From NCBI GenBank assembly GCA_963705305.1, contig OY970067.1, forward strand, positions 1,056,001 through 1,120,000: a DNA stretch of 64,000 nucleotides, in the 5' to 3' direction. Position 1 is the first letter of the stretch, and each line of letters starts with the position of its first letter. Below are positions 1 to 64,000 of the stretch, in pieces. The notes beneath the pieces are model-generated. The model made no database searches. It was not told the DNA's origin and saw nothing but the letters and a program-made list of their open reading frames with translations. Made by a program: the position numbers and the translations under genes. This DNA is from an uncultured Methylomirabilota bacterium. Its GTDB lineage: Bacteria; Methylomirabilota; Methylomirabilia; Methylomirabilales; 2-02-FULL-66-22.

Positions 1-387
1 CGGCAGGGGAGACCCCTTGCCCAGAACGATGATGGTGGTGGGCCCGGGATTTTCGATGTGCTTGCTGCCCGGTCCGTGGCACGCCTGGCACCCTTGCGGC
101 TGGAGCGCGCCCTTGGACAGCTTCGTCCCCAGGAGCTTTCCGTGCAGGGTGTTTTCCATCTCCTTGAACTTGTCCTCGTGACAGCCCTTGCAAACGTCAT
201 TCGCGACGTAAGTCGCCCCCTGGATCTTGGGGACTTCGGCCTTCGCCGGGGCTGCCAGGAGCGAATCGAGACGGGCACCGCAGCCCGAGACGATCACCAA
301 GGCGCCGACCAGACCCACCAGCCCCCAGAGCCACCCGGGGCGCATCCGTCGGGAATCTGCCGGTCGTGGCATGCCGCGCAATTCCAT
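1..387 (-). CDS. MtrA/DmsE-like multiheme c-type cytochrome lipoprotein, 5' part only (runs off the window)
   Basis: Manual translation: MELRG...GLVGALVIVSGC (lipobox-like)...ATYVANDVCKGCH...GCQACHGPGSKH. Two CxxCH motifs in the N-terminal pattern of DmsE/MtrA decahemes; RBS GGAGGGAG. Not in the ORF track because it is truncated. Confidence 0.75.
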   Translation of the reverse strand, partial: MELRGMPRPADSRRMRPGWLWGLVGLVGALVIVSGCGARLDSLLAAPAKAEVPKIQGATYVANDVCKGCHEDKFKEMENTLHGKLLGTKLSKGALQPQGCQACHGPGSKHIENPGPTTIIVLGKGSPLP

Positions 388-487
388 TTGATCTCCCTCC
401 GGACCGTGATTATGGAAAACTCGATTCCTCAAGCGAGCAGCCTGCCGATACAAGTGTCGTGACAATCTCCTGCAGGTCTTGTGAGAG

Positions 488-503
488 AGCAACCATGGTG
501 CCA
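488..503 (-). promoter_or_regulatory. sigma54 -24/-12 promoter for the multiheme cytochrome
   Basis: Minus strand reads TGGCAC-CATGG-TTGCT, a consensus match about 100 bp upstream of the ATG. Confidence 0.85.
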
Positions 504-620
504 TTGCAGTGAGGGATCACCAAATCCGACTTACAAACGACCAACCTCAGTATTGTCGACCAGTTACGAGTGAATGGGTTCACAATCCATCCATCGAACC
601 ATGCTGTTTTCCCCCGACGC

Positions 621-671
621 TGCGAGAAATCGCGCACGATGATTGTCCGGAGGCCTGCGAGATTCCACGCA
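621..671. promoter_or_regulatory. Paired TGCG-N8-CGCA palindromes (candidate enhancer-binding-protein sites)
   Basis: TGCGagaaatcgCGCA at 621-636 and TGCGagattccaCGCA at 656-671, 120-170 bp upstream of the sigma54 promoter. Confidence 0.6.
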
Positions 672-763
672 GGGCGGGACACTGCTGCAGAAGGCGTCCT
701 CCGATTGATCACCCCCCCCGCCGCCGGTGCGTGCCAGGTCTCAGGATCCTTTCCGGCAGAAAG

Positions 764-1141
764 TTATGAGTATGAGGACGACTGCAAGGCGCGGGAGATG
801 GCTGCCTCTAGGAGGGATGCATCGCAGGGCTTGTCCAGATGCCCGCTGGCCCCGAGCAGCAGGGCCTGGCGAGCCGTCTCGCTGGTGGCATCCGCAGTCA
901 TCATGAGGACGGGAAGCTTGGGGTGAGAACGGCGGATGGCGGTGAGCACGGCAAAGCCGTCCGCATCCGGGAGCGAGACATCCAGCAGGACCAGATCGGG
1001 TGCCGCCCGTCGGACGGCGGCGAGTCCCTCTGCCGCCGACGACGCCTCCACCACGCAATAACCGGCACGGCCGAGCACGGCGGACACCGACCAGCGAATG
1101 AGCTTGTCGTCGTCAACGACCAGGACTACAGGCGCCTCCAT
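764..1141 (-). CDS. Single-domain response regulator (receiver)
   Basis: VLVVDDD...LVLLDVSLPDADG...MMTA...KP receiver motifs. Confidence 0.85.
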   Translation of the reverse strand: MEAPVVLVVDDDKLIRWSVSAVLGRAGYCVVEASSAAEGLAAVRRAAPDLVLLDVSLPDADGFAVLTAIRRSHPKLPVLMMTADATSETARQALLLGASGHLDKPCDASLLEAAISRALQSSSYS

Positions 1142-1252
1142 AGACAGTCCCCGGACAAAGGCCCCTCTAATCCCGAATGCTGCAGTTCTAGCGCAGAGCA
1201 CCCCATGACCGCAAAGGAAACCCCACCTTGGCGGTGAAACATCTTGGCTCAT

Positions 1253-1268
1253 AGCAAGAACAGTTCCA
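1253..1268 (-). promoter_or_regulatory. sigma54 -24/-12 promoter for the receiver gene
   Basis: Minus strand reads TGGAAC-TGTTC-TTGCT. Confidence 0.7.
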
Positions 1269-1369
1269 TCCAGGAGCCCGAAGGGGCGGGGTCCCCCGGC
1301 AATCTTTACCAGATGCTGCTTCCGAGAGCCTTGTGTGATGCTGTTCTTCGGGTTTGGGTGGGCTCGGGC

Positions 1370-1407
1370 TGCGAGAAAACTCTCACGGAGCTGCGGGGAT
1401 TTGCGCA
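1370..1407. promoter_or_regulatory. Second pair of TGCG-N8-CGCA-like sites
   Basis: TGCGagaaaactCTCA at 1370-1385 and TGCGgggatttgCGCA at 1392-1407. Confidence 0.55.
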
Positions 1408-1437
1408 GCCGCTGACGCGCGTGAAAGCGTGGGAGGG

Positions 1438-2841
1438 TTAGGGCGGGGACAGCAACCCGAACTTCTTCATCCGGGTCCGCAGCGCGTCCCGGCTGATCCC
1501 CAGGAGCCGTGCCGCCCGCACCTGATTGCCATCCGTAGCCTCCAGCGCCTGGCGCACCAGATCCCGCTCAACCTCTTCCAGCCGCAGGCCTTCCGCGGGA
1601 AGGGCCGCCGGCGCCGGCTTGGACGGCAGCGAGGGTTTGGCACCCTGCGCCCGGGCAGCCCGGTCGATCTCCGGCGGTAAGTGCTCGGGGCGCAGTGTGC
1701 CGCCGCCGGCCAGGATCATGGCCCGCTCCATGACATTCCGGAGCTCCCGCACGTTGCCGGGCCAGTGGTAGGCCTGCAGGAGGGCCCGGGCCTCCGGCGA
1801 TATCTCCAGGCTGGGGCGCCGCATCTCCCGGCCGAGCCGGGCAACGAAGCACTCGCATAGCGGCAGGATGTCCTCGGGCCGCTCCCGCAGGGGAGCGATG
1901 TAGATGGGAAAGACCTTCAGCCGGTAATACAAATCCTTCCGGAACTCGCCGGTCTCCAGGGCCCGGGTCAGCTCCCGGTTAGTGGCGGCGATGATGCGGA
2001 CGTCTACCTTCAAGTCCCGCGTGCCCCCGACCCGCCGGAAGGTCTTCTCCTCGATCAGCCGCAACAGCTTCGCTTGCAGCCCCAGCTTCATGTCGCCGAT
2101 CTCGTCCAGGTAGACCGTCCCGCCGTCAGCCTGCTCGAACAGCCCCTTCTTGAGGGCCTTGGCATCCGTGAAGGCCCCCCGCTCGTGGCCGAACAGCTCG
2201 CTCTCCAGGAGGTGCTCGGGGAGGGCCACGCAATTGACCGCCAGGAAGGGGGCGCGGGCCCGGGCGCTCTCGTAATGAATGATGCGGGCCACCAGATCCT
2301 TGCCGGTGCCGCTCTCCCCCTCCAGCAGGACCGTGGTGGCGTCGCTCTGCGCGATGCGCGGGATGAGGGCGTGAAGATCCTGGACGATCCGGCTGGTGCC
2401 GATCAGGTCGCAGAGGCACGAGCCGAGCCGCACCTCGGCCTGATAGCGGGCCACATCGCGGCGCAAGGTCCGGGTCTCCAGGGCCTTGCGGACCGTGAGC
2501 TTCAGCTCCTCCATGTCGAAGGGCTTGATGACGTAGTCGTAGGCCCCCAGCTTCATCGCCCGCACGGCCGACTCCACCCCGCCGTGGGCCGTGATCATGA
2601 TCACCAGGCTCTCCGGATCCCCGGCGCGCAGCCGCTCCAGGATCTCCAGGCCGTCGGCGTCGGGGAGCCGGATGTCCAGCAGGACCAGATCGGGGGGCTC
2701 CGCCTGGACTTTTCGCAGCGCCTCCGCCCCGCTGTCCGCCAGAAGGACCGTATACCCTTCCCGCTGCAGCTGCTGCTCCAGCGACCAGCGGATCAGGTGC
2801 TCGTCGTCCACCACCAGGATGGTGCCCGCCCCGTGCGTCAT
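1438..2841 (-). CDS. sigma54-dependent Fis-family response regulator (NtrC/AtoC type)
   Basis: Receiver domain, GESGTGKD Walker A, ESELFGHERGAFTDA, C-terminal HTH. Confidence 0.95.
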   Translation of the reverse strand: MTHGAGTILVVDDEHLIRWSLEQQLQREGYTVLLADSGAEALRKVQAEPPDLVLLDIRLPDADGLEILERLRAGDPESLVIMITAHGGVESAVRAMKLGAYDYVIKPFDMEELKLTVRKALETRTLRRDVARYQAEVRLGSCLCDLIGTSRIVQDLHALIPRIAQSDATTVLLEGESGTGKDLVARIIHYESARARAPFLAVNCVALPEHLLESELFGHERGAFTDAKALKKGLFEQADGGTVYLDEIGDMKLGLQAKLLRLIEEKTFRRVGGTRDLKVDVRIIAATNRELTRALETGEFRKDLYYRLKVFPIYIAPLRERPEDILPLCECFVARLGREMRRPSLEISPEARALLQAYHWPGNVRELRNVMERAMILAGGGTLRPEHLPPEIDRAARAQGAKPSLPSKPAPAALPAEGLRLEEVERDLVRQALEATDGNQVRAARLLGISRDALRTRMKKFGLLSPP

Positions 2842-4406
2842 CGCGCCAGATCCTCTATCCGATTCCGCGACGGGTCGACCGGCAGGCAGACGCGGAAGGT
2901 CGCCCCCTGTCCCTCCGGACTCTCGACCTCGATCCAGCCGCCGTGATCCTCGACGATGCGGCGGCTCACGGAGAGTCCCAGGCCGGTCCCGCGGTGCTTC
3001 GTGGTGAAGAAGGGTTTGAACAGATCGGGGAGGACGTGGGCCGGGATGCCGGGGCCGCTGTCGGTCACGGCGACTTCCACGACCGAGCCGGTCGTCGCCC
3101 GCCCGTCCCCGTTCCCGCCGCTCCCGTCCCGGAGCCGGGTCTGCAGCCTGGCCTGTCCGCCGCCGGGCATGGCCTGGATGGCGTTCAGGATCAGATTCAG
3201 GAACACCTGGCCGAGCTGTTTCCCGTCCGCTTCGAGCCGGGGCACCTCGGGCTGGTAATCCCGCACAACCCGCACGTGCTTGGCCTCGGGATCCTCGGCC
3301 AAAAGCAGGAGGATGCGGTCCAGAACCTTGTGGATGTCGCAGGGGGCCACATCGGGCTGCCCGGGACGCGCAAAGGCCAGGAGATCCCGTACGGTCTTGT
3401 CCAGCCGCCGCACCTGGGACAAGACCTCGCGCATGATCTCCTTGCGCGGGTTGCTGTCCGGCATCTCTTCGGCCATCACCTGGATGGCCCCGGCGATTCC
3501 GGCCAGCGGGTTCTTGATCTCGTGGGCCAGCGAGGCCGCCAGCTCTCCCAGGGAGGCCAGCCGCTCGGCCCGCTCTAGGCGCCGCTGGTGGTACACCTGG
3601 ATCTCCGCCCGGGCCGCCCGCAGCTTCTGCACCATGGCGTTGAAGCTGCGGGCCAGGTGGCCGAACTCATCCCACCGCCGGCCATCCGCATGCGCCTCCA
3701 AATCGCCGCCCTCTACCCTGGCCATGGCCCGGACGAGGGCCGCCACCGGCCGGTCCACCAGCCGGACCATAAGGAAGGCGCCGCCGCCAGCCAGGACCAC
3801 GGCGGTGAAGAGCATGGTCCAGAGGGCGGACTGCTCCATCTCGGCAATATCCGCATAGGTTTTGGCATAAGAGATGTCCACGTGCAGAATGCCGTTGATG
3901 GCCGCCTGGCTCCCATGGCACGGGTAGCACTCCGGACGGTTTTCAATGCGCTTGACGACCGAGTGGACTTCCTCGCCGTTGTCAAAAAACTCGGCCACCG
4001 TCAGGTCCGGCTGCTCCAGATACCGGGAGAGCCGGTTCCGCTGCAACGTGCGCCCCACCAGCTCCGGCGCGGAGGCCTGGAGGATCTTGCCGTTGCTGTC
4101 GAAGATGACCACCCGCCGGATATCGGGATCCCGCCCTACCTCTTGCAGGATGCGCGGAACGGCTCTGTGGCGCCCCTCGCGCATAGAGATCTGGATTCCC
4201 CGGTCGATGGCCAAGGCGATAGCCTTCGCCTTCTCCTCCGTGGCCTGGAGCATATGCTGCTTCAGGAGGCTCAGATTCCACAGCGTGAGCAGCGCCAGGA
4301 CCACGACCACCAGCAGGATCAGGGCCGCGACGAACTTGAGCTTCAGGCTGGAGAGGAGCAGTCGGGGGCGGCGCCAACCACGGAAGACGGGAAAATCGAG
4401 CGTCAT
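2838..4406 (-). CDS. Membrane sensor histidine kinase with periplasmic heme-c motif and HAMP domain
   Basis: Two TM segments, CYPCH in the periplasmic part, HAMP, AHEIKNPL H-box, N and G boxes. Confidence 0.9.
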   Translation of the reverse strand: MTLDFPVFRGWRRPRLLLSSLKLKFVAALILLVVVVLALLTLWNLSLLKQHMLQATEEKAKAIALAIDRGIQISMREGRHRAVPRILQEVGRDPDIRRVVIFDSNGKILQASAPELVGRTLQRNRLSRYLEQPDLTVAEFFDNGEEVHSVVKRIENRPECYPCHGSQAAINGILHVDISYAKTYADIAEMEQSALWTMLFTAVVLAGGGAFLMVRLVDRPVAALVRAMARVEGGDLEAHADGRRWDEFGHLARSFNAMVQKLRAARAEIQVYHQRRLERAERLASLGELAASLAHEIKNPLAGIAGAIQVMAEEMPDSNPRKEIMREVLSQVRRLDKTVRDLLAFARPGQPDVAPCDIHKVLDRILLLLAEDPEAKHVRVVRDYQPEVPRLEADGKQLGQVFLNLILNAIQAMPGGGQARLQTRLRDGSGGNGDGRATTGSVVEVAVTDSGPGIPAHVLPDLFKPFFTTKHRGTGLGLSVSRRIVEDHGGWIEVESPEGQGATFRVCLPVDPSRNRIEDLAR

Positions 4407-4582
4407 TTCCGCCCTCCCAGCGGAAACCCGGGTTCGAAGTCCGGCGGCATGGAGATTCTGGTGGACGGCTTCCGCCGGAACGACAGAAATGCAGCGGCAG
4501 CCGTCGGAGGCGGACAGCGCGTGCGCTACCACCCCATTTCGTGATGGCAGTCTCTATGGATGAGGTGCCACGGCACAGGGGG

Positions 4583-5974
4583 TCAGTGGCCGCCGCCCGA
4601 CAACTCTTTGACGATGTCCCCCACGAACGCCTTCGCGTCGCCGAAGAGCATCAGCGTCTTGTCCATGTAGTACAGGGGATTGTCGATGCCGGCGAAGCCG
4701 GGGTTCAGGCTCCGCTTGATCACCATCACAGTGCGCCCCCGATCCACCTCGATGATGGGCATGCCGTAGATGGGGCTCCCCTTGTCGGTCTTGGCGGCGG
4801 GGTTCGTGACGTCGTTCGCCCCGATGATGAGCGCCACGTCGGTCTGGCCCATGTCGCCGTTGGCCGTCTGCATGTCCACCAGCTTGTCGTAGGGGATGTC
4901 CGCCTCCGCGAGCAGGACGTTCATGTGCCCCGGCATGCGCCCGGCCACGGGGTGGATGGCAAACTTCACGTCCACCCCCTTCTTGGTGAGCACGTCGAAC
5001 AGCTCGCGCACCCGGTGCTGCGCCTGGGCCACCGCCATCCCGTAGCCCGGCACCACCATCACGGAGTTCGCCGAGCCGAGGATCGCCGCCGCGTCCTCGG
5101 GGGTGGCGCTCCGGACAGTGCGGTCCTCCTGGGCAACCTTGGCCGATGTCTGGATCTGGCCGAAGGCCCCGAAGAGCACGTTGGTGAACGAGCGGTTCAT
5201 CGCTTTGCACATGATGACCGACAGGATGAAGCCCGAGGAGCCGTCGAGCGCCCCGGCCACCACCAGCACGGTGCTGTTCAGGACGAAGCCCAGCAGGGCG
5301 GCCGAGAGCCCCACGTAGGAGTTGAGCAGGGAGATCACCGTCGGCATGTCGGCGCCGCCGATCGGCGTCACGAGCAGCACGCCGAAGAGGAGCGAGACGA
5401 CGACCATCGCCGGAAAGAGCGCGGTGAGCAGCGGGTTGAAGATGAGGACGAGCGCCAGCACCACGGCCGTGCCCAGCACCGCGAAGCTGACGTAGTTCTG
5501 GCCTTTGTAGGTGATGGGCCGCTGCGGCAGGATCTCCTGCAGCTTGCCCGCGGCGATCAGGCTCCCCGTGAAGCTGAGCGAGCCGATGATCACCTCCATG
5601 GCGATCTCGGTCATCCCGAACGCGTTCAGGTGCGGGAGCCGCACGTAGTACTCGGAGATCCCGATGGTCGCGGCGGCCAGGGCGCCGAAGGCGTGGCTCA
5701 TGGCCGTCCGCTGGGGGACCGCGGTCATCTGCACGAGGCCCAGCGGGATGCCGATCATGACGCCCACCAGCAGGGCCACGATGATCCACCGGTACTCCAC
5801 GAGCTCCGGGTGGGCGAAGGTGGTGGCCACCGCCAGGGCCGCGCCGATCTCACCCGCCAGCACGCCGTGCCGCGCGGTCGCCGGGGAACTGAGCCACTTG
5901 AGCGACAGGATGAAGAGCGCGATGGCCAGGATGTACGAAAAATCGAACAAGTGGGCCGTGTGGACGAGGCTCAT
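4583..5974 (-). CDS. pntB: NAD(P) transhydrogenase subunit beta
   Basis: IGGADMP, VPGYGMAVAQAQH, HPVAGRMPGHMNVLLAEA motifs. Confidence 0.97.
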   Translation of the reverse strand: MSLVHTAHLFDFSYILAIALFILSLKWLSSPATARHGVLAGEIGAALAVATTFAHPELVEYRWIIVALLVGVMIGIPLGLVQMTAVPQRTAMSHAFGALAAATIGISEYYVRLPHLNAFGMTEIAMEVIIGSLSFTGSLIAAGKLQEILPQRPITYKGQNYVSFAVLGTAVVLALVLIFNPLLTALFPAMVVVSLLFGVLLVTPIGGADMPTVISLLNSYVGLSAALLGFVLNSTVLVVAGALDGSSGFILSVIMCKAMNRSFTNVLFGAFGQIQTSAKVAQEDRTVRSATPEDAAAILGSANSVMVVPGYGMAVAQAQHRVRELFDVLTKKGVDVKFAIHPVAGRMPGHMNVLLAEADIPYDKLVDMQTANGDMGQTDVALIIGANDVTNPAAKTDKGSPIYGMPIIEVDRGRTVMVIKRSLNPGFAGIDNPLYYMDKTLMLFGDAKAFVGDIVKELSGGGH

Positions 5975-6267
5975 CGTTTCTTCCGCCCGCTCGCCTTGAA
6001 CATCCGGAGCATGCGATCGGTGATCAGGAATCCGCCGATCATGTTGCTGAATGCGGCGGCCACCGCCACCGCCCCCAGCACCACCGACAGCGGCGATTCC
6101 GCGCGGCCGCAGATGATGATGGCGGCCACCACCACGATCGCGTCGAGGGCGTTGGTGAGCGACATCAGGGGCGTGTGCAGGAGCGGGGAAACGCGCCGGA
6201 TGACTTCGAACCCGACGAATCCCGCCAGCACGAACACGTACAGGTTGGTGATAAAGCCTTCAGGCAC
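5971..6267 (-). CDS. pntA: NAD(P) transhydrogenase subunit alpha part 2 (membrane part)
   Basis: LHTPLMSLTNA and GGFLITDRML motifs. Confidence 0.93.
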   Translation of the reverse strand: MPEGFITNLYVFVLAGFVGFEVIRRVSPLLHTPLMSLTNALDAIVVVAAIIICGRAESPLSVVLGAVAVAAAFSNMIGGFLITDRMLRMFKASGRKKR

Positions 6268-7361
6268 GGTGCCGCACCTCCCCTCTGTGGACCAGCGCCA
6301 TGGCGCCGGTGATTTCGTCGTTGAGATCGATCGTCAGGCGGCCCTCGGGAGCCAGGTGCCGAATCAGCGTGAGCAGGTTGCGCGACAACATCTGGCTCGC
6401 GTCCGTCGGCAGGGTGGATGGCAGATTCAGGGGGCCGAGCACCGTGACGCCGCCGGCCGTCACGTCGCGGCCCGCCTCCGTCGCTTCGCAGTTGCCTCCC
6501 GCCTCGGCGGCGAGATCCACCACCACCGCGCCAGGCTTCATGGCGGCGAGCATCGCGCGGGTGATGAGGCGCGGAGCCGGCTTGCCGGGGATGAGCGCGG
6601 TGGTGATCACGAGGTCCATTTCCTTCAGCGTGGCGCCGATCACCTCGAGCTCCCGGCGGTGCTGCTCTTCCGCCAGCTCCTTGGCGTAGCCCCCGGCGCC
6701 CTCGGCCACGATTCCTTCGGCCGCCACGAACTTGGCGCCGAGGCTCTCCACCTGCTCCTTCACCGCCGGCCGGAACGTCGAATGCCGATACGACAGCGCC
6801 CAGCCGCCGCGCGGTGGCGATCGCCTGGAGCCCCGCCACCCCCGCTCCCAGTACGAACACCTTGGCGGGAACGATCGTCCCGGCGGCCGTCGTGAGCATC
6901 GGCATCAGGCGCGGCAGCCGGGCCGCCCCGAGTAGCACCGCTTTGTAGCCCGCCACGGTGCTCTGCGAGGAGAGCACGTCCATCGCCTGGGCCCGCGTGA
7001 TGCGCGGCACCCGCTCGAGGGCGAGCGCCGTCGCCCGCCGCTCGGCGATGCGCGACAGCAGCGCCGCGTCGGGCCGCCCACCGAAGAGCGACACCACCAC
7101 CTGGCCTTCCCGCAGCCGGTCGGCTTCGTCGGCGCTGGGGGGCTGCACCTTCACCACCAGATCCGCTCGCCACACCTCCGCCGCATCGGCCAGCGCCGCG
7201 CCGGCGCCGCTGTAGGCGTCGTCGGGGGCGTAGGCCCCCGCGCCCGCCCCCCGTTCCACCACCACGTCGTTCTTGGCCTGGATGAGCCGGCCCACCGTCT
7301 CGGGCACCAGCGCCACGCGGCGCTCGCCTTCCCGTGTCTCCGTCGGCACTCCGATCTTCAT
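6260..7361 (-). CDS. pntA: NAD(P) transhydrogenase subunit alpha part 1, with a one-base insertion near 6772
   Basis: MKIGVP...ERRVALVP...MDVLSSQ...GAGVAGLQA, continuing in another frame as VKEQVESLGAKF...IPGKPAP...GGNC; the break reads GAC GTT C CGG CCG. Confidence 0.9.
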
Positions 7362-7790
7362 GCTCGATCCTCTGTGTGATGCAACGCGTGGGTGCGGACG
7401 GGGGCGGTGCCTCGTGAGGCCGCCGCCCCGTCGGGCACACAGCACCTTTCGGCCGAGCTCATCTCACTCGTCGGCCGCCGTCCCGGTCTGGTTTCGCAGA
7501 CGCACGGTGGATTGAGGATTGCGCAATTCCAAAACAGAGTCAAGTGAAAGTCGCCCCGGTCCAGACATCACGGTCAATTCCCTCCCCGCGGGGCGGACCC
7601 GCCGGCGGCCCCGGCATCTCTCCGCCGTCGGCTCTCCGCGCGCGTCAAGGCGCCGGCGGGCGACGCTCGCGGCAGGCCGACCGGGCATGCCGCCGGCATG
7701 GCAGCCTCTCAGGGGGCGTCAGGCGGTCCGCGGCGGTGCCGGAGGGACATCGGAGGGCCGCTGCACGACGCGGCCCTCTGCGTCCCGGGT

Positions 7791-8009
7791 TCAGGGAATG
7801 CCCCAGTGATCGAGCGGCAGGATCTCTCTCGGGATGGTCGTGACGAATCGCCGGACGACATCCTGGTCGGCCAGGAAGTCCGAGCCCTTCACCATGTCCC
7901 AGGCGTGCAGGTCGACGGGGTCCCCCTGCTCCGGGCGCAGCACGGCTGCCGTCCCCCCTTCGGCGCACACGGAGTGGGCCAGCCGCTGCGTCCTGATGTC
8001 CACCTCCAC
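7791..8009 (-). CDS. Small hypothetical protein (~72 aa)
   Basis: Protein-like ORF (VEVDIRTQRL...LPLDHWGIP) directly downstream of the fumarase beta gene; start uncertain. Confidence 0.4.
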   Translation of the reverse strand: MEVDIRTQRLAHSVCAEGGTAAVLRPEQGDPVDLHAWDMVKGSDFLADQDVVRRFVTTIPREILPLDHWGIP

Positions 8010-8029
8010 ACATGTCCGGGCCGGCACCC

Positions 8030-8593
8030 CTACAGGAGCTGCTGCAGCCGCTGCCTGGATCGCTCCAGCACCGCGGCGTGCAGGCTGTTGCCGTGCGCGT
8101 CCATGGTGACCACCGCGGGGAAGTCCTGCACACGGAAGGCCCAGATCGCCTCCGGGCTCCCGAACTCCTCCAGGCACACGCCCAGCACCCCGGTCACGCA
8201 TTCGGCCAGCACCTGCGCCGCCCCGCCGATCGCGTGCAGGTAGACGCAGCCGACCGCGGCGCAGGCGGCCAGCGTCTTCGCCCCCATGCCTCCCTTGCCG
8301 ATCACCGCGCGCAGCCGATATCGCTCGATGATCGACGCCTGGTACGGCTCCTCCCGGCCCGAGGTTGTCGGTCCGGCGGCCTTGACCACCCACCGCCCCT
8401 TCTCTTTGATCACGACCGGCCCGCAGTGATAGATCACCCCGTTGTCGAGCGTCACCGGCGGTTGGCCGCCCTCATAGAGGTACTTGTGCACGGCGTCGCG
8501 GCCCGTGTAGATGACGCCGGACAGCCTGACCATGTCCCCCATCTTCAACGCGCGGATTTTCTCCTCCGTGAATGGCTCGACGAGCTGGATCAT
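8030..8593 (-). CDS. Fe-S fumarate hydratase / tartrate dehydratase beta subunit
   Basis: YTGRDAVH, YHCGP, AGPTTS, IGKGGM motifs. Confidence 0.93.
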   Translation of the reverse strand: MIQLVEPFTEEKIRALKMGDMVRLSGVIYTGRDAVHKYLYEGGQPPVTLDNGVIYHCGPVVIKEKGRWVVKAAGPTTSGREEPYQASIIERYRLRAVIGKGGMGAKTLAACAAVGCVYLHAIGGAAQVLAECVTGVLGVCLEEFGSPEAIWAFRVQDFPAVVTMDAHGNSLHAAVLERSRQRLQQLL

Positions 8594-8792
8594 GATCGCC
8601 CCCTGGGGAGAGATGTCAGCAATCAGCGGTCAGCCGCACCAGCAATGCGACGCGTCGGGAATCTCTTGAGGCTTGCCCGCCCCGGCTGTCGTATCGCCGA
8701 ATGCCGGGACCGGAATCCAGTCGCGCCCGGTCCCTGCCCCGGCGCGCGACGCCCGCGGGGGCTCCCGCAGGCGGGCCAGGTTCCGCCGCCCC

Positions 8793-9671
8793 TCAATACA
8801 ACCACTGCACGATCTTGCCGCCCGCGCTCAAGACGAAGCCGCGCCGGCGATGGGCCCAGCACATGTAAGAGACAGAGACGAAGAAGCTGGCAGGCAAGCG
8901 ATTCAGGCTCCCAATCTTGCAGCCCAGAAGCGTCGTCGCCCCGCCGAAGCCCATCGGCCCGATCTCCAGCTTGTTGGCGGTGGCCACGATATCGTTTTCG
9001 AGGGCCGCCAGCGTCAGGTCCGGGTTAACGTCATCCAGCGGCCGGAGGAGCTGCTCCTTCGAATGCAGGAAGCCGGTCGCCCGGTCCCCGCCGATGCAGA
9101 CGCCCAGGATCCCCGGACCGCACCCCTGTCCCTGCGCCTGCAGGACGGCGTCCAGGATGACCTTTCGGACGCCCCCCAGCTCGCGGCTGGCGCCGACCCG
9201 GGTGTCGGGGAGCGAGTACTGCGCTCCGACGTTCTCACACCCCCCGCCTTTCAGGATCAGACGGACGTCCAGTCGCCGTCCGTGATGCTGGTGGAAGTGA
9301 AAGCAGGGACTCCCGGGCCCGAGATTGTTTCCCGTATTCTTGCCCGTGACCGAATTCACCGAGTTCTGCCGCAGGTAGCCGGCGGCGGTCGCCTTGGCGA
9401 CCGCCCCGCTTGCGGCGCGCTCGAAGGCCAGTTGGTCAAACCCGATCGGCGCCTTGACGAAGAACAGGATGCTGCCGGTGTCCTGGCAGACAGGCGCCGA
9501 CTTCCGCTTGGCCAGTTCGATGTTGTCTTGGATGATGTGCATGGCATACCCGCCTCGGCTGCCGTCTCCCTCCCGCGCGGCGCCTCGCCCAATCGCCGCC
9601 ACGACATCGCCCGGCAATTCCGCCGAAGTCCGGCGGATCAACTCCAACAGGTTGGCACTCAAGTTGCGCAT
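8793..9671 (-). CDS. Fe-S fumarate hydratase alpha subunit
   Basis: PVCQDTG, KGGGCEN, GCGPG, IGPMGFGG, CWAHRR motifs. Confidence 0.93.
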   Translation of the reverse strand: MRNLSANLLELIRRTSAELPGDVVAAIGRGAAREGDGSRGGYAMHIIQDNIELAKRKSAPVCQDTGSILFFVKAPIGFDQLAFERAASGAVAKATAAGYLRQNSVNSVTGKNTGNNLGPGSPCFHFHQHHGRRLDVRLILKGGGCENVGAQYSLPDTRVGASRELGGVRKVILDAVLQAQGQGCGPGILGVCIGGDRATGFLHSKEQLLRPLDDVNPDLTLAALENDIVATANKLEIGPMGFGGATTLLGCKIGSLNRLPASFFVSVSYMCWAHRRRGFVLSAGGKIVQWLY

Positions 9672-9833
9672 GGGTCCGTTCCTTTTCGGCGCCGCGGATC
9701 GGCGGCCGCCTGCGTGCGACCTTCCGGCCACCCCCCTGCCCATCCGCGCCGCCAGGAGCCCTGTCCCGAGCGGCGCCGGGGGGCGAGGGGGATGTCGCCA
9801 GCCCGTGGTCCCTGTGGCCGGGCGAGGTCGGGC

Positions 9834-12362
9834 CTACGCCTGGGCGAGCAAGCCGAGCTTTCCCTCGTAGATGAACGTCCGGGCGTTCTCGGCGATCACC
9901 TCGGGATCAACCTGCAGCCGGGCCACACCGGTCTCCATGGCGGCCGTGGCCACCGCCTTGGCGACGGCCACCGGCACGCGGAAGTCCAGCATGTAGGGCA
10001 GGATGTACTCCGGCTTCAGCTCCTTCGCGCTCACCAGGTTCGCGATGGCGTGGGCCGCCGCGATCTTCATGGCGTCGTTGATCTCGCGGGCGCGGACATC
10101 CAGGGCGCCGCGGAAGATGCCCGGGAAGCCCAGGGAGTTGTTCACCTGGTTCTCGAAGTCCGACCGGCCGGTGGCCACCACGGCGGCCCCGCCGGCCTTG
10201 GCCTCCTCCGGAAAGATCTCGGGGACGGGGTTCGCCATGGCGAAAATGATGGGGTCCTTCGCCATCGTCCGCACCATCTCCGGGGTCACCGCCTTGGCCA
10301 CCGAGAGCCCGACGAACACGTCGGCCCCCACCAGGGCGTCGGCCAGCGCGCCGCTGCGGCGCTCCTTGTTCGTGATGCAGGCCATCTCGGCCTTGACCGG
10401 GTTCATCCCCTTGGGCCGCCCTTCGACCACGATCCCCTGGCTGTCGCACAGGATCAGGTCCTTCACGCCGACCTTCAGGAACAGCCGGGCCACGGCGATG
10501 GAGGCGGCCCCGGCCCCGTTCAGGACCACGCGGGCGTCGGCCACGCTCCGCCCGGTGATCTTCAGGGCGTTCAGGAGCGCTGCCAGCACGATGACCGCCG
10601 TCCCGTGCTGGTCGTCGTGCATGACCGGGATATCCAGCTCTTTCTTGAGCCGGTCCTCGACCGCGAAGCAGCGCGGTGCGGCAATGTCCTCCAGATTGAT
10701 GCCGCCGAAGACCGGGGAGATGGCCTTGACCACCGCCACGATCTCCTCAACGTCCTGGGTGGCGATGCAGACCGGGAAGGCCTCCACGCCGCCGAAGGTC
10801 TTGAAGAGCACGGCCTTGCCCTCCATGACGGGCATGGCGGCCCGGGCGCCAATGTTGCCGAGACCAAGGACCGCGCTCCCGTCCGAGACCACCGCCACCA
10901 GGTTCCCCTTGGCGGTGAGGTCGTAGACCTTGGCCGGGTCCTTCAGGATGGCCTCGGCGGGCAGCGTCGAGCCGGGGGGCAGGTACAGCAGGCTCAAGAT
11001 GTTGGCGTCCCGGATGGGCACTTTGCTCACCACCTGGAGCTTCCCGCGGAAGCGGCGATGCAGGTCCAGGGCTTCCTCTTTTTGCGTGAGCGGCTTTCCG
11101 GCGGCTCGGGGCTCGACCGGGAAGCTGCCCTCGTAGATAAAGCGCTGGAGCCGATCCTCGATCTCGGCCGGCTCCATGGTCTTGCGGGCATCGCCCGCGG
11201 CCATGGCCACCTTCGCCACGGCGACGGCGAGGGCGCGGGCGACCCGATATTCGAAGATCGGCGGGATGATCCGCTCGGGACCCATCTGGTCGGCGGGCAC
11301 GCAGTCGGCCAGGGCCTTGGCGGCCGCCAGCAGCATCTGGGTGGTGACGTTGCGGGCTTGGACGTCCAGGAGCCCGCGCAGCACCCCCGGGAAGACCAGC
11401 GCAATGTCGAGCTGGTTCGGGTAATCCGATCGGCCCGTCGCCACGATTGCGGCCCCGGCCTGCTTGGCCTCGGCGGGCGTAATCTCCGGCGTGGGGACCG
11501 CCAGGGCGAACACGATCGCATCCCGCGCCATGGACGAGACGCATGCGGGCGAGACGGCGCCGGCCGCCGACAGGCCAATCAGCACGTCGGCGCCGCGCAC
11601 CGCCTCGGCCAGCGGCCCGCTGAAATCGTGCGGGTTGGTCTGACGCGCGATCTCCGCCTTGGCCCAGTTCATGTTGGTCGGCCGGTACTTGTGAATGGCG
11701 CCGGCCCGGTCGCAGACGACGACGTTCTGGGCCCCCGCGGCCGCCAGGAGGCGCGCCGTGCCGATCCCGGCCGACCCGGCGCCGAGGATGATGATGCGGG
11801 CGTCCTCCAGCCGCTTCCCCACCAGCGGCAGGGCGTTGGTGAGCCCCGCCAGGACCATCACGCCGGCGCCGTGCGCGTGGTTGTGGAAGATTGGGACGTT
11901 CACGGCCCGCTGCAGCCGATCCTCTAGCGAGAAACAGTTCGGGGAGGCGATGTCTTCCAGGCAAAAGGCGCCGAAGGTGGGCGCCAGCATGGTCACGCTC
12001 TGGACCAGTTCGTCGAGGGTGCGCACCTCGAGACACATGGGCAGCGCATCGATCCCGGCGAATGTCTTGAAGATGACCGACTTCCCCTCCATGGCCGGCA
12101 AAGCGGCCCGCGGTCCCGGAGAGCCCATGCCGAAGAGCGCCGAGCCATCGGTGATCAGCGCCACCGTGTTGCCGCGGCAGGTGTACTCGAACGAGGCCTG
12201 GGGGTCCTTGTGGATGGCGAGACACGGCTCGGCGACCCCCGGGGTGTAGACGAGGCTCAGCGTGGCCCGGTCCTTGACCGGGACCTTGCTCTCCACCCCG
12301 ATCAAGCCTCGATGCCGGTAGCGGTAGTCCAATGCCTCCTGGGCGTCGTGCTGATGCGACAT
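9834..12362 (-). CDS. Malic enzyme made of two tandem small-ME units
   Basis: Two copies of the DGSA-MEGK-LEDI-GAG-ATGRSD framework; RBS GAAAGGAG before MSHQH. Confidence 0.92.
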   Translation of the reverse strand: MSHQHDAQEALDYRYRHRGLIGVESKVPVKDRATLSLVYTPGVAEPCLAIHKDPQASFEYTCRGNTVALITDGSALFGMGSPGPRAALPAMEGKSVIFKTFAGIDALPMCLEVRTLDELVQSVTMLAPTFGAFCLEDIASPNCFSLEDRLQRAVNVPIFHNHAHGAGVMVLAGLTNALPLVGKRLEDARIIILGAGSAGIGTARLLAAAGAQNVVVCDRAGAIHKYRPTNMNWAKAEIARQTNPHDFSGPLAEAVRGADVLIGLSAAGAVSPACVSSMARDAIVFALAVPTPEITPAEAKQAGAAIVATGRSDYPNQLDIALVFPGVLRGLLDVQARNVTTQMLLAAAKALADCVPADQMGPERIIPPIFEYRVARALAVAVAKVAMAAGDARKTMEPAEIEDRLQRFIYEGSFPVEPRAAGKPLTQKEEALDLHRRFRGKLQVVSKVPIRDANILSLLYLPPGSTLPAEAILKDPAKVYDLTAKGNLVAVVSDGSAVLGLGNIGARAAMPVMEGKAVLFKTFGGVEAFPVCIATQDVEEIVAVVKAISPVFGGINLEDIAAPRCFAVEDRLKKELDIPVMHDDQHGTAVIVLAALLNALKITGRSVADARVVLNGAGAASIAVARLFLKVGVKDLILCDSQGIVVEGRPKGMNPVKAEMACITNKERRSGALADALVGADVFVGLSVAKAVTPEMVRTMAKDPIIFAMANPVPEIFPEEAKAGGAAVVATGRSDFENQVNNSLGFPGIFRGALDVRAREINDAMKIAAAHAIANLVSAKELKPEYILPYMLDFRVPVAVAKAVATAAMETGVARLQVDPEVIAENARTFIYEGKLGLLAQA

Positions 12363-12416
12363 GGGCGACTCCTTTCCCGTTGCGAGCTGCGCCACGGCTT
12401 CCTGGCCGGCGAGCCG

Positions 12417-13799
12417 TCAGGCGTGCGCGGGCGCGGTCTTTCGGCTACGGATCTCCTCTTCCTTTCCGACCTCCGACAGCTCGAGGTGCTTCGTCTCGGG
12501 CGAGAACATCAAGCTGACGAAGGTGATCACGGCGCCGACGGTCAGGATCACGGCCGGCGAGAGCCACATGTCCTGCCCCTCGATGGCACTGATGAACGGA
12601 ATCTTGTGGGCCCACCACACATAGATGCTGAACCAGGCGCCGATGAGCGCGCCCGCCGAGTAGCCGAAGCCCACCCCGGCGGCCCGCCGCTGGGTGGGGA
12701 ACCGCTCACAGAGATAGGCGGGGACAATGCCCCAGGCCAGCTTCAGCATGGCTGCCATGGTCGTGCCCAGGACCGCCATCCAGAGGTCCCGCGCGACGGC
12801 GGCATGATACAGGACATAGTAGACGGGGATCCCGAAGACCACCAGAAAGACGCAGTACCACTGGGTCAGGATCTTCCGGCCGGTGAAATCCGACAGCCAG
12901 CCGTACAGGTTGTACCCGAGAAACGCCATGAAGAGGGCAAAGCCGTAGATCAGGCTGTACGTGGTGGTGTCGAAGCCGCGGCCCTGGAGGGTCAGGATGT
13001 TTGGCAGGAATCCATAGACCGAGTAGTCGGTGAGGAACAGCCCGGTCATGAAGGCGAAGACCTGCAGGAAGGTCCACAGCGCGGGCGGCTTGAAGAGGCT
13101 GAAGAACGGGGACTTCTCGATGACCCCCGCCTTCTTGGTCTTCTCGAATTCCGGCGATTCATGCAGGACCCGCCGGATGTACAGCGCCAGGAATACCGGC
13201 ACGACACCCGTGATGAACGTGATCCGCCAGCCGTATGCCGCCATCGCCTCTCGTCCCAGTCCGGCGGCGATCGCGGCGAAGACGAGGGAGGCGAACACGT
13301 AGCCCAGGGCGAAGCCCGACTGGACGAAGCCGCCAATCGCCCCCCGGCGGGCGCGCGGCGCGTGCTCGATGGCGAAGGTGTGTCCGACCGCGTACTCACC
13401 CCCGAAGAAGCAGCCCATCAGGAACCGCAGGACGCAGAAAAGCACATACGCCCACACGCCGATCTCGGCGTAGGTGGGCAAAAGGCCGCCCAGCACCGAC
13501 ATCACGCCGACGCCGCCGATGGTGAGCATCAGCAGGAAGCGGCGGCCGACCTTGTCGCCGTAGTGGCCGAAGAAGGCCGAGCCGACCGGCCGCGCCGCCA
13601 TGGTGATGGAGTAGGTGAAGAGAATGGTGATGTACTGCCACGCAGCGCTGCCTTTGGGTGACGCGAAGACCTTCACCAAGATCGGGGCCATGACGATCAC
13701 GAGCGCCATGTCGTACGCGTCCATCATGAACCCGAGCATCTGCGAGACCATTGCCAGCTTGGCATCCCGTGTGAGTGTGGAACTCGCCTCGTTCGCCAT
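12417..13799 (-). CDS. MFS transporter (metabolite:H+ or carboxylate symporter-like)
   Basis: About 12 TM segments, DAYD, GDKVGRR, LSDFTGRK motifs. Confidence 0.9.
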   Translation of the reverse strand: MANEASSTLTRDAKLAMVSQMLGFMMDAYDMALVIVMAPILVKVFASPKGSAAWQYITILFTYSITMAARPVGSAFFGHYGDKVGRRFLLMLTIGGVGVMSVLGGLLPTYAEIGVWAYVLFCVLRFLMGCFFGGEYAVGHTFAIEHAPRARRGAIGGFVQSGFALGYVFASLVFAAIAAGLGREAMAAYGWRITFITGVVPVFLALYIRRVLHESPEFEKTKKAGVIEKSPFFSLFKPPALWTFLQVFAFMTGLFLTDYSVYGFLPNILTLQGRGFDTTTYSLIYGFALFMAFLGYNLYGWLSDFTGRKILTQWYCVFLVVFGIPVYYVLYHAAVARDLWMAVLGTTMAAMLKLAWGIVPAYLCERFPTQRRAAGVGFGYSAGALIGAWFSIYVWWAHKIPFISAIEGQDMWLSPAVILTVGAVITFVSLMFSPETKHLELSEVGKEEEIRSRKTAPAHA

Positions 13800-13885
13800 G
13801 TTGGAGCTCCTTCTGGTCGTGCAGGCCCAATGCGACGCGCCCCAGCCCCTGCGGCGGGGCGGACCCCCTTCCGGCGCGGAGACCT

Positions 13886-14266
13886 TCAAGCAGGCTCGGA
13901 GGCCGATGGGGCGGCCGTGGCGGCCGCCAGCCCCCGCAGGTGGGCCCGCGGGCGAAAGATCGCGCGCTCAGGGTGGGAAGCCGCCCCCAACCGAAGGCGG
14001 CTGGCCGGCTTCCCCGTCTGCGTGGTTGTGCCCAGGTGGAGGGGGGAGAGCGGGCGGCGGGGAGTTTCCGGGGCGAGCAGCGCCGCGTCGATTTGCGCCG
14101 CGTCGGCCGGGCCGTAGACAAGCAAGGCAAACGGGACGACGGTGAGGGAATCGAAATCCGGGAGATCCAGGGCCAGGCAAAAGGCGAGCACCAGAAGCCC
14201 GAGGAACCACACTGTGCCCTCTGCCCCCGATCGTCGCCGGCGGCCGAATTTCGCCGTGTTCTTCAC
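13886..14266 (-). CDS. Hypothetical protein with one hydrophobic segment
   Basis: GGAGG RBS, TM-like FLGLLVLAFCLAL, first ORF before the MFS gene. Confidence 0.4.
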   Translation of the reverse strand: MKNTAKFGRRRRSGAEGTVWFLGLLVLAFCLALDLPDFDSLTVVPFALLVYGPADAAQIDAALLAPETPRRPLSPLHLGTTTQTGKPASRLRLGAASHPERAIFRPRAHLRGLAAATAAPSASEPA

Positions 14267-14436
14267 GCGTTAGCCTCCGCCCCGGAAACAAGACCCCCGA
14301 CCGTAGCCTCGTCGGGGAAGGCTTGCACTCGCAATGGCCAACGCGTGGAGAAAACGGTCATGGCCGTTATCCCGTGCCCTGGGCGCCACTCGTGCTTCTG
14401 TACGCGGAAGTATGGACCTCCGGCAGGAACGAGGTA

Positions 14437-14507
14437 TCGGGAGAACACCGGATTTTTCGAGAATTTCATGGGGGAAGCCCCTGCGGTGAGATCAGGGAGA
14501 ACCCTGA
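14437..14507. promoter_or_regulatory. Three NarL/NreC-type 16-bp palindromic boxes
   Basis: TCAGGG-AGAA-CCCTGA at 14492-14507 (perfect), TGGGGG-AAGC-CCCTGC at 14469-14484, TCGGGA-GAAC-ACCGGA at 14437-14452. Confidence 0.5.
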
Positions 14508-14688
14508 ACGAGGTCTCGCGATCGCGGTTCGGAGGCCCACACAAAGGGCGCCGGGCGCTTGACGGAGGTTGTTGGAACTGCTAGAAGGACGCCGGGAGGA
14601 GGGGTGCGAGCCAAATCGATCGCCGGCTCGCCGCGGCTGCGAAGAGTTGCGGAACAGGTGGTCCGGGCATGTCCTCAAGGGGCCACCC

Positions 14689-16971
14689 ATGAGCAACGAG
14701 GCGAATGGGCGCAATCCCTGCCTCCAGGGTGGGAATGACGGGATGGAATCCCGCCCAGCCCAGGAGGAGGCGCGCCTCTGTATCCGGCGGCTCGAAGCGG
14801 TCTGCGCTTTCTGTCGGGAAATCACCTCCGAGTCCGACCTGCCTGCGCTTCTCGGTCTCATTCCCCGGCGATCCTGCGAACTCTTGGGTGCGGACTCGGC
14901 TGCGCTGTGGGTGTATGACGAGCAAGCCGAAACGCTCTCGCCTTCCGTCTGGCCCCCGGATGACCGGTGGCCGCAGGATCTGCGGCTCCGCCTCGGCGAA
15001 GGAGTCGCGGGAACGGCGGCCGCGCGCCGTGAGGGCCTCACCGTCAATTGCTACCGCACCTCTCCCTGGGCCCTTCCGTTCTTCCTCGATCACACCCGCG
15101 TGAGCGCCCTGATGGCCGAGCCGCTGCTCTCCGGCGATCGGCTGCTGGGCGTCATCGCGCTCGGCACCGACGACCCGGCGCAGGTCTTCACCAGCGACGA
15201 TCGCCGGGCGCTGGCGCTTCTCGCCCCCCACGCCGCCATCGCGCTGGAGGACGCCCGGCTCCAGACCGCCACCCTCCGGCGTTGGAACGAGTCCCAGGCC
15301 CTCCTGCAGGGGGCCCGGGGTCTCATGGGGACCCTGGAGCTGCCGGGTGTGCTGTCCCCCCTGGTCGCCGAAGCCGCCAGGATGACGGGGAGTTCCGTCG
15401 CGGTATACGTGCTGAACGCCGAGGAGGGCGCGCTCGAGCTGGGAGCGCAATCGGAGGAGGGACTACTGTCGGCGGGGCCCTGCTGTCCGATCGGCTCGGG
15501 CCTGTCCGGACTCGTCGCCGAAAGGTGCGCCCCCATCTTCAGCCCCGATGTCACGGCCGATCCCCGCAATCCGACCCGCGCGCGCGACAAGAGGCTGGGG
15601 TTTCGCACCTACCTGGGGCTTCCCTTGATGATCCGAAATGCGCTGGTCGGCGTGCTGGCCCTCTACACGCGGGAAGCTCGCGCATATACCGCCGAGCAGC
15701 TCGCCTACCTCGGCTCCTTCGCCGGCCAGGCCGCGCTCGGCATTGAGAACGCGCGCCTTCACGCCGAGGCGGCACGCCAGCAGCGGGAGGCGGAGCTCTT
15801 CGCCGACCTCACGACCCAGCTCAACGCGTCCCTCGACCTGGACACGGTGCTTTCCCAGGTCGCCGCGGCGGCCCGCGAACTGTGCGCGGCGGACTTGGCC
15901 CAGTTGGCGCTGCGCGACGCCGACTCCGGGGCGCTCGTCTTCCGCTACCTCGCCGGGACCCGGTACGAAGATTACGATCAGGTCCGCATCGAGCCCGGCA
16001 AGGGCGTCGGGGGCCGCGTCCTGGTCAGCGGGGAGCCGTTCCGGACCGCCAACTACGCCGGGGACACCCGCATCACCAAGGATTACCTGGAGCGCATGCT
16101 GGCCGAGGGCATGGTCGCGGTGCTGGCTGTGCCGATCAAGAGCGCCGACCTCCCGGAGGGGGTTCTGTACGCCTATAACCGCACGTCGCGCCCCTTCTCG
16201 GATCGGGACGAGGCCACCCTGCTCCGACTGGCGGCCCAGGCGGCGGTCGCCATTAAGAATGCCCAGCTCTATCAGGAGCTCCGGACACACCGGGATACGC
16301 TTCGGTCGCTCTCGGCCAAGATCGTCACCGTGCGGGAGGAAGAGGCCAAGCGGATGGCCCGCGAACTGCACGACGAAGTGGGCCAGACGTTGACGTCGGT
16401 GCTGCTCGGCCTCCAAGGCCTGCAGACGCTCGATGACGCGGCAGAGGTGGGCGGGCGGGCCCGCGAGATCGCCGGCCTGGTCAAGGCAAGCCTGGAGGAG
16501 GTTCACCGGATCGTCCAGGCGCTCCGGCCCACGGCGCTGGACCATGCCGGGCTGGTGCCCGCGCTGGAGCGCCACATCCAGGTCCAGGCGGCAGCCACGG
16601 GGCTGCGGATCGATTTTTGCGCCCCGGGCGTCGAGGGCCTGCCCCTGCCGGACGAGGTGGCCAGCACACTCTTTCGCATCGTCCAGGAGGCGCTGACCAA
16701 CGTGGCCAAACACGCGGATGCGCGCTCGGTCACCGTGATGCTGGCCCGGCGCGGCAGCCGCCTGGCGCTGACGGTCGAGGACGATGGCCGCGGCTTCGAT
16801 CCCACCGAGCTGCGCCGTGTGGGTGGGGCCGATCCAGGCCTTGGCCTGGTCGGCATCGAGGAGCGGACCCAGCACCTGGGGGGTGAGCTCAAGGTGCAGT
16901 CCGCCCGGGGGAACGGGACCACCCTGGTGGTGGAGATCCCGCTCTCGTCCATGGAGGGTGAATCCCGGTGA
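14689..16971 (+). CDS. Soluble histidine kinase with three GAF domains and HisKA_3 (NreB/NarX-type core)
   Basis: Three GAF repeats ending AAIA(L/I)xNA, ARELHDEVGQ, QEALTNVAKHA, DDGRGF. Confidence 0.92.
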   Translation: MSNEANGRNPCLQGGNDGMESRPAQEEARLCIRRLEAVCAFCREITSESDLPALLGLIPRRSCELLGADSAALWVYDEQAETLSPSVWPPDDRWPQDLRLRLGEGVAGTAAARREGLTVNCYRTSPWALPFFLDHTRVSALMAEPLLSGDRLLGVIALGTDDPAQVFTSDDRRALALLAPHAAIALEDARLQTATLRRWNESQALLQGARGLMGTLELPGVLSPLVAEAARMTGSSVAVYVLNAEEGALELGAQSEEGLLSAGPCCPIGSGLSGLVAERCAPIFSPDVTADPRNPTRARDKRLGFRTYLGLPLMIRNALVGVLALYTREARAYTAEQLAYLGSFAGQAALGIENARLHAEAARQQREAELFADLTTQLNASLDLDTVLSQVAAAARELCAADLAQLALRDADSGALVFRYLAGTRYEDYDQVRIEPGKGVGGRVLVSGEPFRTANYAGDTRITKDYLERMLAEGMVAVLAVPIKSADLPEGVLYAYNRTSRPFSDRDEATLLRLAAQAAVAIKNAQLYQELRTHRDTLRSLSAKIVTVREEEAKRMARELHDEVGQTLTSVLLGLQGLQTLDDAAEVGGRAREIAGLVKASLEEVHRIVQALRPTALDHAGLVPALERHIQVQAAATGLRIDFCAPGVEGLPLPDEVASTLFRIVQEALTNVAKHADARSVTVMLARRGSRLALTVEDDGRGFDPTELRRVGGADPGLGLVGIEERTQHLGGELKVQSARGNGTTLVVEIPLSSMEGESR

Positions 16972-17639
16972 AGAAGATGCGCATCCTGGTGGTGGACGAC
17001 CACCCCATTGTTCGCAACGGCCTCCGCGGCCTCCTCAACGCCCAGGCCGACATGGAGGTCGTTGGTGAGGCGGGCGACGCAGGCGAGACACTGGCCCTGG
17101 CCGAGCGGCTGCGACCCGACATCGTGCTCCTCGACCTCAACCTGCCGGGGGGCGGTGGCCTGCCGATCATCCGCGTCGTAAAGGAGAAAGTCCCGGGAGC
17201 CCGTGTGCTGGTGCTGACGATGCAGGAAGACTTGGCGGTCGTCCGCGATGCGCTGCGCGCAGGGGGATCCGGGTACCTGGTCAAGAAGGCGGTGGATGCC
17301 GAGTTGCTCCTGGCGCTGCGGGCCGTCCAGCGCGGCGAGATCTACGTCCACTCCTCCCTGACGCAGGCGCTGTGGACCGGCGCGACCCCGGGCTCACCGT
17401 CGGAGACTCCCCCGGCGGACCGCTTCGAGCTGCTGAGCAAGCGGGAGAAGGAAACCTTCCAGTGGCTCGTCCGCGGCTACAGCAACCAGGAGATCGCCGA
17501 CAAGCTCTGCGTCAGCGTGAAGACGGTGGAGAGCCACCGTGCGCACGTGCTCGAGAAGCTCTCCCTCCACTCCCGCGCCGATCTCGTCCGCTACGCTCTG
17601 AGCCACAGCCTCCTGACCTTGGACGAATCCCCCCGGTAG
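16968..17639 (+). CDS. NarL/NreC-family response regulator
   Basis: VVDDHPIVR receiver and LSKRE...SVKTVESHR LuxR HTH. Confidence 0.95.
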   Translation: MKKMRILVVDDHPIVRNGLRGLLNAQADMEVVGEAGDAGETLALAERLRPDIVLLDLNLPGGGGLPIIRVVKEKVPGARVLVLTMQEDLAVVRDALRAGGSGYLVKKAVDAELLLALRAVQRGEIYVHSSLTQALWTGATPGSPSETPPADRFELLSKREKETFQWLVRGYSNQEIADKLCVSVKTVESHRAHVLEKLSLHSRADLVRYALSHSLLTLDESPR

Positions 17640-17725
17640 CCGGCTCGCCCGGCGGGCGGCCGCGCTCATCGTCAGGCGAGGCCGGCATGCGTCACCGCCG
17701 ACACGGCGGAAGCGTGCCGCTGCGG

Positions 17726-19915
17726 CTACGGACCGGACGGCGGAGGCGGATCTTCCGGCAGCTCCGAGCCGGGCGCCCCGCTCGAGGAGGCATCCAGCTG
17801 CCCGCTCTCCAAAAGGCGCTCGTACTCGCGGGGGTGTTCGTGCCGCAGCATGTCCTCCGAGATCCTGCCGGTCAGCCAGCTCCAGTTCATGGGATAAACG
17901 TCCGGTTTGAAGATCACGAAGTAGAAGTGCCAGACGAGGATGGCCAGTGTGGCCAGCCAGGCCTCGTAGTAGTGGACCATGGTGATGAGGTCGACCACCC
18001 ACAGCGGAAGGAAGCGGAGGGTGATGTTGACGAACCAGAGCATGAGCCCGGTCGTGATCATGACGCAGGAGCCCCAGATCAACGCCCAGTACTCTCCCTT
18101 CTCCACGTAGCCGAAGCGATCGAAGCGCGGCGGCTCGGCCCGCAGGTGCAGGAGGTACAGGACGTTCAGGACGGCGTCCTTGGCGTCCTGGTAGCGGGGC
18201 CGCATGTCCAGAAAATAGGCGCGCCCCTGGCGGGTGCCCAGGTATCCCAAGTGCCACAGGCCGGTCAGGATCAGGACGACGCCCGCCCCGCGATGGATCC
18301 AGCCGCGGAACAGATAGCCGTTCTCCAGGCGGGTGAACCAGTGGAAGGGCCAGGACTCCGGGAACTTCAAGGCAAAGCCCGTGTACACCAGGACGATGAA
18401 GCTCACGAAAAGCAGTCCGTGCTGCCAGCGCTCGGGGGCGCTCATGCGCGTGAACCACCGCTGGGAGCCCCGCGCGCCCGGCGTCTCGGGCTCGTGGTTG
18501 TACTGGCCGGCCGCCAGGGTCGCGCCGCTCCCGCCGCGCCGGCGATAATCCCGCCGCAGCTTGTTCGCGAAGTCCAGGCCGTTGTGCAACGCCATCCCGC
18601 CGATCGTGAACAGGATCAGCCACAGATAGAACCGGCGGGCATAGTACAGGATGGGATTCTGCCCCTCGGAAGGGGATAGGTGCATCGGCCCCTCGGCGAA
18701 GTTGGCGCTCGCACCGGGATGGCACTTCCCGCACGTCTCGGGCAGGTTGATCTTGTTGATGGAGGAGCGGGGGTCGCTGGACGGGAGGATCAGATGGTTC
18801 CCATGGCAGCTGGCGCAGTTCGCGGCGACCGTGGAACCGCCCTGCACCGCCAGCCCGTGGTAGGTGTTGTAGTACGTCTCCACGCGATTGGTCGGAACAT
18901 TGAACTTGGCGACGATCCGCGCCACGCCGTGGCAACTGGCGCATGTTCTGGACACTTGCCTGGCGCTGACCGGAGACTCGGGATTCTGAGCGGCCAGAAT
19001 CCGGTGCTCGCCGTGACAGCCGGTGCAGTCGGGCGCCTCGCCGACCCCTTGGAGCATGGCCGTTCCGTGGATGCTCTCGAGATAGCGCTTGGCCGGCTCC
19101 TGGTGGCATTTCCCGCACGTCTGGGGAATGTTCTTCCGGGAGATGGACGATCGGGAATCCTCTGGCGGGAGGATGTCATGGGCCCGGTGGCAGTTGTTGC
19201 AGGTGGCCGCCGGCTGTCCCAGCTCCACCGCGCGGCTGTGCACACTCTGCGAGTAGAGCTGGTAGGCCTCGGGAATCGGGATCTGGAAGCGCTCCATCAG
19301 GATCTTGTTGCCATGGCAGTGGCCGCATGTTGCCGCCACGTGCTTCCGATTGATCGGAGAATCGGGATTGTCCTGGCTCAGAATGTCGTGCACCTTGCCG
19401 TGGCAGGAGGTGCAGACCGCCGCCTCCTTGATCCCCTTGGCCACCGCCTTGCCGTGCACGCTGTCGTGATATCGGGCGACGACGTCTTCGTGGCACTGCT
19501 CGCACGGCGCAGACCCCAGGGTGGCGGGTAGTTTGATAGCATGGGTGCCGTGGCAGGTCTGGCAATCGAGCTGAGGGCCGCCGGCCTGCCCGTGAACGCT
19601 GTGGCTGAAGGCCGCCGCGGCGTCCCCGTGGCAGGACTTGCAGGAAACCGGCGGGAGCTTCTCGGGGTGGGGGATTTCCTTGACGCCGGCGTGGCAGGCG
19701 GTGCACTGCAGCCCGCTATGAACCGAGCCCTTCAGCAGGGACTCATCCACATAGAGCGAGACTGTCTTGCCTCCGACCTGGCCCCTCATGTCCTTGTCTG
19801 AATGGCAACCGAGGCAATCCTCGTTGCTCGGACCGGCCGCAGGCGCGATCTTGACACCGGTCACGAGGAGCAGGAGGAGGCCAACGATAGTAATGCCCAG
19901 CAGTCTCCGCATCAC
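17726..19915 (-). CDS. CbcL-like fusion of a 13-heme cytochrome c and a cytochrome b domain
   Basis: Signal peptide, 13 CxxCH motifs counted, then a TM cytochrome b domain (RWQH...YTGF...WIHR...EKGEYWA...VHYYEAWLA...WHFY). Confidence 0.88.
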   Translation of the reverse strand: MMRRLLGITIVGLLLLLVTGVKIAPAAGPSNEDCLGCHSDKDMRGQVGGKTVSLYVDESLLKGSVHSGLQCTACHAGVKEIPHPEKLPPVSCKSCHGDAAAAFSHSVHGQAGGPQLDCQTCHGTHAIKLPATLGSAPCEQCHEDVVARYHDSVHGKAVAKGIKEAAVCTSCHGKVHDILSQDNPDSPINRKHVAATCGHCHGNKILMERFQIPIPEAYQLYSQSVHSRAVELGQPAATCNNCHRAHDILPPEDSRSSISRKNIPQTCGKCHQEPAKRYLESIHGTAMLQGVGEAPDCTGCHGEHRILAAQNPESPVSARQVSRTCASCHGVARIVAKFNVPTNRVETYYNTYHGLAVQGGSTVAANCASCHGNHLILPSSDPRSSINKINLPETCGKCHPGASANFAEGPMHLSPSEGQNPILYYARRFYLWLILFTIGGMALHNGLDFANKLRRDYRRRGGSGATLAAGQYNHEPETPGARGSQRWFTRMSAPERWQHGLLFVSFIVLVYTGFALKFPESWPFHWFTRLENGYLFRGWIHRGAGVVLILTGLWHLGYLGTRQGRAYFLDMRPRYQDAKDAVLNVLYLLHLRAEPPRFDRFGYVEKGEYWALIWGSCVMITTGLMLWFVNITLRFLPLWVVDLITMVHYYEAWLATLAILVWHFYFVIFKPDVYPMNWSWLTGRISEDMLRHEHPREYERLLESGQLDASSSGAPGSELPEDPPPPSGP

Positions 19916-19970
19916 CCCTCGCTCCGGTCAATGGCCATAGCCGCAGCTACACGAAGTCTCGGAATCTAAG

Positions 19971-19986
19971 AGCAACTTATATGCCG
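19971..19986 (-). promoter_or_regulatory. sigma54 -24/-12 promoter for the CbcL-like gene
   Basis: Minus strand reads CGGCAT-ATAAG-TTGCT, in an AT-rich upstream region containing TGT-N11-ACA at 20042-20058. Confidence 0.65.
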
Positions 19987-20301
19987 ACCCGGACTTGAAT
20001 CGTACAAGATATAAACGTTCCCCATAGTCTTATCCAGTCGATGTCGAATATTTCAACAGTTACCAATCTGTCTGGGGAGGCTTGTATGAATCGATCGTCT
20101 TCGATCTCCCCGATGTTGTGATGGAAATGTCTCACCCGGGTCTCCGCATGTGTTATTTCCCACTGGTCTTGATCGGAAAGATCGAGGATTTGCGGCCCGA
20201 AGTACCGCCGGAGAACCGAGACGATTCGAGGATCCCGAGGTCCATCTCGAACGCGCCGAGACGGACCTCGGGACGGCGTCAGGCCTCTCGGATGAAAGGC
20301 A

Positions 20302-20655
20302 TCAGCCCTTCTTGTGGCACTTCGCGCAATTGGCCGCCTCGGTCACCGCAAAGGCGGTTTTCCCATTATGGCACGCCCCGCAGGCTTGCCCTTTCTGCAT
20401 GTCGGCCATCTTGAAGGACGACCGCTGCCCCTTGTTCATCTTGAAGATCTTCGTGTGACAGGATGTGCACTTCAGGTCTTTTCCGAGGTGCGCTGCGTGG
20501 CTGAAGACGACTTTGCCCATCGCCCCGTCGGGAAACGCGAAATCCTCGGGGCCCTTGGCCTGCGCCGCCGCCTGATGAACCGCTACGGCCCCCAGGAACA
20601 TCGCCAGCATCAGCACAACAGCAAATGCGAGGAGCGACTTCCAGGTTACGCGCAT
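20302..20655 (-). CDS. Periplasmic triheme c7-type cytochrome
   Basis: Signal peptide, VVFSHAAH, CTSCH, CGACH, CAKCH. Confidence 0.9.
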   Translation of the reverse strand: MRVTWKSLLAFAVVLMLAMFLGAVAVHQAAAQAKGPEDFAFPDGAMGKVVFSHAAHLGKDLKCTSCHTKIFKMNKGQRSSFKMADMQKGQACGACHNGKTAFAVTEAANCAKCHKKG

Positions 20656-20724
20656 GTCTCTCACCTCCTTTCGTCGAGCATTTCTCGTCCTCATGGTGCC
20701 CGCCGGTGCGACACCGGCGAATGC

Positions 20725-22026
20725 TCACGCCACCCGCGAGCTCCCGGCGACTCCGGCCAGCGCCTCGCCCGCCGCCTGTGTGGTAGCCGCCAGATCCTCG
20801 GCGCTGTGGGCCAACGAGACGAACACCGACTCGAACTGGGACGGCGCCAAGCTCACCCCCCGCGCCAGCATCCCCCGGAAAAAGGCCCCATAGCGAACCG
20901 TGTCCGCCGTTTTGACCCCGGCAAAATCCGTCACGGGGCGGGAGGTGAAGAACGCCGTCAGCATGGAGCCGACCCGGTTGATATGGAGCGGAACCCGGAC
21001 GGCGGCAGCCGCTCGACCCAGGCCCTCTTCCAGCTGCCTGCCCTTCTCCTCCAGGGCGGCGTAGACCCCGGGCTGTCGAAGCTGGCTCAAGGTCTCGATC
21101 CCCGCCGCCATGGCCAGGGGATTCCCCGAGAGCGTTCCGGCCTGATAGATGGACCCTGAAGGCGCCACCTGCTCCATGATGTCCGCCCGTCCGCCGTACA
21201 CGCCAACCGGCAGGCCGCCACCCACGATCTTGCCCAGGCAGGTGAGGTCCGGCTGAACACCGTAGAGCTCCTGCGCCCCGCCCGGCGCAACCCGAAATCC
21301 GGTGATCACCTCGTCGAAGATCAGCAGGGCGCCGCAGCGGCGGGTCGCCGCGCGCAGCGCCTCCAGGAACCCCGGTGCCGGCGGTACGACCCCCATGTTC
21401 CCCGCCACCGGCTCGACAACGACGGCCGCGATGTCCCTGCCCCGTCCGGCCAGGACGGCCTCGACCGCCTGGGGATCATTGAATGGAAGCGTCAGCGTGT
21501 GCCGGGCCAGGTCCGCCGGGACTCCCGGGCTGTCGGGGACACCCAGGGTCAGCGCGCCGGATCCGGCCTTGACCAGCATGCTGTCCGCGTGGCCGTGGTA
21601 GCACCCCTCGAACTTGACGATCACGTCCCGCCGCACAAACCCGCGGGCGACCCGGAGCGCGCTCATGCAGGCTTCCGTCCCGGAGCTGACGAACCGCATC
21701 CGCTCCATGCTGGGGAAGGCGGCCTGGACGAGCTGGGCGAGCCGGGTCTCCATCTCGGTGGGGGCACCGTAGCTGGTCCCGGCCTCAGCGGCCTTCTGAA
21801 TGGCGGCCACCACCCGTGGGTGCGCGTGGCCGAGGATCATGGGGCCCCAGGACCCCACGTAGTCGATGTAGACCTGACCGTCGACATCGGTGATCCGGCT
21901 GCCCTTGGCGGACGCGACGAAAAACGGATCGCATCCCACGGCCCGGAAGGCGCGTACCGGACTGTTGACCCCCCCGGGGAAGATCCGGGAGGCTTCTTGG
22001 AACAGCTGACGCGAGCGATCTCCCAT
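20725..22026 (-). CDS. hemL: Glutamate-1-semialdehyde 2,1-aminomutase
   Basis: [36 protein letters not shown]. Confidence 0.97.
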
Positions 22027-22071
22027 GCAGAATCCCCCTCCCCTGCGGTGGGCTGACCGGTGGGCGGCCGT

Positions 22072-22101
22072 ATTAAATGCGACCACGCACCGTCTTGTCA
22101 A
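22072..22101 (-). promoter_or_regulatory. sigma70-type promoter for hemL
   Basis: Minus strand TTGACA-N18-TTTAAT. Confidence 0.5.
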
Positions 22102-22299
22102 GCGGAGCGAACCCTTCCGCCGCGGAAGCGCACAAGTTCCGAGACGCACCCAGGTCTGGAGGGAGGTGGGCAGGCGGAGACACCGCATGCGGAGCGGGAG
22201 GCGGGAGGCCCGCCGTGGGGGGCCGCGGCGGGGATCGGGCACTGCGACACGCGTGCCGCCGGATCGGAGGAGCCGGCTGTTTGGCGTTGGAGCGGCGCC

Positions 22300-23283
22300 T
22301 CAGCGGCCCTGCTCGCGAAGGATGCGGGCGGCTTCGCGGGCAAAGTAGCTGATGATGATATCCGCTCCGGCCCGCCGGATCGCCGTGAGCATCTCCAGCA
22401 TGGCGCGCTCCTCGTCCAGCCAGCCGAGCCGGGCGGCGGCCTTCACCATGGCGAACTCCCCGCTAACGTTGTAGGCAGCCACGGGGACCCCGAACTCGCT
22501 CTTGACGCGCCAGAGGATGTCGAGGTAGGGAAGGGCCGGCTTGATCATCACCATGTCCGCCCCTTCATCCAGGTCCAGTCCCACCTCGCGCATCGCCTCT
22601 TCGGCGTTGGCCGGATCCATCTGATACGACCGGCGGTCGCCGAACTGCGGGGCCGACTCCGCCGCCTCGCGGAACGGCCCGTAGAAGCTGCTGGCGTACT
22701 TGGCGGCATAGGCCAGGATCGGCGTCTCCTCGTACCCGCTCTCGTCCAGCGCCTCGCGGATGGCGGCAACCCGACCGTCCATCATGTCCGAGGGCGCTAC
22801 CACGTCCGCGCCCGCCTCCGCATGCGACAGGGCGGTCCGGGCCAAGAGCTCCACGGTCGGATCGTTCTTGACCCGACCCCGCTCCACAATGCCGCAGTGC
22901 CCGTGGCTGGTGTACTCGCACAGGCAGACATCCGTGATGACCACGAGGTCCGAGACCGAGTCCTTGATGGCGCGGACCGCCCGCTGGACGATGCCGTCCG
23001 GCGCGTAGGCCTCCGTCCCCGCGGCGTCCTTGGCGGCCGGCAGCCCGAAGAGCAGGACCGCCGGGATCCCCAGGGCCGCCGTCTCCTTCACCTCCCGCAC
23101 CAGCTCGTCCACGGACAGCTGGAAATTCCCCGGCATGGACCCGATCTCGCGGCGCACCCCCTGGCCGTGCACCACGAAGAATGGCATGACGAGGGAATCG
23201 ACGGAGAGCCGCGTCTCACGGACCATGCGGCGGAGGGTCTCACTCGCCCGCAGCCGCCGCGGCCGAAAATAGGGGTAATGCAT
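22300..23283 (-). CDS. hemB: Porphobilinogen synthase
   Basis: [36 protein letters not shown]. Confidence 0.97.
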
Positions 23284-23306
23284 GCTCCGCTCCGTTCCTC
23301 CCGCTG

Positions 23307-24470
23307 TCAGAATGCCGGCGGGATGCGTCCCGGGTGGGCCGCCAGATCAGTCCGGCCCTCGTGCGCGACCGCCTGGGCCAGGATCTCGTCCACGCTGGCG
23401 AGCTCCCGCGAGGCCCGGGGATTGGGCTGGTAGGTGCAGAACGGCTCCTCGTCCAGGTAGTTGCCTGTCGCCCCCAGGGCGCGCGCCCGGCAGCCGCCGC
23501 ACAGGACCCGATACTCGCAGATGCCGCAGCGCCCCTGGAGGAGGTTGGGGTCCCGGATGCTCTTGAACAGGGGCGAATCCCGGTAGATCTCGACCAGGGA
23601 GGTCTCCCGGACATTCCCCGCCAGGAGGGGCAGGTAGCCGCAGCCGCCCACCTCGCCGATATGAGAGACAAAACAGAAGCCGAAGCCGGCCATGCACCCG
23701 CGGCTGAATCCGTGGGCCGCGTGCGGCCGCGCCGCCGCGCCCGGGACACGTCCGCGGCGACGCTCTTGCACCTGGATGCGCTTGTAATGCGGCGCGCAGG
23801 TCATCTTGACCTGAATGGGCGCGGTCAGGGAGGCCTCGTACACAAAGTGCAGGGTCCGCTCGTACTCCTCAGGGGTGATCTCCATCTGGATGCGGCCCCG
23901 GCCCGTAGGAACCAACATGAAGACATCCCAGGTCACGGCCCCCAGCTCCGCCGCCAGCCGCAGCAGGCTGGGAAGGTCGTCGAGATTGTGGCGGGTCACT
24001 GTGGTGTTGATCTGGAACGGAAGTCCGCCTTCCCGGGCATATGCCAGGGATCGCGTCGCCTCCGCAAAGGCGCCCGGCACGCGGCGAAAGCTGTCGTGAA
24101 CCTCCGGCGTGCTGCCGTCCAGGCTCACGGAGATGCGCTGGATGCCCGCCTGTTTCAGGCGCCTCACGCTGCCCGGCGTCACCTGCGTCCCGCTGGGCGA
24201 CATCACGACCCGGAGGCCCGCCCCCCTGGCGCGCTCCGCCACGGCGCAGATGTCTTCCCGCTTCATGGGGTCGCCGCCCGTGAGGATGAGAATCACCGGC
24301 TCCTGGAAGGCGGCGATGTCGTCCACCAGCCGAAAGGCTTCCTCCGTGCTGAGCTGACGTGGGTCAGCGTACGGCTGGGCCACGGCGCGACAGTGCAGGC
24401 AGGCTAGGTCGCACGCCCGGGTGACCTCCCAGGCCACGAGGCGGGGTGCCCGGGCGAAATCCCCTGGCAT
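23307..24470 (-). CDS. ahbD: Radical SAM/SPASM heme b synthase, AhbD/NirJ2-like
   Basis: [42 protein letters not shown]; adjacent to hemB. Confidence 0.8.
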
Positions 24471-24588
24471 AGATCGGTTCCCTCCCCGATTGGATGAAGT
24501 GATGCACATTGTAAACAGGGCCGTCCCGGTCGGTCAACTCCTATCTCATCATGGTGCCAACGATGAGACCGTTGGGGCGGCCGAGGCC

Positions 24589-26790
24589 TCACCGCTCCCC
24601 GGGTTTGGCGGGAGCGTTTTGGGTGGGAATTTTGAGGTCGAATGTGACCTCGACATCGCTCTGGGGACTCTGGCCGGGCCCCTGAATCCGGTACATGTAC
24701 CGGAGGGCTACCTCCCAGCAGCAACTGCTGTAGATGAGCCTCACCGTGTTCTCATGGAATGTGCTGCTGTGAACATCATAGCGGCTCAGCAGCTCCATCC
24801 GGATGGTCTCGGTTGCCTGGAGGCTGAGCTTGGTCACGACCCCGCTTATTTCCTGGTCGCGGATGTAGCTCTGGCCCATGTCCAGTGTCAGCCGATCCCC
24901 CATGGCCAGTCGCAGGCCGGAGTTGATCGCGTCGGTGTGGGCCGTGCTGGTGTTGAGGGCTGCCGTCCCGTACAGGGTCAGATGGGAAAGCGGACTCAGG
25001 GTGCCGTCGAAGACGAGGTCCGACAGCGTCCGCTCGCGGGCCTGGCTGAAGCCGTTGCCCAGCGATTGCACATCGGTCACCGCCTGGTCCACGCGCTCCG
25101 GCGTCAGGCCGGCGAGATAGGCGTCGGAAAACTCTCGCGTGCGGGGCTGGAGGTTCCAGCTCTGCCGCACGGCCAGCGTGGCGACTTCGCGGGTTCGGAT
25201 CTCCCCGTCGGCCCCCTGATAGCGCGCCACCAGCCGGTTCATCACCTGGTAGATCAGGCGATTCTGCGGGCTGATGAAGTCGATGCCGTCGAACTGCGGA
25301 AGAGCCTGCTGGTCGACCGAGGGGACATACTGGTACACAAGGCTGGGCTCGACGATGTGGGTCAGGCGCAGGAGCCCCCAGCCCGGGGCATCGAATCGGC
25401 GCCCAAACCGCGTGCTGACCTGCTCCCCCAGGTCGACCAGGAACCGATTGCGGTCCCCACCCGGCTGCACCGCATCCGTATAGACCGTATCGCGGAGCCG
25501 CAGGCTGCTCGCGGTGTTCAACCACGGGGTCAAGGCCAGCGGCAAATAGGCGCTCGGGTGGAAATCGAGCCGCCCCGCACTCTCCTGCTGGCTCGCCTGC
25601 AGGTACACGGCCGAGCTTTCTGCCTCCACCACCACCGGGAGGTGGGGCACCGCCTGAGGAAGCCACCGGAAACGAACCTCGGGCAACCGGGACAGTCGGG
25701 TGTCCGAGGTCTCGGACAGGTCTTCCGAGGTTTCGAGGTTCCCCAGCAGCATGAACCGCTCGGTCATGTCCGTGAGAAACGTCTGAGAGGACAAAGTGCG
25801 GGCGGACCGATCCGCCAGGCTGGCGTTGGTGAGGTTGCGATTCATGGCGGTATCGTTCAGATAGTGGTCGTTCGCCTTGAAGGTCCAGGTGGGATCCAAG
25901 ACCTGATCGTGCACCCAGTTCAGCTGGATCTCGTCCGACCGCGAGCCCGCGGCGGTGTCGTGCAGGTAGATCCCTGACAGCTCGCCGTGGGATTCCTCGG
26001 ACAGGACGTACCGATAGTCTGAGTCGATTTCGAATCCCTGTTTGGTCCGATACGTTGGGGTGATGGTCAGGTCCTGCGAGCGGGAGATCGCCCAAAAGAA
26101 CGGCAGGGTGAGGCGGAAGCCGTCGCTGCTCCCGTAGCCGACCCGGGGAATCAGGAATCCCGTCCGGCGCGGCCCGATGGGAAGGGCAAGGTAGGGAGAG
26201 TAGAGCGCCGGGAACCCCTTGACCCAGAAGGATGTGTCCTGCGAGACCATGTAGTTGTCTTGATAATAGATCGTGGCGTCCCGCGCCCGGAACTCAAAAT
26301 CCGGAATCTGGGGGGCGGGCTGGCAGACGCGACAGGGGGTGAACCGTCCGTCCCGGACCTCGTACTGCCCTTCGCCTTCGCGGCGAATCTCCGACCCACT
26401 GAAACTGAGTGCGGGGGGCAGGAGCCCTTCGCCGTGGGTGACGACGCCCACGTTCGTCCCGTAGTTGTACTCGATGCGGTCTCCTTCCAGCCGATTCGGA
26501 CCGTCGATCAGGACCGCGTGTCCCACGGCCTCCAGAGTCTTATCGTCCAGGTTCAGCCTGACCTCATCGGCAAACAGCGACCGGCCGCCCGTCACCACGC
26601 GGACTTCGCCCCTGGCGACCAGCTGCCGTCCGTTGGCGGAGTAGTCCAGGCTCTGGGCGTTCACCTCCACCGCCTCGCGCTGGCGCTGGAGATTCTCCAG
26701 ATCCCCGGTGAGATCCGCCTGGGCATGGCCGGATATGGATAGGCACAGGAACAGAAGCCACGCGGCGATGGCGGCAGGATAGCGACGCAT
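24589..26790 (-). CDS. lptD: LPS assembly outer-membrane protein LptD
   Basis: OstA-like N-terminus, FTPC, RRTGFLIP, beta-barrel region, C-terminal CCW. Confidence 0.85.
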   Translation of the reverse strand: MRRYPAAIAAWLLFLCLSISGHAQADLTGDLENLQRQREAVEVNAQSLDYSANGRQLVARGEVRVVTGGRSLFADEVRLNLDDKTLEAVGHAVLIDGPNRLEGDRIEYNYGTNVGVVTHGEGLLPPALSFSGSEIRREGEGQYEVRDGRFTPCRVCQPAPQIPDFEFRARDATIYYQDNYMVSQDTSFWVKGFPALYSPYLALPIGPRRTGFLIPRVGYGSSDGFRLTLPFFWAISRSQDLTITPTYRTKQGFEIDSDYRYVLSEESHGELSGIYLHDTAAGSRSDEIQLNWVHDQVLDPTWTFKANDHYLNDTAMNRNLTNASLADRSARTLSSQTFLTDMTERFMLLGNLETSEDLSETSDTRLSRLPEVRFRWLPQAVPHLPVVVEAESSAVYLQASQQESAGRLDFHPSAYLPLALTPWLNTASSLRLRDTVYTDAVQPGGDRNRFLVDLGEQVSTRFGRRFDAPGWGLLRLTHIVEPSLVYQYVPSVDQQALPQFDGIDFISPQNRLIYQVMNRLVARYQGADGEIRTREVATLAVRQSWNLQPRTREFSDAYLAGLTPERVDQAVTDVQSLGNGFSQARERTLSDLVFDGTLSPLSHLTLYGTAALNTSTAHTDAINSGLRLAMGDRLTLDMGQSYIRDQEISGVVTKLSLQATETIRMELLSRYDVHSSTFHENTVRLIYSSCCWEVALRYMYRIQGPGQSPQSDVEVTFDLKIPTQNAPAKPGER

Positions 26791-26929
26791 TCGAGCTCCC
26801 AGGGGAGCGTTGGGATGGATGGAAGAAACCGACCTCGCTTATATCAGAGGGCGCAGGGCCAGGCAAGCAAAAGAACGAACGAGGCGGGGCCGACGAGCCA
26901 GTGCCGGGGGCAGGCAGGATGCCGTCCGA

Positions 26930-29383
26930 CTAGATCAGCGCCGATTCCAGGACGATCCCCCGGTCCAGCATCTTGACGGCTTGCCGGAGCGACGTCTGGA
27001 GGCCGGCCGGCAGCTCGGGGCTATCGATCAGCTGCCGGCACAGGTCGATCAGCCGGCGGAAGGCCCGGATGAGATCCCCCTCGTGGCCGCCGAAGGTGTT
27101 CCGGATGAGCAGCATCCAATCGTCCTCGCCGGCCGCCCATTCGTAGGCCGCCGCCAGGAAAGTCGTGTGCATCGAGACCGGCCGGAAGACTCCCACGCGC
27201 TGCTGGACTCGCTCCACGTCCCCGGCCAGGCTCTCCAGCGCTTGGAGGCGGCGCTTGAGGTGCGGCAGCCGCTTGAGGAGCCGACGGGCGTAGAGCGTCT
27301 CCGTCTCACGCGGCTCTTCGACCACACACGAGAGGAGCGCCACGGCCTCGGACGGCGGCAGCCCCTCCAAGAGGCCCGAGAAGGCGACCCGGGCGACGAG
27401 CAGCTCGTTGTCATGACGCAAGGAGGCGATGAGGCGGCCCATGGGCTCCAGGGTGGCGTTCGCCAGGCACCCGTAATGTCGCAGCACCTCGACCACGCGC
27501 AGGCACTGTTCCCAGTAGGATTCCTTCAGGGTTCGCAGCGTCCGCTCCTGCCCCTCGATGACCTGCCGGATCCGATCGGAGCGCTTGAGCTGCCGCTCGC
27601 GGTTGGTCCGCTGGGGGCACCGATGGCACGGAATCTGCGAGAGCTCCAGCGCCAACGCCTCCAGCCGCTGCCGCGCATCGTGCAGGCTCTCCGACCAGGG
27701 CGAGGCGCCGTCAGGTCCTCCGCTCCGCCTGCGACCGCTCCGCCTGCCGCCGAGACCCAGCCGCCGGACCCGCTCCCGCTCCTCCTCGAGGAACGCCCGC
27801 TTCTCCCGGTACGCCAGGAGGTCCGTGAGCGGACAGCAGGGAGACGCGATCCCTTCCGCCCCGGCCAGCCGCTGTAGCAGGTCCGCGCGCTCCTGCTCCA
27901 GCCGCCGGATCTCCCGCCGGTTCTGGAACTGGCCGAAGCTCGACTCGATGACGCGACGGACGGCGGGCGGCTCGCGATAGAGGTCCACCAGCAGGGCCGC
28001 CGAGCTGTAGCTGACCCGGAACCGACTGCGCACCGGCTCCGGCTCGCCGGCCAGGAGTTGGCGCACTTCGGCTTCGGCCTCCGGCGCGTCCAACGCCAGG
28101 ACGCACATGCCTTCCGGGTCGATGCCGCGGCGGCCCGCCCGACCCGCCATCTGGGTCAGCTCGTTCAAGGTGAGCTGCCGAAAGCCGCTCTCGCTTCGCT
28201 TGCGGACCCCCTGGATGACCACGCTCTTGGCCGGCATGTGGATTCCCAGGCTCATGGTCTCGGTGGCGAAGACGACCCGGACCAGACCGCGCTCGAACAG
28301 CACCTCGGTCAGCCGCTTGAGCGCCGGGAGGATGCCGGCGTGGTGGAGGCCGGCCCCCCGCCGCAGCCCGTCCAGCAGCAGGCTGTTCACCTCGGTCTCC
28401 GGGATGATGCTGGGGTAGTCTCGCAGGGTGTTGGCGACGGCCTCGTCCACCTCGGCGCGCCGCTCGGGCGGCAAGAGCGACCCGCCCTCCTCCAGGAACC
28501 GGCGGAGCGCCCGCTCGCACCCCGACCGGCTGAAGATGAAATAGATCGCCGGAAGCCAGCGGCGCTCCTGAAGCTGGGGAATGATCCGATTGGGACTCGC
28601 GGGCCGCCGCCGATCCCGATGGAGCGCCCCTCGGTCCCCGCCGCGATCCCGCTCCCAGCGACCGCGGACGCGCGGCGGCCGCGGGGAGGGGTGGGGGCGC
28701 GGGGGCGCCTCCACCGGGAGGATCTCCCCGTCCGGGAAGCACAGCAGCTGGTGCAGGGGAACCGGCCGAACGGGATGGAAGATCGGCTGGACGGGACGGT
28801 GGACCTGGCTGATCCATTCTGCGATCTCGTGGAGGTTGTTCACGGTGGCCGACAGCGCCACCAGCTGGACGGTCTTGGGGCAATTGATGACGATCTCCTC
28901 CCAGACCGTCCCCCGGCCCTCGTCACCCAGATAGTGGCATTCGTCCAGCACCGCCGTCGCGAGATCCAGGGGCTTCTGGAGAAACAGGAGATTGCGCAGA
29001 ATCTCCGTGGTCATGATGAGGATGGGCGCCCGCGGGTTGACTTTGACGTCCCCCGTGAGGATCCCTACCAGGTCGGACCCGTACTGGCGGACGAAATCGG
29101 CAAACTTCTGGTTGCTGAGCGCCTTCAGGGGAGTCGTATAGACGACCTGTCGCTGGGCGGCCAGCGCTCGGTAAATGGCGAACTCGGCAATCAACGTCTT
29201 CCCGGCGCCCGTCGGGGCTGAGACGAGGACCGATTCGCCCCGCAGGATCCAGCGGATGGCGTCTTCCTGGAATGGGTCGAGGGGGAATGGGTAGCGCCGG
29301 CGGAAAGCGTCCAGGAGGGCCCGACTCTCCGGGCTGAGCTCTCTCGAATCCTCCGCGGGAGGGGTTTCCGAATTCACGGCCAA
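26930..29383 (-). CDS. helY: Ski2/HelY-type DEAD/DEAH RNA helicase
   Basis: APTGAGKT, PLKALSNQK, DECH, LSAT, QMAGRAGRRG, DSHCT-like C-terminus (EGDLIR). Confidence 0.88.
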   Translation of the reverse strand: MAVNSETPPAEDSRELSPESRALLDAFRRRYPFPLDPFQEDAIRWILRGESVLVSAPTGAGKTLIAEFAIYRALAAQRQVVYTTPLKALSNQKFADFVRQYGSDLVGILTGDVKVNPRAPILIMTTEILRNLLFLQKPLDLATAVLDECHYLGDEGRGTVWEEIVINCPKTVQLVALSATVNNLHEIAEWISQVHRPVQPIFHPVRPVPLHQLLCFPDGEILPVEAPPRPHPSPRPPRVRGRWERDRGGDRGALHRDRRRPASPNRIIPQLQERRWLPAIYFIFSRSGCERALRRFLEEGGSLLPPERRAEVDEAVANTLRDYPSIIPETEVNSLLLDGLRRGAGLHHAGILPALKRLTEVLFERGLVRVVFATETMSLGIHMPAKSVVIQGVRKRSESGFRQLTLNELTQMAGRAGRRGIDPEGMCVLALDAPEAEAEVRQLLAGEPEPVRSRFRVSYSSAALLVDLYREPPAVRRVIESSFGQFQNRREIRRLEQERADLLQRLAGAEGIASPCCPLTDLLAYREKRAFLEEERERVRRLGLGGRRSGRRRSGGPDGASPWSESLHDARQRLEALALELSQIPCHRCPQRTNRERQLKRSDRIRQVIEGQERTLRTLKESYWEQCLRVVEVLRHYGCLANATLEPMGRLIASLRHDNELLVARVAFSGLLEGLPPSEAVALLSCVVEEPRETETLYARRLLKRLPHLKRRLQALESLAGDVERVQQRVGVFRPVSMHTTFLAAAYEWAAGEDDWMLLIRNTFGGHEGDLIRAFRRLIDLCRQLIDSPELPAGLQTSLRQAVKMLDRGIVLESALI

Positions 29384-29475
29384 AGCACCCCCCTCTCAGC
29401 GCGGCCGGTTCGGCGGTCGGGGGATCTGCCGCGCGGCAGGAGGCCAGGGGAATTCCCGGGCCGGCGGCGCGGGGC

Positions 29476-30090
29476 TCACTCGGCTGGAAGGTGATGGCGT
29501 CTTCGGAACTCCCAGGGGGGCTCCGGGCTGGGCTGGGCCCAGAGGCCGTACTTGCCCACTTGGGCCTGACGTTCGGCCACCTCCAGCTCGACACGAACCC
29601 TGATCTCCTTCAGCCCCGGGCTCACCCACGCCAGGCCCTCCTTGACCAAGAGGAGATTGACATTGAGGTCTCCCAGCCACACGACTGCCAGGATGTGTCC
29701 GCGCCGATCCTTGCCGTAGGTGTCCATCTGGACCTGCTTGTCCTTCAGCAGGTCATGAAGATATCTTGCCGCTTGCATGCCATAGGGCTGCCCGGGTATC
29801 GCAGACCCCCGGTCGTGCGGGAGGCGTGATTCCTCGGGCGCCTCGATTCCCAGCAGCTTAATGTGGAGCGCCGTTCCGTTCTGGGTCACCACCACCAGCT
29901 CCGCTGTGCCCAGAACGGACACCACCGTTCCCCACGGCCGATGATCGCTCGAAAATTCTCCCATCAGTCCCTGGGTCGTCAGCGTGGCCGGAGCCGCCTC
30001 GGTCCACACCAGGAGGCCCAGCAGCACCCCAAGGCCCCGAATCCCCCAGCGGCCCAGCCAAACCCCCACGGCTCCTCCCTGGTCGAACAT
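29476..30090 (-). CDS. Exported thermonuclease (SNase)-fold protein with degenerate active site
   Basis: LLGIEAPE, NLLLVKEGLAWV, GLWAQPSPEPPWEFRR; DGDT motif absent. Confidence 0.8.
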   Translation of the reverse strand: MFDQGGAVGVWLGRWGIRGLGVLLGLLVWTEAAPATLTTQGLMGEFSSDHRPWGTVVSVLGTAELVVVTQNGTALHIKLLGIEAPEESRLPHDRGSAIPGQPYGMQAARYLHDLLKDKQVQMDTYGKDRRGHILAVVWLGDLNVNLLLVKEGLAWVSPGLKEIRVRVELEVAERQAQVGKYGLWAQPSPEPPWEFRRRHHLPAE

Positions 30091-30170
30091 CCTCTCGGCC
30101 GCGGCGGATCGCCCCGCCGCGTCCGCGCCGTCCCTTTGTCCCGGACCGCTGCGCGCCCTCGCGACGACGA

Positions 30171-30410
30171 CTACTCAGATCCGTGTGGCCGGATGGCCAG
30201 GACCTGGGTGGTATTGATGGCCAGGAACTCCCGCGGCGTCCCGCTCGGATCCATCACACCCGTCATGGCGATCATGTCAGGTTTGGTATTGAGGTAATCC
30301 ACCAACCGGCCACCGGCAGGCAGGGTCACCTTGCCTCGGTACCACCCCTGGATGGTGAGGACCTCCACGACCATCTCCTGCCGTTGTGCCATTCCGGCCC
30401 CCTGCCCCAC
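30171..30410 (-). CDS. Small conserved hypothetical protein (DUF6812-like)
   Basis: YRGKVTLP..GRLVDYLN...FLAIN pattern; start may be 30392. Confidence 0.6.
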   Translation of the reverse strand: MGQGAGMAQRQEMVVEVLTIQGWYRGKVTLPAGGRLVDYLNTKPDMIAMTGVMDPSGTPREFLAINTTQVLAIRPHGSE

Positions 30411-30610
30411 GGTCTCGTGTGGGTCGACCTGTTGCCCGGTCCGCCGGCTCCCCTGTCCGGCTGCCAGCGCCCTTTGGGCCCTGGTGAAGGCTAACGAATG
30501 CTCGGGGGACTGTCAACCGCGAAGGCGGATTTGCGCCGGGACGCCGCGGGCGAGCAGGGCCTGCCGCGTGTCTCCGCCGGATCCGGGAGGCCTGGACGCT
30601 CCGGAGGGGG

Positions 30611-31477
30611 CTACAGGCCGAGGGCCTCCAGGGCGGTCGTGAGCCGGCCATGCTCCGCCGCGGTCAGCGCGCGAAGCGGCGGGCGAACCGCCGGCGAGGC
30701 AATAATCCTGCGCCGGACCAGCACGGCCTTGTACCCGGTGATCGGCGGAAGGCCGGCCGTCAGGGCGTCCAGCTTGGTGGCCAGCGCCTGCTCCGCCGCC
30801 GTGTCGCCTCCCGACCGGATGCGGGCCACCAGGCTGGCAAAGGGGGCGGGAAGGCATGCCGCCGTTCCCGAAACGGTGCCGGCCGCGCCCTGCCGGAGGG
30901 CCTGGGTGATGAGGGAATCACAGCCGATGAAAACGCGGGCCCCCGTCCGGAGGTACTGCCCCAGCTGGACCAGATCGCAAGCGCTGAATTTCAAGCCGCC
31001 GAACCGGGGGTGACGGCATAGCCCCCCTAGCACCTCCTCGGGCACGGACACGCCGGTCAGGCCCGGGATGCTGTACAGGTAGGTGGGGCAGGCGGCGGCG
31101 TCCGCGATGAGGCGGAAGTGCTCCTCCATGGCGGCTGCGTCCACCCGGTAATAGAAGGGAGCCAGCACCGCGACGCCGTCCACCCCGGCCTCACGAAGCT
31201 GGGACGCCACCCGGGCCGCCGGGACCGTCGCCAGGCCGCCGCACAGCGCCACCACGGGCACGCGCCCGGCGGCGAGCCGGACTGCTGTCTTCACCACCGC
31301 CAGCCGCTCCCCGTCGTCCAGGAGGAGGCCCTCTCCGGTGGTCCCGGCCACGAATAGCCCTTCCGCGCCGGCTGCCAGCAGATCGATCACGTGCGCCTCA
31401 TAGGAGGTCAGATCCACCGCGCCGTCCTCATGCATGGGCGTCACCGTGGCGATCACCAGGCCCGCAAGCAGCCGCAT
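30611..31477 (-). CDS. Dihydrodipicolinate synthase-family aldolase
   Basis: GTTGE, YLYSIP, Schiff-base Lys in GLKFS. Confidence 0.9.
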   Translation of the reverse strand: MRLLAGLVIATVTPMHEDGAVDLTSYEAHVIDLLAAGAEGLFVAGTTGEGLLLDDGERLAVVKTAVRLAAGRVPVVALCGGLATVPAARVASQLREAGVDGVAVLAPFYYRVDAAAMEEHFRLIADAAACPTYLYSIPGLTGVSVPEEVLGGLCRHPRFGGLKFSACDLVQLGQYLRTGARVFIGCDSLITQALRQGAAGTVSGTAACLPAPFASLVARIRSGGDTAAEQALATKLDALTAGLPPITGYKAVLVRRRIIASPAVRPPLRALTAAEHGRLTTALEALGL

Positions 31478-31560
31478 GCCTGCCTCCGTGCTTCTCGCCG
31501 CCTTCCGGACGGCCTCCGGCGGTTCGCCCAGATCGCTCGCCAGGCCGCGATCCTTCCCGG

Positions 31561-31974
31561 CTATGGCCTCTGCCAGAGCAGTTTCCCGTCGCTGCCGAAC
31601 AGGCTGATAACGCCAGCCCCGGTACTGAGCACCCTCAGGATGGCGCGCGGTCTTTCATTCTCATCGGAGATGGCCAGGCCCATTCTTCCATCCGGCAGGA
31701 TGCGGACCTCCACCCGGGGTCGCCGCTCCTGATCGTAGAGCACCAGGGCGGTCTTGCCCTCCGGGAACGCGCCCAGCTCGGCCCGGACCTTTCCCTTCGT
31801 ATCCCGCACCACGAATCGTTCTGCCTCGACGGTCTTCCCGCTTTGTGTCTGTCCCATCATGGTGAGGCAGGCGATCCCCAAGAGCATCACGCTTCCCCAG
31901 CGCTTCAGCCGCCGGTTCTCTCGCTCCACGCGCTCCAGCCGCCGCACCACGGAGTCAGGGGTTCCGTCCATCAT
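31561..31974 (-). CDS. Hypothetical membrane-anchored protein with short beta repeats
   Basis: RLERVERENRRLK coiled coil, TM segment, repeated L(Y/S)D..G..R units. Confidence 0.7.
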   Translation of the reverse strand: MMDGTPDSVVRRLERVERENRRLKRWGSVMLLGIACLTMMGQTQSGKTVEAERFVVRDTKGKVRAELGAFPEGKTALVLYDQERRPRVEVRILPDGRMGLAISDENERPRAILRVLSTGAGVISLFGSDGKLLWQRP

Positions 31975-32073
31975 GCCCTCCATGTGGATTGCCGCCGCCC
32001 ATCTCGAGCCGCCCTCCAAACCACAGGCCCTTGTCCCGGGCCCCACCCGCCGTCGGCCGGCTCGCATGTGCGC

Positions 32074-33039
32074 TCACGGCCAGAGGTCGGTGCTCAGATA
32101 CTTGAGTCCGGAGTCACAAATGATCACGACGACGGTCTTGCCCCCGAAGTCGCGACGGAGCAGCTGCATGGCGGCCGCCACGTTCGCCCCCGAGGAGAAG
32201 CCGGCAAAGATCCCCTCTTCCCGGGCCAGCCGACGGGCCATCTCGATGGCTGTCCAGTCCGAGACCTTCAGGCATCCGTCGATGTGGTTGCGATTGATCA
32301 ACGGCAGCTCCGGCATGGAATAGCCCCCGCCCTGGATGCGATGGCCGGGCTGGGTGGCCCGCTCGCCTGCCAGGACGGCCGCCCCCTCCGGCTCGACCAC
32401 GAAGCAGCGGATGGAGGGGTCGTGCTCCTTGAACGCCGCCGCACACCCGGCGAAGGTTCCCCCTGTCCCGACGAAATCGCAGAAGGCGTGCAGCTCCCCC
32501 CGGGTCTGGTGCAGGATCTCGGGGCCCGTGTGCAGGCAATGGGCGCGGACGTTCCCCTGCAGCCGGAATTGATCGGCCCGGAAGGCCCGGCGCGCCGCCG
32601 CGATCCGCTGGGTCTCCGCCTCGACCAGCTGCAGATCCTCGCCGGAGACCTCCCCGTCCTTCGATCCCGGCGCCTGATCCACCAGCACGACCTCGGCCCC
32701 CAGCGCGGCCATCATGCGGGCCCGCTCCCGCGAGTTGCCGCGGGACATCACGGCAACGAAGGGATGGCCCGTGATCCCGCACACGATGGCCAGGCCCGTC
32801 CCGGTGTTGCCGCTGGTCAGCTCCACCACGGTCTGGCCCGGTCGCAGTCGTCCCTCTCCCTCCGCGTCCTGGATGATCTGGCGCGCAATCCGGTCCTTTT
32901 TGGAGAACCCGGGATTGAGGTGCTCCAGCTTGGCCAGGATCCTGCCATCCAACCCCCGTGTCAACCGCGACAGGTCGACCAGGGGGGTCTCGCCGATGGC
33001 CTCGATCGCCGAGGAGAGAACGTCGTCACTCCTGCTCAT
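32074..33039 (-). CDS. Cysteine synthase-family PLP enzyme
   Basis: NPGFSKKDR, TSGNTG, GTGGT. Confidence 0.9.
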   Translation of the reverse strand: MSRSDDVLSSAIEAIGETPLVDLSRLTRGLDGRILAKLEHLNPGFSKKDRIARQIIQDAEGEGRLRPGQTVVELTSGNTGTGLAIVCGITGHPFVAVMSRGNSRERARMMAALGAEVVLVDQAPGSKDGEVSGEDLQLVEAETQRIAAARRAFRADQFRLQGNVRAHCLHTGPEILHQTRGELHAFCDFVGTGGTFAGCAAAFKEHDPSIRCFVVEPEGAAVLAGERATQPGHRIQGGGYSMPELPLINRNHIDGCLKVSDWTAIEMARRLAREEGIFAGFSSGANVAAAMQLLRRDFGGKTVVVIICDSGLKYLSTDLWP

Positions 33040-33111
33040 CTGGGTATGCTCCGCGCCGGCTTTCCTCCCAGCGACAGCTCGCGGTCGACCGGCAGCCTGT
33101 CGCCGGCCCCC

Positions 33112-34054
33112 TCAGACACAGCCGTCCGGCCCCGCTCCGCACACCAGGGCGCAGACCGTGTGGCCCGGCCGCGGGCGCACCTTCCCGCTGCACAGCGCGG
33201 CGACGGCGGCGGCCCCGCTGAGAATCGGCGGCCAGGCCCAGCTCGAACCAGAGCCAGTGGGCGGCCTCCCGCATGTCCTCGTCGCTGACGAGAACGATCT
33301 CGTCCACGTACCGCCGAACCATCTCCAGGTTGATGGGCTCGGTCTTGAGCGCCGCCAGGGTCGGGACGGCTGTCGTGATCCCCGGCAGCTCCACCACCCG
33401 TCCGGCTCGCACGCTCTCGTACAGGGTGGGGGCCCCCGTCGGCTCCACGCCGATGATGCGAATCGCCGGCCGCAGGCTCTTGGCCGTCAGGGCGACTCCG
33501 CTGATCAGACCGCCGCCCCCGATGGCCACCACCATCTCGTCCACATCGGGAGCCTGCTCGAGCAGCTCCAGCGCCGTCGTCCCCTGGCCGGCGATCACGG
33601 CGGGATCGGCAAACGGATGAATATAGGTGAGGCCGTCGCGCGCCGCCGCGACCAGGGCGGCCTGGTTCGCCTCGTGCCAGTGATGGCCCGTCACCACCAC
33701 GGTCGCCCCCCAGGCCTCCAGCTTTTTCGCCTTCTCCGGAGAGATGTTCTCGGGAACGTAGACCAGGGTGGCGGTCTTGCCCAGCCAGCCGGCGTAGGCG
33801 GTGGCCAGCCCATGGTTTCCCCCCGAGGCCGTGATGATCCCGCGCCGGATCTCGGCCTCGGAGAGACTGAGGAGCTTGTTGGCCGCCCCGCGCGCCTTGA
33901 ACGAGCCGGTCACCTGGAGGAGCTCCAGCTTCAGCAGCAGCTTCGCATCGGGCAACCGGTCGTCCTTGAGGCAGCAGGCCGCCAGGAGCGGCGTGCGCCT
34001 GACGTAGGGGGCGATGCGCGCAGCCGCGTGCCGCACATCATCGACGGTGATCAT
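33112..34054 (-). CDS. Threonine/serine dehydratase-family PLP enzyme, with a one-base insertion near 33224
   Basis: TGSFKARGA, SGGNHG, IGGGGLISG; the C-terminus LSGAAAVAAL...VCGAG lies in another frame. Confidence 0.85.
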
Positions 34055-34133
34055 CCAAGTCTCCAGTGGCAGATTGTTGCGGTCTGCCGGTGGGCATCCG
34101 CCGCTGCGCCGTGATCGCCGACCTGCCGTGCGC

Positions 34134-35800
34134 CTAGGCCTGTCCCGGCGTCCACGGCTCGGGCGCGGCGCAGCGTCCATCGGTGATCACCTCGACGACC
34201 GACGGAACGTCGGCGGCCAGCGCCTGTCGCATCGCGGGGCGATCCCGTCGGGCCGCTCGATCCGGATGCCGAGACAGCCCATCTCGCGGGCCAGGCCGGC
34301 AAAACTCACCTCTCCGAAACGGTACATCTCGTCGGGGCTGCCCGGCCGGTTCGCGTAGAGCTTCCTGATCGTGGCCGCGCATTGGCCAAGGGCGAAGTTG
34401 TTGTTGACCACCGTCACGACCCGGATGCCGCAGCGCCTCGCGGTTTCCAGCTCGGCCAGGTGGTACCAGAACCCCCCGTCCCCGGTGAAGCAGACCACCG
34501 GCCGGTCCGGGGCGGCGCATTTGGCCCCCAGGGCCCCCGGGAAGCCCCAGCCCAGCGAGCCAGCGCAGCGGAGGTACCGTTGCCGCGGGTGGGCCAGGGA
34601 GATCAGCGTGCCCGACCAGATGGCGGAGTATCCGGTGTCGGCCACCAGGATCGCATCGGGCGGGAGGCAGTCGGTGATCTCCCGGCAGAGCCGCTCGGGT
34701 CGGATCGGGACCACGTCGGACGCCCGGAGGGAGGCGACCTCCGCCCGCCAGTCGGCCACGAATTGCTGCACGCGCGCCGTCCAGTCTGAGGCCGGACGCG
34801 CAGGGACCGTCTGGAGCAGCATCTGCACCGCCGCCCGGGCATCGCCGCTGAGGCCCACGACATTCGGGTAGCTCCGCCCCAGCTCGGCGGGGTCGATATT
34901 GATCTGGATCGTCGGCGTCCCCGGGCAAGGCACGCTCCAGCCGTTGGTCACCATCTCCCCCGTGCTGCTCCCGACGTAGCAGACCAGGTCCGCCTCCGCG
35001 ACGGCCCGGTTTGCGCACCAGCGGGAGTACCGTCCGACCAGGCCCGCGTTCAGCGGATGGGATTCGAGCAGGGATTCCTTGCCGTTCAGCGAGAAAGCCA
35101 CCGGGATCTGGAGGCGCTCGGCCAGGGCGACCACGTCCGGGCCGGCCGAGGAGGCCGTCACGCCCCCGCCCGCCACGATGACGGGACGCTCGGCGTGGAG
35201 CAGAACGCGAGCCGCCTCGCGGACCGCCGCCGGCTCCGGAGCGGGCCGATGGGGCGGAATCCTCGAGTGGACGGGCTCCGGCTGCACCGCCAGATCCGCC
35301 TCGGCACCCTCGATGGCCTGGCCCTGATAGCCCAGGAGGTCGAGGTGGACGGGGCCCGGCATCCCGGTGGTCGCGTCGCGGAACGCCTGCCGGAGGAGGC
35401 GGGGAAGCTCTTCGAGCGCGGTCACTTCCACGCTGGACTTGGTCACGGCGGAGAAAAGCGGGGCGTGGGGCACCTCTTGGTAGGCGTGGCGGTACTGGGC
35501 CGGGAGGGCGGCACGCCCGGTGATGGCGACGACGGGGGCGCAGCCGAGAAACGGCTCCTGCAGGCCGGAGGCCAGGTTAGCGGCTCCGACCGCCTGGGCC
35601 ATGCAGAGGCCGGGCTTCCTGCCGGCCCGGGCATACCCGTCGGCCATGTAGGCGGCCGCCTTCTCCGAATGGGTCAGGACCCGGCGGATGCCCAGGGCCT
35701 CCATCTCCATGAGGGTATGCCGCAGGATTGCTTCCATGAAGAAGACGTGGGTGATCCCGTAGCTCTGCACCGTCCTCGCGATGAACTCGGCTCCGGTCAT
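34134..35800 (-). CDS. Acetolactate synthase-like ThDP enzyme, with a one-base deletion near 34238
   Basis: HSEKAAAYMADGYAR, GPVHL, GDGG...NN; the tail AMRQALAADVPSVVEV lies in another frame. Confidence 0.88.
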
Positions 35801-35873
35801 GCGCCTGCTCCCCGTTTCCTGCCCTGTGAATCGAGTGCCCGCCGCCGCGCACGCGCCGCTTCACTGGCCGCCG

Positions 35874-36656
35874 CTACTCCAGGAGGATGCCCCCGCTCAC
35901 ATCGATGGTCACGCCGGTCACGTACCTGGACAGCGACGACGCCAGGAAAAGAATGACGGCGGCCTGATCTTCGGGCAGGGCCAGCCTGCGCAGCGGAATC
36001 CGTCCCAGCAGGACCTCTCGCCGCTCGGGGGTGAGCTGGCGCTCGATCCGCTCGGTGAGGGTGACGCCCGGCGCAATCGCGTTCACGCGGATGCCGAGGG
36101 GGCCCAGCTCGCGCGCCAGGTGCCGGGTGAGCCCGATCACCGCGGCCTTCGAAGCGGTGTAGTGCGCTCCCTGCAGGACGCTGCTGGTCTGTCCGGCGAT
36201 CGAGGCCACGTTGATGATGCACCCGCCCCCGGTCCTCATCATGTGGCGGGCAGCCTCCCGGGAGCAGAGAAAGCTGCTGCGGGCGTTCAAGGCGAGCATC
36301 CGATCCCACGCGCCCGCGGTGATCTCCTGAATCGTCGCAGGCTGCCCGCCTCCCACCGCGTTCACCAGAATGTCGATCCGGCCACAGCGTGCCACCACAT
36401 CCTCGCACAGGGCGGCCACCGCCGCTTCGGAGCACACATCGGCCGTCAGGGCATCCGCACGCCGGCCATGTTCCACGATCTCCTTCCGCACGGACTCGGC
36501 TGCTTCGCCGTCGATGTCCACCGCGACAATGTCGGCCCCCCAGCGGGCCAGCAGGATGGCGGTCGATCGCGCGATGCCGCGTCCGGCCCCGGTGACCACT
36601 GCCACCTTCCCGCCGATCCCGAGATCGGGCGCCAAGATGTCCCCGGCCCGGTTCAC
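35874..36656 (-). CDS. SDR oxidoreductase (FabG-like)
   Basis: TGAGRGI, YTASK, NAIAPG. Confidence 0.92.
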   Translation of the reverse strand: MNRAGDILAPDLGIGGKVAVVTGAGRGIARSTAILLARWGADIVAVDIDGEAAESVRKEIVEHGRRADALTADVCSEAAVAALCEDVVARCGRIDILVNAVGGGQPATIQEITAGAWDRMLALNARSSFLCSREAARHMMRTGGGCIINVASIAGQTSSVLQGAHYTASKAAVIGLTRHLARELGPLGIRVNAIAPGVTLTERIERQLTPERREVLLGRIPLRRLALPEDQAAVILFLASSLSRYVTGVTIDVSGGILLE

Positions 36657-36874
36657 CAGACATTCCCCCTGCGGGTTGCGCTGCCCATGCGGCGAAACAG
36701 ATATGGCGCCTCGCCTCTCAAGTCAAGCGGAACTGACCCGGCGCCGCTCGACGGCCAGAGCGCGCGTTCCAGGCACCGCTCGGGTCGCAACGAAGGCCCC
36801 CTCGCCTCAGCGCGTCCAGGCTGTATCCATCCGGAGGCGCTTCTGAGGCAAAGCCGTTGTCTGTGGGCCTCCGC

Positions 36875-38215
36875 TCACACCTTGAGGCCGAAGAGCGTCG
36901 CCGCATTGTCCCGCAGCAGCAGCCCGGCCAGGGCCGGGACCTCATCCTCCACGAGCCAGCCGTCCCTCACCTTCTCCGTCAAGACCCGGCCGACCACCTG
37001 ACGCGCCAGGACGCTGTGGCCGTAGGCCCCCTCGGGGATGATGAAATCGCCCCCGAAAGCAAAGATCTTGCTGGCGGGCACGGTCTCGATCGCTTCGTGG
37101 AGGAGCCGGGCTGCGGCCGTGGGTGAGACGATATACAGCCAGCACAGGTCCAGGTAGACGTTGGGGAAATTCTTTGCCAGGGCCAGCAGTTCGCCGGTGT
37201 AAGGATAGCCGCCATGGAAAATGTCGAACCTGGCCTCCGGGTATTCGATAAACAGGTTCAGGAGGTGGGTCGGGTTCGAATTGGTGACGAGGTTCCCGTT
37301 CCCCTCTTGGAGGCCGGTATGGATCTGAATGGGCAGTCCGCGGTCGAGGGCCGCCCGGATGATCTGATGGAACAGGTAATCCTGCAGGGGCCGGGCCTCC
37401 TCCCAAGACGGCCCCTCACCCAGGTGGCTGAAGATGCGGTCGAACACCCGCTCAGCATCTCCGCGGGGGACCCGCTCGAACCGGAGGGTGCGGCGGTAGG
37501 CGATGCCGATCTTGACGCCTACCGCCCCTTCCTCCACGTACCGGTCAAGGGCGGCGTGCATCGCCCGCTCGAGATCGTTCAGTGAATGGATGGCGGCATG
37601 CGTGTCCGCCTCGATCGCGTGCAGGTCCTGCCTGGTTGTCGCGCACGCAAAGTGTTCGAGACGCACCACCGGGACGAAGAACTGCTTGTCCACGGCGGTC
37701 CGGTAGTCGTCCTGGATACTCACCGCGATTCGGGCTTTCTCCTTCAGGACATGCCGGTACCACCCTGTGCGGCGAGAGTCGGCGATGGCCTCGGAGAGGG
37801 TGCGGTAGGTTTGCCGGTTCAGGTCCGGAATGCCGAAGAGGTCTCGCATGGCGATGCGCAGGCAGGCCCCGTAGCCGGTGTGGCGGATCCGCTCCCAGTA
37901 AGGCTCCAGGGCGTCCCAGCGCTGGTCGAGCGAAAGGTTCGGGTCAGACGGGGAGGCAAGTGGCGGCGGCTTTCGGATCCAGCCGATGCGGGTCAGGCGC
38001 TCGGCCAGCACCGGGCGCGCGGTCCAGCGCACGGCCTCCAAGAGGGCAGCCGGCATTCCTGCGGAGACCAAATCGCTGGAGGCGTAGTGGGGGAAGAGGT
38101 AGCCGAAGTCGTGGGCCGCGCGATGCCGCTCCTCCTCCGCAAGCAGGTGCTCGTGAGTGTCCACGAGCGCGATGGCTTCGACGGTCTGGGCGATCCGATC
38201 GGCGAGTGTGGACAC
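36875..38215 (-). CDS. Amidohydrolase-family protein
   Basis: DTHEH, QIHTG, FHGGYP, FGGD. Confidence 0.85.
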   Translation of the reverse strand: MSTLADRIAQTVEAIALVDTHEHLLAEEERHRAAHDFGYLFPHYASSDLVSAGMPAALLEAVRWTARPVLAERLTRIGWIRKPPPLASPSDPNLSLDQRWDALEPYWERIRHTGYGACLRIAMRDLFGIPDLNRQTYRTLSEAIADSRRTGWYRHVLKEKARIAVSIQDDYRTAVDKQFFVPVVRLEHFACATTRQDLHAIEADTHAAIHSLNDLERAMHAALDRYVEEGAVGVKIGIAYRRTLRFERVPRGDAERVFDRIFSHLGEGPSWEEARPLQDYLFHQIIRAALDRGLPIQIHTGLQEGNGNLVTNSNPTHLLNLFIEYPEARFDIFHGGYPYTGELLALAKNFPNVYLDLCWLYIVSPTAAARLLHEAIETVPASKIFAFGGDFIIPEGAYGHSVLARQVVGRVLTEKVRDGWLVEDEVPALAGLLLRDNAATLFGLKV

Positions 38216-38696
38216 GAGGCCGTACCTCCTGGCTGTGTGTTTCCAGGGAGGTCTACCACGAAAATGGAAAAAACGCTACCCGCAGTCGGACCCCTTCAAC
38301 CTTTGGCGGACACGCATGCGGATATCGACCGATTCGGAGGTCCGCCGGATGGGTCTCCACCGCACCGCATGGCCTCGAGAAGCGGCTGGGTGCGTCGATG
38401 TCCGGGCGGGAGGATTTGCCGGAATTCGCCCTTGAAGCTACCACATCGTCTGGGATACATATTTTGCCCTCATCCTGATCGTGGGCATCTACCGCGAGGT
38501 CGGCATCTCCGACCTGCCGGAGATCCTCTACGAATGCCGCCTGATCAATCGGGTTCAGCCCCTCTCGCCTGTGGGGTGGGGATGAAGTCGTCGCGGGGGA
38601 GTCGTTTCCGGCTCGTCGGGGCGGCACGGGGAGGGAAAGGTCAGGAAGCGAGGCAGCGGGCGTATGGCGCCTCTGGGGGGAGCGGTTGGCGGCCTC

Positions 38697-40223
38697 TCAG
38701 CGCACCCGGTACGACCTCTGGTATCCCGTGGTCAAGTCGCTGATGGTGACGGTGATAATGCCTGCGGCATCACACTCGTAGCGCTCCTCGACGTCGTGGG
38801 ACTGGACGGCGGGACTGTGCTGGACGGGGACCTGGTCCAGGCGCCGCCTCTCCACGAGCTGGGGGTCGAAGGCGAACAGCGCCTCGTTCCAGAGGACGAT
38901 GTCCCCCGCCGGCTCGGCCTGCTCTTGCAGTCCGCTGCACTCCAGGAAGCGGAAGCAGCCGATGTTGTGGACAGGCCGATAGCGACGGGAGGCGCAGAGC
39001 GGCGGCTCGCCCGGCCGCGGCAGGGTCGTTTGCTTGCTGAAGATGGGGTCGAAGGCGATCCGCTGCCCGGAATCCGCCTCGCGCCAGACCCCGAAGTGGC
39101 GAGTGAACCGTTCCGTCAGGACGTACCCGCTTTCCCCGTCGGCCGCGATCGCCAGCCCGATGGCGGTGGCTCCCGAGGGGTAGGGGGAGCGGCGAACCCG
39201 TTTCCCGAATCGCTCTCGCAGGGAGCGCGCAAGGATGGGCAGCTCGCACGATCCCCCCACCAGGTATACCGCCGCCAGCCCGGGAACATCCGCGGCGGCG
39301 CTGCCCAGCGCCCCCACCATCGCCGTTTCAGTGGCCTGGATGGTCCGGTAAATCAGGGGGGCGCACCGGGTGTAGAACTCGGCGACCGGCACCATCACCC
39401 CCGCCGCCTCCGGCTGGACCTGCCCGAAATCCACCGTCAGCCTGCGGCTGTTGGGGCTGAGGCTCTCCTTGGCCTCCCGGCACAGGCTCAACAGCCGGGC
39501 CCGCGGCACGGCCCGAGGCGGCTCCGCCAGCGCGGGATCGGATAGGGCCAGCTCGAGGAGGAGCTCGTCGAAGTCGTCTCCCCCCAATCGGGCGATTCCC
39601 TCGCTTGCAATCACGTCGTGCCGGGTGCCGGCCATGTGGATGACGGCCACATCGAACGTTCCGCCGCCGAGATCGTAGACGACCAGGTGCTCTCGCCGCC
39701 GGCTCAGGCCGACCTTGCGGTACCGGTGGGCGTACTCGATGCCCGCCGCCGAAGGCTCGTTGAGCATCCCGATCAGGTCGAACCCGGCCCGCCGGAACGC
39801 CTCCAGCGTGAGGAATCGCTGGTTGCTGTTGGCGTTGGCCGGGATGCCCAGCATGACTTCCAGCCGCTCCCGGGAAGCCACCTCCAGGTTGCTGCGCCTA
39901 GTCAGGTCGCGGCGGAGGGCCGCCGCGAAGCGCGTCATCCACTCCAGAGCGGAGAGCTCCGCGCCACCCACCTTCCACACGGCGGAGGGGCCGGTGTCCC
40001 CGAGCAGGCGCTTGAACGAGGAAAGCAGCTCCCAGCCCGGTTCCCACTGCAGGGCCTGGGCGCGCAGGCCGAACGCCATCTCCCCCCCGCGGGCGGCAAT
40101 CAGGGAGGGATACCACTCCGCCGCATCCCCCTGCTCCGCGTGGAAGCTGACCAGGGGAAAATTGCCCTTGAGGACGGCCGCCACCCGCGTGCGGGTGGTC
40201 CCGAAGTCAATTCCTAATCGCAT
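38697..40223 (-). CDS. Stand-alone Hsp70-family ATPase
   Basis: GIDFGTT, EPSAAG, DLGGGTFD, LGGDDFD, LVGGS. Confidence 0.88.
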   Translation of the reverse strand: MRLGIDFGTTRTRVAAVLKGNFPLVSFHAEQGDAAEWYPSLIAARGGEMAFGLRAQALQWEPGWELLSSFKRLLGDTGPSAVWKVGGAELSALEWMTRFAAALRRDLTRRSNLEVASRERLEVMLGIPANANSNQRFLTLEAFRRAGFDLIGMLNEPSAAGIEYAHRYRKVGLSRRREHLVVYDLGGGTFDVAVIHMAGTRHDVIASEGIARLGGDDFDELLLELALSDPALAEPPRAVPRARLLSLCREAKESLSPNSRRLTVDFGQVQPEAAGVMVPVAEFYTRCAPLIYRTIQATETAMVGALGSAAADVPGLAAVYLVGGSCELPILARSLRERFGKRVRRSPYPSGATAIGLAIAADGESGYVLTERFTRHFGVWREADSGQRIAFDPIFSKQTTLPRPGEPPLCASRRYRPVHNIGCFRFLECSGLQEQAEPAGDIVLWNEALFAFDPQLVERRRLDQVPVQHSPAVQSHDVEERYECDAAGIITVTISDLTTGYQRSYRVR

Positions 40224-40459
40224 CCCACCTCACCCATCGGGCCGTCTCCGAGCGTCGGCGAGGGCTGGCACGGGAGAGCGTTCGTCTGACAGCGGCCCAC
40301 CGGCAAGATACCACGATGCGCCTCCGCCGGGTAGCCTTTCCGGAGAAAGGAGGGCCCGCGCATTGACCGGCGGGAACAGATCGCGCTATAAGGCAGTGTC
40401 GGGCATCCGGATCCGCTATCCGATGGGGAATGCGTCTTCAGCAGAAGAAAGGAGCCAGC

Positions 40460-41035
40460 ATGTATGTGGTAGCGTTCAACGGGAGTGCGCGCCTGGACGG
40501 GAATACTGCAGTCCTGCTCCGGACCGCCCTGGCGGAGCTGGAGCGGGAGGGCATTCGGACGGAGCTGATCCAGCTTGCCGGCCTCCAGCTGCAGGGCTGC
40601 ACCGCCTGCGGCACCTGCCGGGACAGGCAGGACCGGCACTGCGTCCTGGAGGGCGACAGCGTCAACGAGTACATCCAGAAGATGCTCGCCGCCGACGGGG
40701 TCGTGCTGGGCTCGCCGACCTACTTCGCGGACATCACCGCCAACATGAAGGCGCTCATGGAGCGCGCCGGCATGGTCGTCCGAGTCAACGGCGACCTCTT
40801 GCAGCGAAAGGTCGGCGCCGGCGTGGTCGCCGTTCGCCGGGGAGGGGGCATTCACGCATTCGACACCCTCAATCACTTCTTCACCATCGGGCAGATGATC
40901 GTCGTCGGCTCCAGCTATTGGAACCTGGGCATCGGCCGCGATATCGGGGCGGCGCAGCAGGATACGGAGGGCCTCCAGACGATGCGCACACTGGGCCGGA
41001 ATATGGCCTGGCTGATCAAGAAGCTGAAGGGGTGA
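40460..41035 (+). CDS. Iron-sulfur flavoprotein (NADPH-dependent FMN reductase family)
   Basis: NGSAR..GNT, CTACGTC......C, LGSPTYF. Confidence 0.9.
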   Translation: MYVVAFNGSARLDGNTAVLLRTALAELEREGIRTELIQLAGLQLQGCTACGTCRDRQDRHCVLEGDSVNEYIQKMLAADGVVLGSPTYFADITANMKALMERAGMVVRVNGDLLQRKVGAGVVAVRRGGGIHAFDTLNHFFTIGQMIVVGSSYWNLGIGRDIGAAQQDTEGLQTMRTLGRNMAWLIKKLKG

Positions 41036-41158
41036 GGGCGCCCGAGCCGCAACAACCGCCAGCGGCTGGACGCCAATCGGGGAACAGGTCGGGGCCTGCG
41101 GCTCGGCCCTCAGCAGCCAGCCGGGGCTTCGTGTACGGAAGCTGCCTGCGGCAGGTCC

Positions 41159-41581
41159 TCAGGGCGACGGGGTAAGAGGGAGTCCCCCCTGCATCCATCC
41201 CGTGATGCCCTGCGACATATGGTAGATGGACGTGAAGCCCAGGCGCCGCATGATCTGGACAGCCCTGGTGGATCGGCCTCCCGTCCGGCAGTAGACCAGA
41301 TAGGTTTTTCCCCGGCTGAAGGCGGCGATCCGGGGTTCAAAATCCGGCGCCAAGAGGTTCACGTTCACGGCGCCGGCCAGGTGGCCCTCTGCGAACTCTT
41401 GTGGCGTCCGGACATCCAGGACGACGAACTCCGCTTTTCCGGTGTTTTTCTGGATGAGTTTCTGGGCCTGCGCCACCGTCACGTCCTGGACCCCAGGGCC
41501 GGCCAGAACCGGTGCCACCGCCCCCAGGATCAGCGCCATCACCGCCGTCCATACGCTGGCTCTGCCCTTTCGCACGCGCAT
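41159..41581 (-). CDS. Exported rhodanese-like protein
   Basis: Signal peptide, LDVRTPQEF..GHL, YCRTGGRS. Confidence 0.85.
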   Translation of the reverse strand: MRVRKGRASVWTAVMALILGAVAPVLAGPGVQDVTVAQAQKLIQKNTGKAEFVVLDVRTPQEFAEGHLAGAVNVNLLAPDFEPRIAAFSRGKTYLVYCRTGGRSTRAVQIMRRLGFTSIYHMSQGITGWMQGGLPLTPSP

Positions 41582-42049
41582 CCGTTCTTTCCTCCCGATC
41601 AGCCCACTCATACACGGACGTCCGGCGCAGGCCCCTCTTTGACGGAACCGGAGAGCCTGACGCCGCGGCGAGCCGTCTTTCGACTCGGCCCCCATTTCCG
41701 GCCAGGATTCCCTCCCGGACCGGGGCCCGCCGATCAGCGACAGATCTTACCCCCCACCACGAGTAGCCGTCAATGTCAAGACCGCCAGGCCGGATGTCTT
41801 CGTCGGATGACGTTGGGGGAGCGGAACGGCCCCCCGGCATGTTCTGGCATCGATCCATGCGGCGAAACCGATTGACGTCGATGGACGAGACCGGTAGGCT
41901 CATGCTGTCGATTTTCTCCGAAAACCGGCTGGCTCGTCCTTCCGTCACTCCGGGGGCAGCGGGCATACAGCTCCCGTGGATGCCTGCGGAGGGGTGATCA
42001 CGGTGGGGTGGGAAGGGCGACCGCGTCATTCGCGAGAGGGAGGAATCCC

Positions 42050-43297
42050 ATGACCGAGCTGAACCCATTCGCCATTGCCCAGAGACAGTTGGACACGGCC
42101 GCCGCGAAATTGGGACTGGATCCCGCGACGCACGAGTTCCTGCGGTGGCCCCAGAAGGAGCTCGTCGTCACGATCCCGGTGCAGATGGATGACGGGGTGG
42201 TCAAAGTCTTTCGGGGCTATCGCGTGCAGTACAACTGCGCCCGGGGCCCGAACAAGGGGGGGATCCGCTGGCATCCCGATGAGACCATCGATACGGTGCG
42301 GGCACTGGCCGCCTGGATGACCTGGAAGACCTCGGTCGTGGACATTCCCCTGGGCGGCGCCAAGGGGGGGGTCACCTGCAATCCGAAAGCGATGTCGGAG
42401 GGCGAGAAGCAGCGGCTGGCTCGCGGGTACATGCGGGCCGTCGCGGGAATTCTGTCTGTCGCCAAGGACGTGCCGGCGCCAGACGTCTACACCACCCCCC
42501 AGATCATGGCCTGGATGATGGACGAGTACGAGACACTCATGGGACACCACCACCCCGGCGTGATCACCGGAAAGCCGCTGCCCCTGGGGGGATCGGAGGG
42601 CCGCGGCGACGCCACGGCGCGGGGTGGGATCTACGTGACCCGCGAGACCGCCCGGGTGCTGGGCCTCGACCTGGCCGGAAAGACCATGGCCATCCAGGGG
42701 TTCGGGAATGCCGGGCAGTTCGCCGCGCTGCTGGGACACGAGCTGCTGGGCCTCAGGCTCCTGGCGGCCTCCGACTCCAAGGGGGGCATCTGGAACAAGA
42801 AGGGCCTCGACCCGCAGAAGGTGGTGGACTACAAGCTGCGGACGGGCAGCCTCCAGGGATTCCCGGAGGCCGACCCCATCAGCAACGAGGATCTCTTGGA
42901 GCTGGATGTCACCGTCCTCTTCCCGGCCGCCCTGGAGAACGTGATCACCGCCGCCAATGCCGACCGGATCCGCTGCAAGATCTCGTGCGAGCTGGCCAAC
43001 GGACCGACGACGCCGGAGGCGGATGACATCCTCTACGACAAGGGGATCTTCGTGCTCCCCGACTTCCTGGCCAACGCCGGCGGCGTCACGGTGTCCTATT
43101 TCGAGCAGGTGCAGAACACGTACAATTTCTACTGGCCGCTCGCCGAGGTCCACCAGCGGCTGGACGAGAAGATGACCCGCGCCTTCCACGGCGTCCACCA
43201 GATGCAGGTCCGGGAGAAGGTGAACATGCGACAGGCCGCCTATCTCGTGGCGGTGGCCCGGGTGGCGGAGGCCTGCAAGCTGCGCGGCTGGGTGTAG
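42050..43297 (+). CDS. gdhA: Glutamate dehydrogenase (Glu/Leu/Phe/Val family)
   Basis: [33 protein letters not shown]. Confidence 0.95.
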
Positions 43298-43309
43298 CGT
43301 CCTGGGTCG

Positions 43310-43342
43310 TCGGCCCGCCCCCCCCGGGGCGGGGCGGGCCGA
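43310..43342 (+). terminator. GC-rich hairpin after gdhA
   Basis: TCGGCCCGCCCC...GGGGCGGGCCGA; weak U-tail. Confidence 0.4.
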
Positions 43343-43423
43343 TAGATTCGTTTGCCCGGTGCGACCTGGGTCCGTTCGCGGTCCGGGCCGCCATTAGGAG
43401 TCTTGTTACTCCTCGAGGCCAGC

Positions 43424-45748
43424 GTGGAGATCTTACGTGTCTACCGCCTACTCCGAAGGATGCACCAGTACCCGACCCTGGTGGCCGTCATGCGGAGCAT
43501 CTTCCTGGACGTGCTTGAGCAGCGGGGTCTCGACAGCCGCGAACATTTGGCCGCCCGGGCCCTGGAGGAGATGGCCAAGGACGGGATCCCCGACTCGGAG
43601 GCCAACCGGCAGGAGTATCTCGAAGCCTTCATCGACACCGCCGTGGCGCAGCACCTGAATTCCAGCGACATCGAAAACTACATCAATCTGGCGCGCAAAC
43701 GGGAGAATGCCCAGACGCTGAGCCGGGTCGCCAACCGGGATCAGGCCACTACCGAGGAGGTGCTCCGCGCCCTGCGCGAGTTCTGCGACATCCCCAAGGG
43801 GGAGGTCTACATCTCCCAGGAGGAGGCCGAGGGGATCCGGGTGGCGCTGATCTCGCGCTTCATCTCCAACCAGCTCCCCTTCATCAGCCTGGCCAAGAAT
43901 TACATCACGATCCGGGACACGGATGCCCTCCTGCGCAACACGCTCGTCAGCTACCGGCGGCCGGGAAAGCTCGGCGGGAAAGCCGCCGGGATGATCCTGG
44001 CCCACAAGATCCTCCTGCCCACCCTGGAGAAGAAAGACCCGGAGCTGGAAGCGCTGGTCCACGTCCCTGACACCTGGTACCTCAGCTCCGGGATATTCTC
44101 CGAGTTCCTGGACCGGAACAACCTCTACCTCTTCCACACCTTCAAGTACAAGGACCGGGAGAGCATCGAGAAGGACTTCCTCCGGATCGAGGAGCAGTTC
44201 AAGGCCGCCACCTTCGATCCGGACGTAGTTGAGGACTTTCGCCGGATCCTGACGGAGATCGGAGAGCACCCCATCATCGTCCGCTCCTCCAGCATGCTGG
44301 AGGACAATTTCGGCCTGGCATTCTCCGGCAAGTACCTGTCGGTGTTCCTGGCCAACCAGGGTGACCTGGAGACGCGGCTCCGCCGCTTCATCGGCGGCCT
44401 CAAGCAGGTCTTCGCCAGCATCTTCGGGCCCGATCCTATCCTCTACCGCCGAGATCACGGGCTGCTCGATTACGACGAGCGCATGGCCATGATCGTGCAG
44501 AAGGTGGTCGGCCGCCGCTTCGGCGACTACTTCTTCCCCTTCGCGGCGGGGGTCATGTTCTCCCGCAACGTCCACACCTGGAACCCAAAGATCAATAAAG
44601 AGGCGGGGCTCGTCCGTCTCGTTCACGGGCTGGGCACCCGTGCCGTGGATCGGGTCGGCTCCGATTACCCCCGCATGGTTCCCCTCAGCCATCCCCAGCT
44701 CCGCCCCGAGGTGACCGCCGACCAGATCCGGAAATACTCGCAGCGACAGGTGGACGTCCTGAATCTCAGGACGGACGTCGTGGAGACGCTAGACTTCCGG
44801 AGCCTCTGCAAGTCGGTCAACCACCCCGACCTGTTTTACGCCGTGTCGGTACTCGCGCACGACCATCTGGCCCCGCCGCTCTTCAAAACACAGGACCTGT
44901 CCGGTCCGGAGCTGTGCCTCACCTTCGACAACCTGCTCGCCAAGACCCCCTTCGTCCCGCTCGCCCGCAAGATCCTCTCGCGGATCGAAGCGGTCTACGG
45001 CCGGCCCGTGGACATGGAGTTCGCCTGGGATGGGGACAAGCTGTACCTGCTCCAATGCCGCTCTCTCTCCATCCGCAAGGAGCTGGAGAAGGTCGAGATG
45101 CCCGAGGCGGTTCCCCCGGAGCGCGTGCTGTTTACCACCCAGTCCGGACTGTCCAACGCCGTGGTCCCTGACCTGGAATTCATCGTGTACGTCAACCCGC
45201 GGGCCTATGACCAGCTCCCCACCCAGGAGGCCAAGCTGAAGATTGCCGGGGTGGTCAACGTGCTCAACCGCCACCTGGCCGGGCGGCGTTACACACTCAT
45301 GGGCCCCGGACGCTGGGGGAGCAACGACATCAACCTGGGCGTTCGGGTCACCTACTCGAACATCAACAAGACCAAGCTCCTGGTCGAGATCGCCTTCGCC
45401 AAGGAGGGCTACACCCCCGAGGTCTCCTACGGCACCCATTTCTTCCAGGACCTGGTTGAGGCCGATATCGTCGTGGCCACCCTGTTCCCCGACGACCCCG
45501 GCGCCCACTTCAACGAAGAGTTCGTGGTGGGCTCCGAGAACCTTCTGGGCGCCATCGCGCCCGAGGTTCGGGACTGCGAGGACGTGGTCCGGGTCATTCG
45601 GGTCCCGTCCGTCCGCCCCGGGGAGTATCTGCAAGTCTACATGGATGCAGCCAGCCGCCGGGGGCTCGGCGTGTTCGGGCCGCGGCAGAACAGCGATCAT
45701 CGGGCCAGTCGCAGCCTGGATGCCGTTCCCTCGCTGGAGACCAGCTAG
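43424..45748 (+). CDS. Protein with a PEP synthase/PPDK N-terminal ATP-grasp domain
   Basis: LGGKAAG, IVRSSSMLED...FSGKY, GLGTRAV, DMEFA, LLQCR, GPGRWGS, SYGTHFFQDLVE; no phospho-His or PEP-binding barrel recognised. Confidence 0.85.
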   Translation: MEILRVYRLLRRMHQYPTLVAVMRSIFLDVLEQRGLDSREHLAARALEEMAKDGIPDSEANRQEYLEAFIDTAVAQHLNSSDIENYINLARKRENAQTLSRVANRDQATTEEVLRALREFCDIPKGEVYISQEEAEGIRVALISRFISNQLPFISLAKNYITIRDTDALLRNTLVSYRRPGKLGGKAAGMILAHKILLPTLEKKDPELEALVHVPDTWYLSSGIFSEFLDRNNLYLFHTFKYKDRESIEKDFLRIEEQFKAATFDPDVVEDFRRILTEIGEHPIIVRSSSMLEDNFGLAFSGKYLSVFLANQGDLETRLRRFIGGLKQVFASIFGPDPILYRRDHGLLDYDERMAMIVQKVVGRRFGDYFFPFAAGVMFSRNVHTWNPKINKEAGLVRLVHGLGTRAVDRVGSDYPRMVPLSHPQLRPEVTADQIRKYSQRQVDVLNLRTDVVETLDFRSLCKSVNHPDLFYAVSVLAHDHLAPPLFKTQDLSGPELCLTFDNLLAKTPFVPLARKILSRIEAVYGRPVDMEFAWDGDKLYLLQCRSLSIRKELEKVEMPEAVPPERVLFTTQSGLSNAVVPDLEFIVYVNPRAYDQLPTQEAKLKIAGVVNVLNRHLAGRRYTLMGPGRWGSNDINLGVRVTYSNINKTKLLVEIAFAKEGYTPEVSYGTHFFQDLVEADIVVATLFPDDPGAHFNEEFVVGSENLLGAIAPEVRDCEDVVRVIRVPSVRPGEYLQVYMDAASRRGLGVFGPRQNSDHRASRSLDAVPSLETS

Positions 45749-45787
45749 CCCGCAGTATTCGTGAGCCATGCTCATGAATACTGCGGG
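45749..45787. terminator. 18-bp stem-loop between convergent genes
   Basis: CCCGCAGTATTCGTGAGC-CAT-GCTCATGAATACTGCGGG. Confidence 0.55.
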
Positions 45788-45892
45788 AATGGCCACATCC
45801 CAATTGGTCATTTGTTCAGATAACTCACAAACCCCTTCGTGAACTATCCGGACCAGACCCTTTCGGCCGGCCGGAGGTTGTCCCGCCGGGGC

Positions 45893-46603
45893 TCATTCCT
45901 CCCGGATCTGGATGGCCTCGACCCTGACCCTGGCCAGCCCCTGAGCGTAGAAGCCGAGGCGCTTGGCGGCGCCCATGCTCAGATCGATGATGCGATCGCC
46001 GGACCCTGGATTCTGATCGCTCGGGAACGGGCCGCGATCATTGACCCGCACGATCACGGCCCGGTGGTTCTCCAGGTTCGTCACCTTCACGAACATGGGA
46101 AGGGGCAGATACTTGTGGGCGGCGCTCAGGCCGCTCGGATCGAAGGCCTCGCCGTTGGCCGTCATCCGGCCGCTTTCGTACCCGTACCAGGAGGCGATGC
46201 CTTCTTCCCGGTATCGTTGGGCCGCCTCCATGGACATTGGCACGTAGGTCCTCCCCCTGACGACATAGGGTGCGTCCTTCACCCGCCCTTCGCGGATGGC
46301 CTCCTTGACCGGGAGTCCGTCCATGCTCTCGATCTCGTCGTGCGTCAGCGCCCAGCCGATCGGCGCCTTCACTACCTCATAGGTGAATTCGCCGATTCGA
46401 TACACCACCTTCGTCGTCCCGGCCGTGACCTGGACGGTGGTCTTCACAATCCAGACCCCGCCGCTCACGGTCCCTTTGACAACTCGAAAGGGGGCCGAGA
46501 CCAGCGAGCAAGCTGCACTGGCGACGACCAGACACAGGACCAAGAACCGACCCAGATTTTTGGCAGACATCGCGGGAAGCCTGCTCCGTCTCGGCCGAGA
46601 CAT
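45893..46603 (-). CDS. rlpA: RlpA-family lytic transglycosylase lipoprotein
   Basis: SAAC lipobox, GIASWYG, TANGE, AAHKYLP, VNDRGPF, IIDLS. Confidence 0.92.
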   Translation of the reverse strand: MSRPRRSRLPAMSAKNLGRFLVLCLVVASAACSLVSAPFRVVKGTVSGGVWIVKTTVQVTAGTTKVVYRIGEFTYEVVKAPIGWALTHDEIESMDGLPVKEAIREGRVKDAPYVVRGRTYVPMSMEAAQRYREEGIASWYGYESGRMTANGEAFDPSGLSAAHKYLPLPMFVKVTNLENHRAVIVRVNDRGPFPSDQNPGSGDRIIDLSMGAAKRLGFYAQGLARVRVEAIQIREE

Positions 46604-46777
46604 TTCACCGCCGAGACTGCACGGATCGCACGGACCCGTTCCCCTTCATCGGGGCATTAGAGTTGCCGGGATCGCGGCCTCCAGGCCGCCCCTCTTGGCG
46701 GAGCTGTGTCGGCGCGAGGCATGCGGGGTGCCCCTGCAGCCGTCGCGCGCTCTGCGGTCGGTCTGCACTCTCCAGCC

Positions 46778-47659
46778 TCAGCTCATCAGCGCGATGCCCA
46801 GGACGGCCGTGACGGCTCCCGTCACGGTCCGCCGCGAGGGCTGTTTCCCCAGGACCGCGATCTCCAGGGGGATGGTGAAGAGGGGCGAAGTCGTGGAGAG
46901 GACGGTTCCGACGGCCACGCCTCCATACTTGATGCCCAGGGTGAACAGGAGAGAGCTGGTGGCGCTGAGCAGGCAGATGGCCACCAGGCGCGCCAGCTCG
47001 CGGCCGCGGCTGTCCCGCGCCGTCCGCCACGTCCCCCGCGTCCACGGGGTGCACCAGAGGACCAGTCCGGCGAGCGGGTTCCGCACGGCCGTCGCCGCCA
47101 TCGCCGAGACGACTCGGAGTGGAGCTTTCAGCAGGACCGCCGATACTGTCCAGAGGACGGCCGCCGCCAGGACCAGGCGGATGCCCTGGCGTCTGCGCGT
47201 GGACGTTTCGTCGTCCGCCTCGCCCTCCCCGCTGACGATCAGCCCGATGCCCCCCAGAACCAGAAGGATGCCCACCGCTCGCCAGAGCGTGACCCCTTCC
47301 CCCAGCAGCCAGATCCCCACGATCGTGGAGAGCAGAGGGTGGGCCATGCTCAGCGTGTGGGCCCGGGTGACCCCCAAAGAAGCCATTCCTGCGAAGAAGA
47401 CGGTATCCCCTCCGGCGTAGCCGATAGTGATGGAGCACCACAGCGCAACGACGGCCCAGAGGGGCATGCCGACGATCTCGCCCCCGTATCCGGCCGCCAG
47501 CGCCCCGGCCAGGATGGCCAATCCGCCCGCCGTGGCGCGGACGGCATTGATCCCCGCCGGGGTCAGCCGTCCGGACAGGGCCCGCGCCAGAATGCTGATG
47601 GCGGCCCACGTGACGGCGCTCCCCAGCCCGCCCAGAATGCCCATGCTGAGGTCGCTCAT
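46778..47659 (-). CDS. DMT/EamA-family transporter
   Basis: About 10 TM segments in two EamA-like repeats. Confidence 0.85.
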   Translation of the reverse strand: MSDLSMGILGGLGSAVTWAAISILARALSGRLTPAGINAVRATAGGLAILAGALAAGYGGEIVGMPLWAVVALWCSITIGYAGGDTVFFAGMASLGVTRAHTLSMAHPLLSTIVGIWLLGEGVTLWRAVGILLVLGGIGLIVSGEGEADDETSTRRRQGIRLVLAAAVLWTVSAVLLKAPLRVVSAMAATAVRNPLAGLVLWCTPWTRGTWRTARDSRGRELARLVAICLLSATSSLLFTLGIKYGGVAVGTVLSTTSPLFTIPLEIAVLGKQPSRRTVTGAVTAVLGIALMS

Positions 47660-48059
47660 GACTCGTCCGATCCTCGAACCCGCGAGCGGGCCGACCGCCC
47701 CCCGGCGGCAACTGTTCACGCCTAACCCGTCCCGCCCAAGATGTCAAGCCGAGAAGGCCCTGGGAGCTTTCGGCTCTGCACGGGTCGTCGGCCCCGGCTG
47801 CATGGTCCACGCAACCCTCCCCCCCACCATCACTGCCTTTTCCAGACGGGGGGCATGCCGGCGATTGGACTTGAAGGAAGGCGGGAGGTTTCCGTGTTGG
47901 ACGCTGCCTGAATCAGGCGTGGAAGGTGCCTCCGGCGGGACGCTTCCGGGGCGCGGGAGATAACACGTGTCGTCTCCCGCACGCCCGAGCACAGGCCATG
48001 CCGTGCCCGGCGGCTGTTCGCCGATCGGTTCTCTCCACCCCCGGCGCCCCCGCCGAAGG

Positions 48060-48296
48060 CTACTGGTCCGCCGCCTTGTTGGTGTCCTCGACCCGCTGTC
48101 GCTCTTGGTCGAGGACCGGCGCGAGCCGCTGCTCCAGACCTTTCTTGGTGAGATTCACCGGCCCGCTGGCACTGGAGGCGCCGGAAAAAGCCCGAAGGAG
48201 CTCCTGGGCGTTGTCGGCCCTGTGCAGGTACGAGACGACCAGGTACCCCATAAGCGCCAGGGCCAGGAGGAGGCCGGCCATCCCCACGATTCTCAT
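48060..48296 (-). CDS. Small membrane-anchored hypothetical protein
   Basis: RBS GGGGAG, MRIVGMAGLLLALALMGYLVV TM segment. Confidence 0.55.
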   Translation of the reverse strand: MRIVGMAGLLLALALMGYLVVSYLHRADNAQELLRAFSGASSASGPVNLTKKGLEQRLAPVLDQERQRVEDTNKAADQ

Positions 48297-48327
48297 CGGA
48301 CATTCTCCCCAGGACAACAGATCCTGG

Positions 48328-48527
48328 CAGGCTGCTGAAAAAGACCCATCTGCCGGGTACCCACCTGATGGGTGCCCAGCCTTGGGCCGGGTACCCGCAC
48401 GCTCGGGCGCTCGCTGCGGCGTACCGGAAGTACGCCTTGACCCGCCTGTGGCGGGTACCCCGCCCCGGGTACCCATCCCGAGGGATGGGTGACGCCGCCT
48501 TGCATCTGGGTCCTTTTGAGCAACCTG
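48328..48527. mobile_element. Non-autonomous MITE/REP-like element
   Basis: 26-bp imperfect terminal IRs CAGGCTGCTGAAAAAGACCCATCTGC and GCATCTGGGTCCTTTTGAGCAACCTG, with internal nested hairpins and no ORF. Confidence 0.65.
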
Positions 48528-48747
48528 GGCGAAAAGTGGCTTTTCAGCATTCGGCTAAGCCGGGTGGCGCGATGGTGCGCCTGGGGAAAGGCTAGCGTCC
48601 CGTTTTTAAAATGCAACTACAACCACCCGCCTGCCGCCCGCCCCTCTTCGCGTTCGCTTCCCGACCGCGGCCCGTCTGCTCTCCGCCGTGGCTCCCGCCC
48701 ATGGGGCAGCCTGGCGGCGCGGCGGATTTGTGCCCCGGCGGCCGCTC

Positions 48748-50478
48748 TCACGCGTCTCGCTTGCACATCACATTGAGGACCGCCTGTCGCCCCTCCTCCC
48801 GCACCGCCCGTAATGCCCGCTGCAGTGCCGGCCGCACCTGGTCGGGTTTCTCGACCCGCTCCCCGTAGCCGCCATGGGCCTCCACGATCTTCTCGTAGGC
48901 CGGCGACGGCCGGAGGTCGCTGAGGGGGAAGCTCCCCGTCTTCTTCGCCCACCCGTTCGGGAACAGCGCCTCCGTCGTTTTGCGGACGGCCCCCCAGGTC
49001 TCGTTGTTGAAAATGACAACCAGGATGGGGAGGCCGTAGGCAGCGCTCACCCAATGGGCGGCCGTCGGCACGCTGAAGATGTAGGCGCCGTCGCCGACCG
49101 TGGCGATGACGGTCCGGTCCGGGTGTGCCAGCTTGGTGCCCAGCGCCGCTCCCACTCCCCACCCCAGGCACCCGGCCGGCGAATGGGCGAAAAAGGAGCC
49201 CGGCCGATCGCGGCGCACCTGGCTCAGCCGAAGGTCGTATTCGTTGACGAGGATGGCGTCCTCCTCCGCAACCTCTCCGATGCACTGCGACAGCCAGTCG
49301 AAATCGATGGGGGAGTCATCCTGGGCCGAAAGCGCCGCTCTCCGCCAGGCCGCCCGCTGGGACTCGTGCTCGGCCCGGAGCTGCACCGAGCGGATGGCCA
49401 CCTTGGAATCGTGGATCTTCCCCTGTCGCGCCGCCTCGGCGGTTAAGGCCGTCAGGGTGGCGGAGGGGTCGCCGCCCAGCATCACATCCGCCGGGAACGT
49501 GCGGACGGGATAGCGGGCGAACAGCGGATCCTCGCCCACGTGGATGACCCGGGCCTCGCCGTTGACGGACACCCGCGAGGGGAACCACGGAACGTCGCTT
49601 TCAACGACGAGGATGACATCCGATCGGCTGAGGAAGGGGGCCGGGTCGAAGCCGAGGTGGTGCGGATGGCTGGACGGGAAGTTCATGTGGGTCGGATTGA
49701 ACTCCACGACGGGGACGGCCAGCGCGTCGGAGAGCCGCACCAGGGCCTCCGCCGCGGACGGGTCCCGCCCGAGGCGCGTCGTGATCAGGAGGGGGGACTC
49801 CGCCGCGAGCAGCATCGCCGCGGCTGCGCCCACCTGCGCCGGATCGGGCTGGAGATGTTCGCGGGGGAGCCGGGACGAGGCGTCATTCAGCCGGAGTGCG
49901 GTCTGGGCCTCGGCCAGGACCTCGCGCGGCAGGGTGAGGTAGGCAATGCCTTGCGGGCTGGCCGTGGCGACGGAAAGGGCCCGATCCACCACGGCCTCCA
50001 GTTGGATAAAGTTGCGCAGCTCGTAGTCCCACTTGAGAAACTCCCGGATCAGCCCCGCCTGGTCGAAGGCCTCTTGGGCCCAGTGGATGTACAGGTCCCT
50101 GGCGCCCAGAAGTCCCGCTTCCACCAGGGGGGTGCGGCCGGCCGTCATGAAGAGGGGAATGTTGGCGCGGGCGGCGTTGATGAGGGCTCCGGCGCAGTTG
50201 GCGGTCCCCACGATCGTGTGGGCCATCACCACCTGGGGTCGGCCGGTGCACATAGTGAAGCCGTGGGCGATGCTCACGGCCGTGAACTCGTGGGGCACCG
50301 TGATCGGGCGCGGCCGGTCCTTGCCCTCGGCCTCGAACTTGGCGAAGGCGTCTACCAGCGGGCCGAAGTCCGTTCCGGCATTTCCGAAGAAGTAGTCGAT
50401 GCCCCGAATCCGCAGCAGTTCCAGGTAGGCCTGCCCGGTGTTTTCCACCGTGATCGTCAGCCCCTGACGTTCACCCAT
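48748..50478 (-). CDS. ThDP-requiring enzyme (acetolactate synthase / benzoylformate decarboxylase-like)
   Basis: GNAGTDF, PHEFTA, GDGAY...FNN. Confidence 0.9.
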   Translation of the reverse strand: MGERQGLTITVENTGQAYLELLRIRGIDYFFGNAGTDFGPLVDAFAKFEAEGKDRPRPITVPHEFTAVSIAHGFTMCTGRPQVVMAHTIVGTANCAGALINAARANIPLFMTAGRTPLVEAGLLGARDLYIHWAQEAFDQAGLIREFLKWDYELRNFIQLEAVVDRALSVATASPQGIAYLTLPREVLAEAQTALRLNDASSRLPREHLQPDPAQVGAAAAMLLAAESPLLITTRLGRDPSAAEALVRLSDALAVPVVEFNPTHMNFPSSHPHHLGFDPAPFLSRSDVILVVESDVPWFPSRVSVNGEARVIHVGEDPLFARYPVRTFPADVMLGGDPSATLTALTAEAARQGKIHDSKVAIRSVQLRAEHESQRAAWRRAALSAQDDSPIDFDWLSQCIGEVAEEDAILVNEYDLRLSQVRRDRPGSFFAHSPAGCLGWGVGAALGTKLAHPDRTVIATVGDGAYIFSVPTAAHWVSAAYGLPILVVIFNNETWGAVRKTTEALFPNGWAKKTGSFPLSDLRPSPAYEKIVEAHGGYGERVEKPDQVRPALQRALRAVREEGRQAVLNVMCKRDA

Positions 50479-50571
50479 GCCCGCCTCCTCCACGGGGTGG
50501 CCATCTCACGGACCACCCGCCGCGCGCATCTACCGGACCGGGAGCTGTGAGGGAGCCCCGGAGACGGCCCC

Positions 50572-51321
50572 TCAGTGGAACACGCGGCCCGCATCGATGA
50601 CCACGGTCTGCCCGGTCACGCTGTCGGTCCGGCAGAATTCCACCACGAGCCTCGCCACATCGTCCTTGTCCGCGCCGCGCCGGAGGAGCGCGCCCTGCTT
50701 GGCCTTCTCCTGGTATTCCGGGGCCAGGTTCTCGCTCATCCGCGTCCCCTCCATGTACCCCGGGGCGACGCAGTTCACCAGCACCCCCGGCGCCAGCGCC
50801 ACCGCCATGCAGCGGGTGAGGTGGATCAGGCCCGCCTTGGAGACCGCGTACGCGATCGAGGAGCCCATCGGACTCAGGCCGGCGATGGAAGACACATTGA
50901 CGATCCGGCCCCGCCCCTGGGCCTTCATAACGGGCGCGACCGCCCGGGTGCAGACGAAGGGACCGGTCAGGTTCACGCTCAGAATCTTCGTCCAGTCCTC
51001 CAGTCGCAGCTCCGGCAGCTGCGCGAACGGGATCCACTTGTTGTAGGCGGCGTCGTTTATCAGAACGTCGATCCGTCCATATTCGCGCATGACCCGGTCG
51101 ACCAGGGCCTGGACGGATTCCGGCCGCGCGATATCCACGGCTGCGGCGATGGCGCGCCCTTCCTGTCTCCCCACCTCTTCCGCCACCGCCTCGGCCTCGG
51201 CACGGCGCTGGGTATAGCAGACCGCCACGCTGGCCCCCTCACCGGCCAGCGCCCGGCAGATCCGCCGCCCCAGGCCGCCGGTTCCGCCCGTCACGATCGC
51301 CACTGCACCCTGAAGGTTCAT
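50572..51321 (-). CDS. SDR oxidoreductase
   Basis: TGGTGGLG, YAVSK, NCVAPG. Confidence 0.92.
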   Translation of the reverse strand: MNLQGAVAIVTGGTGGLGRRICRALAGEGASVAVCYTQRRAEAEAVAEEVGRQEGRAIAAAVDIARPESVQALVDRVMREYGRIDVLINDAAYNKWIPFAQLPELRLEDWTKILSVNLTGPFVCTRAVAPVMKAQGRGRIVNVSSIAGLSPMGSSIAYAVSKAGLIHLTRCMAVALAPGVLVNCVAPGYMEGTRMSENLAPEYQEKAKQGALLRRGADKDDVARLVVEFCRTDSVTGQTVVIDAGRVFH

Positions 51322-51424
51322 GGCCACCTCGTCGAGAAAGGATCCTCGTCCCCCGGCAGAATGTGCGCCAGATGTCTCCGTCGCGGCTCTCCGCCCTGCG
51401 CCATCACGGAACGGAGCGCCCCGA

Positions 51425-52501
51425 TCACTTCGAATGCAGCGGGAACGGCACCCCCAGCTCTTCGCCCAAAGCCACGAAGTCCTTGACGATGGGCTCCGGC
51501 ACCGGGATGCCGTTGGCAAGCCGCTCGGCTTTCATTTCGAACTCGATTTCGCCGGGTATGTAAATGCGCTGCACGCCCGCCGCCCGTTCGGAGGACTTGA
51601 TCTCCCGGATGGCCGTGTCCATCCTGGCCGTGAACTTTGACAGGTCCATGAAGCTCTCGATGTTCACGGCGGCAAAGATGCTTCCCACATCCGTGGGCTC
51701 GTTGAGGTTGTCGGCCAGGAAACCCGGGAAGTGGGCCCCGTAGTTCGATCCGGTCATCACCCCGCACAACAGGTCCACGGCCAGGCCAATGCCATACCCT
51801 TTGTACCCGCCGATGGGGGCCAGGAGCCCCTTCACGGCCTCGTGCGGGTCCACGGTCGGCCGCCCCATCTCGTCGAAGGCCCAGCCGGGCTCCAGCGGCT
51901 TGTTCTGCTTGGCATGCAGCAGGATCCGCCCGCGCGCCACGACGGTCGTGGCCAGATCCAGCACCACCGGCTGCTCCGTGCCGGCCGGAATCGCGACGGC
52001 GAAGGGGTTGGTGCCCAGCATCGGGGTGCGGCCGCCGGTCGGGGCCACGACGGCGGGGGCGTTGGTGGCGCTGAAGCCGATCATTCCCTGGGGGAGGGCC
52101 ATCATGGCCCAGTAGGCTGCCGCCCCGTAGTGGTTGGAGTGCGTGGTGGCCACGAAGGCTACGCCCGTCTTCCGGGCCTTCTCGATGGCCAGCTTCATGG
52201 CCGAGGCCGAGGCCACCTGGCCCAGGCTGTTCTTGCACTCGATCAGTGCCGTCGACGGATAATCGCGAATGACGGACAGCTGCGTCTTCGCGCTGACCAC
52301 CCCCACCTGGATCCGTTTCACGTAGACGCAGAGCATCCGCGTGATCCCGTGGGTGTCCACCCCCCGCAGGTTCGCCTCGATCAGCGAATCCGTCAGGATT
52401 GCAGCATCTCCCGGACTGACGCCGACTTTCCGAAACACCTGCTCTGTCCACGTGCGCAGCCCCTCCGCAGCAAACCGTATCCCGCTGTCCACCCCTGGCA
52501 T
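51425..52501 (-). CDS. Ldh_2-family dehydrogenase (malate/L-sulfolactate/ureidoglycolate type)
   Basis: RGVDTHG, SNHYG, GTNP, DLATT, GYKGYG, IPGE. Confidence 0.92.
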   Translation of the reverse strand: MPGVDSGIRFAAEGLRTWTEQVFRKVGVSPGDAAILTDSLIEANLRGVDTHGITRMLCVYVKRIQVGVVSAKTQLSVIRDYPSTALIECKNSLGQVASASAMKLAIEKARKTGVAFVATTHSNHYGAAAYWAMMALPQGMIGFSATNAPAVVAPTGGRTPMLGTNPFAVAIPAGTEQPVVLDLATTVVARGRILLHAKQNKPLEPGWAFDEMGRPTVDPHEAVKGLLAPIGGYKGYGIGLAVDLLCGVMTGSNYGAHFPGFLADNLNEPTDVGSIFAAVNIESFMDLSKFTARMDTAIREIKSSERAAGVQRIYIPGEIEFEMKAERLANGIPVPEPIVKDFVALGEELGVPFPLHSK

Positions 52502-52725
52502 CCTGTGCGCTCCTTTCTTTGTTTCGCAACTTGGCCGTTGGGATTCGCCAAAAGCGGTTGATTGTACCACACTTCCCGCCGGCGCTCCCCAGATCGAGGG
52601 CGCCCGCGCCCGTGCTCCGGCCCGGTTCAGGTTTTGCGCCTCCTCGCCTCTTCGCCCCTGCGCCCACGCGCTCCCCCCCGCTCCCCTGCGCCTTGTCCCT
52701 TCCCCCCGCCCTGTCTCTCCTTGCG

Positions 52726-52794
52726 ACCGGATATGCGGTATCCGGTACCTTTCCGGTGCACCGCTTGACACCCGTTTCCAGGTCTTGGTAGCGT
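52726..52794 (+). promoter_or_regulatory. Operator-like palindrome plus sigma70 promoter for the second Ldh_2 gene
   Basis: ACCGGATA-N5-TATCCGGT at 52726-52746; TTGACA (52765)-N18-TAGCGT. Confidence 0.5.
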
Positions 52795-52995
52795 GCCTGC
52801 GTGCTCGACGGCGACCATGGGAGAGGTCGCTGTCTTTACCTTGACGGCGTTTCCTTCGCGACCTTGGAGGGGAATCCCGCAGCCATTTCAAGACCCGGGG
52901 TAGCGCCCGCCCCCGGTCATCCAACGGGCGGCGGTCCGTCGATTCGTGGCCTTTCTCCCGGGGATCGGCAATCAGGAGCAGACTGGAGGTACCAT

Positions 52996-54054
52996 ATGGC
53001 GTCCGTTCGCGTATTCCCGGCCAAGCGATTGCAAGCATTCATCGCCGGTGCCCTGGCGGCCGCGGGGCTTCCGGAGGGGGATGCGGCAGTCTCCGCCGCC
53101 CGCATGACGGAGGCGGACCTCCGCGGCGTGGACACGCACGGCATCTTTCGCCTGCCCCAGTACCTCAAGATGATTCGATCGGGGGCGATCAACGTCCGCG
53201 CGAAGATTCACCCGGTGCGCGAGAATCTGGTGACCGCCCTGCTGGACGGGGACGGCGGGATGGGGCACGTGGTGGTCACCCACGCCACCCAGTTGGCGAT
53301 CCGGAAAGCCGCGGAGGCGGGCCTGGCCTGGGTCGGGACCCTCAACGGGAATCACGCCGGAGCCGCCGCCGTGTATACCACGATGGCGCTGGCCCAGGAC
53401 ATGATCTGCATGTACATGACGGTGGCAAACGGCAACCATATGCCGCCCTGGGGAGGCGTCGAGCCGATCCTCGGCACCAATCCTATTTCGGTGGCTATCC
53501 CGGCGGGGGACGAGCCCCCCATCGTCCTCGACATGGCCACGACGGTGGCCTCCCAGGGGAAGGTGAAGCTGGCGGCCCAGAAGGGGGAGTCGATCCCCGT
53601 GGGGTGGATGATCGACCGGAAGGGTCAGCCCCTCACCGACCCCAAGCGCGCTTCCGAGGGCTTCCTCCTGCCCATCGGGACCTACAAGGGGTACGGACTG
53701 AACGTGGTCATCGGCATGCTGGCCGGCGTGCTGAACGGGGCGGCATTCGGCCGCTGTGTCGTGGACTTCAACAAGGACTTCACGTCGAAAAACAACAGCG
53801 GGCATGCGATCCTGGCGATGCGGGTGGACAACTTCCAGCCGGCCGACACTTTCAAGAAAGAGATGGACCGGATGATCCGCGAGATCCGGGAATCGGAGCG
53901 GATGGAGGGCGTGGACCGCATTTGGCTGCCGGGCGAGATGGAGTTCTACAAGACCCGCGAGCGGCTGGAGCGCGGCATCCCGCTGGCCCCCGCCGTCGTG
54001 GAGCAGCTGCGCGAGATCGCCAAGACATTCAACGTGGCGGATCAGCTGGAGTAG
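52996..54054 (+). CDS. Ldh_2-family dehydrogenase
   Basis: RGVDTHG, GNHAG, GTNP, DMATT, YKGYG, LPGE; RBS GGAGG. Confidence 0.92.
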   Translation: MASVRVFPAKRLQAFIAGALAAAGLPEGDAAVSAARMTEADLRGVDTHGIFRLPQYLKMIRSGAINVRAKIHPVRENLVTALLDGDGGMGHVVVTHATQLAIRKAAEAGLAWVGTLNGNHAGAAAVYTTMALAQDMICMYMTVANGNHMPPWGGVEPILGTNPISVAIPAGDEPPIVLDMATTVASQGKVKLAAQKGESIPVGWMIDRKGQPLTDPKRASEGFLLPIGTYKGYGLNVVIGMLAGVLNGAAFGRCVVDFNKDFTSKNNSGHAILAMRVDNFQPADTFKKEMDRMIREIRESERMEGVDRIWLPGEMEFYKTRERLERGIPLAPAVVEQLREIAKTFNVADQLE

Positions 54055-54078
54055 CCCGCTCGCATCGGGAGCGGTGAG

Positions 54079-54117
54079 GAGCCCCTCCGGCCGAAAGGGC
54101 CGGCGGGGCTCGTGTTT
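54079..54117 (+). terminator. Intrinsic terminator-like hairpin
   Basis: GAGCCCC.CCGGCC-GAAAG-GGCCGG.GGGGCTC followed by GTGTTT. Confidence 0.5.
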
Positions 54118-54184
54118 CGCGAGGACACACGGACAGCGTCCTTGCCTGCGCTGACTCCCGCCTCGACCGCAGCCCCTGCGGGAA

Positions 54185-54850
54185 TTACCCCCCTTCCACG
54201 GTGATTTTTCCGACGTACTTCACCCACTCGGACCCGTAGCGATCCTCGGCCACCACCCGCAGGGGGGATCCGTTCCTGCGGGGAAGCGGTTGCCCGTTCA
54301 CCTGGTAGGCCAGAAAGACCGTGTCGGAGAGGACGTCCGCCAGGGCAAACCCCGCGACATGCTGCCCGGCGCCCTCGATGGAAACGCGGGTGGCGGCCGG
54401 GTCGAATCCGGCCTCCTGGAGGATCCTCTTGATCGAGACCCCCTTCCAGCGGCCGTAATTGGCAAAGAATCCAGGGCAGATCAGCAGCGCGTTCCTCTCC
54501 AGGGAGGGAAGCGCCGTGAGCTGGGCGTAGGTCAGCTTCAACGGATGCTTGACCCGTCCCGATATCTCCAGCCGCCAGCCGTTGAGGTCCACCGCGATGT
54601 CCGTGGGACCCATGGTTCCGAAGTCTTCCAGCGGCGTGATCTGCAGGTTGGTCGCATCCAGGTCGGCCGGGTTCTCATTGATAAGGCTTTCCTGGTTTGT
54701 GCCCCTGGCGAGAACCTTCCTGCCCGCCGCCCAGGCGCGCCGTGCTGCTGGACCGAAAGATCCCACGAGGCTCCCAGCCCCCACGAAACCGCCGAGCGCC
54801 AATCGTATGAAATTCCTGCGCGTGCTCACGGTTCCCTCCCTCCCGCGCAT
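54185..54850 (-). CDS. Tat-exported sulfite oxidase/MsrP-like molybdopterin-binding protein
   Basis: STRRNFIR Tat motif, WRLEISG, LICPG, WKGV, NGSPLRVV...WVKYV. Confidence 0.82.
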   Translation of the reverse strand: MRGREGTVSTRRNFIRLALGGFVGAGSLVGSFGPAARRAWAAGRKVLARGTNQESLINENPADLDATNLQITPLEDFGTMGPTDIAVDLNGWRLEISGRVKHPLKLTYAQLTALPSLERNALLICPGFFANYGRWKGVSIKRILQEAGFDPAATRVSIEGAGQHVAGFALADVLSDTVFLAYQVNGQPLPRRNGSPLRVVAEDRYGSEWVKYVGKITVEGG

Positions 54851-54957
54851 TGCCGTGCCTCTTCGCCTTTCCCGACCTTCCGCGCGCCAGCTCCCGTTGA
54901 GCTCTTCTCTCCCCTGCGCCCCAGCGCCCCTGGACCCGTGCAGCCTTTCAACATCCC

Positions 54958-55932
54958 TCACGCCCGGAACAGCGCCGCCGCGCAGCAGCTTTCGATGGGA
55001 TCGCGGCCGATGGCGGTCTCGTCCGACAAGACGAGCCCCCGATAGCCGCGCTTGAGCGCATCGTGCGCGGCGCAGACTTCCGAGCGGGTCGGGCTCGGAT
55101 GCTCGACCAGGTGCTCGAAGATCTGTCCCGCCAAGAGCACCGGAACAGGCAGCTCGGATACTCGATCTGAAAACTGGGAGACGGTCGCTGCCATGGTACG
55201 CGCGCCGAGCTCGGCGCCGAGATCGCCCCGACACAGCCACAGCTCGGCGGCCGATTCTGCAATCTGCTGCGCCTCGTCCACCGCCGGCTGGCGCTCCAGC
55301 TTGGCGATCAGGGGTGTCGATCCGCCGATCTGCCTGCGGTAGCTGGCCATCTCCACGGCATCTTTCACGTACGACAGAGCATAGCGGATGCCCGTCAGAT
55401 GGCGGGTGCGCTCCAGGATCGCCAGATCCGTATCGTGCAGGGCCTCCTGGCGGTACGCGGAGGCCGTGTAGGTGATCCCCTTCCGCGGGAGGATCGGCCC
55501 GCCGGTAGTCACGCGGGCAGTGAGGGCGTCCCCCGCCATCGCCTCCAGCCGGAGGCAGAGCTTGGCGTCATCGAGGACGATCTCCCCGCTGGAGACGGCC
55601 GCCGCCCGAAAGAAATCGGGATGCGGAACCGGCAGCACGCCGGGAAGGCGGGTGGAGGCCGCACATACGACCGACACCCGCTGTCCCGCCACCAGCTCGC
55701 CGGCGGGGAGCGCGCCCAGGCGCCACTTGCTGCCCTGGAGGTCGAGGATGAGCGGCGGCGCCTCCCCCGCGGCGAAGCAGGCGCCCAGCCGGTCCAGCCA
55801 GGCTGCCAGCTCGGGAAGAGACACGTGGGAGGTATTCAACCGGAACGCGGTCGCCCCGGCGGCCAGCATGGCCCTCCAGATCGTGTCGGTGTCGCTGCTG
55901 GGCCCGAGGGTGGCCACGATCTCGTAGTCCAT
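54958..55932 (-). CDS. pyk: Short pyruvate kinase (barrel and lid only, no C-terminal domain)
   Basis: IVATLGP, FRLNTSH, DLQGSK, AKLE, RGDLG, PTRSE, LSDETA; 324 aa. Confidence 0.8.
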   Translation of the reverse strand: MDYEIVATLGPSSDTDTIWRAMLAAGATAFRLNTSHVSLPELAAWLDRLGACFAAGEAPPLILDLQGSKWRLGALPAGELVAGQRVSVVCAASTRLPGVLPVPHPDFFRAAAVSSGEIVLDDAKLCLRLEAMAGDALTARVTTGGPILPRKGITYTASAYRQEALHDTDLAILERTRHLTGIRYALSYVKDAVEMASYRRQIGGSTPLIAKLERQPAVDEAQQIAESAAELWLCRGDLGAELGARTMAATVSQFSDRVSELPVPVLLAGQIFEHLVEHPSPTRSEVCAAHDALKRGYRGLVLSDETAIGRDPIESCCAAALFRA

Positions 55933-56000
55933 GCGCTGCCCTTTCGGGGCGACGGGACCGCCCCCAGTTGGCCCCCCCAGTTGAGAAGGTTGCCGCGCGT

Positions 56001-56366
56001 TCAAAATGCCCGGACGGTCTTCTCCAGCTTCTCCAGGAGCAGATCCCGCCGGGCCCGCATGGCGAGGAGTGGCCCTTCTTCCTCTTCCGCGATCGGTCCC
56101 TCGCGATTGATCTTCCGAAAGAACGCCTGCACGCTCTCCGGGCTCATTTTCGAAGACGAGAGCTCCGTGTACACGCAGAGCGCCGCGACGGTTCGCAGCA
56201 GGGCATTCACCGTGAACTCGTGCATCTGCTTCGCATCTTTCTGGCCCAGTGCGTTCCCCCACTTTTCGATGGTGGCCAGGAGACGTTTCATGAGATCGAG
56301 CTCCAGCCGTCGCTGCTCGTCTGGGGCCCTGAAGAGCGGAATCTGTGCGTCGCTCATGGGGGTCAT
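56001..56366 (-). CDS. Hypothetical protein
   Basis: Helical ~120-aa ORF with RBS GAGG and typical codon usage. Confidence 0.6.
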   Translation of the reverse strand: MTPMSDAQIPLFRAPDEQRRLELDLMKRLLATIEKWGNALGQKDAKQMHEFTVNALLRTVAALCVYTELSSSKMSPESVQAFFRKINREGPIAEEEEGPLLAMRARRDLLLEKLEKTVRAF

Positions 56367-56536
56367 CCTCGCTTCCCCGGGAAGTTCTGGGCGCCCACGC
56401 CGGACATCCGGTCCTCCCCGCCAACGCCGACGGTCCGGTCCACGACACTTTGGAGGCTGCCGGCGTCGACGGATCCGTCCAGTGCGCTCACAGCCCGCCG
56501 GGCATCTGCCCGCAGTCGCACGGCCCGAAGGGACGC

Positions 56537-57070
56537 CTAGACGGGCGGCTTGAGAGCCGCGATATACGGAAGGCTCCGGTAGCGCTGGTGATAGTCGAGG
56601 CCGTACCCGACGACAAATGTGTCGGGAATCTCGAAGCCGCGATAGGCGATGGGGTGGTCCACGATCCGCCGCACGGCTCGATCGAGGAGTGCGCACACCC
56701 GCAGGCTGGCCGGGCCCCGCTCGCGAAGGATGCGCAGGAGATATCCCAGCGTGAGACCCGTGTCCACGATGTCCTCGACCACCAGCAGGTCCCGTCCGGC
56801 GATCTCCTCCTCCAGATCCTTGACGATGCGGACCACGCCTGCCGCCTTGCTGCTGGGGCCGTAGCTCGAGATGGCAATGAAATCGATAGCCGCCGGGATG
56901 GAGAGCGCCCGGGCCAGGTCCACCAGGAAGAAGGCCGCCCCCCGCAGGACCCCCGCCAGGACCAGATCGCGCCCCGCATAGTCCCGGGAGATCGCCCCGC
57001 CCAGTTCGCGAACGCGGGCGGCAATCTGATCCGCCGAGAACAGCACCTCGCCCAACTCTTCCCCTTTCAT
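56537..57070 (-). CDS. hpt: Hypoxanthine phosphoribosyltransferase
   Basis: ISSYG, VVEDIVDTGLTL, FVVGYGLD. Confidence 0.95.
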   Translation of the reverse strand: MKGEELGEVLFSADQIAARVRELGGAISRDYAGRDLVLAGVLRGAAFFLVDLARALSIPAAIDFIAISSYGPSSKAAGVVRIVKDLEEEIAGRDLLVVEDIVDTGLTLGYLLRILRERGPASLRVCALLDRAVRRIVDHPIAYRGFEIPDTFVVGYGLDYHQRYRSLPYIAALKPPV

Positions 57071-58089
57071 AGCGACTGGCCCTCCTCGCCAGGGCGAGTG
57101 GGCGCTCTGGGGGCGATGCCTGGCGGCAAGACAACCCCGTATTTCTGGATGAGGCTCCGGAAGTCCCGCCCGTAGAAGATTTTCAGCCGGATATTGGGAT
57201 ACAGCTCTCTGAGCTTACGGATCTTCCGGTTCTTCTCGGTCACCAGACTTTGCTTCAGCGTGGTCAGCTCCAGGTAAAGATCCAGGTCCGGCAGGTAGAA
57301 ATCCGGGGTGAAAGCCTCGCTGACGTGGCCGGCAACGTCCCAGGCCAGGGGGAACGATGTCGGCTCGTACTGCCAGCGGATCCGGTAAAAGTCCAGGACC
57401 CTGGCCAGCTCGGCTTCACTGGGATGAACGAATCCCGGGTGCTCCCCCAGCCCCTCTACCGAAACACCGCTCCCGCGATGCGCGATCCAGACGGCGATCT
57501 CGTCCAGGTGTCCCCCGATTGTCCGGAGCGAGGCGGCTTCTCGGATGATCGCGGCCGCCGCGTCGGAGCCCAGACGATCGGTCCTGACGATCAGGTCGTA
57601 CTGGGAGGCATCCCCCCAATCCGCACTATAATTATGGCGGATCCACTCCGCTCGCTGCCGATCGTCCTCCGCCAGCACGGCCTCGGCGTCCGCCTCGGGA
57701 ATGTTGCGGTCTTGTCGAATGGCGCTCAGGCGCGCGCCGAGACCGGCGACCACCTTCGCGTGGAGACTCCAGGGGCAATCCCGGAACAAGAACTGTCCCC
57801 CCCGCCCCACGACGACCAGATCTTCCTTCTCGGCCAGCTCCAGGAGCACCGCTTGAAGATAATCCACGTGCACCTGCGGGGCCGTGCCGTGGGGTGACCC
57901 ACCCCGCTCCTCGTCGCTGTCATCCAGCTCCGCACCGGTTAACCCGTGCTCCTGGACGAGCGCCTCGAGGCGGGCGCGGTCCACGAGGGCAAAGCCGAGG
58001 CCTTCGGCCACCTGCGTAGCCACCGCGTCTCCTTGGCTGCCAGCCTGGCGGGCGATCGTGATGATGCCCACAGCCGGTTCCCCCCGCAC
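57067..58089 (-). CDS. Fusion of a cytidylate-kinase-like domain and a PD-(D/E)XK-like domain
   Basis: ITIARQAGSQG, VVVGRGG, YDLIV; then SEAELAR.LD...WQYEP...FTPDFYLPDLDLYLELTT; stop overlaps the hpt start. Confidence 0.8.
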   Translation of the reverse strand: MRGEPAVGIITIARQAGSQGDAVATQVAEGLGFALVDRARLEALVQEHGLTGAELDDSDEERGGSPHGTAPQVHVDYLQAVLLELAEKEDLVVVGRGGQFLFRDCPWSLHAKVVAGLGARLSAIRQDRNIPEADAEAVLAEDDRQRAEWIRHNYSADWGDASQYDLIVRTDRLGSDAAAAIIREAASLRTIGGHLDEIAVWIAHRGSGVSVEGLGEHPGFVHPSEAELARVLDFYRIRWQYEPTSFPLAWDVAGHVSEAFTPDFYLPDLDLYLELTTLKQSLVTEKNRKIRKLRELYPNIRLKIFYGRDFRSLIQKYGVVLPPGIAPRAPTRPGEEGQSL

Positions 58090-58242
58090 GATGACCTGCG
58101 TGAAAGACGATCAGGTCCTGCAGCAAGCCGATGCCCCAGCGCGGTGATCAGGGGTCGGTCTTGAGGACCCGCTGGTCGTGATGGTACCAGAAAAGGGGGC
58201 GGAAGAGAATGGAGCCTCGAAAGCGGAACGCCGGCGAGAGGC

Positions 58243-58412
58243 AAATAAAAAAGGACGACCCCGAGTGACCTTCCGGCCCTTCCTGACTTCCTCGTCCAGG
58301 TTTCCTCGGTTTCCTCGGTCTCTTCCTTCCTTGCGGTCGGTCGATCTCGATTCTTCCGTCGGTTCCCTTTCCGAGGTTTCCTGGATGGCCTTCCGACCTC
58401 TCGGGATCGTCA
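58243..58412 (-). ncRNA. Candidate GGAA-repeat structured small RNA (CsrB/RsmZ-like?)
   Basis: Own promoter, 12-bp stem pairing the 5' and 3' ends, 12 GGAA motifs, U-rich tail. Confidence 0.65.
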
Positions 58413-58417
58413 TCTTT

Positions 58418-58446
58418 AATATGGCGCGCTCCACTCTCTCTGTCAA
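58418..58446 (-). promoter_or_regulatory. sigma70 promoter for the candidate sRNA
   Basis: Minus strand TTGACA-N17-CATATT. Confidence 0.7.
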
Positions 58447-58736
58447 TCCCCAATCTGGTCCTTCGTGGAAATGGATCCGCTTTCCGTCTGACGAGCTCCT
58501 TTTATCTGTCGTATCGCCCCGCGTAGCCCCGGGTACGTGTCTCTCGGCACGCTCTCGATCTTCAGGGACCCCATGTCGCAGGTGCCCATCGACATTTCGC
58601 CTGACCACGGAATACGCCCGGGAAAGTCCCGATCCGACAAAGTGGCAACACAGAGCCTTTTTGCCACCAGGCCTGTCATCTTGGTTCAGAATAGCGGGGT
58701 TGCCGCAGCTGACTCTCCCTAGACTCTCGGCGGCCA

Positions 58737-59988
58737 CTAGCCTGAAGCCGACTCCGGCGGAACGGAGGGGATCTTCAGCCCGGCAGTCAGATAAAACCGC
58801 GGGAACAGGAGGTCGTCTTCTGCGCTGACCATCCCTTCCCGAACGGCTGTCCGGGCCAGGGCCGTGCGCGGGTAGATCCGGATCCCCGCCGTGACCTTGA
58901 GGCCGTCGAGGCCCAGCGAGGCGGCGAAGGCGAGACTTTCCTCGATCGATTCCTGGGTTTCCCCCGGCCCCCCCAGCAAGAGGAATCCCATCCGGCGAAT
59001 GCCGTGATCCGCAAAGCGATCCGAGATCTCGCGGACCTCCGCCGGCCGGAACCGCTTGTTCATGGCTCGAAGCATTCGCGGCGAGCCGCTCTCGAATCCC
59101 AGGCTCACCTCCGCGCAGCCGGCCTCGCCCATGGCCCGAACCAGCTCCGCCGGGACCTGGTGGGGGTAGAGGATGCAGCGCCAGACAACGTCCAGCCGTT
59201 GTTCTGCGATGCAGCGGCAGAGGTCCAGGGCATAGGCCGGCGGGAGATTGAAGGTGTTATCCACGAAGTAGAAGCGCCGCACCCCGCATTGCGCCAGGCG
59301 CGTCATCTCCTCCGCCACCCGCCGAGGAGTGCGGGCGCGGATCACCCGGCCCTCGATGCTAGCGGTGGAGCAGTAGGAACAGTCCAGCGGGCACCCCCGC
59401 CGGCTCTGGATCGGGATCCACGCCTCCGGGTCGGCGGGATCCTCTCCCGGCCACAGGTCGGCTTCGGGGGCAGGCAGGGCGTCCAGGTGGCGGACCGAGG
59501 CCCGCGTCCGGCGGCCGGTGCGGCCGGGGGCACGGACTCCGGGCAGATCGGACGGATCCCTCCCTCTCGCCAGGCGCGCCAGTAGATCCGGGAAGGCGTC
59601 CTCTCCCTCGCCGCAAATACCGAAGTCGGCCCCGAGATACGCCAGGGCTGCCGCCGGGAAGATGCTGTATCCCGCACCACCCAGGACCAGCGGAGCGGAC
59701 GATGCGGCCCGACAGGCCGAGACGACTCCCGCGACCTGGTCCAGGAGAAACCGCGGCGGATGCATGCACTGGTCGTCGATGTTTCGGATGGAGATGCCTA
59801 TGACGTTCCGGCCGAACGGACAGGATGCTTCGCGGAATGGCCGTCCCCGGATCTGGCTCACGCAGAAGGTCCAGGAGGACCGTCGCGTGACCGGCGGCGC
59901 GAGCCGCCGCAGCGACCAGTGCGGCCCCCAGGGGGCGCGCGGGGAGGTTGACTCGCTCCGTGTTGGCCGAGATGAGCAGGACCTTCAT
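58737..59988 (-). CDS. B12-binding radical SAM protein, frameshifted at about 59805-59840
   Basis: MKVLLISAN...PLGAA in one frame; IGISIRNIDD...GGAGYS...RGCPLDCSYC...FVDNTFN in another. Confidence 0.85.
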
Positions 59989-60064
59989 CGCCGGCCCCTC
60001 CTGCCAGGCCCCAATCGGCGATTGGCACGGCCGGATAAAGAGTGCGGCCGGCGAACGTCGCGGG

Positions 60065-60829
60065 CTAGCGCCTGGTTCCGGACAACAGAACATACCAGTG
60101 GTTGAGATGAAGCTCGCCGTTCACCGTCCGCAGGTCGAACGTCGCCCGCTGCTGGGGGGTCAGAGCATCGAGGAGTGCGTGGATCTTCTGCGCGTCCTCC
60201 ACCGAGACGTCGGTGGTCAAGGCGCTAAGCGGCCGGTGCCGAAGGTAGCTCTCGACGGTTTCCAGCGCAAAGCCATGCACCTCGAGCAGCCGGCGCCACT
60301 CGCTGGCCCGATACTCCCGCACGTGCGAGCCGTCGTGGTACCGGTCCAGCAGGTTCATGCAGTCATCGGCGAAATCGTCCTCCGGCGCACTCCGATCGTC
60401 GATCACCAGCCGGCCGCCCGGCCGCAAGGCCCGGTGTATCTCGCCGAGCGCACGCCCGATGTCAGCAAAATGGTGGGCGGCCCGCCGGCAGGTGACCAGG
60501 TGAAATGTCCCGGCCGAGAAGGGAAGCCGCTGGACATCCGCCAGTGCGTAAGCAACATTGGAAATGTTGCGCGCTGTTTGGAGCTTCCACGACTCTGCCA
60601 GCATCTGGGCCGTCAGGTCGATCCCGATGACCCGCCGCACCAGAGGCGCCAGGGCGAAGGCGGTATGTCCGGTCCCGGTGGCCACGTCCAGGACCCTCCA
60701 GTCCTCCTGCGGGGCGGCTAGCTCCACCACCCGGGCCAGGACCCGGGGGTCCGTGTGCGCAGCGCTGGTGGTGTACCGGGCCGCGCGCGCGCCGAAGATC
60801 CGCCTCGCCTCGCTTTCGATCGACCCCAT
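60065..60829 (-). CDS. Class I SAM methyltransferase (UbiE-like)
   Basis: VLDVATGTG, LPF, AAHHF, LRPGGRL. Confidence 0.9.
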   Translation of the reverse strand: MGSIESEARRIFGARAARYTTSAAHTDPRVLARVVELAAPQEDWRVLDVATGTGHTAFALAPLVRRVIGIDLTAQMLAESWKLQTARNISNVAYALADVQRLPFSAGTFHLVTCRRAAHHFADIGRALGEIHRALRPGGRLVIDDRSAPEDDFADDCMNLLDRYHDGSHVREYRASEWRRLLEVHGFALETVESYLRHRPLSALTTDVSVEDAQKIHALLDALTPQQRATFDLRTVNGELHLNHWYVLLSGTRR

Positions 60830-61052
60830 GCTCCACCCCCGTCCCTTCGGCAGCCTGACCGCTGGCAGCGCAGTGAGTGGGCGGATTATGCGAGGCGAAC
60901 GGCCTCGTCGCAAGGGAAATCCCCGAGATGGTCCCGCCTGGAGTCGGATCATGCCGGGGCCGAGGAGGCTGGAAATCTTCTGATTAGGCTTGGGTATGGC
61001 GGAACAACCCGGATTCCCTGTCGCGGGGCCGGTCGGCCGATTGCAGCGGCCC

Positions 61053-62030
61053 TCAAACGGCGAAGGCCTCCAGAGTGGGATGGAAGTGTCCCGCGTCCGG
61101 AAAGCCGATGGGACGGATGGCGGGCAGGGTGACCCCCGCCTGCCGGTACGCAGCGGCAATGGCGTGAACCACACCTTCGTCCCCGATTCCGCCCAAAGCG
61201 CTCGCCAGCTGATCCGGAACGGCGCGGGCCGGCGCGGACTCCACGCTCTTTTTCCGGTCGAAAATGGCCAGCGCCTGCCCGAACCCGCTGGCGGTCAGCA
61301 TGGCACGATAGAAAGGGAGTTGCAGATAGCGAACCAATTCTTCCTTGAACAGTGCCGTGATGGCCTGGACGTCCGGGCTCAGGGCAGCCGGCACGGCCGC
61401 CACGACTTCGAACCTTTCGAGGGATTTCCCGGCCCGGGCCCGGCCGCGCTCCACGGCCGGCAGGACCGCCGTTCGAATGTACTCCGGCGTGCACAGCCAC
61501 AAGACCACCCCGTCGGCAATCTCGCCGGCCAACTCCAGCATCTTGGCCGACAGGCCCGCCAGGAACACGGGCGGGGGCTCCGGCAGCCGGGGCAGCGCGC
61601 TCCGCCAGTGTACGTGATACCGCTCGCCGGCATGGTCGGCCTGCCCGGCCAGGGCAGCCCGCAGGACCGTCACATACTCCCGCATCGTCCTGAGGGGGCT
61701 TCCCATCTCCAGGCCGAGCGCTTCGGTCATGGACGGCCGATGACTCACCCCGATGCCCAGGCGCAGCCGGCCGGCGGACACTTCGGCCAGGGTCAGGGCC
61801 TCCTGGGCCATCGCCACCGGGTGCCGCGGATAGATCGGGACCACCCCGGTCCCGAGCGTGATGGTCGTGGTGGCCTGGGCATAGGCCGATAGGACCAGGA
61901 AGGCATCACGCCCGCCGCCGTGCGTCACCCACAGGCTTTCGTAGCCCCAGCCTTCCGCCCTGCGCGCCAGCTCGATCGCCGCCGCAAGGTCCGTCCCCGG
62001 AATGAGATATGCGCCCGTACGCTCCTTCAT
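61053..62030 (-). CDS. LLM-class flavin-dependent oxidoreductase
   Basis: GYESLWV, LGTGVVP, GRLRLGIG, LAGEIADG. Confidence 0.9.
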   Translation of the reverse strand: MKERTGAYLIPGTDLAAAIELARRAEGWGYESLWVTHGGGRDAFLVLSAYAQATTTITLGTGVVPIYPRHPVAMAQEALTLAEVSAGRLRLGIGVSHRPSMTEALGLEMGSPLRTMREYVTVLRAALAGQADHAGERYHVHWRSALPRLPEPPPVFLAGLSAKMLELAGEIADGVVLWLCTPEYIRTAVLPAVERGRARAGKSLERFEVVAAVPAALSPDVQAITALFKEELVRYLQLPFYRAMLTASGFGQALAIFDRKKSVESAPARAVPDQLASALGGIGDEGVVHAIAAAYRQAGVTLPAIRPIGFPDAGHFHPTLEAFAV

Positions 62031-62067
62031 GGTTGCCCCGCCTTGTTCCGTTTCTGCCGGCTCGACT

Positions 62068-62817
62068 CTAATGGTAGACCACCCCCGAGTCGAGGACCAG
62101 CACCTGCCCGGTCGTGCTGTCGCTCCGGCAGAACTCCATGATCTGCCGGGCCACGTCGTCTCGCTCCACCGGCCGCTGCAGGGCGGCGCTTTTGGTGGTT
62201 CGCTCGACCAGGCTTGGGTCGAGCCTCGCGGTCATGCGGGTGCCCATCATCGTGCCCGGGGCGACCGCGTTCACGGTCACATCCGGTCCGAGGGCCACCG
62301 CCAGGCAGCGGGTCAAGTGGATGAGCCCCGCCTTCGAGACCGCATAGGCGATGCTGCTGCCGAGCGGCGCCAGGCCGGCGATCGAGGCCACGTTCACGAT
62401 GCGCCCTCGCTTTTGCCGCAGCATGATCGGGGCCACCGCCCTGACGCACAGGAAGGGGGAGGTCAGGTTGGCGAGCAGGAGATGGCTCCAGATGTCCGGG
62501 GTCAGCCCGTCCAGATCCTTGAACGGAACCAGCTGGTTGTAGGCGGCGTTGTTGACCAGGATGTCGATCCGGCCGTACGCCTCCAGCACGCGCTCGACCA
62601 CTCCCGCGATCTGACTCTCCTGGGTGACGTCAGCCTGGATGGCGACGCAACGCGGCCCCAGCGCCGACCACTCCCGGGCGAAACTTTCGGCCTGCTCCTT
62701 GGACTGCACGTAGACCCCGGCCACGTGCGTACCGTTCTCCGCGAACGTCCGGCAGATGCGCTGCCCCAGCCCTCCGGTGCAGCCGGTGACGACGGCGACA
62801 GAGCCCTGGAGCTCCAT
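62068..62817 (-). CDS. SDR oxidoreductase (paralog of 50572-51321)
   Basis: TGCTGGLG, NNAAY, YAVSK. Confidence 0.92.
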   Translation of the reverse strand: MELQGSVAVVTGCTGGLGQRICRTFAENGTHVAGVYVQSKEQAESFAREWSALGPRCVAIQADVTQESQIAGVVERVLEAYGRIDILVNNAAYNQLVPFKDLDGLTPDIWSHLLLANLTSPFLCVRAVAPIMLRQKRGRIVNVASIAGLAPLGSSIAYAVSKAGLIHLTRCLAVALGPDVTVNAVAPGTMMGTRMTARLDPSLVERTTKSAALQRPVERDDVARQIMEFCRSDSTTGQVLVLDSGVVYH

Positions 62818-63249
62818 GGTTCATGTTCTCCTCGGTAAGGGTTCACCGGCGGGTCCAAAGATCGTTTTGCGGCACAGCCTGGCTGGCCGCCGCACGGCTC
62901 CCCGCGCGGTCCGGTGTGACGCTCGAACCCCCTCGGCGAGGCGGGGGGCCCAGGCGAACGCTACGCCGAGGGGGACGGGATGTCAAGATGCAGGGCCGGC
63001 AGAACGAGGATGGAGACAGGCCTTCGATCCCGTCTCGGTATTCGCCCGTCCGGCTGAAGCGATTTGGGCAGGATCCGGGACGCGTTCCAGCGGGCCGCCC
63101 GCGACAGGATCCCGGCCCGGCGGGGGGCCGGTCAACTCGCGCCCCGAACAGAAGTTCGGCTTGTCAAACTCCGGAGATGCGGTAGGATCGTGCAGGGAGG
63201 CGGGCGGCGGCCGCGACAATTCCTGTTCGAGAGGGAGGGGAAGCCAGAC

Positions 63250-64000
63250 ATGGCTGGGGAATGGACGGCAGAGAAATTGAGCGAGGCGGTGCGGGGATTC
63301 CATCCCGCTTGTGTCGTGATCGCGGCGGCCGAACTGGACGTCTTCACCGCTCTGCACGGGCAGCCCATGGGCGCGGCGGCCCTGGCAGGTCGGCTCCGGA
63401 GCGATCCGCGGGCCACGGCGGTCCTGCTGGACGCCCTGGCGGCCATGGGACTGCTCTCGAAGCGGGACGGGACATATGCGGTGCCCGACCCCGTTGCAGA
63501 GCTGCTCACCGAGTCCGGCAGCCGCTGCATGCTGGGAATGGTCCGCCATATGGGAAACTGCCTGCGCCGCTGGGGACAGCTGGCCAGCGTCACGCGCACC
63601 GGAAGGCCCGTTGAAGGGGAAGTCAGCGTCCGGGGGTCCGCGGAGGATATGGCGTCATTCATCCGGGCAATGCACGAGATCTCCGATCCGGTCGCCCCGG
63701 CGCTGATCCAGAGTCTGGGGCCGCTCGAGTTCACCCATCTCTTGGACCTGGGCGGCGCCTCAGGCACCTGGACGATCCCCTTCTTGCGGCGCTATCCGGC
63801 CGCCCGGGCCACGATCTTCGACCTGCCGGACGTGATCCCCATGGCCAGGGCCACGGTGGCGGCCGCCGGCCTGTCAGATCGTGTCCGGCTGGTGGCGGGG
63901 AGCTTCTACGCGGATAACCTGCCGGCCGGTGCCGACCTGGTCTGGGTGAGTGCGATCGTGCACCAGAACAGCCGGGAGCAAAACCGGTCCATGTTCTGCA
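63250..64000 (+). CDS. O-methyltransferase with dimerisation domain (HIOMT-like), 3' end outside the window
   Basis: MAGEW...AAAELDVF...LLDALAAMGLL...LLDLGGASG...FDLP...GSFY...SAIVH. Confidence 0.85.
   Translation, partial: MAGEWTAEKLSEAVRGFHPACVVIAAAELDVFTALHGQPMGAAALAGRLRSDPRATAVLLDALAAMGLLSKRDGTYAVPDPVAELLTESGSRCMLGMVRHMGNCLRRWGQLASVTRTGRPVEGEVSVRGSAEDMASFIRAMHEISDPVAPALIQSLGPLEFTHLLDLGGASGTWTIPFLRRYPAARATIFDLPDVIPMARATVAAAGLSDRVRLVAGSFYADNLPAGADLVWVSAIVHQNSREQNRSMFC

Follow-up and report, generated by a model that had tools for sequence, protein, structure and literature searches.

On its minus strand, from position 58411 to about 58247, the window (the whole stretch of 64,000 nucleotides that was analysed) was shown to carry a predicted independent small RNA; its sigma-70 promoter is close to consensus, and a closing stem plus U-run would serve as its terminator. 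The RNA belongs to a family whose traits are a covarying 12-bp closing stem (P1), a near-invariant basal module, a variable purine-rich interior, and an adjoining gene for a T7-endonuclease-I-like (Endo-I-like) domain, in most cases joined to a cytidylate-kinase-like one, together with hpt; this family has no match among the 4227 families of Rfam 15. What began as one odd GGAA-rich sequence can thereby be recognised as belonging to an RNA family that has dozens of distinct members and a sharply conserved basal module. As a whole, the data are best explained by a family of small RNAs that would act via a protein reading the basal module, an explanation that we favour tentatively and with somewhat less than even confidence.

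A sequence-only reading of this stretch had described a structured RNA between 58243 and 58446 on the minus strand, with a promoter of its own and with paired ends ahead of a U-run, and the sequence there is as it was described. A consensus scan recovered the proposed promoter, TTGACA-N17-CATATT at 58446-58418, with 10 of 12 matches: the -35 hexamer TTGACA occupies 58441..58446 and the -10 hexamer CATATT occupies 58418..58423 (minus strand, 17-nt spacer). It is the single sigma-70-like site in 57500-59200, where shuffled sequences lead one to expect 0.2. TTGAC stands at the same place in 40 of the 42 family representatives with sufficient upstream sequence, and aligned relatives read TATATT or TATCTT at -10. 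The RNA would start at G58411, 7 nt past the -10 hexamer, and end within the U-run, giving a length of about 160-165 nt (58247..58411, minus strand). The pairing of the two ends followed by a U-run was found as well: GACGAUCCCGAG (58400..58411) and CUCGGGGUCGUC (58254..58265) form the 12-bp stem P1, whose 3' strand doubles as the predicted terminator stem, and UUUUUU follows straight after it (58247..58252), as a U-run does in 42 of 44 family representatives. A simple terminator scan of the locus called no terminator, because the stem ahead of the U-run is the long-range closing stem P1. The 170-nt fold has a minimum free energy (MFE) of -68.3 kcal/mol, compared to -52.7 +/- 3.5 for shuffled sequences (z -4.44), and 0 of 200 shuffles were as stable. 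The predicted promoter, fold and U-run together support a discrete structured RNA; we infer its promoter, its ends and its expression from these sequence features.

The interior folds otherwise than had been proposed. The named inner stems (UCCAGG/CCUGGA and CCUCGG/CCGAGG) are alternative pairings that are absent from the MFE structure, and relatives do not retain the two "mirror hairpins", all 22 in alignment A5 lacking the 3' one. In the MFE structure the four GGYC segments pair across a rod around a GGAA/GGAA internal loop, and the rod ends in the apical hairpin CC-GA-CC[GCAA]GG-AA-GG (58325..58340, minus strand) with a GNRA-type loop at 58331-58334. Two other candidate structures were dropped. 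A small ORF in place of the RNA does not fit close homologues that differ by indels of 8, 2 and 1 nt; local hairpins with a loop-loop pseudoknot, considered for the form found in family f7, involve the same segments that pair across the rod.

Homologues were collected by scripted extraction, requiring strict end motifs and at least 9 of the 12 P1 pairs, which retained 92 of 190 loci (the locus sets overlap). These 92 loci reduced to 72 distinct sequences and to 45 representatives below 85% identity, of which the coding-like L148 was dropped before alignment, leaving 44. Over the 44 representatives, P1 and the adjoining stem P2 are 94.0% paired, compared to 30-53% when the partner strands are slid. 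Compensatory changes were seen in ten of the 16 P1+P2 pairs; double-change cells number 104, where shuffles give 38.6 +/- 5.5. The basal stack consists of G12-C147, an A13.A146 mismatch and G14-C145, followed by tandem G.U/U.G pairs (P2); its consensus, 5'-AGAGG(U/C)(C/U) opposite 5'-G(G/A)UCACU, is almost invariant. In the window, the 5' half of this module (A13 of the mismatch plus GGUC of P2) lies at 58395..58399 and the 3' half (GGUC of P2 plus A146) at 58266..58270, both on the minus strand. C8, C9, G12, G14 and U144-C147 are invariant in the 44 representatives (UCAC in the 3' half), G15.U144 is retained in 42 of 44, and A11, G12, A13, G14 and G15 are invariant or nearly so in alignment A7. 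Since the G.U pairs of P2 are invariant, the minus strand is the structured strand: the basal module forms on it alone. The window's RNA fits the family by its 12-bp closing stem, its A.A mismatch and GGUC/GGUC with tandem G.U, by its own sigma-70-type promoter and the U-run after P1, and by its position beside the Endo-I-like gene and hpt.

Above the base, the family is variable in both sequence and length (136-199 nt in total), with a mean purine fraction of 0.61 (range 0.53-0.69). The number of hairpin loops in the predicted MFE structures is one for 19 representatives, two for 10 and at least three for 15, so that the rod fold is not universal. In alignment A5, which holds 23 close relatives, most sequences form one extended hairpin, the two plainest exceptions, G001 and L130, having branched folds. 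The rod model leaves 78.6% of cells paired on these 23 relatives, compared to 27-46% with slid partners, a figure that is favoured by the test structure having been taken from one of the rows, the window's RNA; it gives 17 double-change pairs against 7.8 +/- 1.7 in shuffles. Conservation with a covarying structure, the outcome on which the first reading depended, was thus observed for P1+P2 and for the pairs of the rod.

That reading had counted 12 GGAA motifs and had offered a protein sponge of the CsrA type as one interpretation. The count is right: the 158-nt body contains 12 GGAA and 13 GGA. GGAA is far above chance, at 3.9 +/- 1.5 in dinucleotide shuffles (12 was reached in 0 of 5000) and at a mean of 0.69 per 158 nt across the whole window; GGA alone is within the dinucleotide expectation, 919 of 5000 shuffles reaching 13. 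A sponge for a GGA- or GGAA-binding protein, either CsrA or some other purine-motif binder, would account for this density and for the purine richness that recurs across the family, and the Syntrophobacter-like and Bacillota forms described below are also rich in GGAA/GAAA. Against it, none of the 13 GGA motifs lies in a hairpin loop of the predicted MFE fold, whose sole hairpin loop is GCAA, and the repeat number is not conserved among homologues, with 0-7 GGAA in the other 43 representatives; GGAA richness of the predicted RNA is specific to the clade of the window genome. Close relatives carry Watson-Crick helix strands at these places: the apical GA/AA 2x2 positions read GA/UC in L126 (both Watson-Crick), GG/UC in G007 and GA/CU in the L131 type, and GGGAACC/GGAAACC of the window is GGCGUCC/GGACGCC in the L131 type, with seven Watson-Crick pairs. 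This suggests that the GGAA motifs are helix strands and internal loops with purine.purine oppositions rather than looped GGA. In this clade the interior of the RNA is built of short C-rich/G-rich helices split by purine.purine mismatches, for example (CCGA)n opposite (GGAA)n, and this architecture yields the 12 GGAA of the present RNA.

The protein side gives the same answer. The window genome is a single contig of 5.65 Mb and 98.9% complete; it has no match to PF02599 (CsrA) in a search whose control was positive in three known genomes. FliW is also missing from the window genome, so the search for csrA and fliW that the first reading had suggested found neither gene. Nor does the window genome contain Hfq or a match to PF05731 (Ro/TROVE). 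Of five other genomes that all carry the RNA, three (G001, G003 and G022) lack CsrA and two (G007 and G042) have it. We concluded that the small RNA is not a CsrA sponge; the wider proposal, with any purine-motif binder as the sponged protein, we regard as quite unlikely. A dense GGA repeat need not imply CsrA, and here it arises from helices with purine.purine mismatches.

Within the genus, BLAST and R1 (a covariance model made from four sequences) found the RNA in 4 of 21 genomes, with a single copy in the window genome. In all four genomes the RNA is followed by the same two genes, one for a PF13189 protein and hpt; the radical-SAM gene upstream of the RNA is not common to the four loci. 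The four genomes are also the only ones of the 21 with a full-length orthologue of the PF13189 protein; other families of the order have such orthologues too. Because the first-look filter of the genus-wide R1 search was narrow (it took in 129 of some 750-3000 candidates per genome), more distant members were sought via this neighbouring gene. Run unfiltered, R1 gave a match adjacent to the gene at all 17 loci that have a full-length orthologue (22-193 bits), and at all 13 loci in which the C-terminal domain alone had been matched (18-37 bits; these include L043 from the unpublished genome G055, and the count is 12 of 12 without it). The RNA adjoins the gene and hpt in all 30 Methylomirabilales loci examined. 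In a set of 80 species-genome loci, the strict end motifs stand beside the gene in 24, including loci labelled Ignavibacteriales, Latescibacterota, Acidobacteriota, Deltaproteobacteria and Syntrophobacter; the other 56 loci have the gene and no strict RNA motif within 1.5 kb, and some of them carry a longer probable relative. A loose pattern applied to five genomes with the gene and no adjacent RNA gave coding-like, chance-looking matches alone. R1 also matched 41 of 80 metagenome loci, 19 of them full-length close relatives at 133-177 bits.

The adjacency of RNA and gene is kept in three arrangements. In the clade of the window (g1-like) and in G022 (family f3), the RNA precedes the gene and reads in the same direction. 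In families f4-f7 RNA and gene converge, with the 3' strand and U-run of the RNA antisense to the last codons and the TGA stop; the loci labelled Ignavibacteriales, Latescibacterota, Acidobacteriota and Deltaproteobacteria share this convergent layout, and there too the 3' strand of the RNA covers the end of the gene. In Syntrophobacter-like loci it is downstream of hpt on the same strand. The convergent loci, together with a long Bacillota form that is convergent with hpt, would suit a cis-antisense regulator, in which transcription from the convergent promoter or a duplex of 150-200 bp lowers expression of the operon of the kinase-like/nuclease gene and hpt. Such a regulator has nothing to overlap in the same-strand loci (RNA upstream in the window's clade and G022, downstream in the Syntrophobacter-like loci), and extra copies found in genus g4 are antisense to nothing related. 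Loci without overlap retain the basal module and its strand-specific G.U pairs, and the protein tail follows the RNA, not the reverse: the tail differs where the RNA does not overlap it, which makes the RNA the constrained partner. Antisense control as the main role is therefore unlikely in our estimate.

The order in the window itself, with promoter, RNA, terminator, 175 nt and gene all on one strand, brings to mind a cis-regulatory 5' leader of the downstream gene, either a riboswitch or an attenuator, and a cis-regulatory RNA class was the other interpretation of the first reading. A constant same-strand 5' UTR position was not found: the RNA is upstream of the gene in g1-like and f3 loci alone, and is convergent or downstream elsewhere, so that most lineages show a different orientation; some copies, too, are not located near the gene. 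Moreover, the gene has a conserved extended -10-like element of its own (TGgTACCAT at 58181..58189, minus strand), which likely represents a separate promoter. The TGnTAnnAT block is common to g1-like loci, about 60 nt past the U-run and ahead of the GTG start at 58071. The changing orientation and this element argue against a 5' leader, which we consider the most improbable reading of those weighed here, and the cis-regulatory class was not upheld.

Genus g4 has 2-4 RNA copies per genome. The gene locus of g4 L212 has two antisense copies, one separating the gene from hpt and one beyond hpt; the other g4 copies are in unrelated neighbourhoods (BrkB/TPR, DUF502/YchF and MFS/DUF1573/PrmA). Every g4 copy has a TTGACA promoter, the basal module and a U-run. 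The g4 ORF beside the RNA encodes 187 aa and has no PF13189 match at E<=1e-4, which makes the Endo-I-like domain the constant neighbour. The extra copies away from the gene fit better with a general RNA-binding partner than with the neighbouring protein. They also bear on a trans-acting base-pairing sRNA, whose variable interior would hold seeds for mRNAs and whose conserved base would be just a stabilising stem and terminator: the g4 paralogues have differing interiors, and the RNA is an independent transcription unit, as predicted, with a strong promoter and terminator. The conserved part, however, is a paired base and not a single-stranded seed, the genome has no Hfq, and the tight linkage to one gene would stay unexplained. 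We give this reading as little weight as the sponge.

Of 160 loci, 22 contain a longer purine-rich RNA of about 315 nt; most of these carry the label Syntrophomonadaceae or Bacillota. The long RNA converges on the 3' end of hpt, and its strong promoter is preceded by an A/T-rich tract. The 5' end of this RNA, ACCAGGUUCCGAGAGACUG, pairs with its 3' end, GGUCUGUUGGRRCCUGGU, which is followed by a U-run; read by eye, it has a G.G mismatch one position off the A.A site of the short form. R1 matched it weakly (14.7 bits, E 0.16), and Rfam at E<=10 gave chance-level matches alone. Judged by these resemblances, the Bacillota form is probably homologous to the short form. RNase P, OLE and large SRP RNA were considered and dropped as identities for it; it has no Rfam match.

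To compare where RNA and gene occur, we scanned 251 genomes of the phylum for the RNA pattern and set the outcome beside that of the protein search. The RNA and the gene occur in the same 11 of 20 genomes of family f7 and are both missing from the other 9; in the genus they occur in the same 4 of 21 genomes, and extra pattern matches in G002 and G007 (a second one there) look coding. In family f4 the gene is found in 12 of 15 genomes and the RNA pattern in 14 of 15 with G055 included (11 of 14 and 13 of 14 without it), and the f5 gene count includes G028. Families f9 and f10 (180 genomes) have the pattern about as often as the reversed-pattern control. These co-occurrence counts come from related genomes that are not independent, and adjacent genes may go in a single deletion. 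Each of five genomes that lack the gene does have hpt, and R1 gave no full-length match at any of these five hpt loci; the RNA tracks the nuclease-like gene, not hpt. This finding bears on purine-NTP sensing, in which a purine-rich RNA beside the salvage gene hpt would tie expression of the locus to the ATP/GTP supply. Several facts would suit such sensing: the interior keeps its purine richness but not its sequence, 140-nt windows of the Bacillota loci reach 0.71-0.74 purine, and hpt is a constant neighbour. It is, though, an inference only, it leaves the invariant basal module unexplained, and the RNA is lacking at hpt loci without the nuclease-like gene; we hold it to be very unlikely.

The neighbouring gene (57067..58071, minus strand) encodes a protein with a cytidylate-kinase-like N-terminus (PF13189) and a C-terminus that resembles T7 endonuclease I and may have the PD-(D/E)xK fold. 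The GTG start at 58071 was picked by homology; the longest ORF begins at 58089 and the gene caller's 318-aa version at 58023. Next to it is hpt (56537..57070, minus strand), encoding hypoxanthine phosphoribosyltransferase (TIGR01203, 189.8 bits with a cut-off of 150), whose position is conserved in relatives. The 3543 homologues of the C-terminal region are labelled PF13189 or "cytidylate kinase" only. The P-loop region reads (A/S)RQxGSxG(D/E), without Lys-Ser/Thr. With a profile of 46 C-terminal domains, T7 endonuclease I came up at E 9.7e-5; PDF aligns with PDF and IELT with VETK of T7, so that the position of the catalytic Lys is an invariant Thr. In the AF2 model of the whole protein the C-terminal half has pLDDT below 50; the C-terminal domain modelled alone has pLDDT 79. 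Foldseek ranked PD-(D/E)xK proteins on top, namely T7 Endo I (2pfj first, probability 0.93), NucS, Bax1 and Vsr, with weak matches (best E 4.4e-3) and none at E<=0.001. This ranking and the sequence profile suggest a PD-(D/E)xK fold for the C-terminal domain.

Taken together, we propose that the RNA is a protein-binding RNA with the invariant basal module as its recognition site. Its most likely partner would be the neighbouring kinase-like/Endo-I-like protein, with its predicted structure-specific nucleic-acid-binding fold and Thr in place of the canonical catalytic Lys. The neighbour is the first partner candidate because of the co-occurrence, the adjacency kept through rearrangements and this fold. 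The extra g4 copies and the gene-bearing lineages without a nearby canonical RNA count against an exclusive RNA-protein pairing, and the narrower idea that the RNA is a dedicated partner of this protein (subunit, decoy or regulator), bound via the A.A and tandem-G.U module, is a possibility that we put forward with clear reservation. Where it is convergent and overlaps the stop codon of the gene, the RNA may also act antisense on the operon. If the dedicated pairing is true, it would constitute a new ribonucleoprotein kept with hpt in five or more bacterial phyla and represented in Bacillota by a longer form; any cooperation of RNA and protein would amount to a new bacterial RNA-protein system. 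The fixed genomic partner of the family, a P-loop-like domain fused to a junction-resolvase-like domain without the canonical Lys, gains from the RNA a first handle on the function of this PF13189 protein subgroup, in lineages difficult to work with (NC10, Acidobacteriota, Latescibacterota and syntrophs).

Searches against known RNAs returned no family for this locus. At gathering score, no Rfam 15 family matched anywhere in the 64-kb window. Relaxing the threshold to E<=10 over 57900-58800 brought up just two chance-level matches, both off the RNA, and two sets of relatives' loci (9 and 11) searched at E<=1 gave none on the RNA. The RNA is neither 6S nor SRP RNA, the two housekeeping RNAs that the first reading had named as matches that would remove the novelty, both of which are located elsewhere in the genome: canonical 6S RNA at 4757152-4757341 (RF00013, 87.2 bits) and SRP RNA with 68.9 bits (RF00169). 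RF00013 gave nothing at the small RNA locus at E<=10, RF00169 has no match there, and the Csr/Rsm models of Rfam do not match the small RNA. In the literature we found no description of such an RNA or of the neighbouring protein's subgroup, and the main texts of PMC5737381, PMC2864571 and PMC8632094 make no mention of cytidylate, hpt, NC10 or Methylomirabilis.

The RNA nevertheless resembles several known systems in part. With CsrB, CsrC, RsmX, RsmY and RsmZ it shares small size, its own predicted promoter and terminator, and many GGA-containing motifs. It differs from these sponges in having GGA in the internal loops and helix strands of one long hairpin rather than in hairpin loops, in a genome without CsrA or FliW, in a motif count that is not conserved in the family and in the lack of an Rfam match, and the early remark that it departs from classical CsrB was correct. 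6S RNA is similar in size, has a rod-like fold with paired ends, and has a strong promoter; the predicted fold of the small RNA is without the large central bubble of 6S RNA. Y RNAs have paired ends, a conserved stem with a non-Watson-Crick feature as a possible protein site and a variable module above it, and their gene is often beside a gene for an RNA-handling protein. The present RNA differs from the Y RNA/Ro/Rsr system in that the genome has no TROVE/Ro gene, no Y-RNA model of Rfam matches, and the basal module has a different sequence. RNA antitoxins offer parallels in gene order: type III (ToxI) loci run promoter, RNA, terminator and nuclease gene, as in this window, and in 3'-overlapping type I loci the RNA is convergent with the gene and overlaps its 3' end, as in other lineages here. 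A ToxI-like array of tandem repeats of about 36 nt was not found at the small RNA, its only repeat being a 9-nt unit x 2.3, and we know of no toxicity of the neighbouring protein. Unlike in the type III and type I systems, the partner here is a protein of 320-340 aa that is kept in an operon with hpt across phyla.

Between the terminator of the RNA and the adjoining gene lies a conserved TGnTAnnAT block (window 58181-58189, minus strand), which, judged by its sequence, looks like an extended -10 promoter. On the upstream side, a B12-binding radical-SAM gene (window 58737-59861, minus strand) precedes the RNA. In none of the genus's three other RNA-bearing genomes was this gene found at a distance of up to ~1.5 kb from the RNA, and the left neighbour of the RNA is therefore not conserved.

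The gene adjoining the RNA (window 57067-58071, minus strand), referred to as kinase-like or nuclease-like, encodes a PF13189 domain fused to a T7-endonuclease-I-like domain. The P-loop of the former lacks the Lys-Ser/Thr, and the latter carries Thr at the catalytic Lys position. None of the 3543 homologues has a functional name. In the related genome G022, a TPP riboswitch (RF00059, 65.4 bits; L018:655-762, minus strand) was observed ~0.75 kb past the kinase-like gene, on its 3' side.

Genomes of genus g4, in the same order, Methylomirabilales, each carry two to four paralogous copies of the RNA, found at L208:2973-3144, L209:2947-3120, L210:3007-3160, L211:2744-2894 and, as a pair, L213:2285-2454 and 4344-4513. 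Two almost identical copies are separated by 2 kb in genome G023. Some g4 copies are distant from the nuclease-like gene and neighbour BrkB/TPR, DUF502/YchF or MFS/PrmA genes instead. Among six Methylomirabilales genomes searched, the distribution of CsrA is patchy: it is present in G007 and G042 and was not found in the other four (the window's genome, G001, G003 and G022). A search of the window's genome for Hfq, FliW and Ro found none of them.

In Syntrophomonadaceae/Bacillota MAGs, a purine-rich RNA of ~315 nt, preceded by a very strong promoter, sits convergent to the 3' end of hpt; it was found at 22 loci, L072 (3139-3452, minus strand) and 21 more. Compared with Rfam, it gave no meaningful match. 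Its end motifs, UUCCGAGAGACU ... GGUCUGUUGGAA, are related to the ends of the short form, and the Bacillota RNA probably represents a longer variant within the family of the window's RNA.
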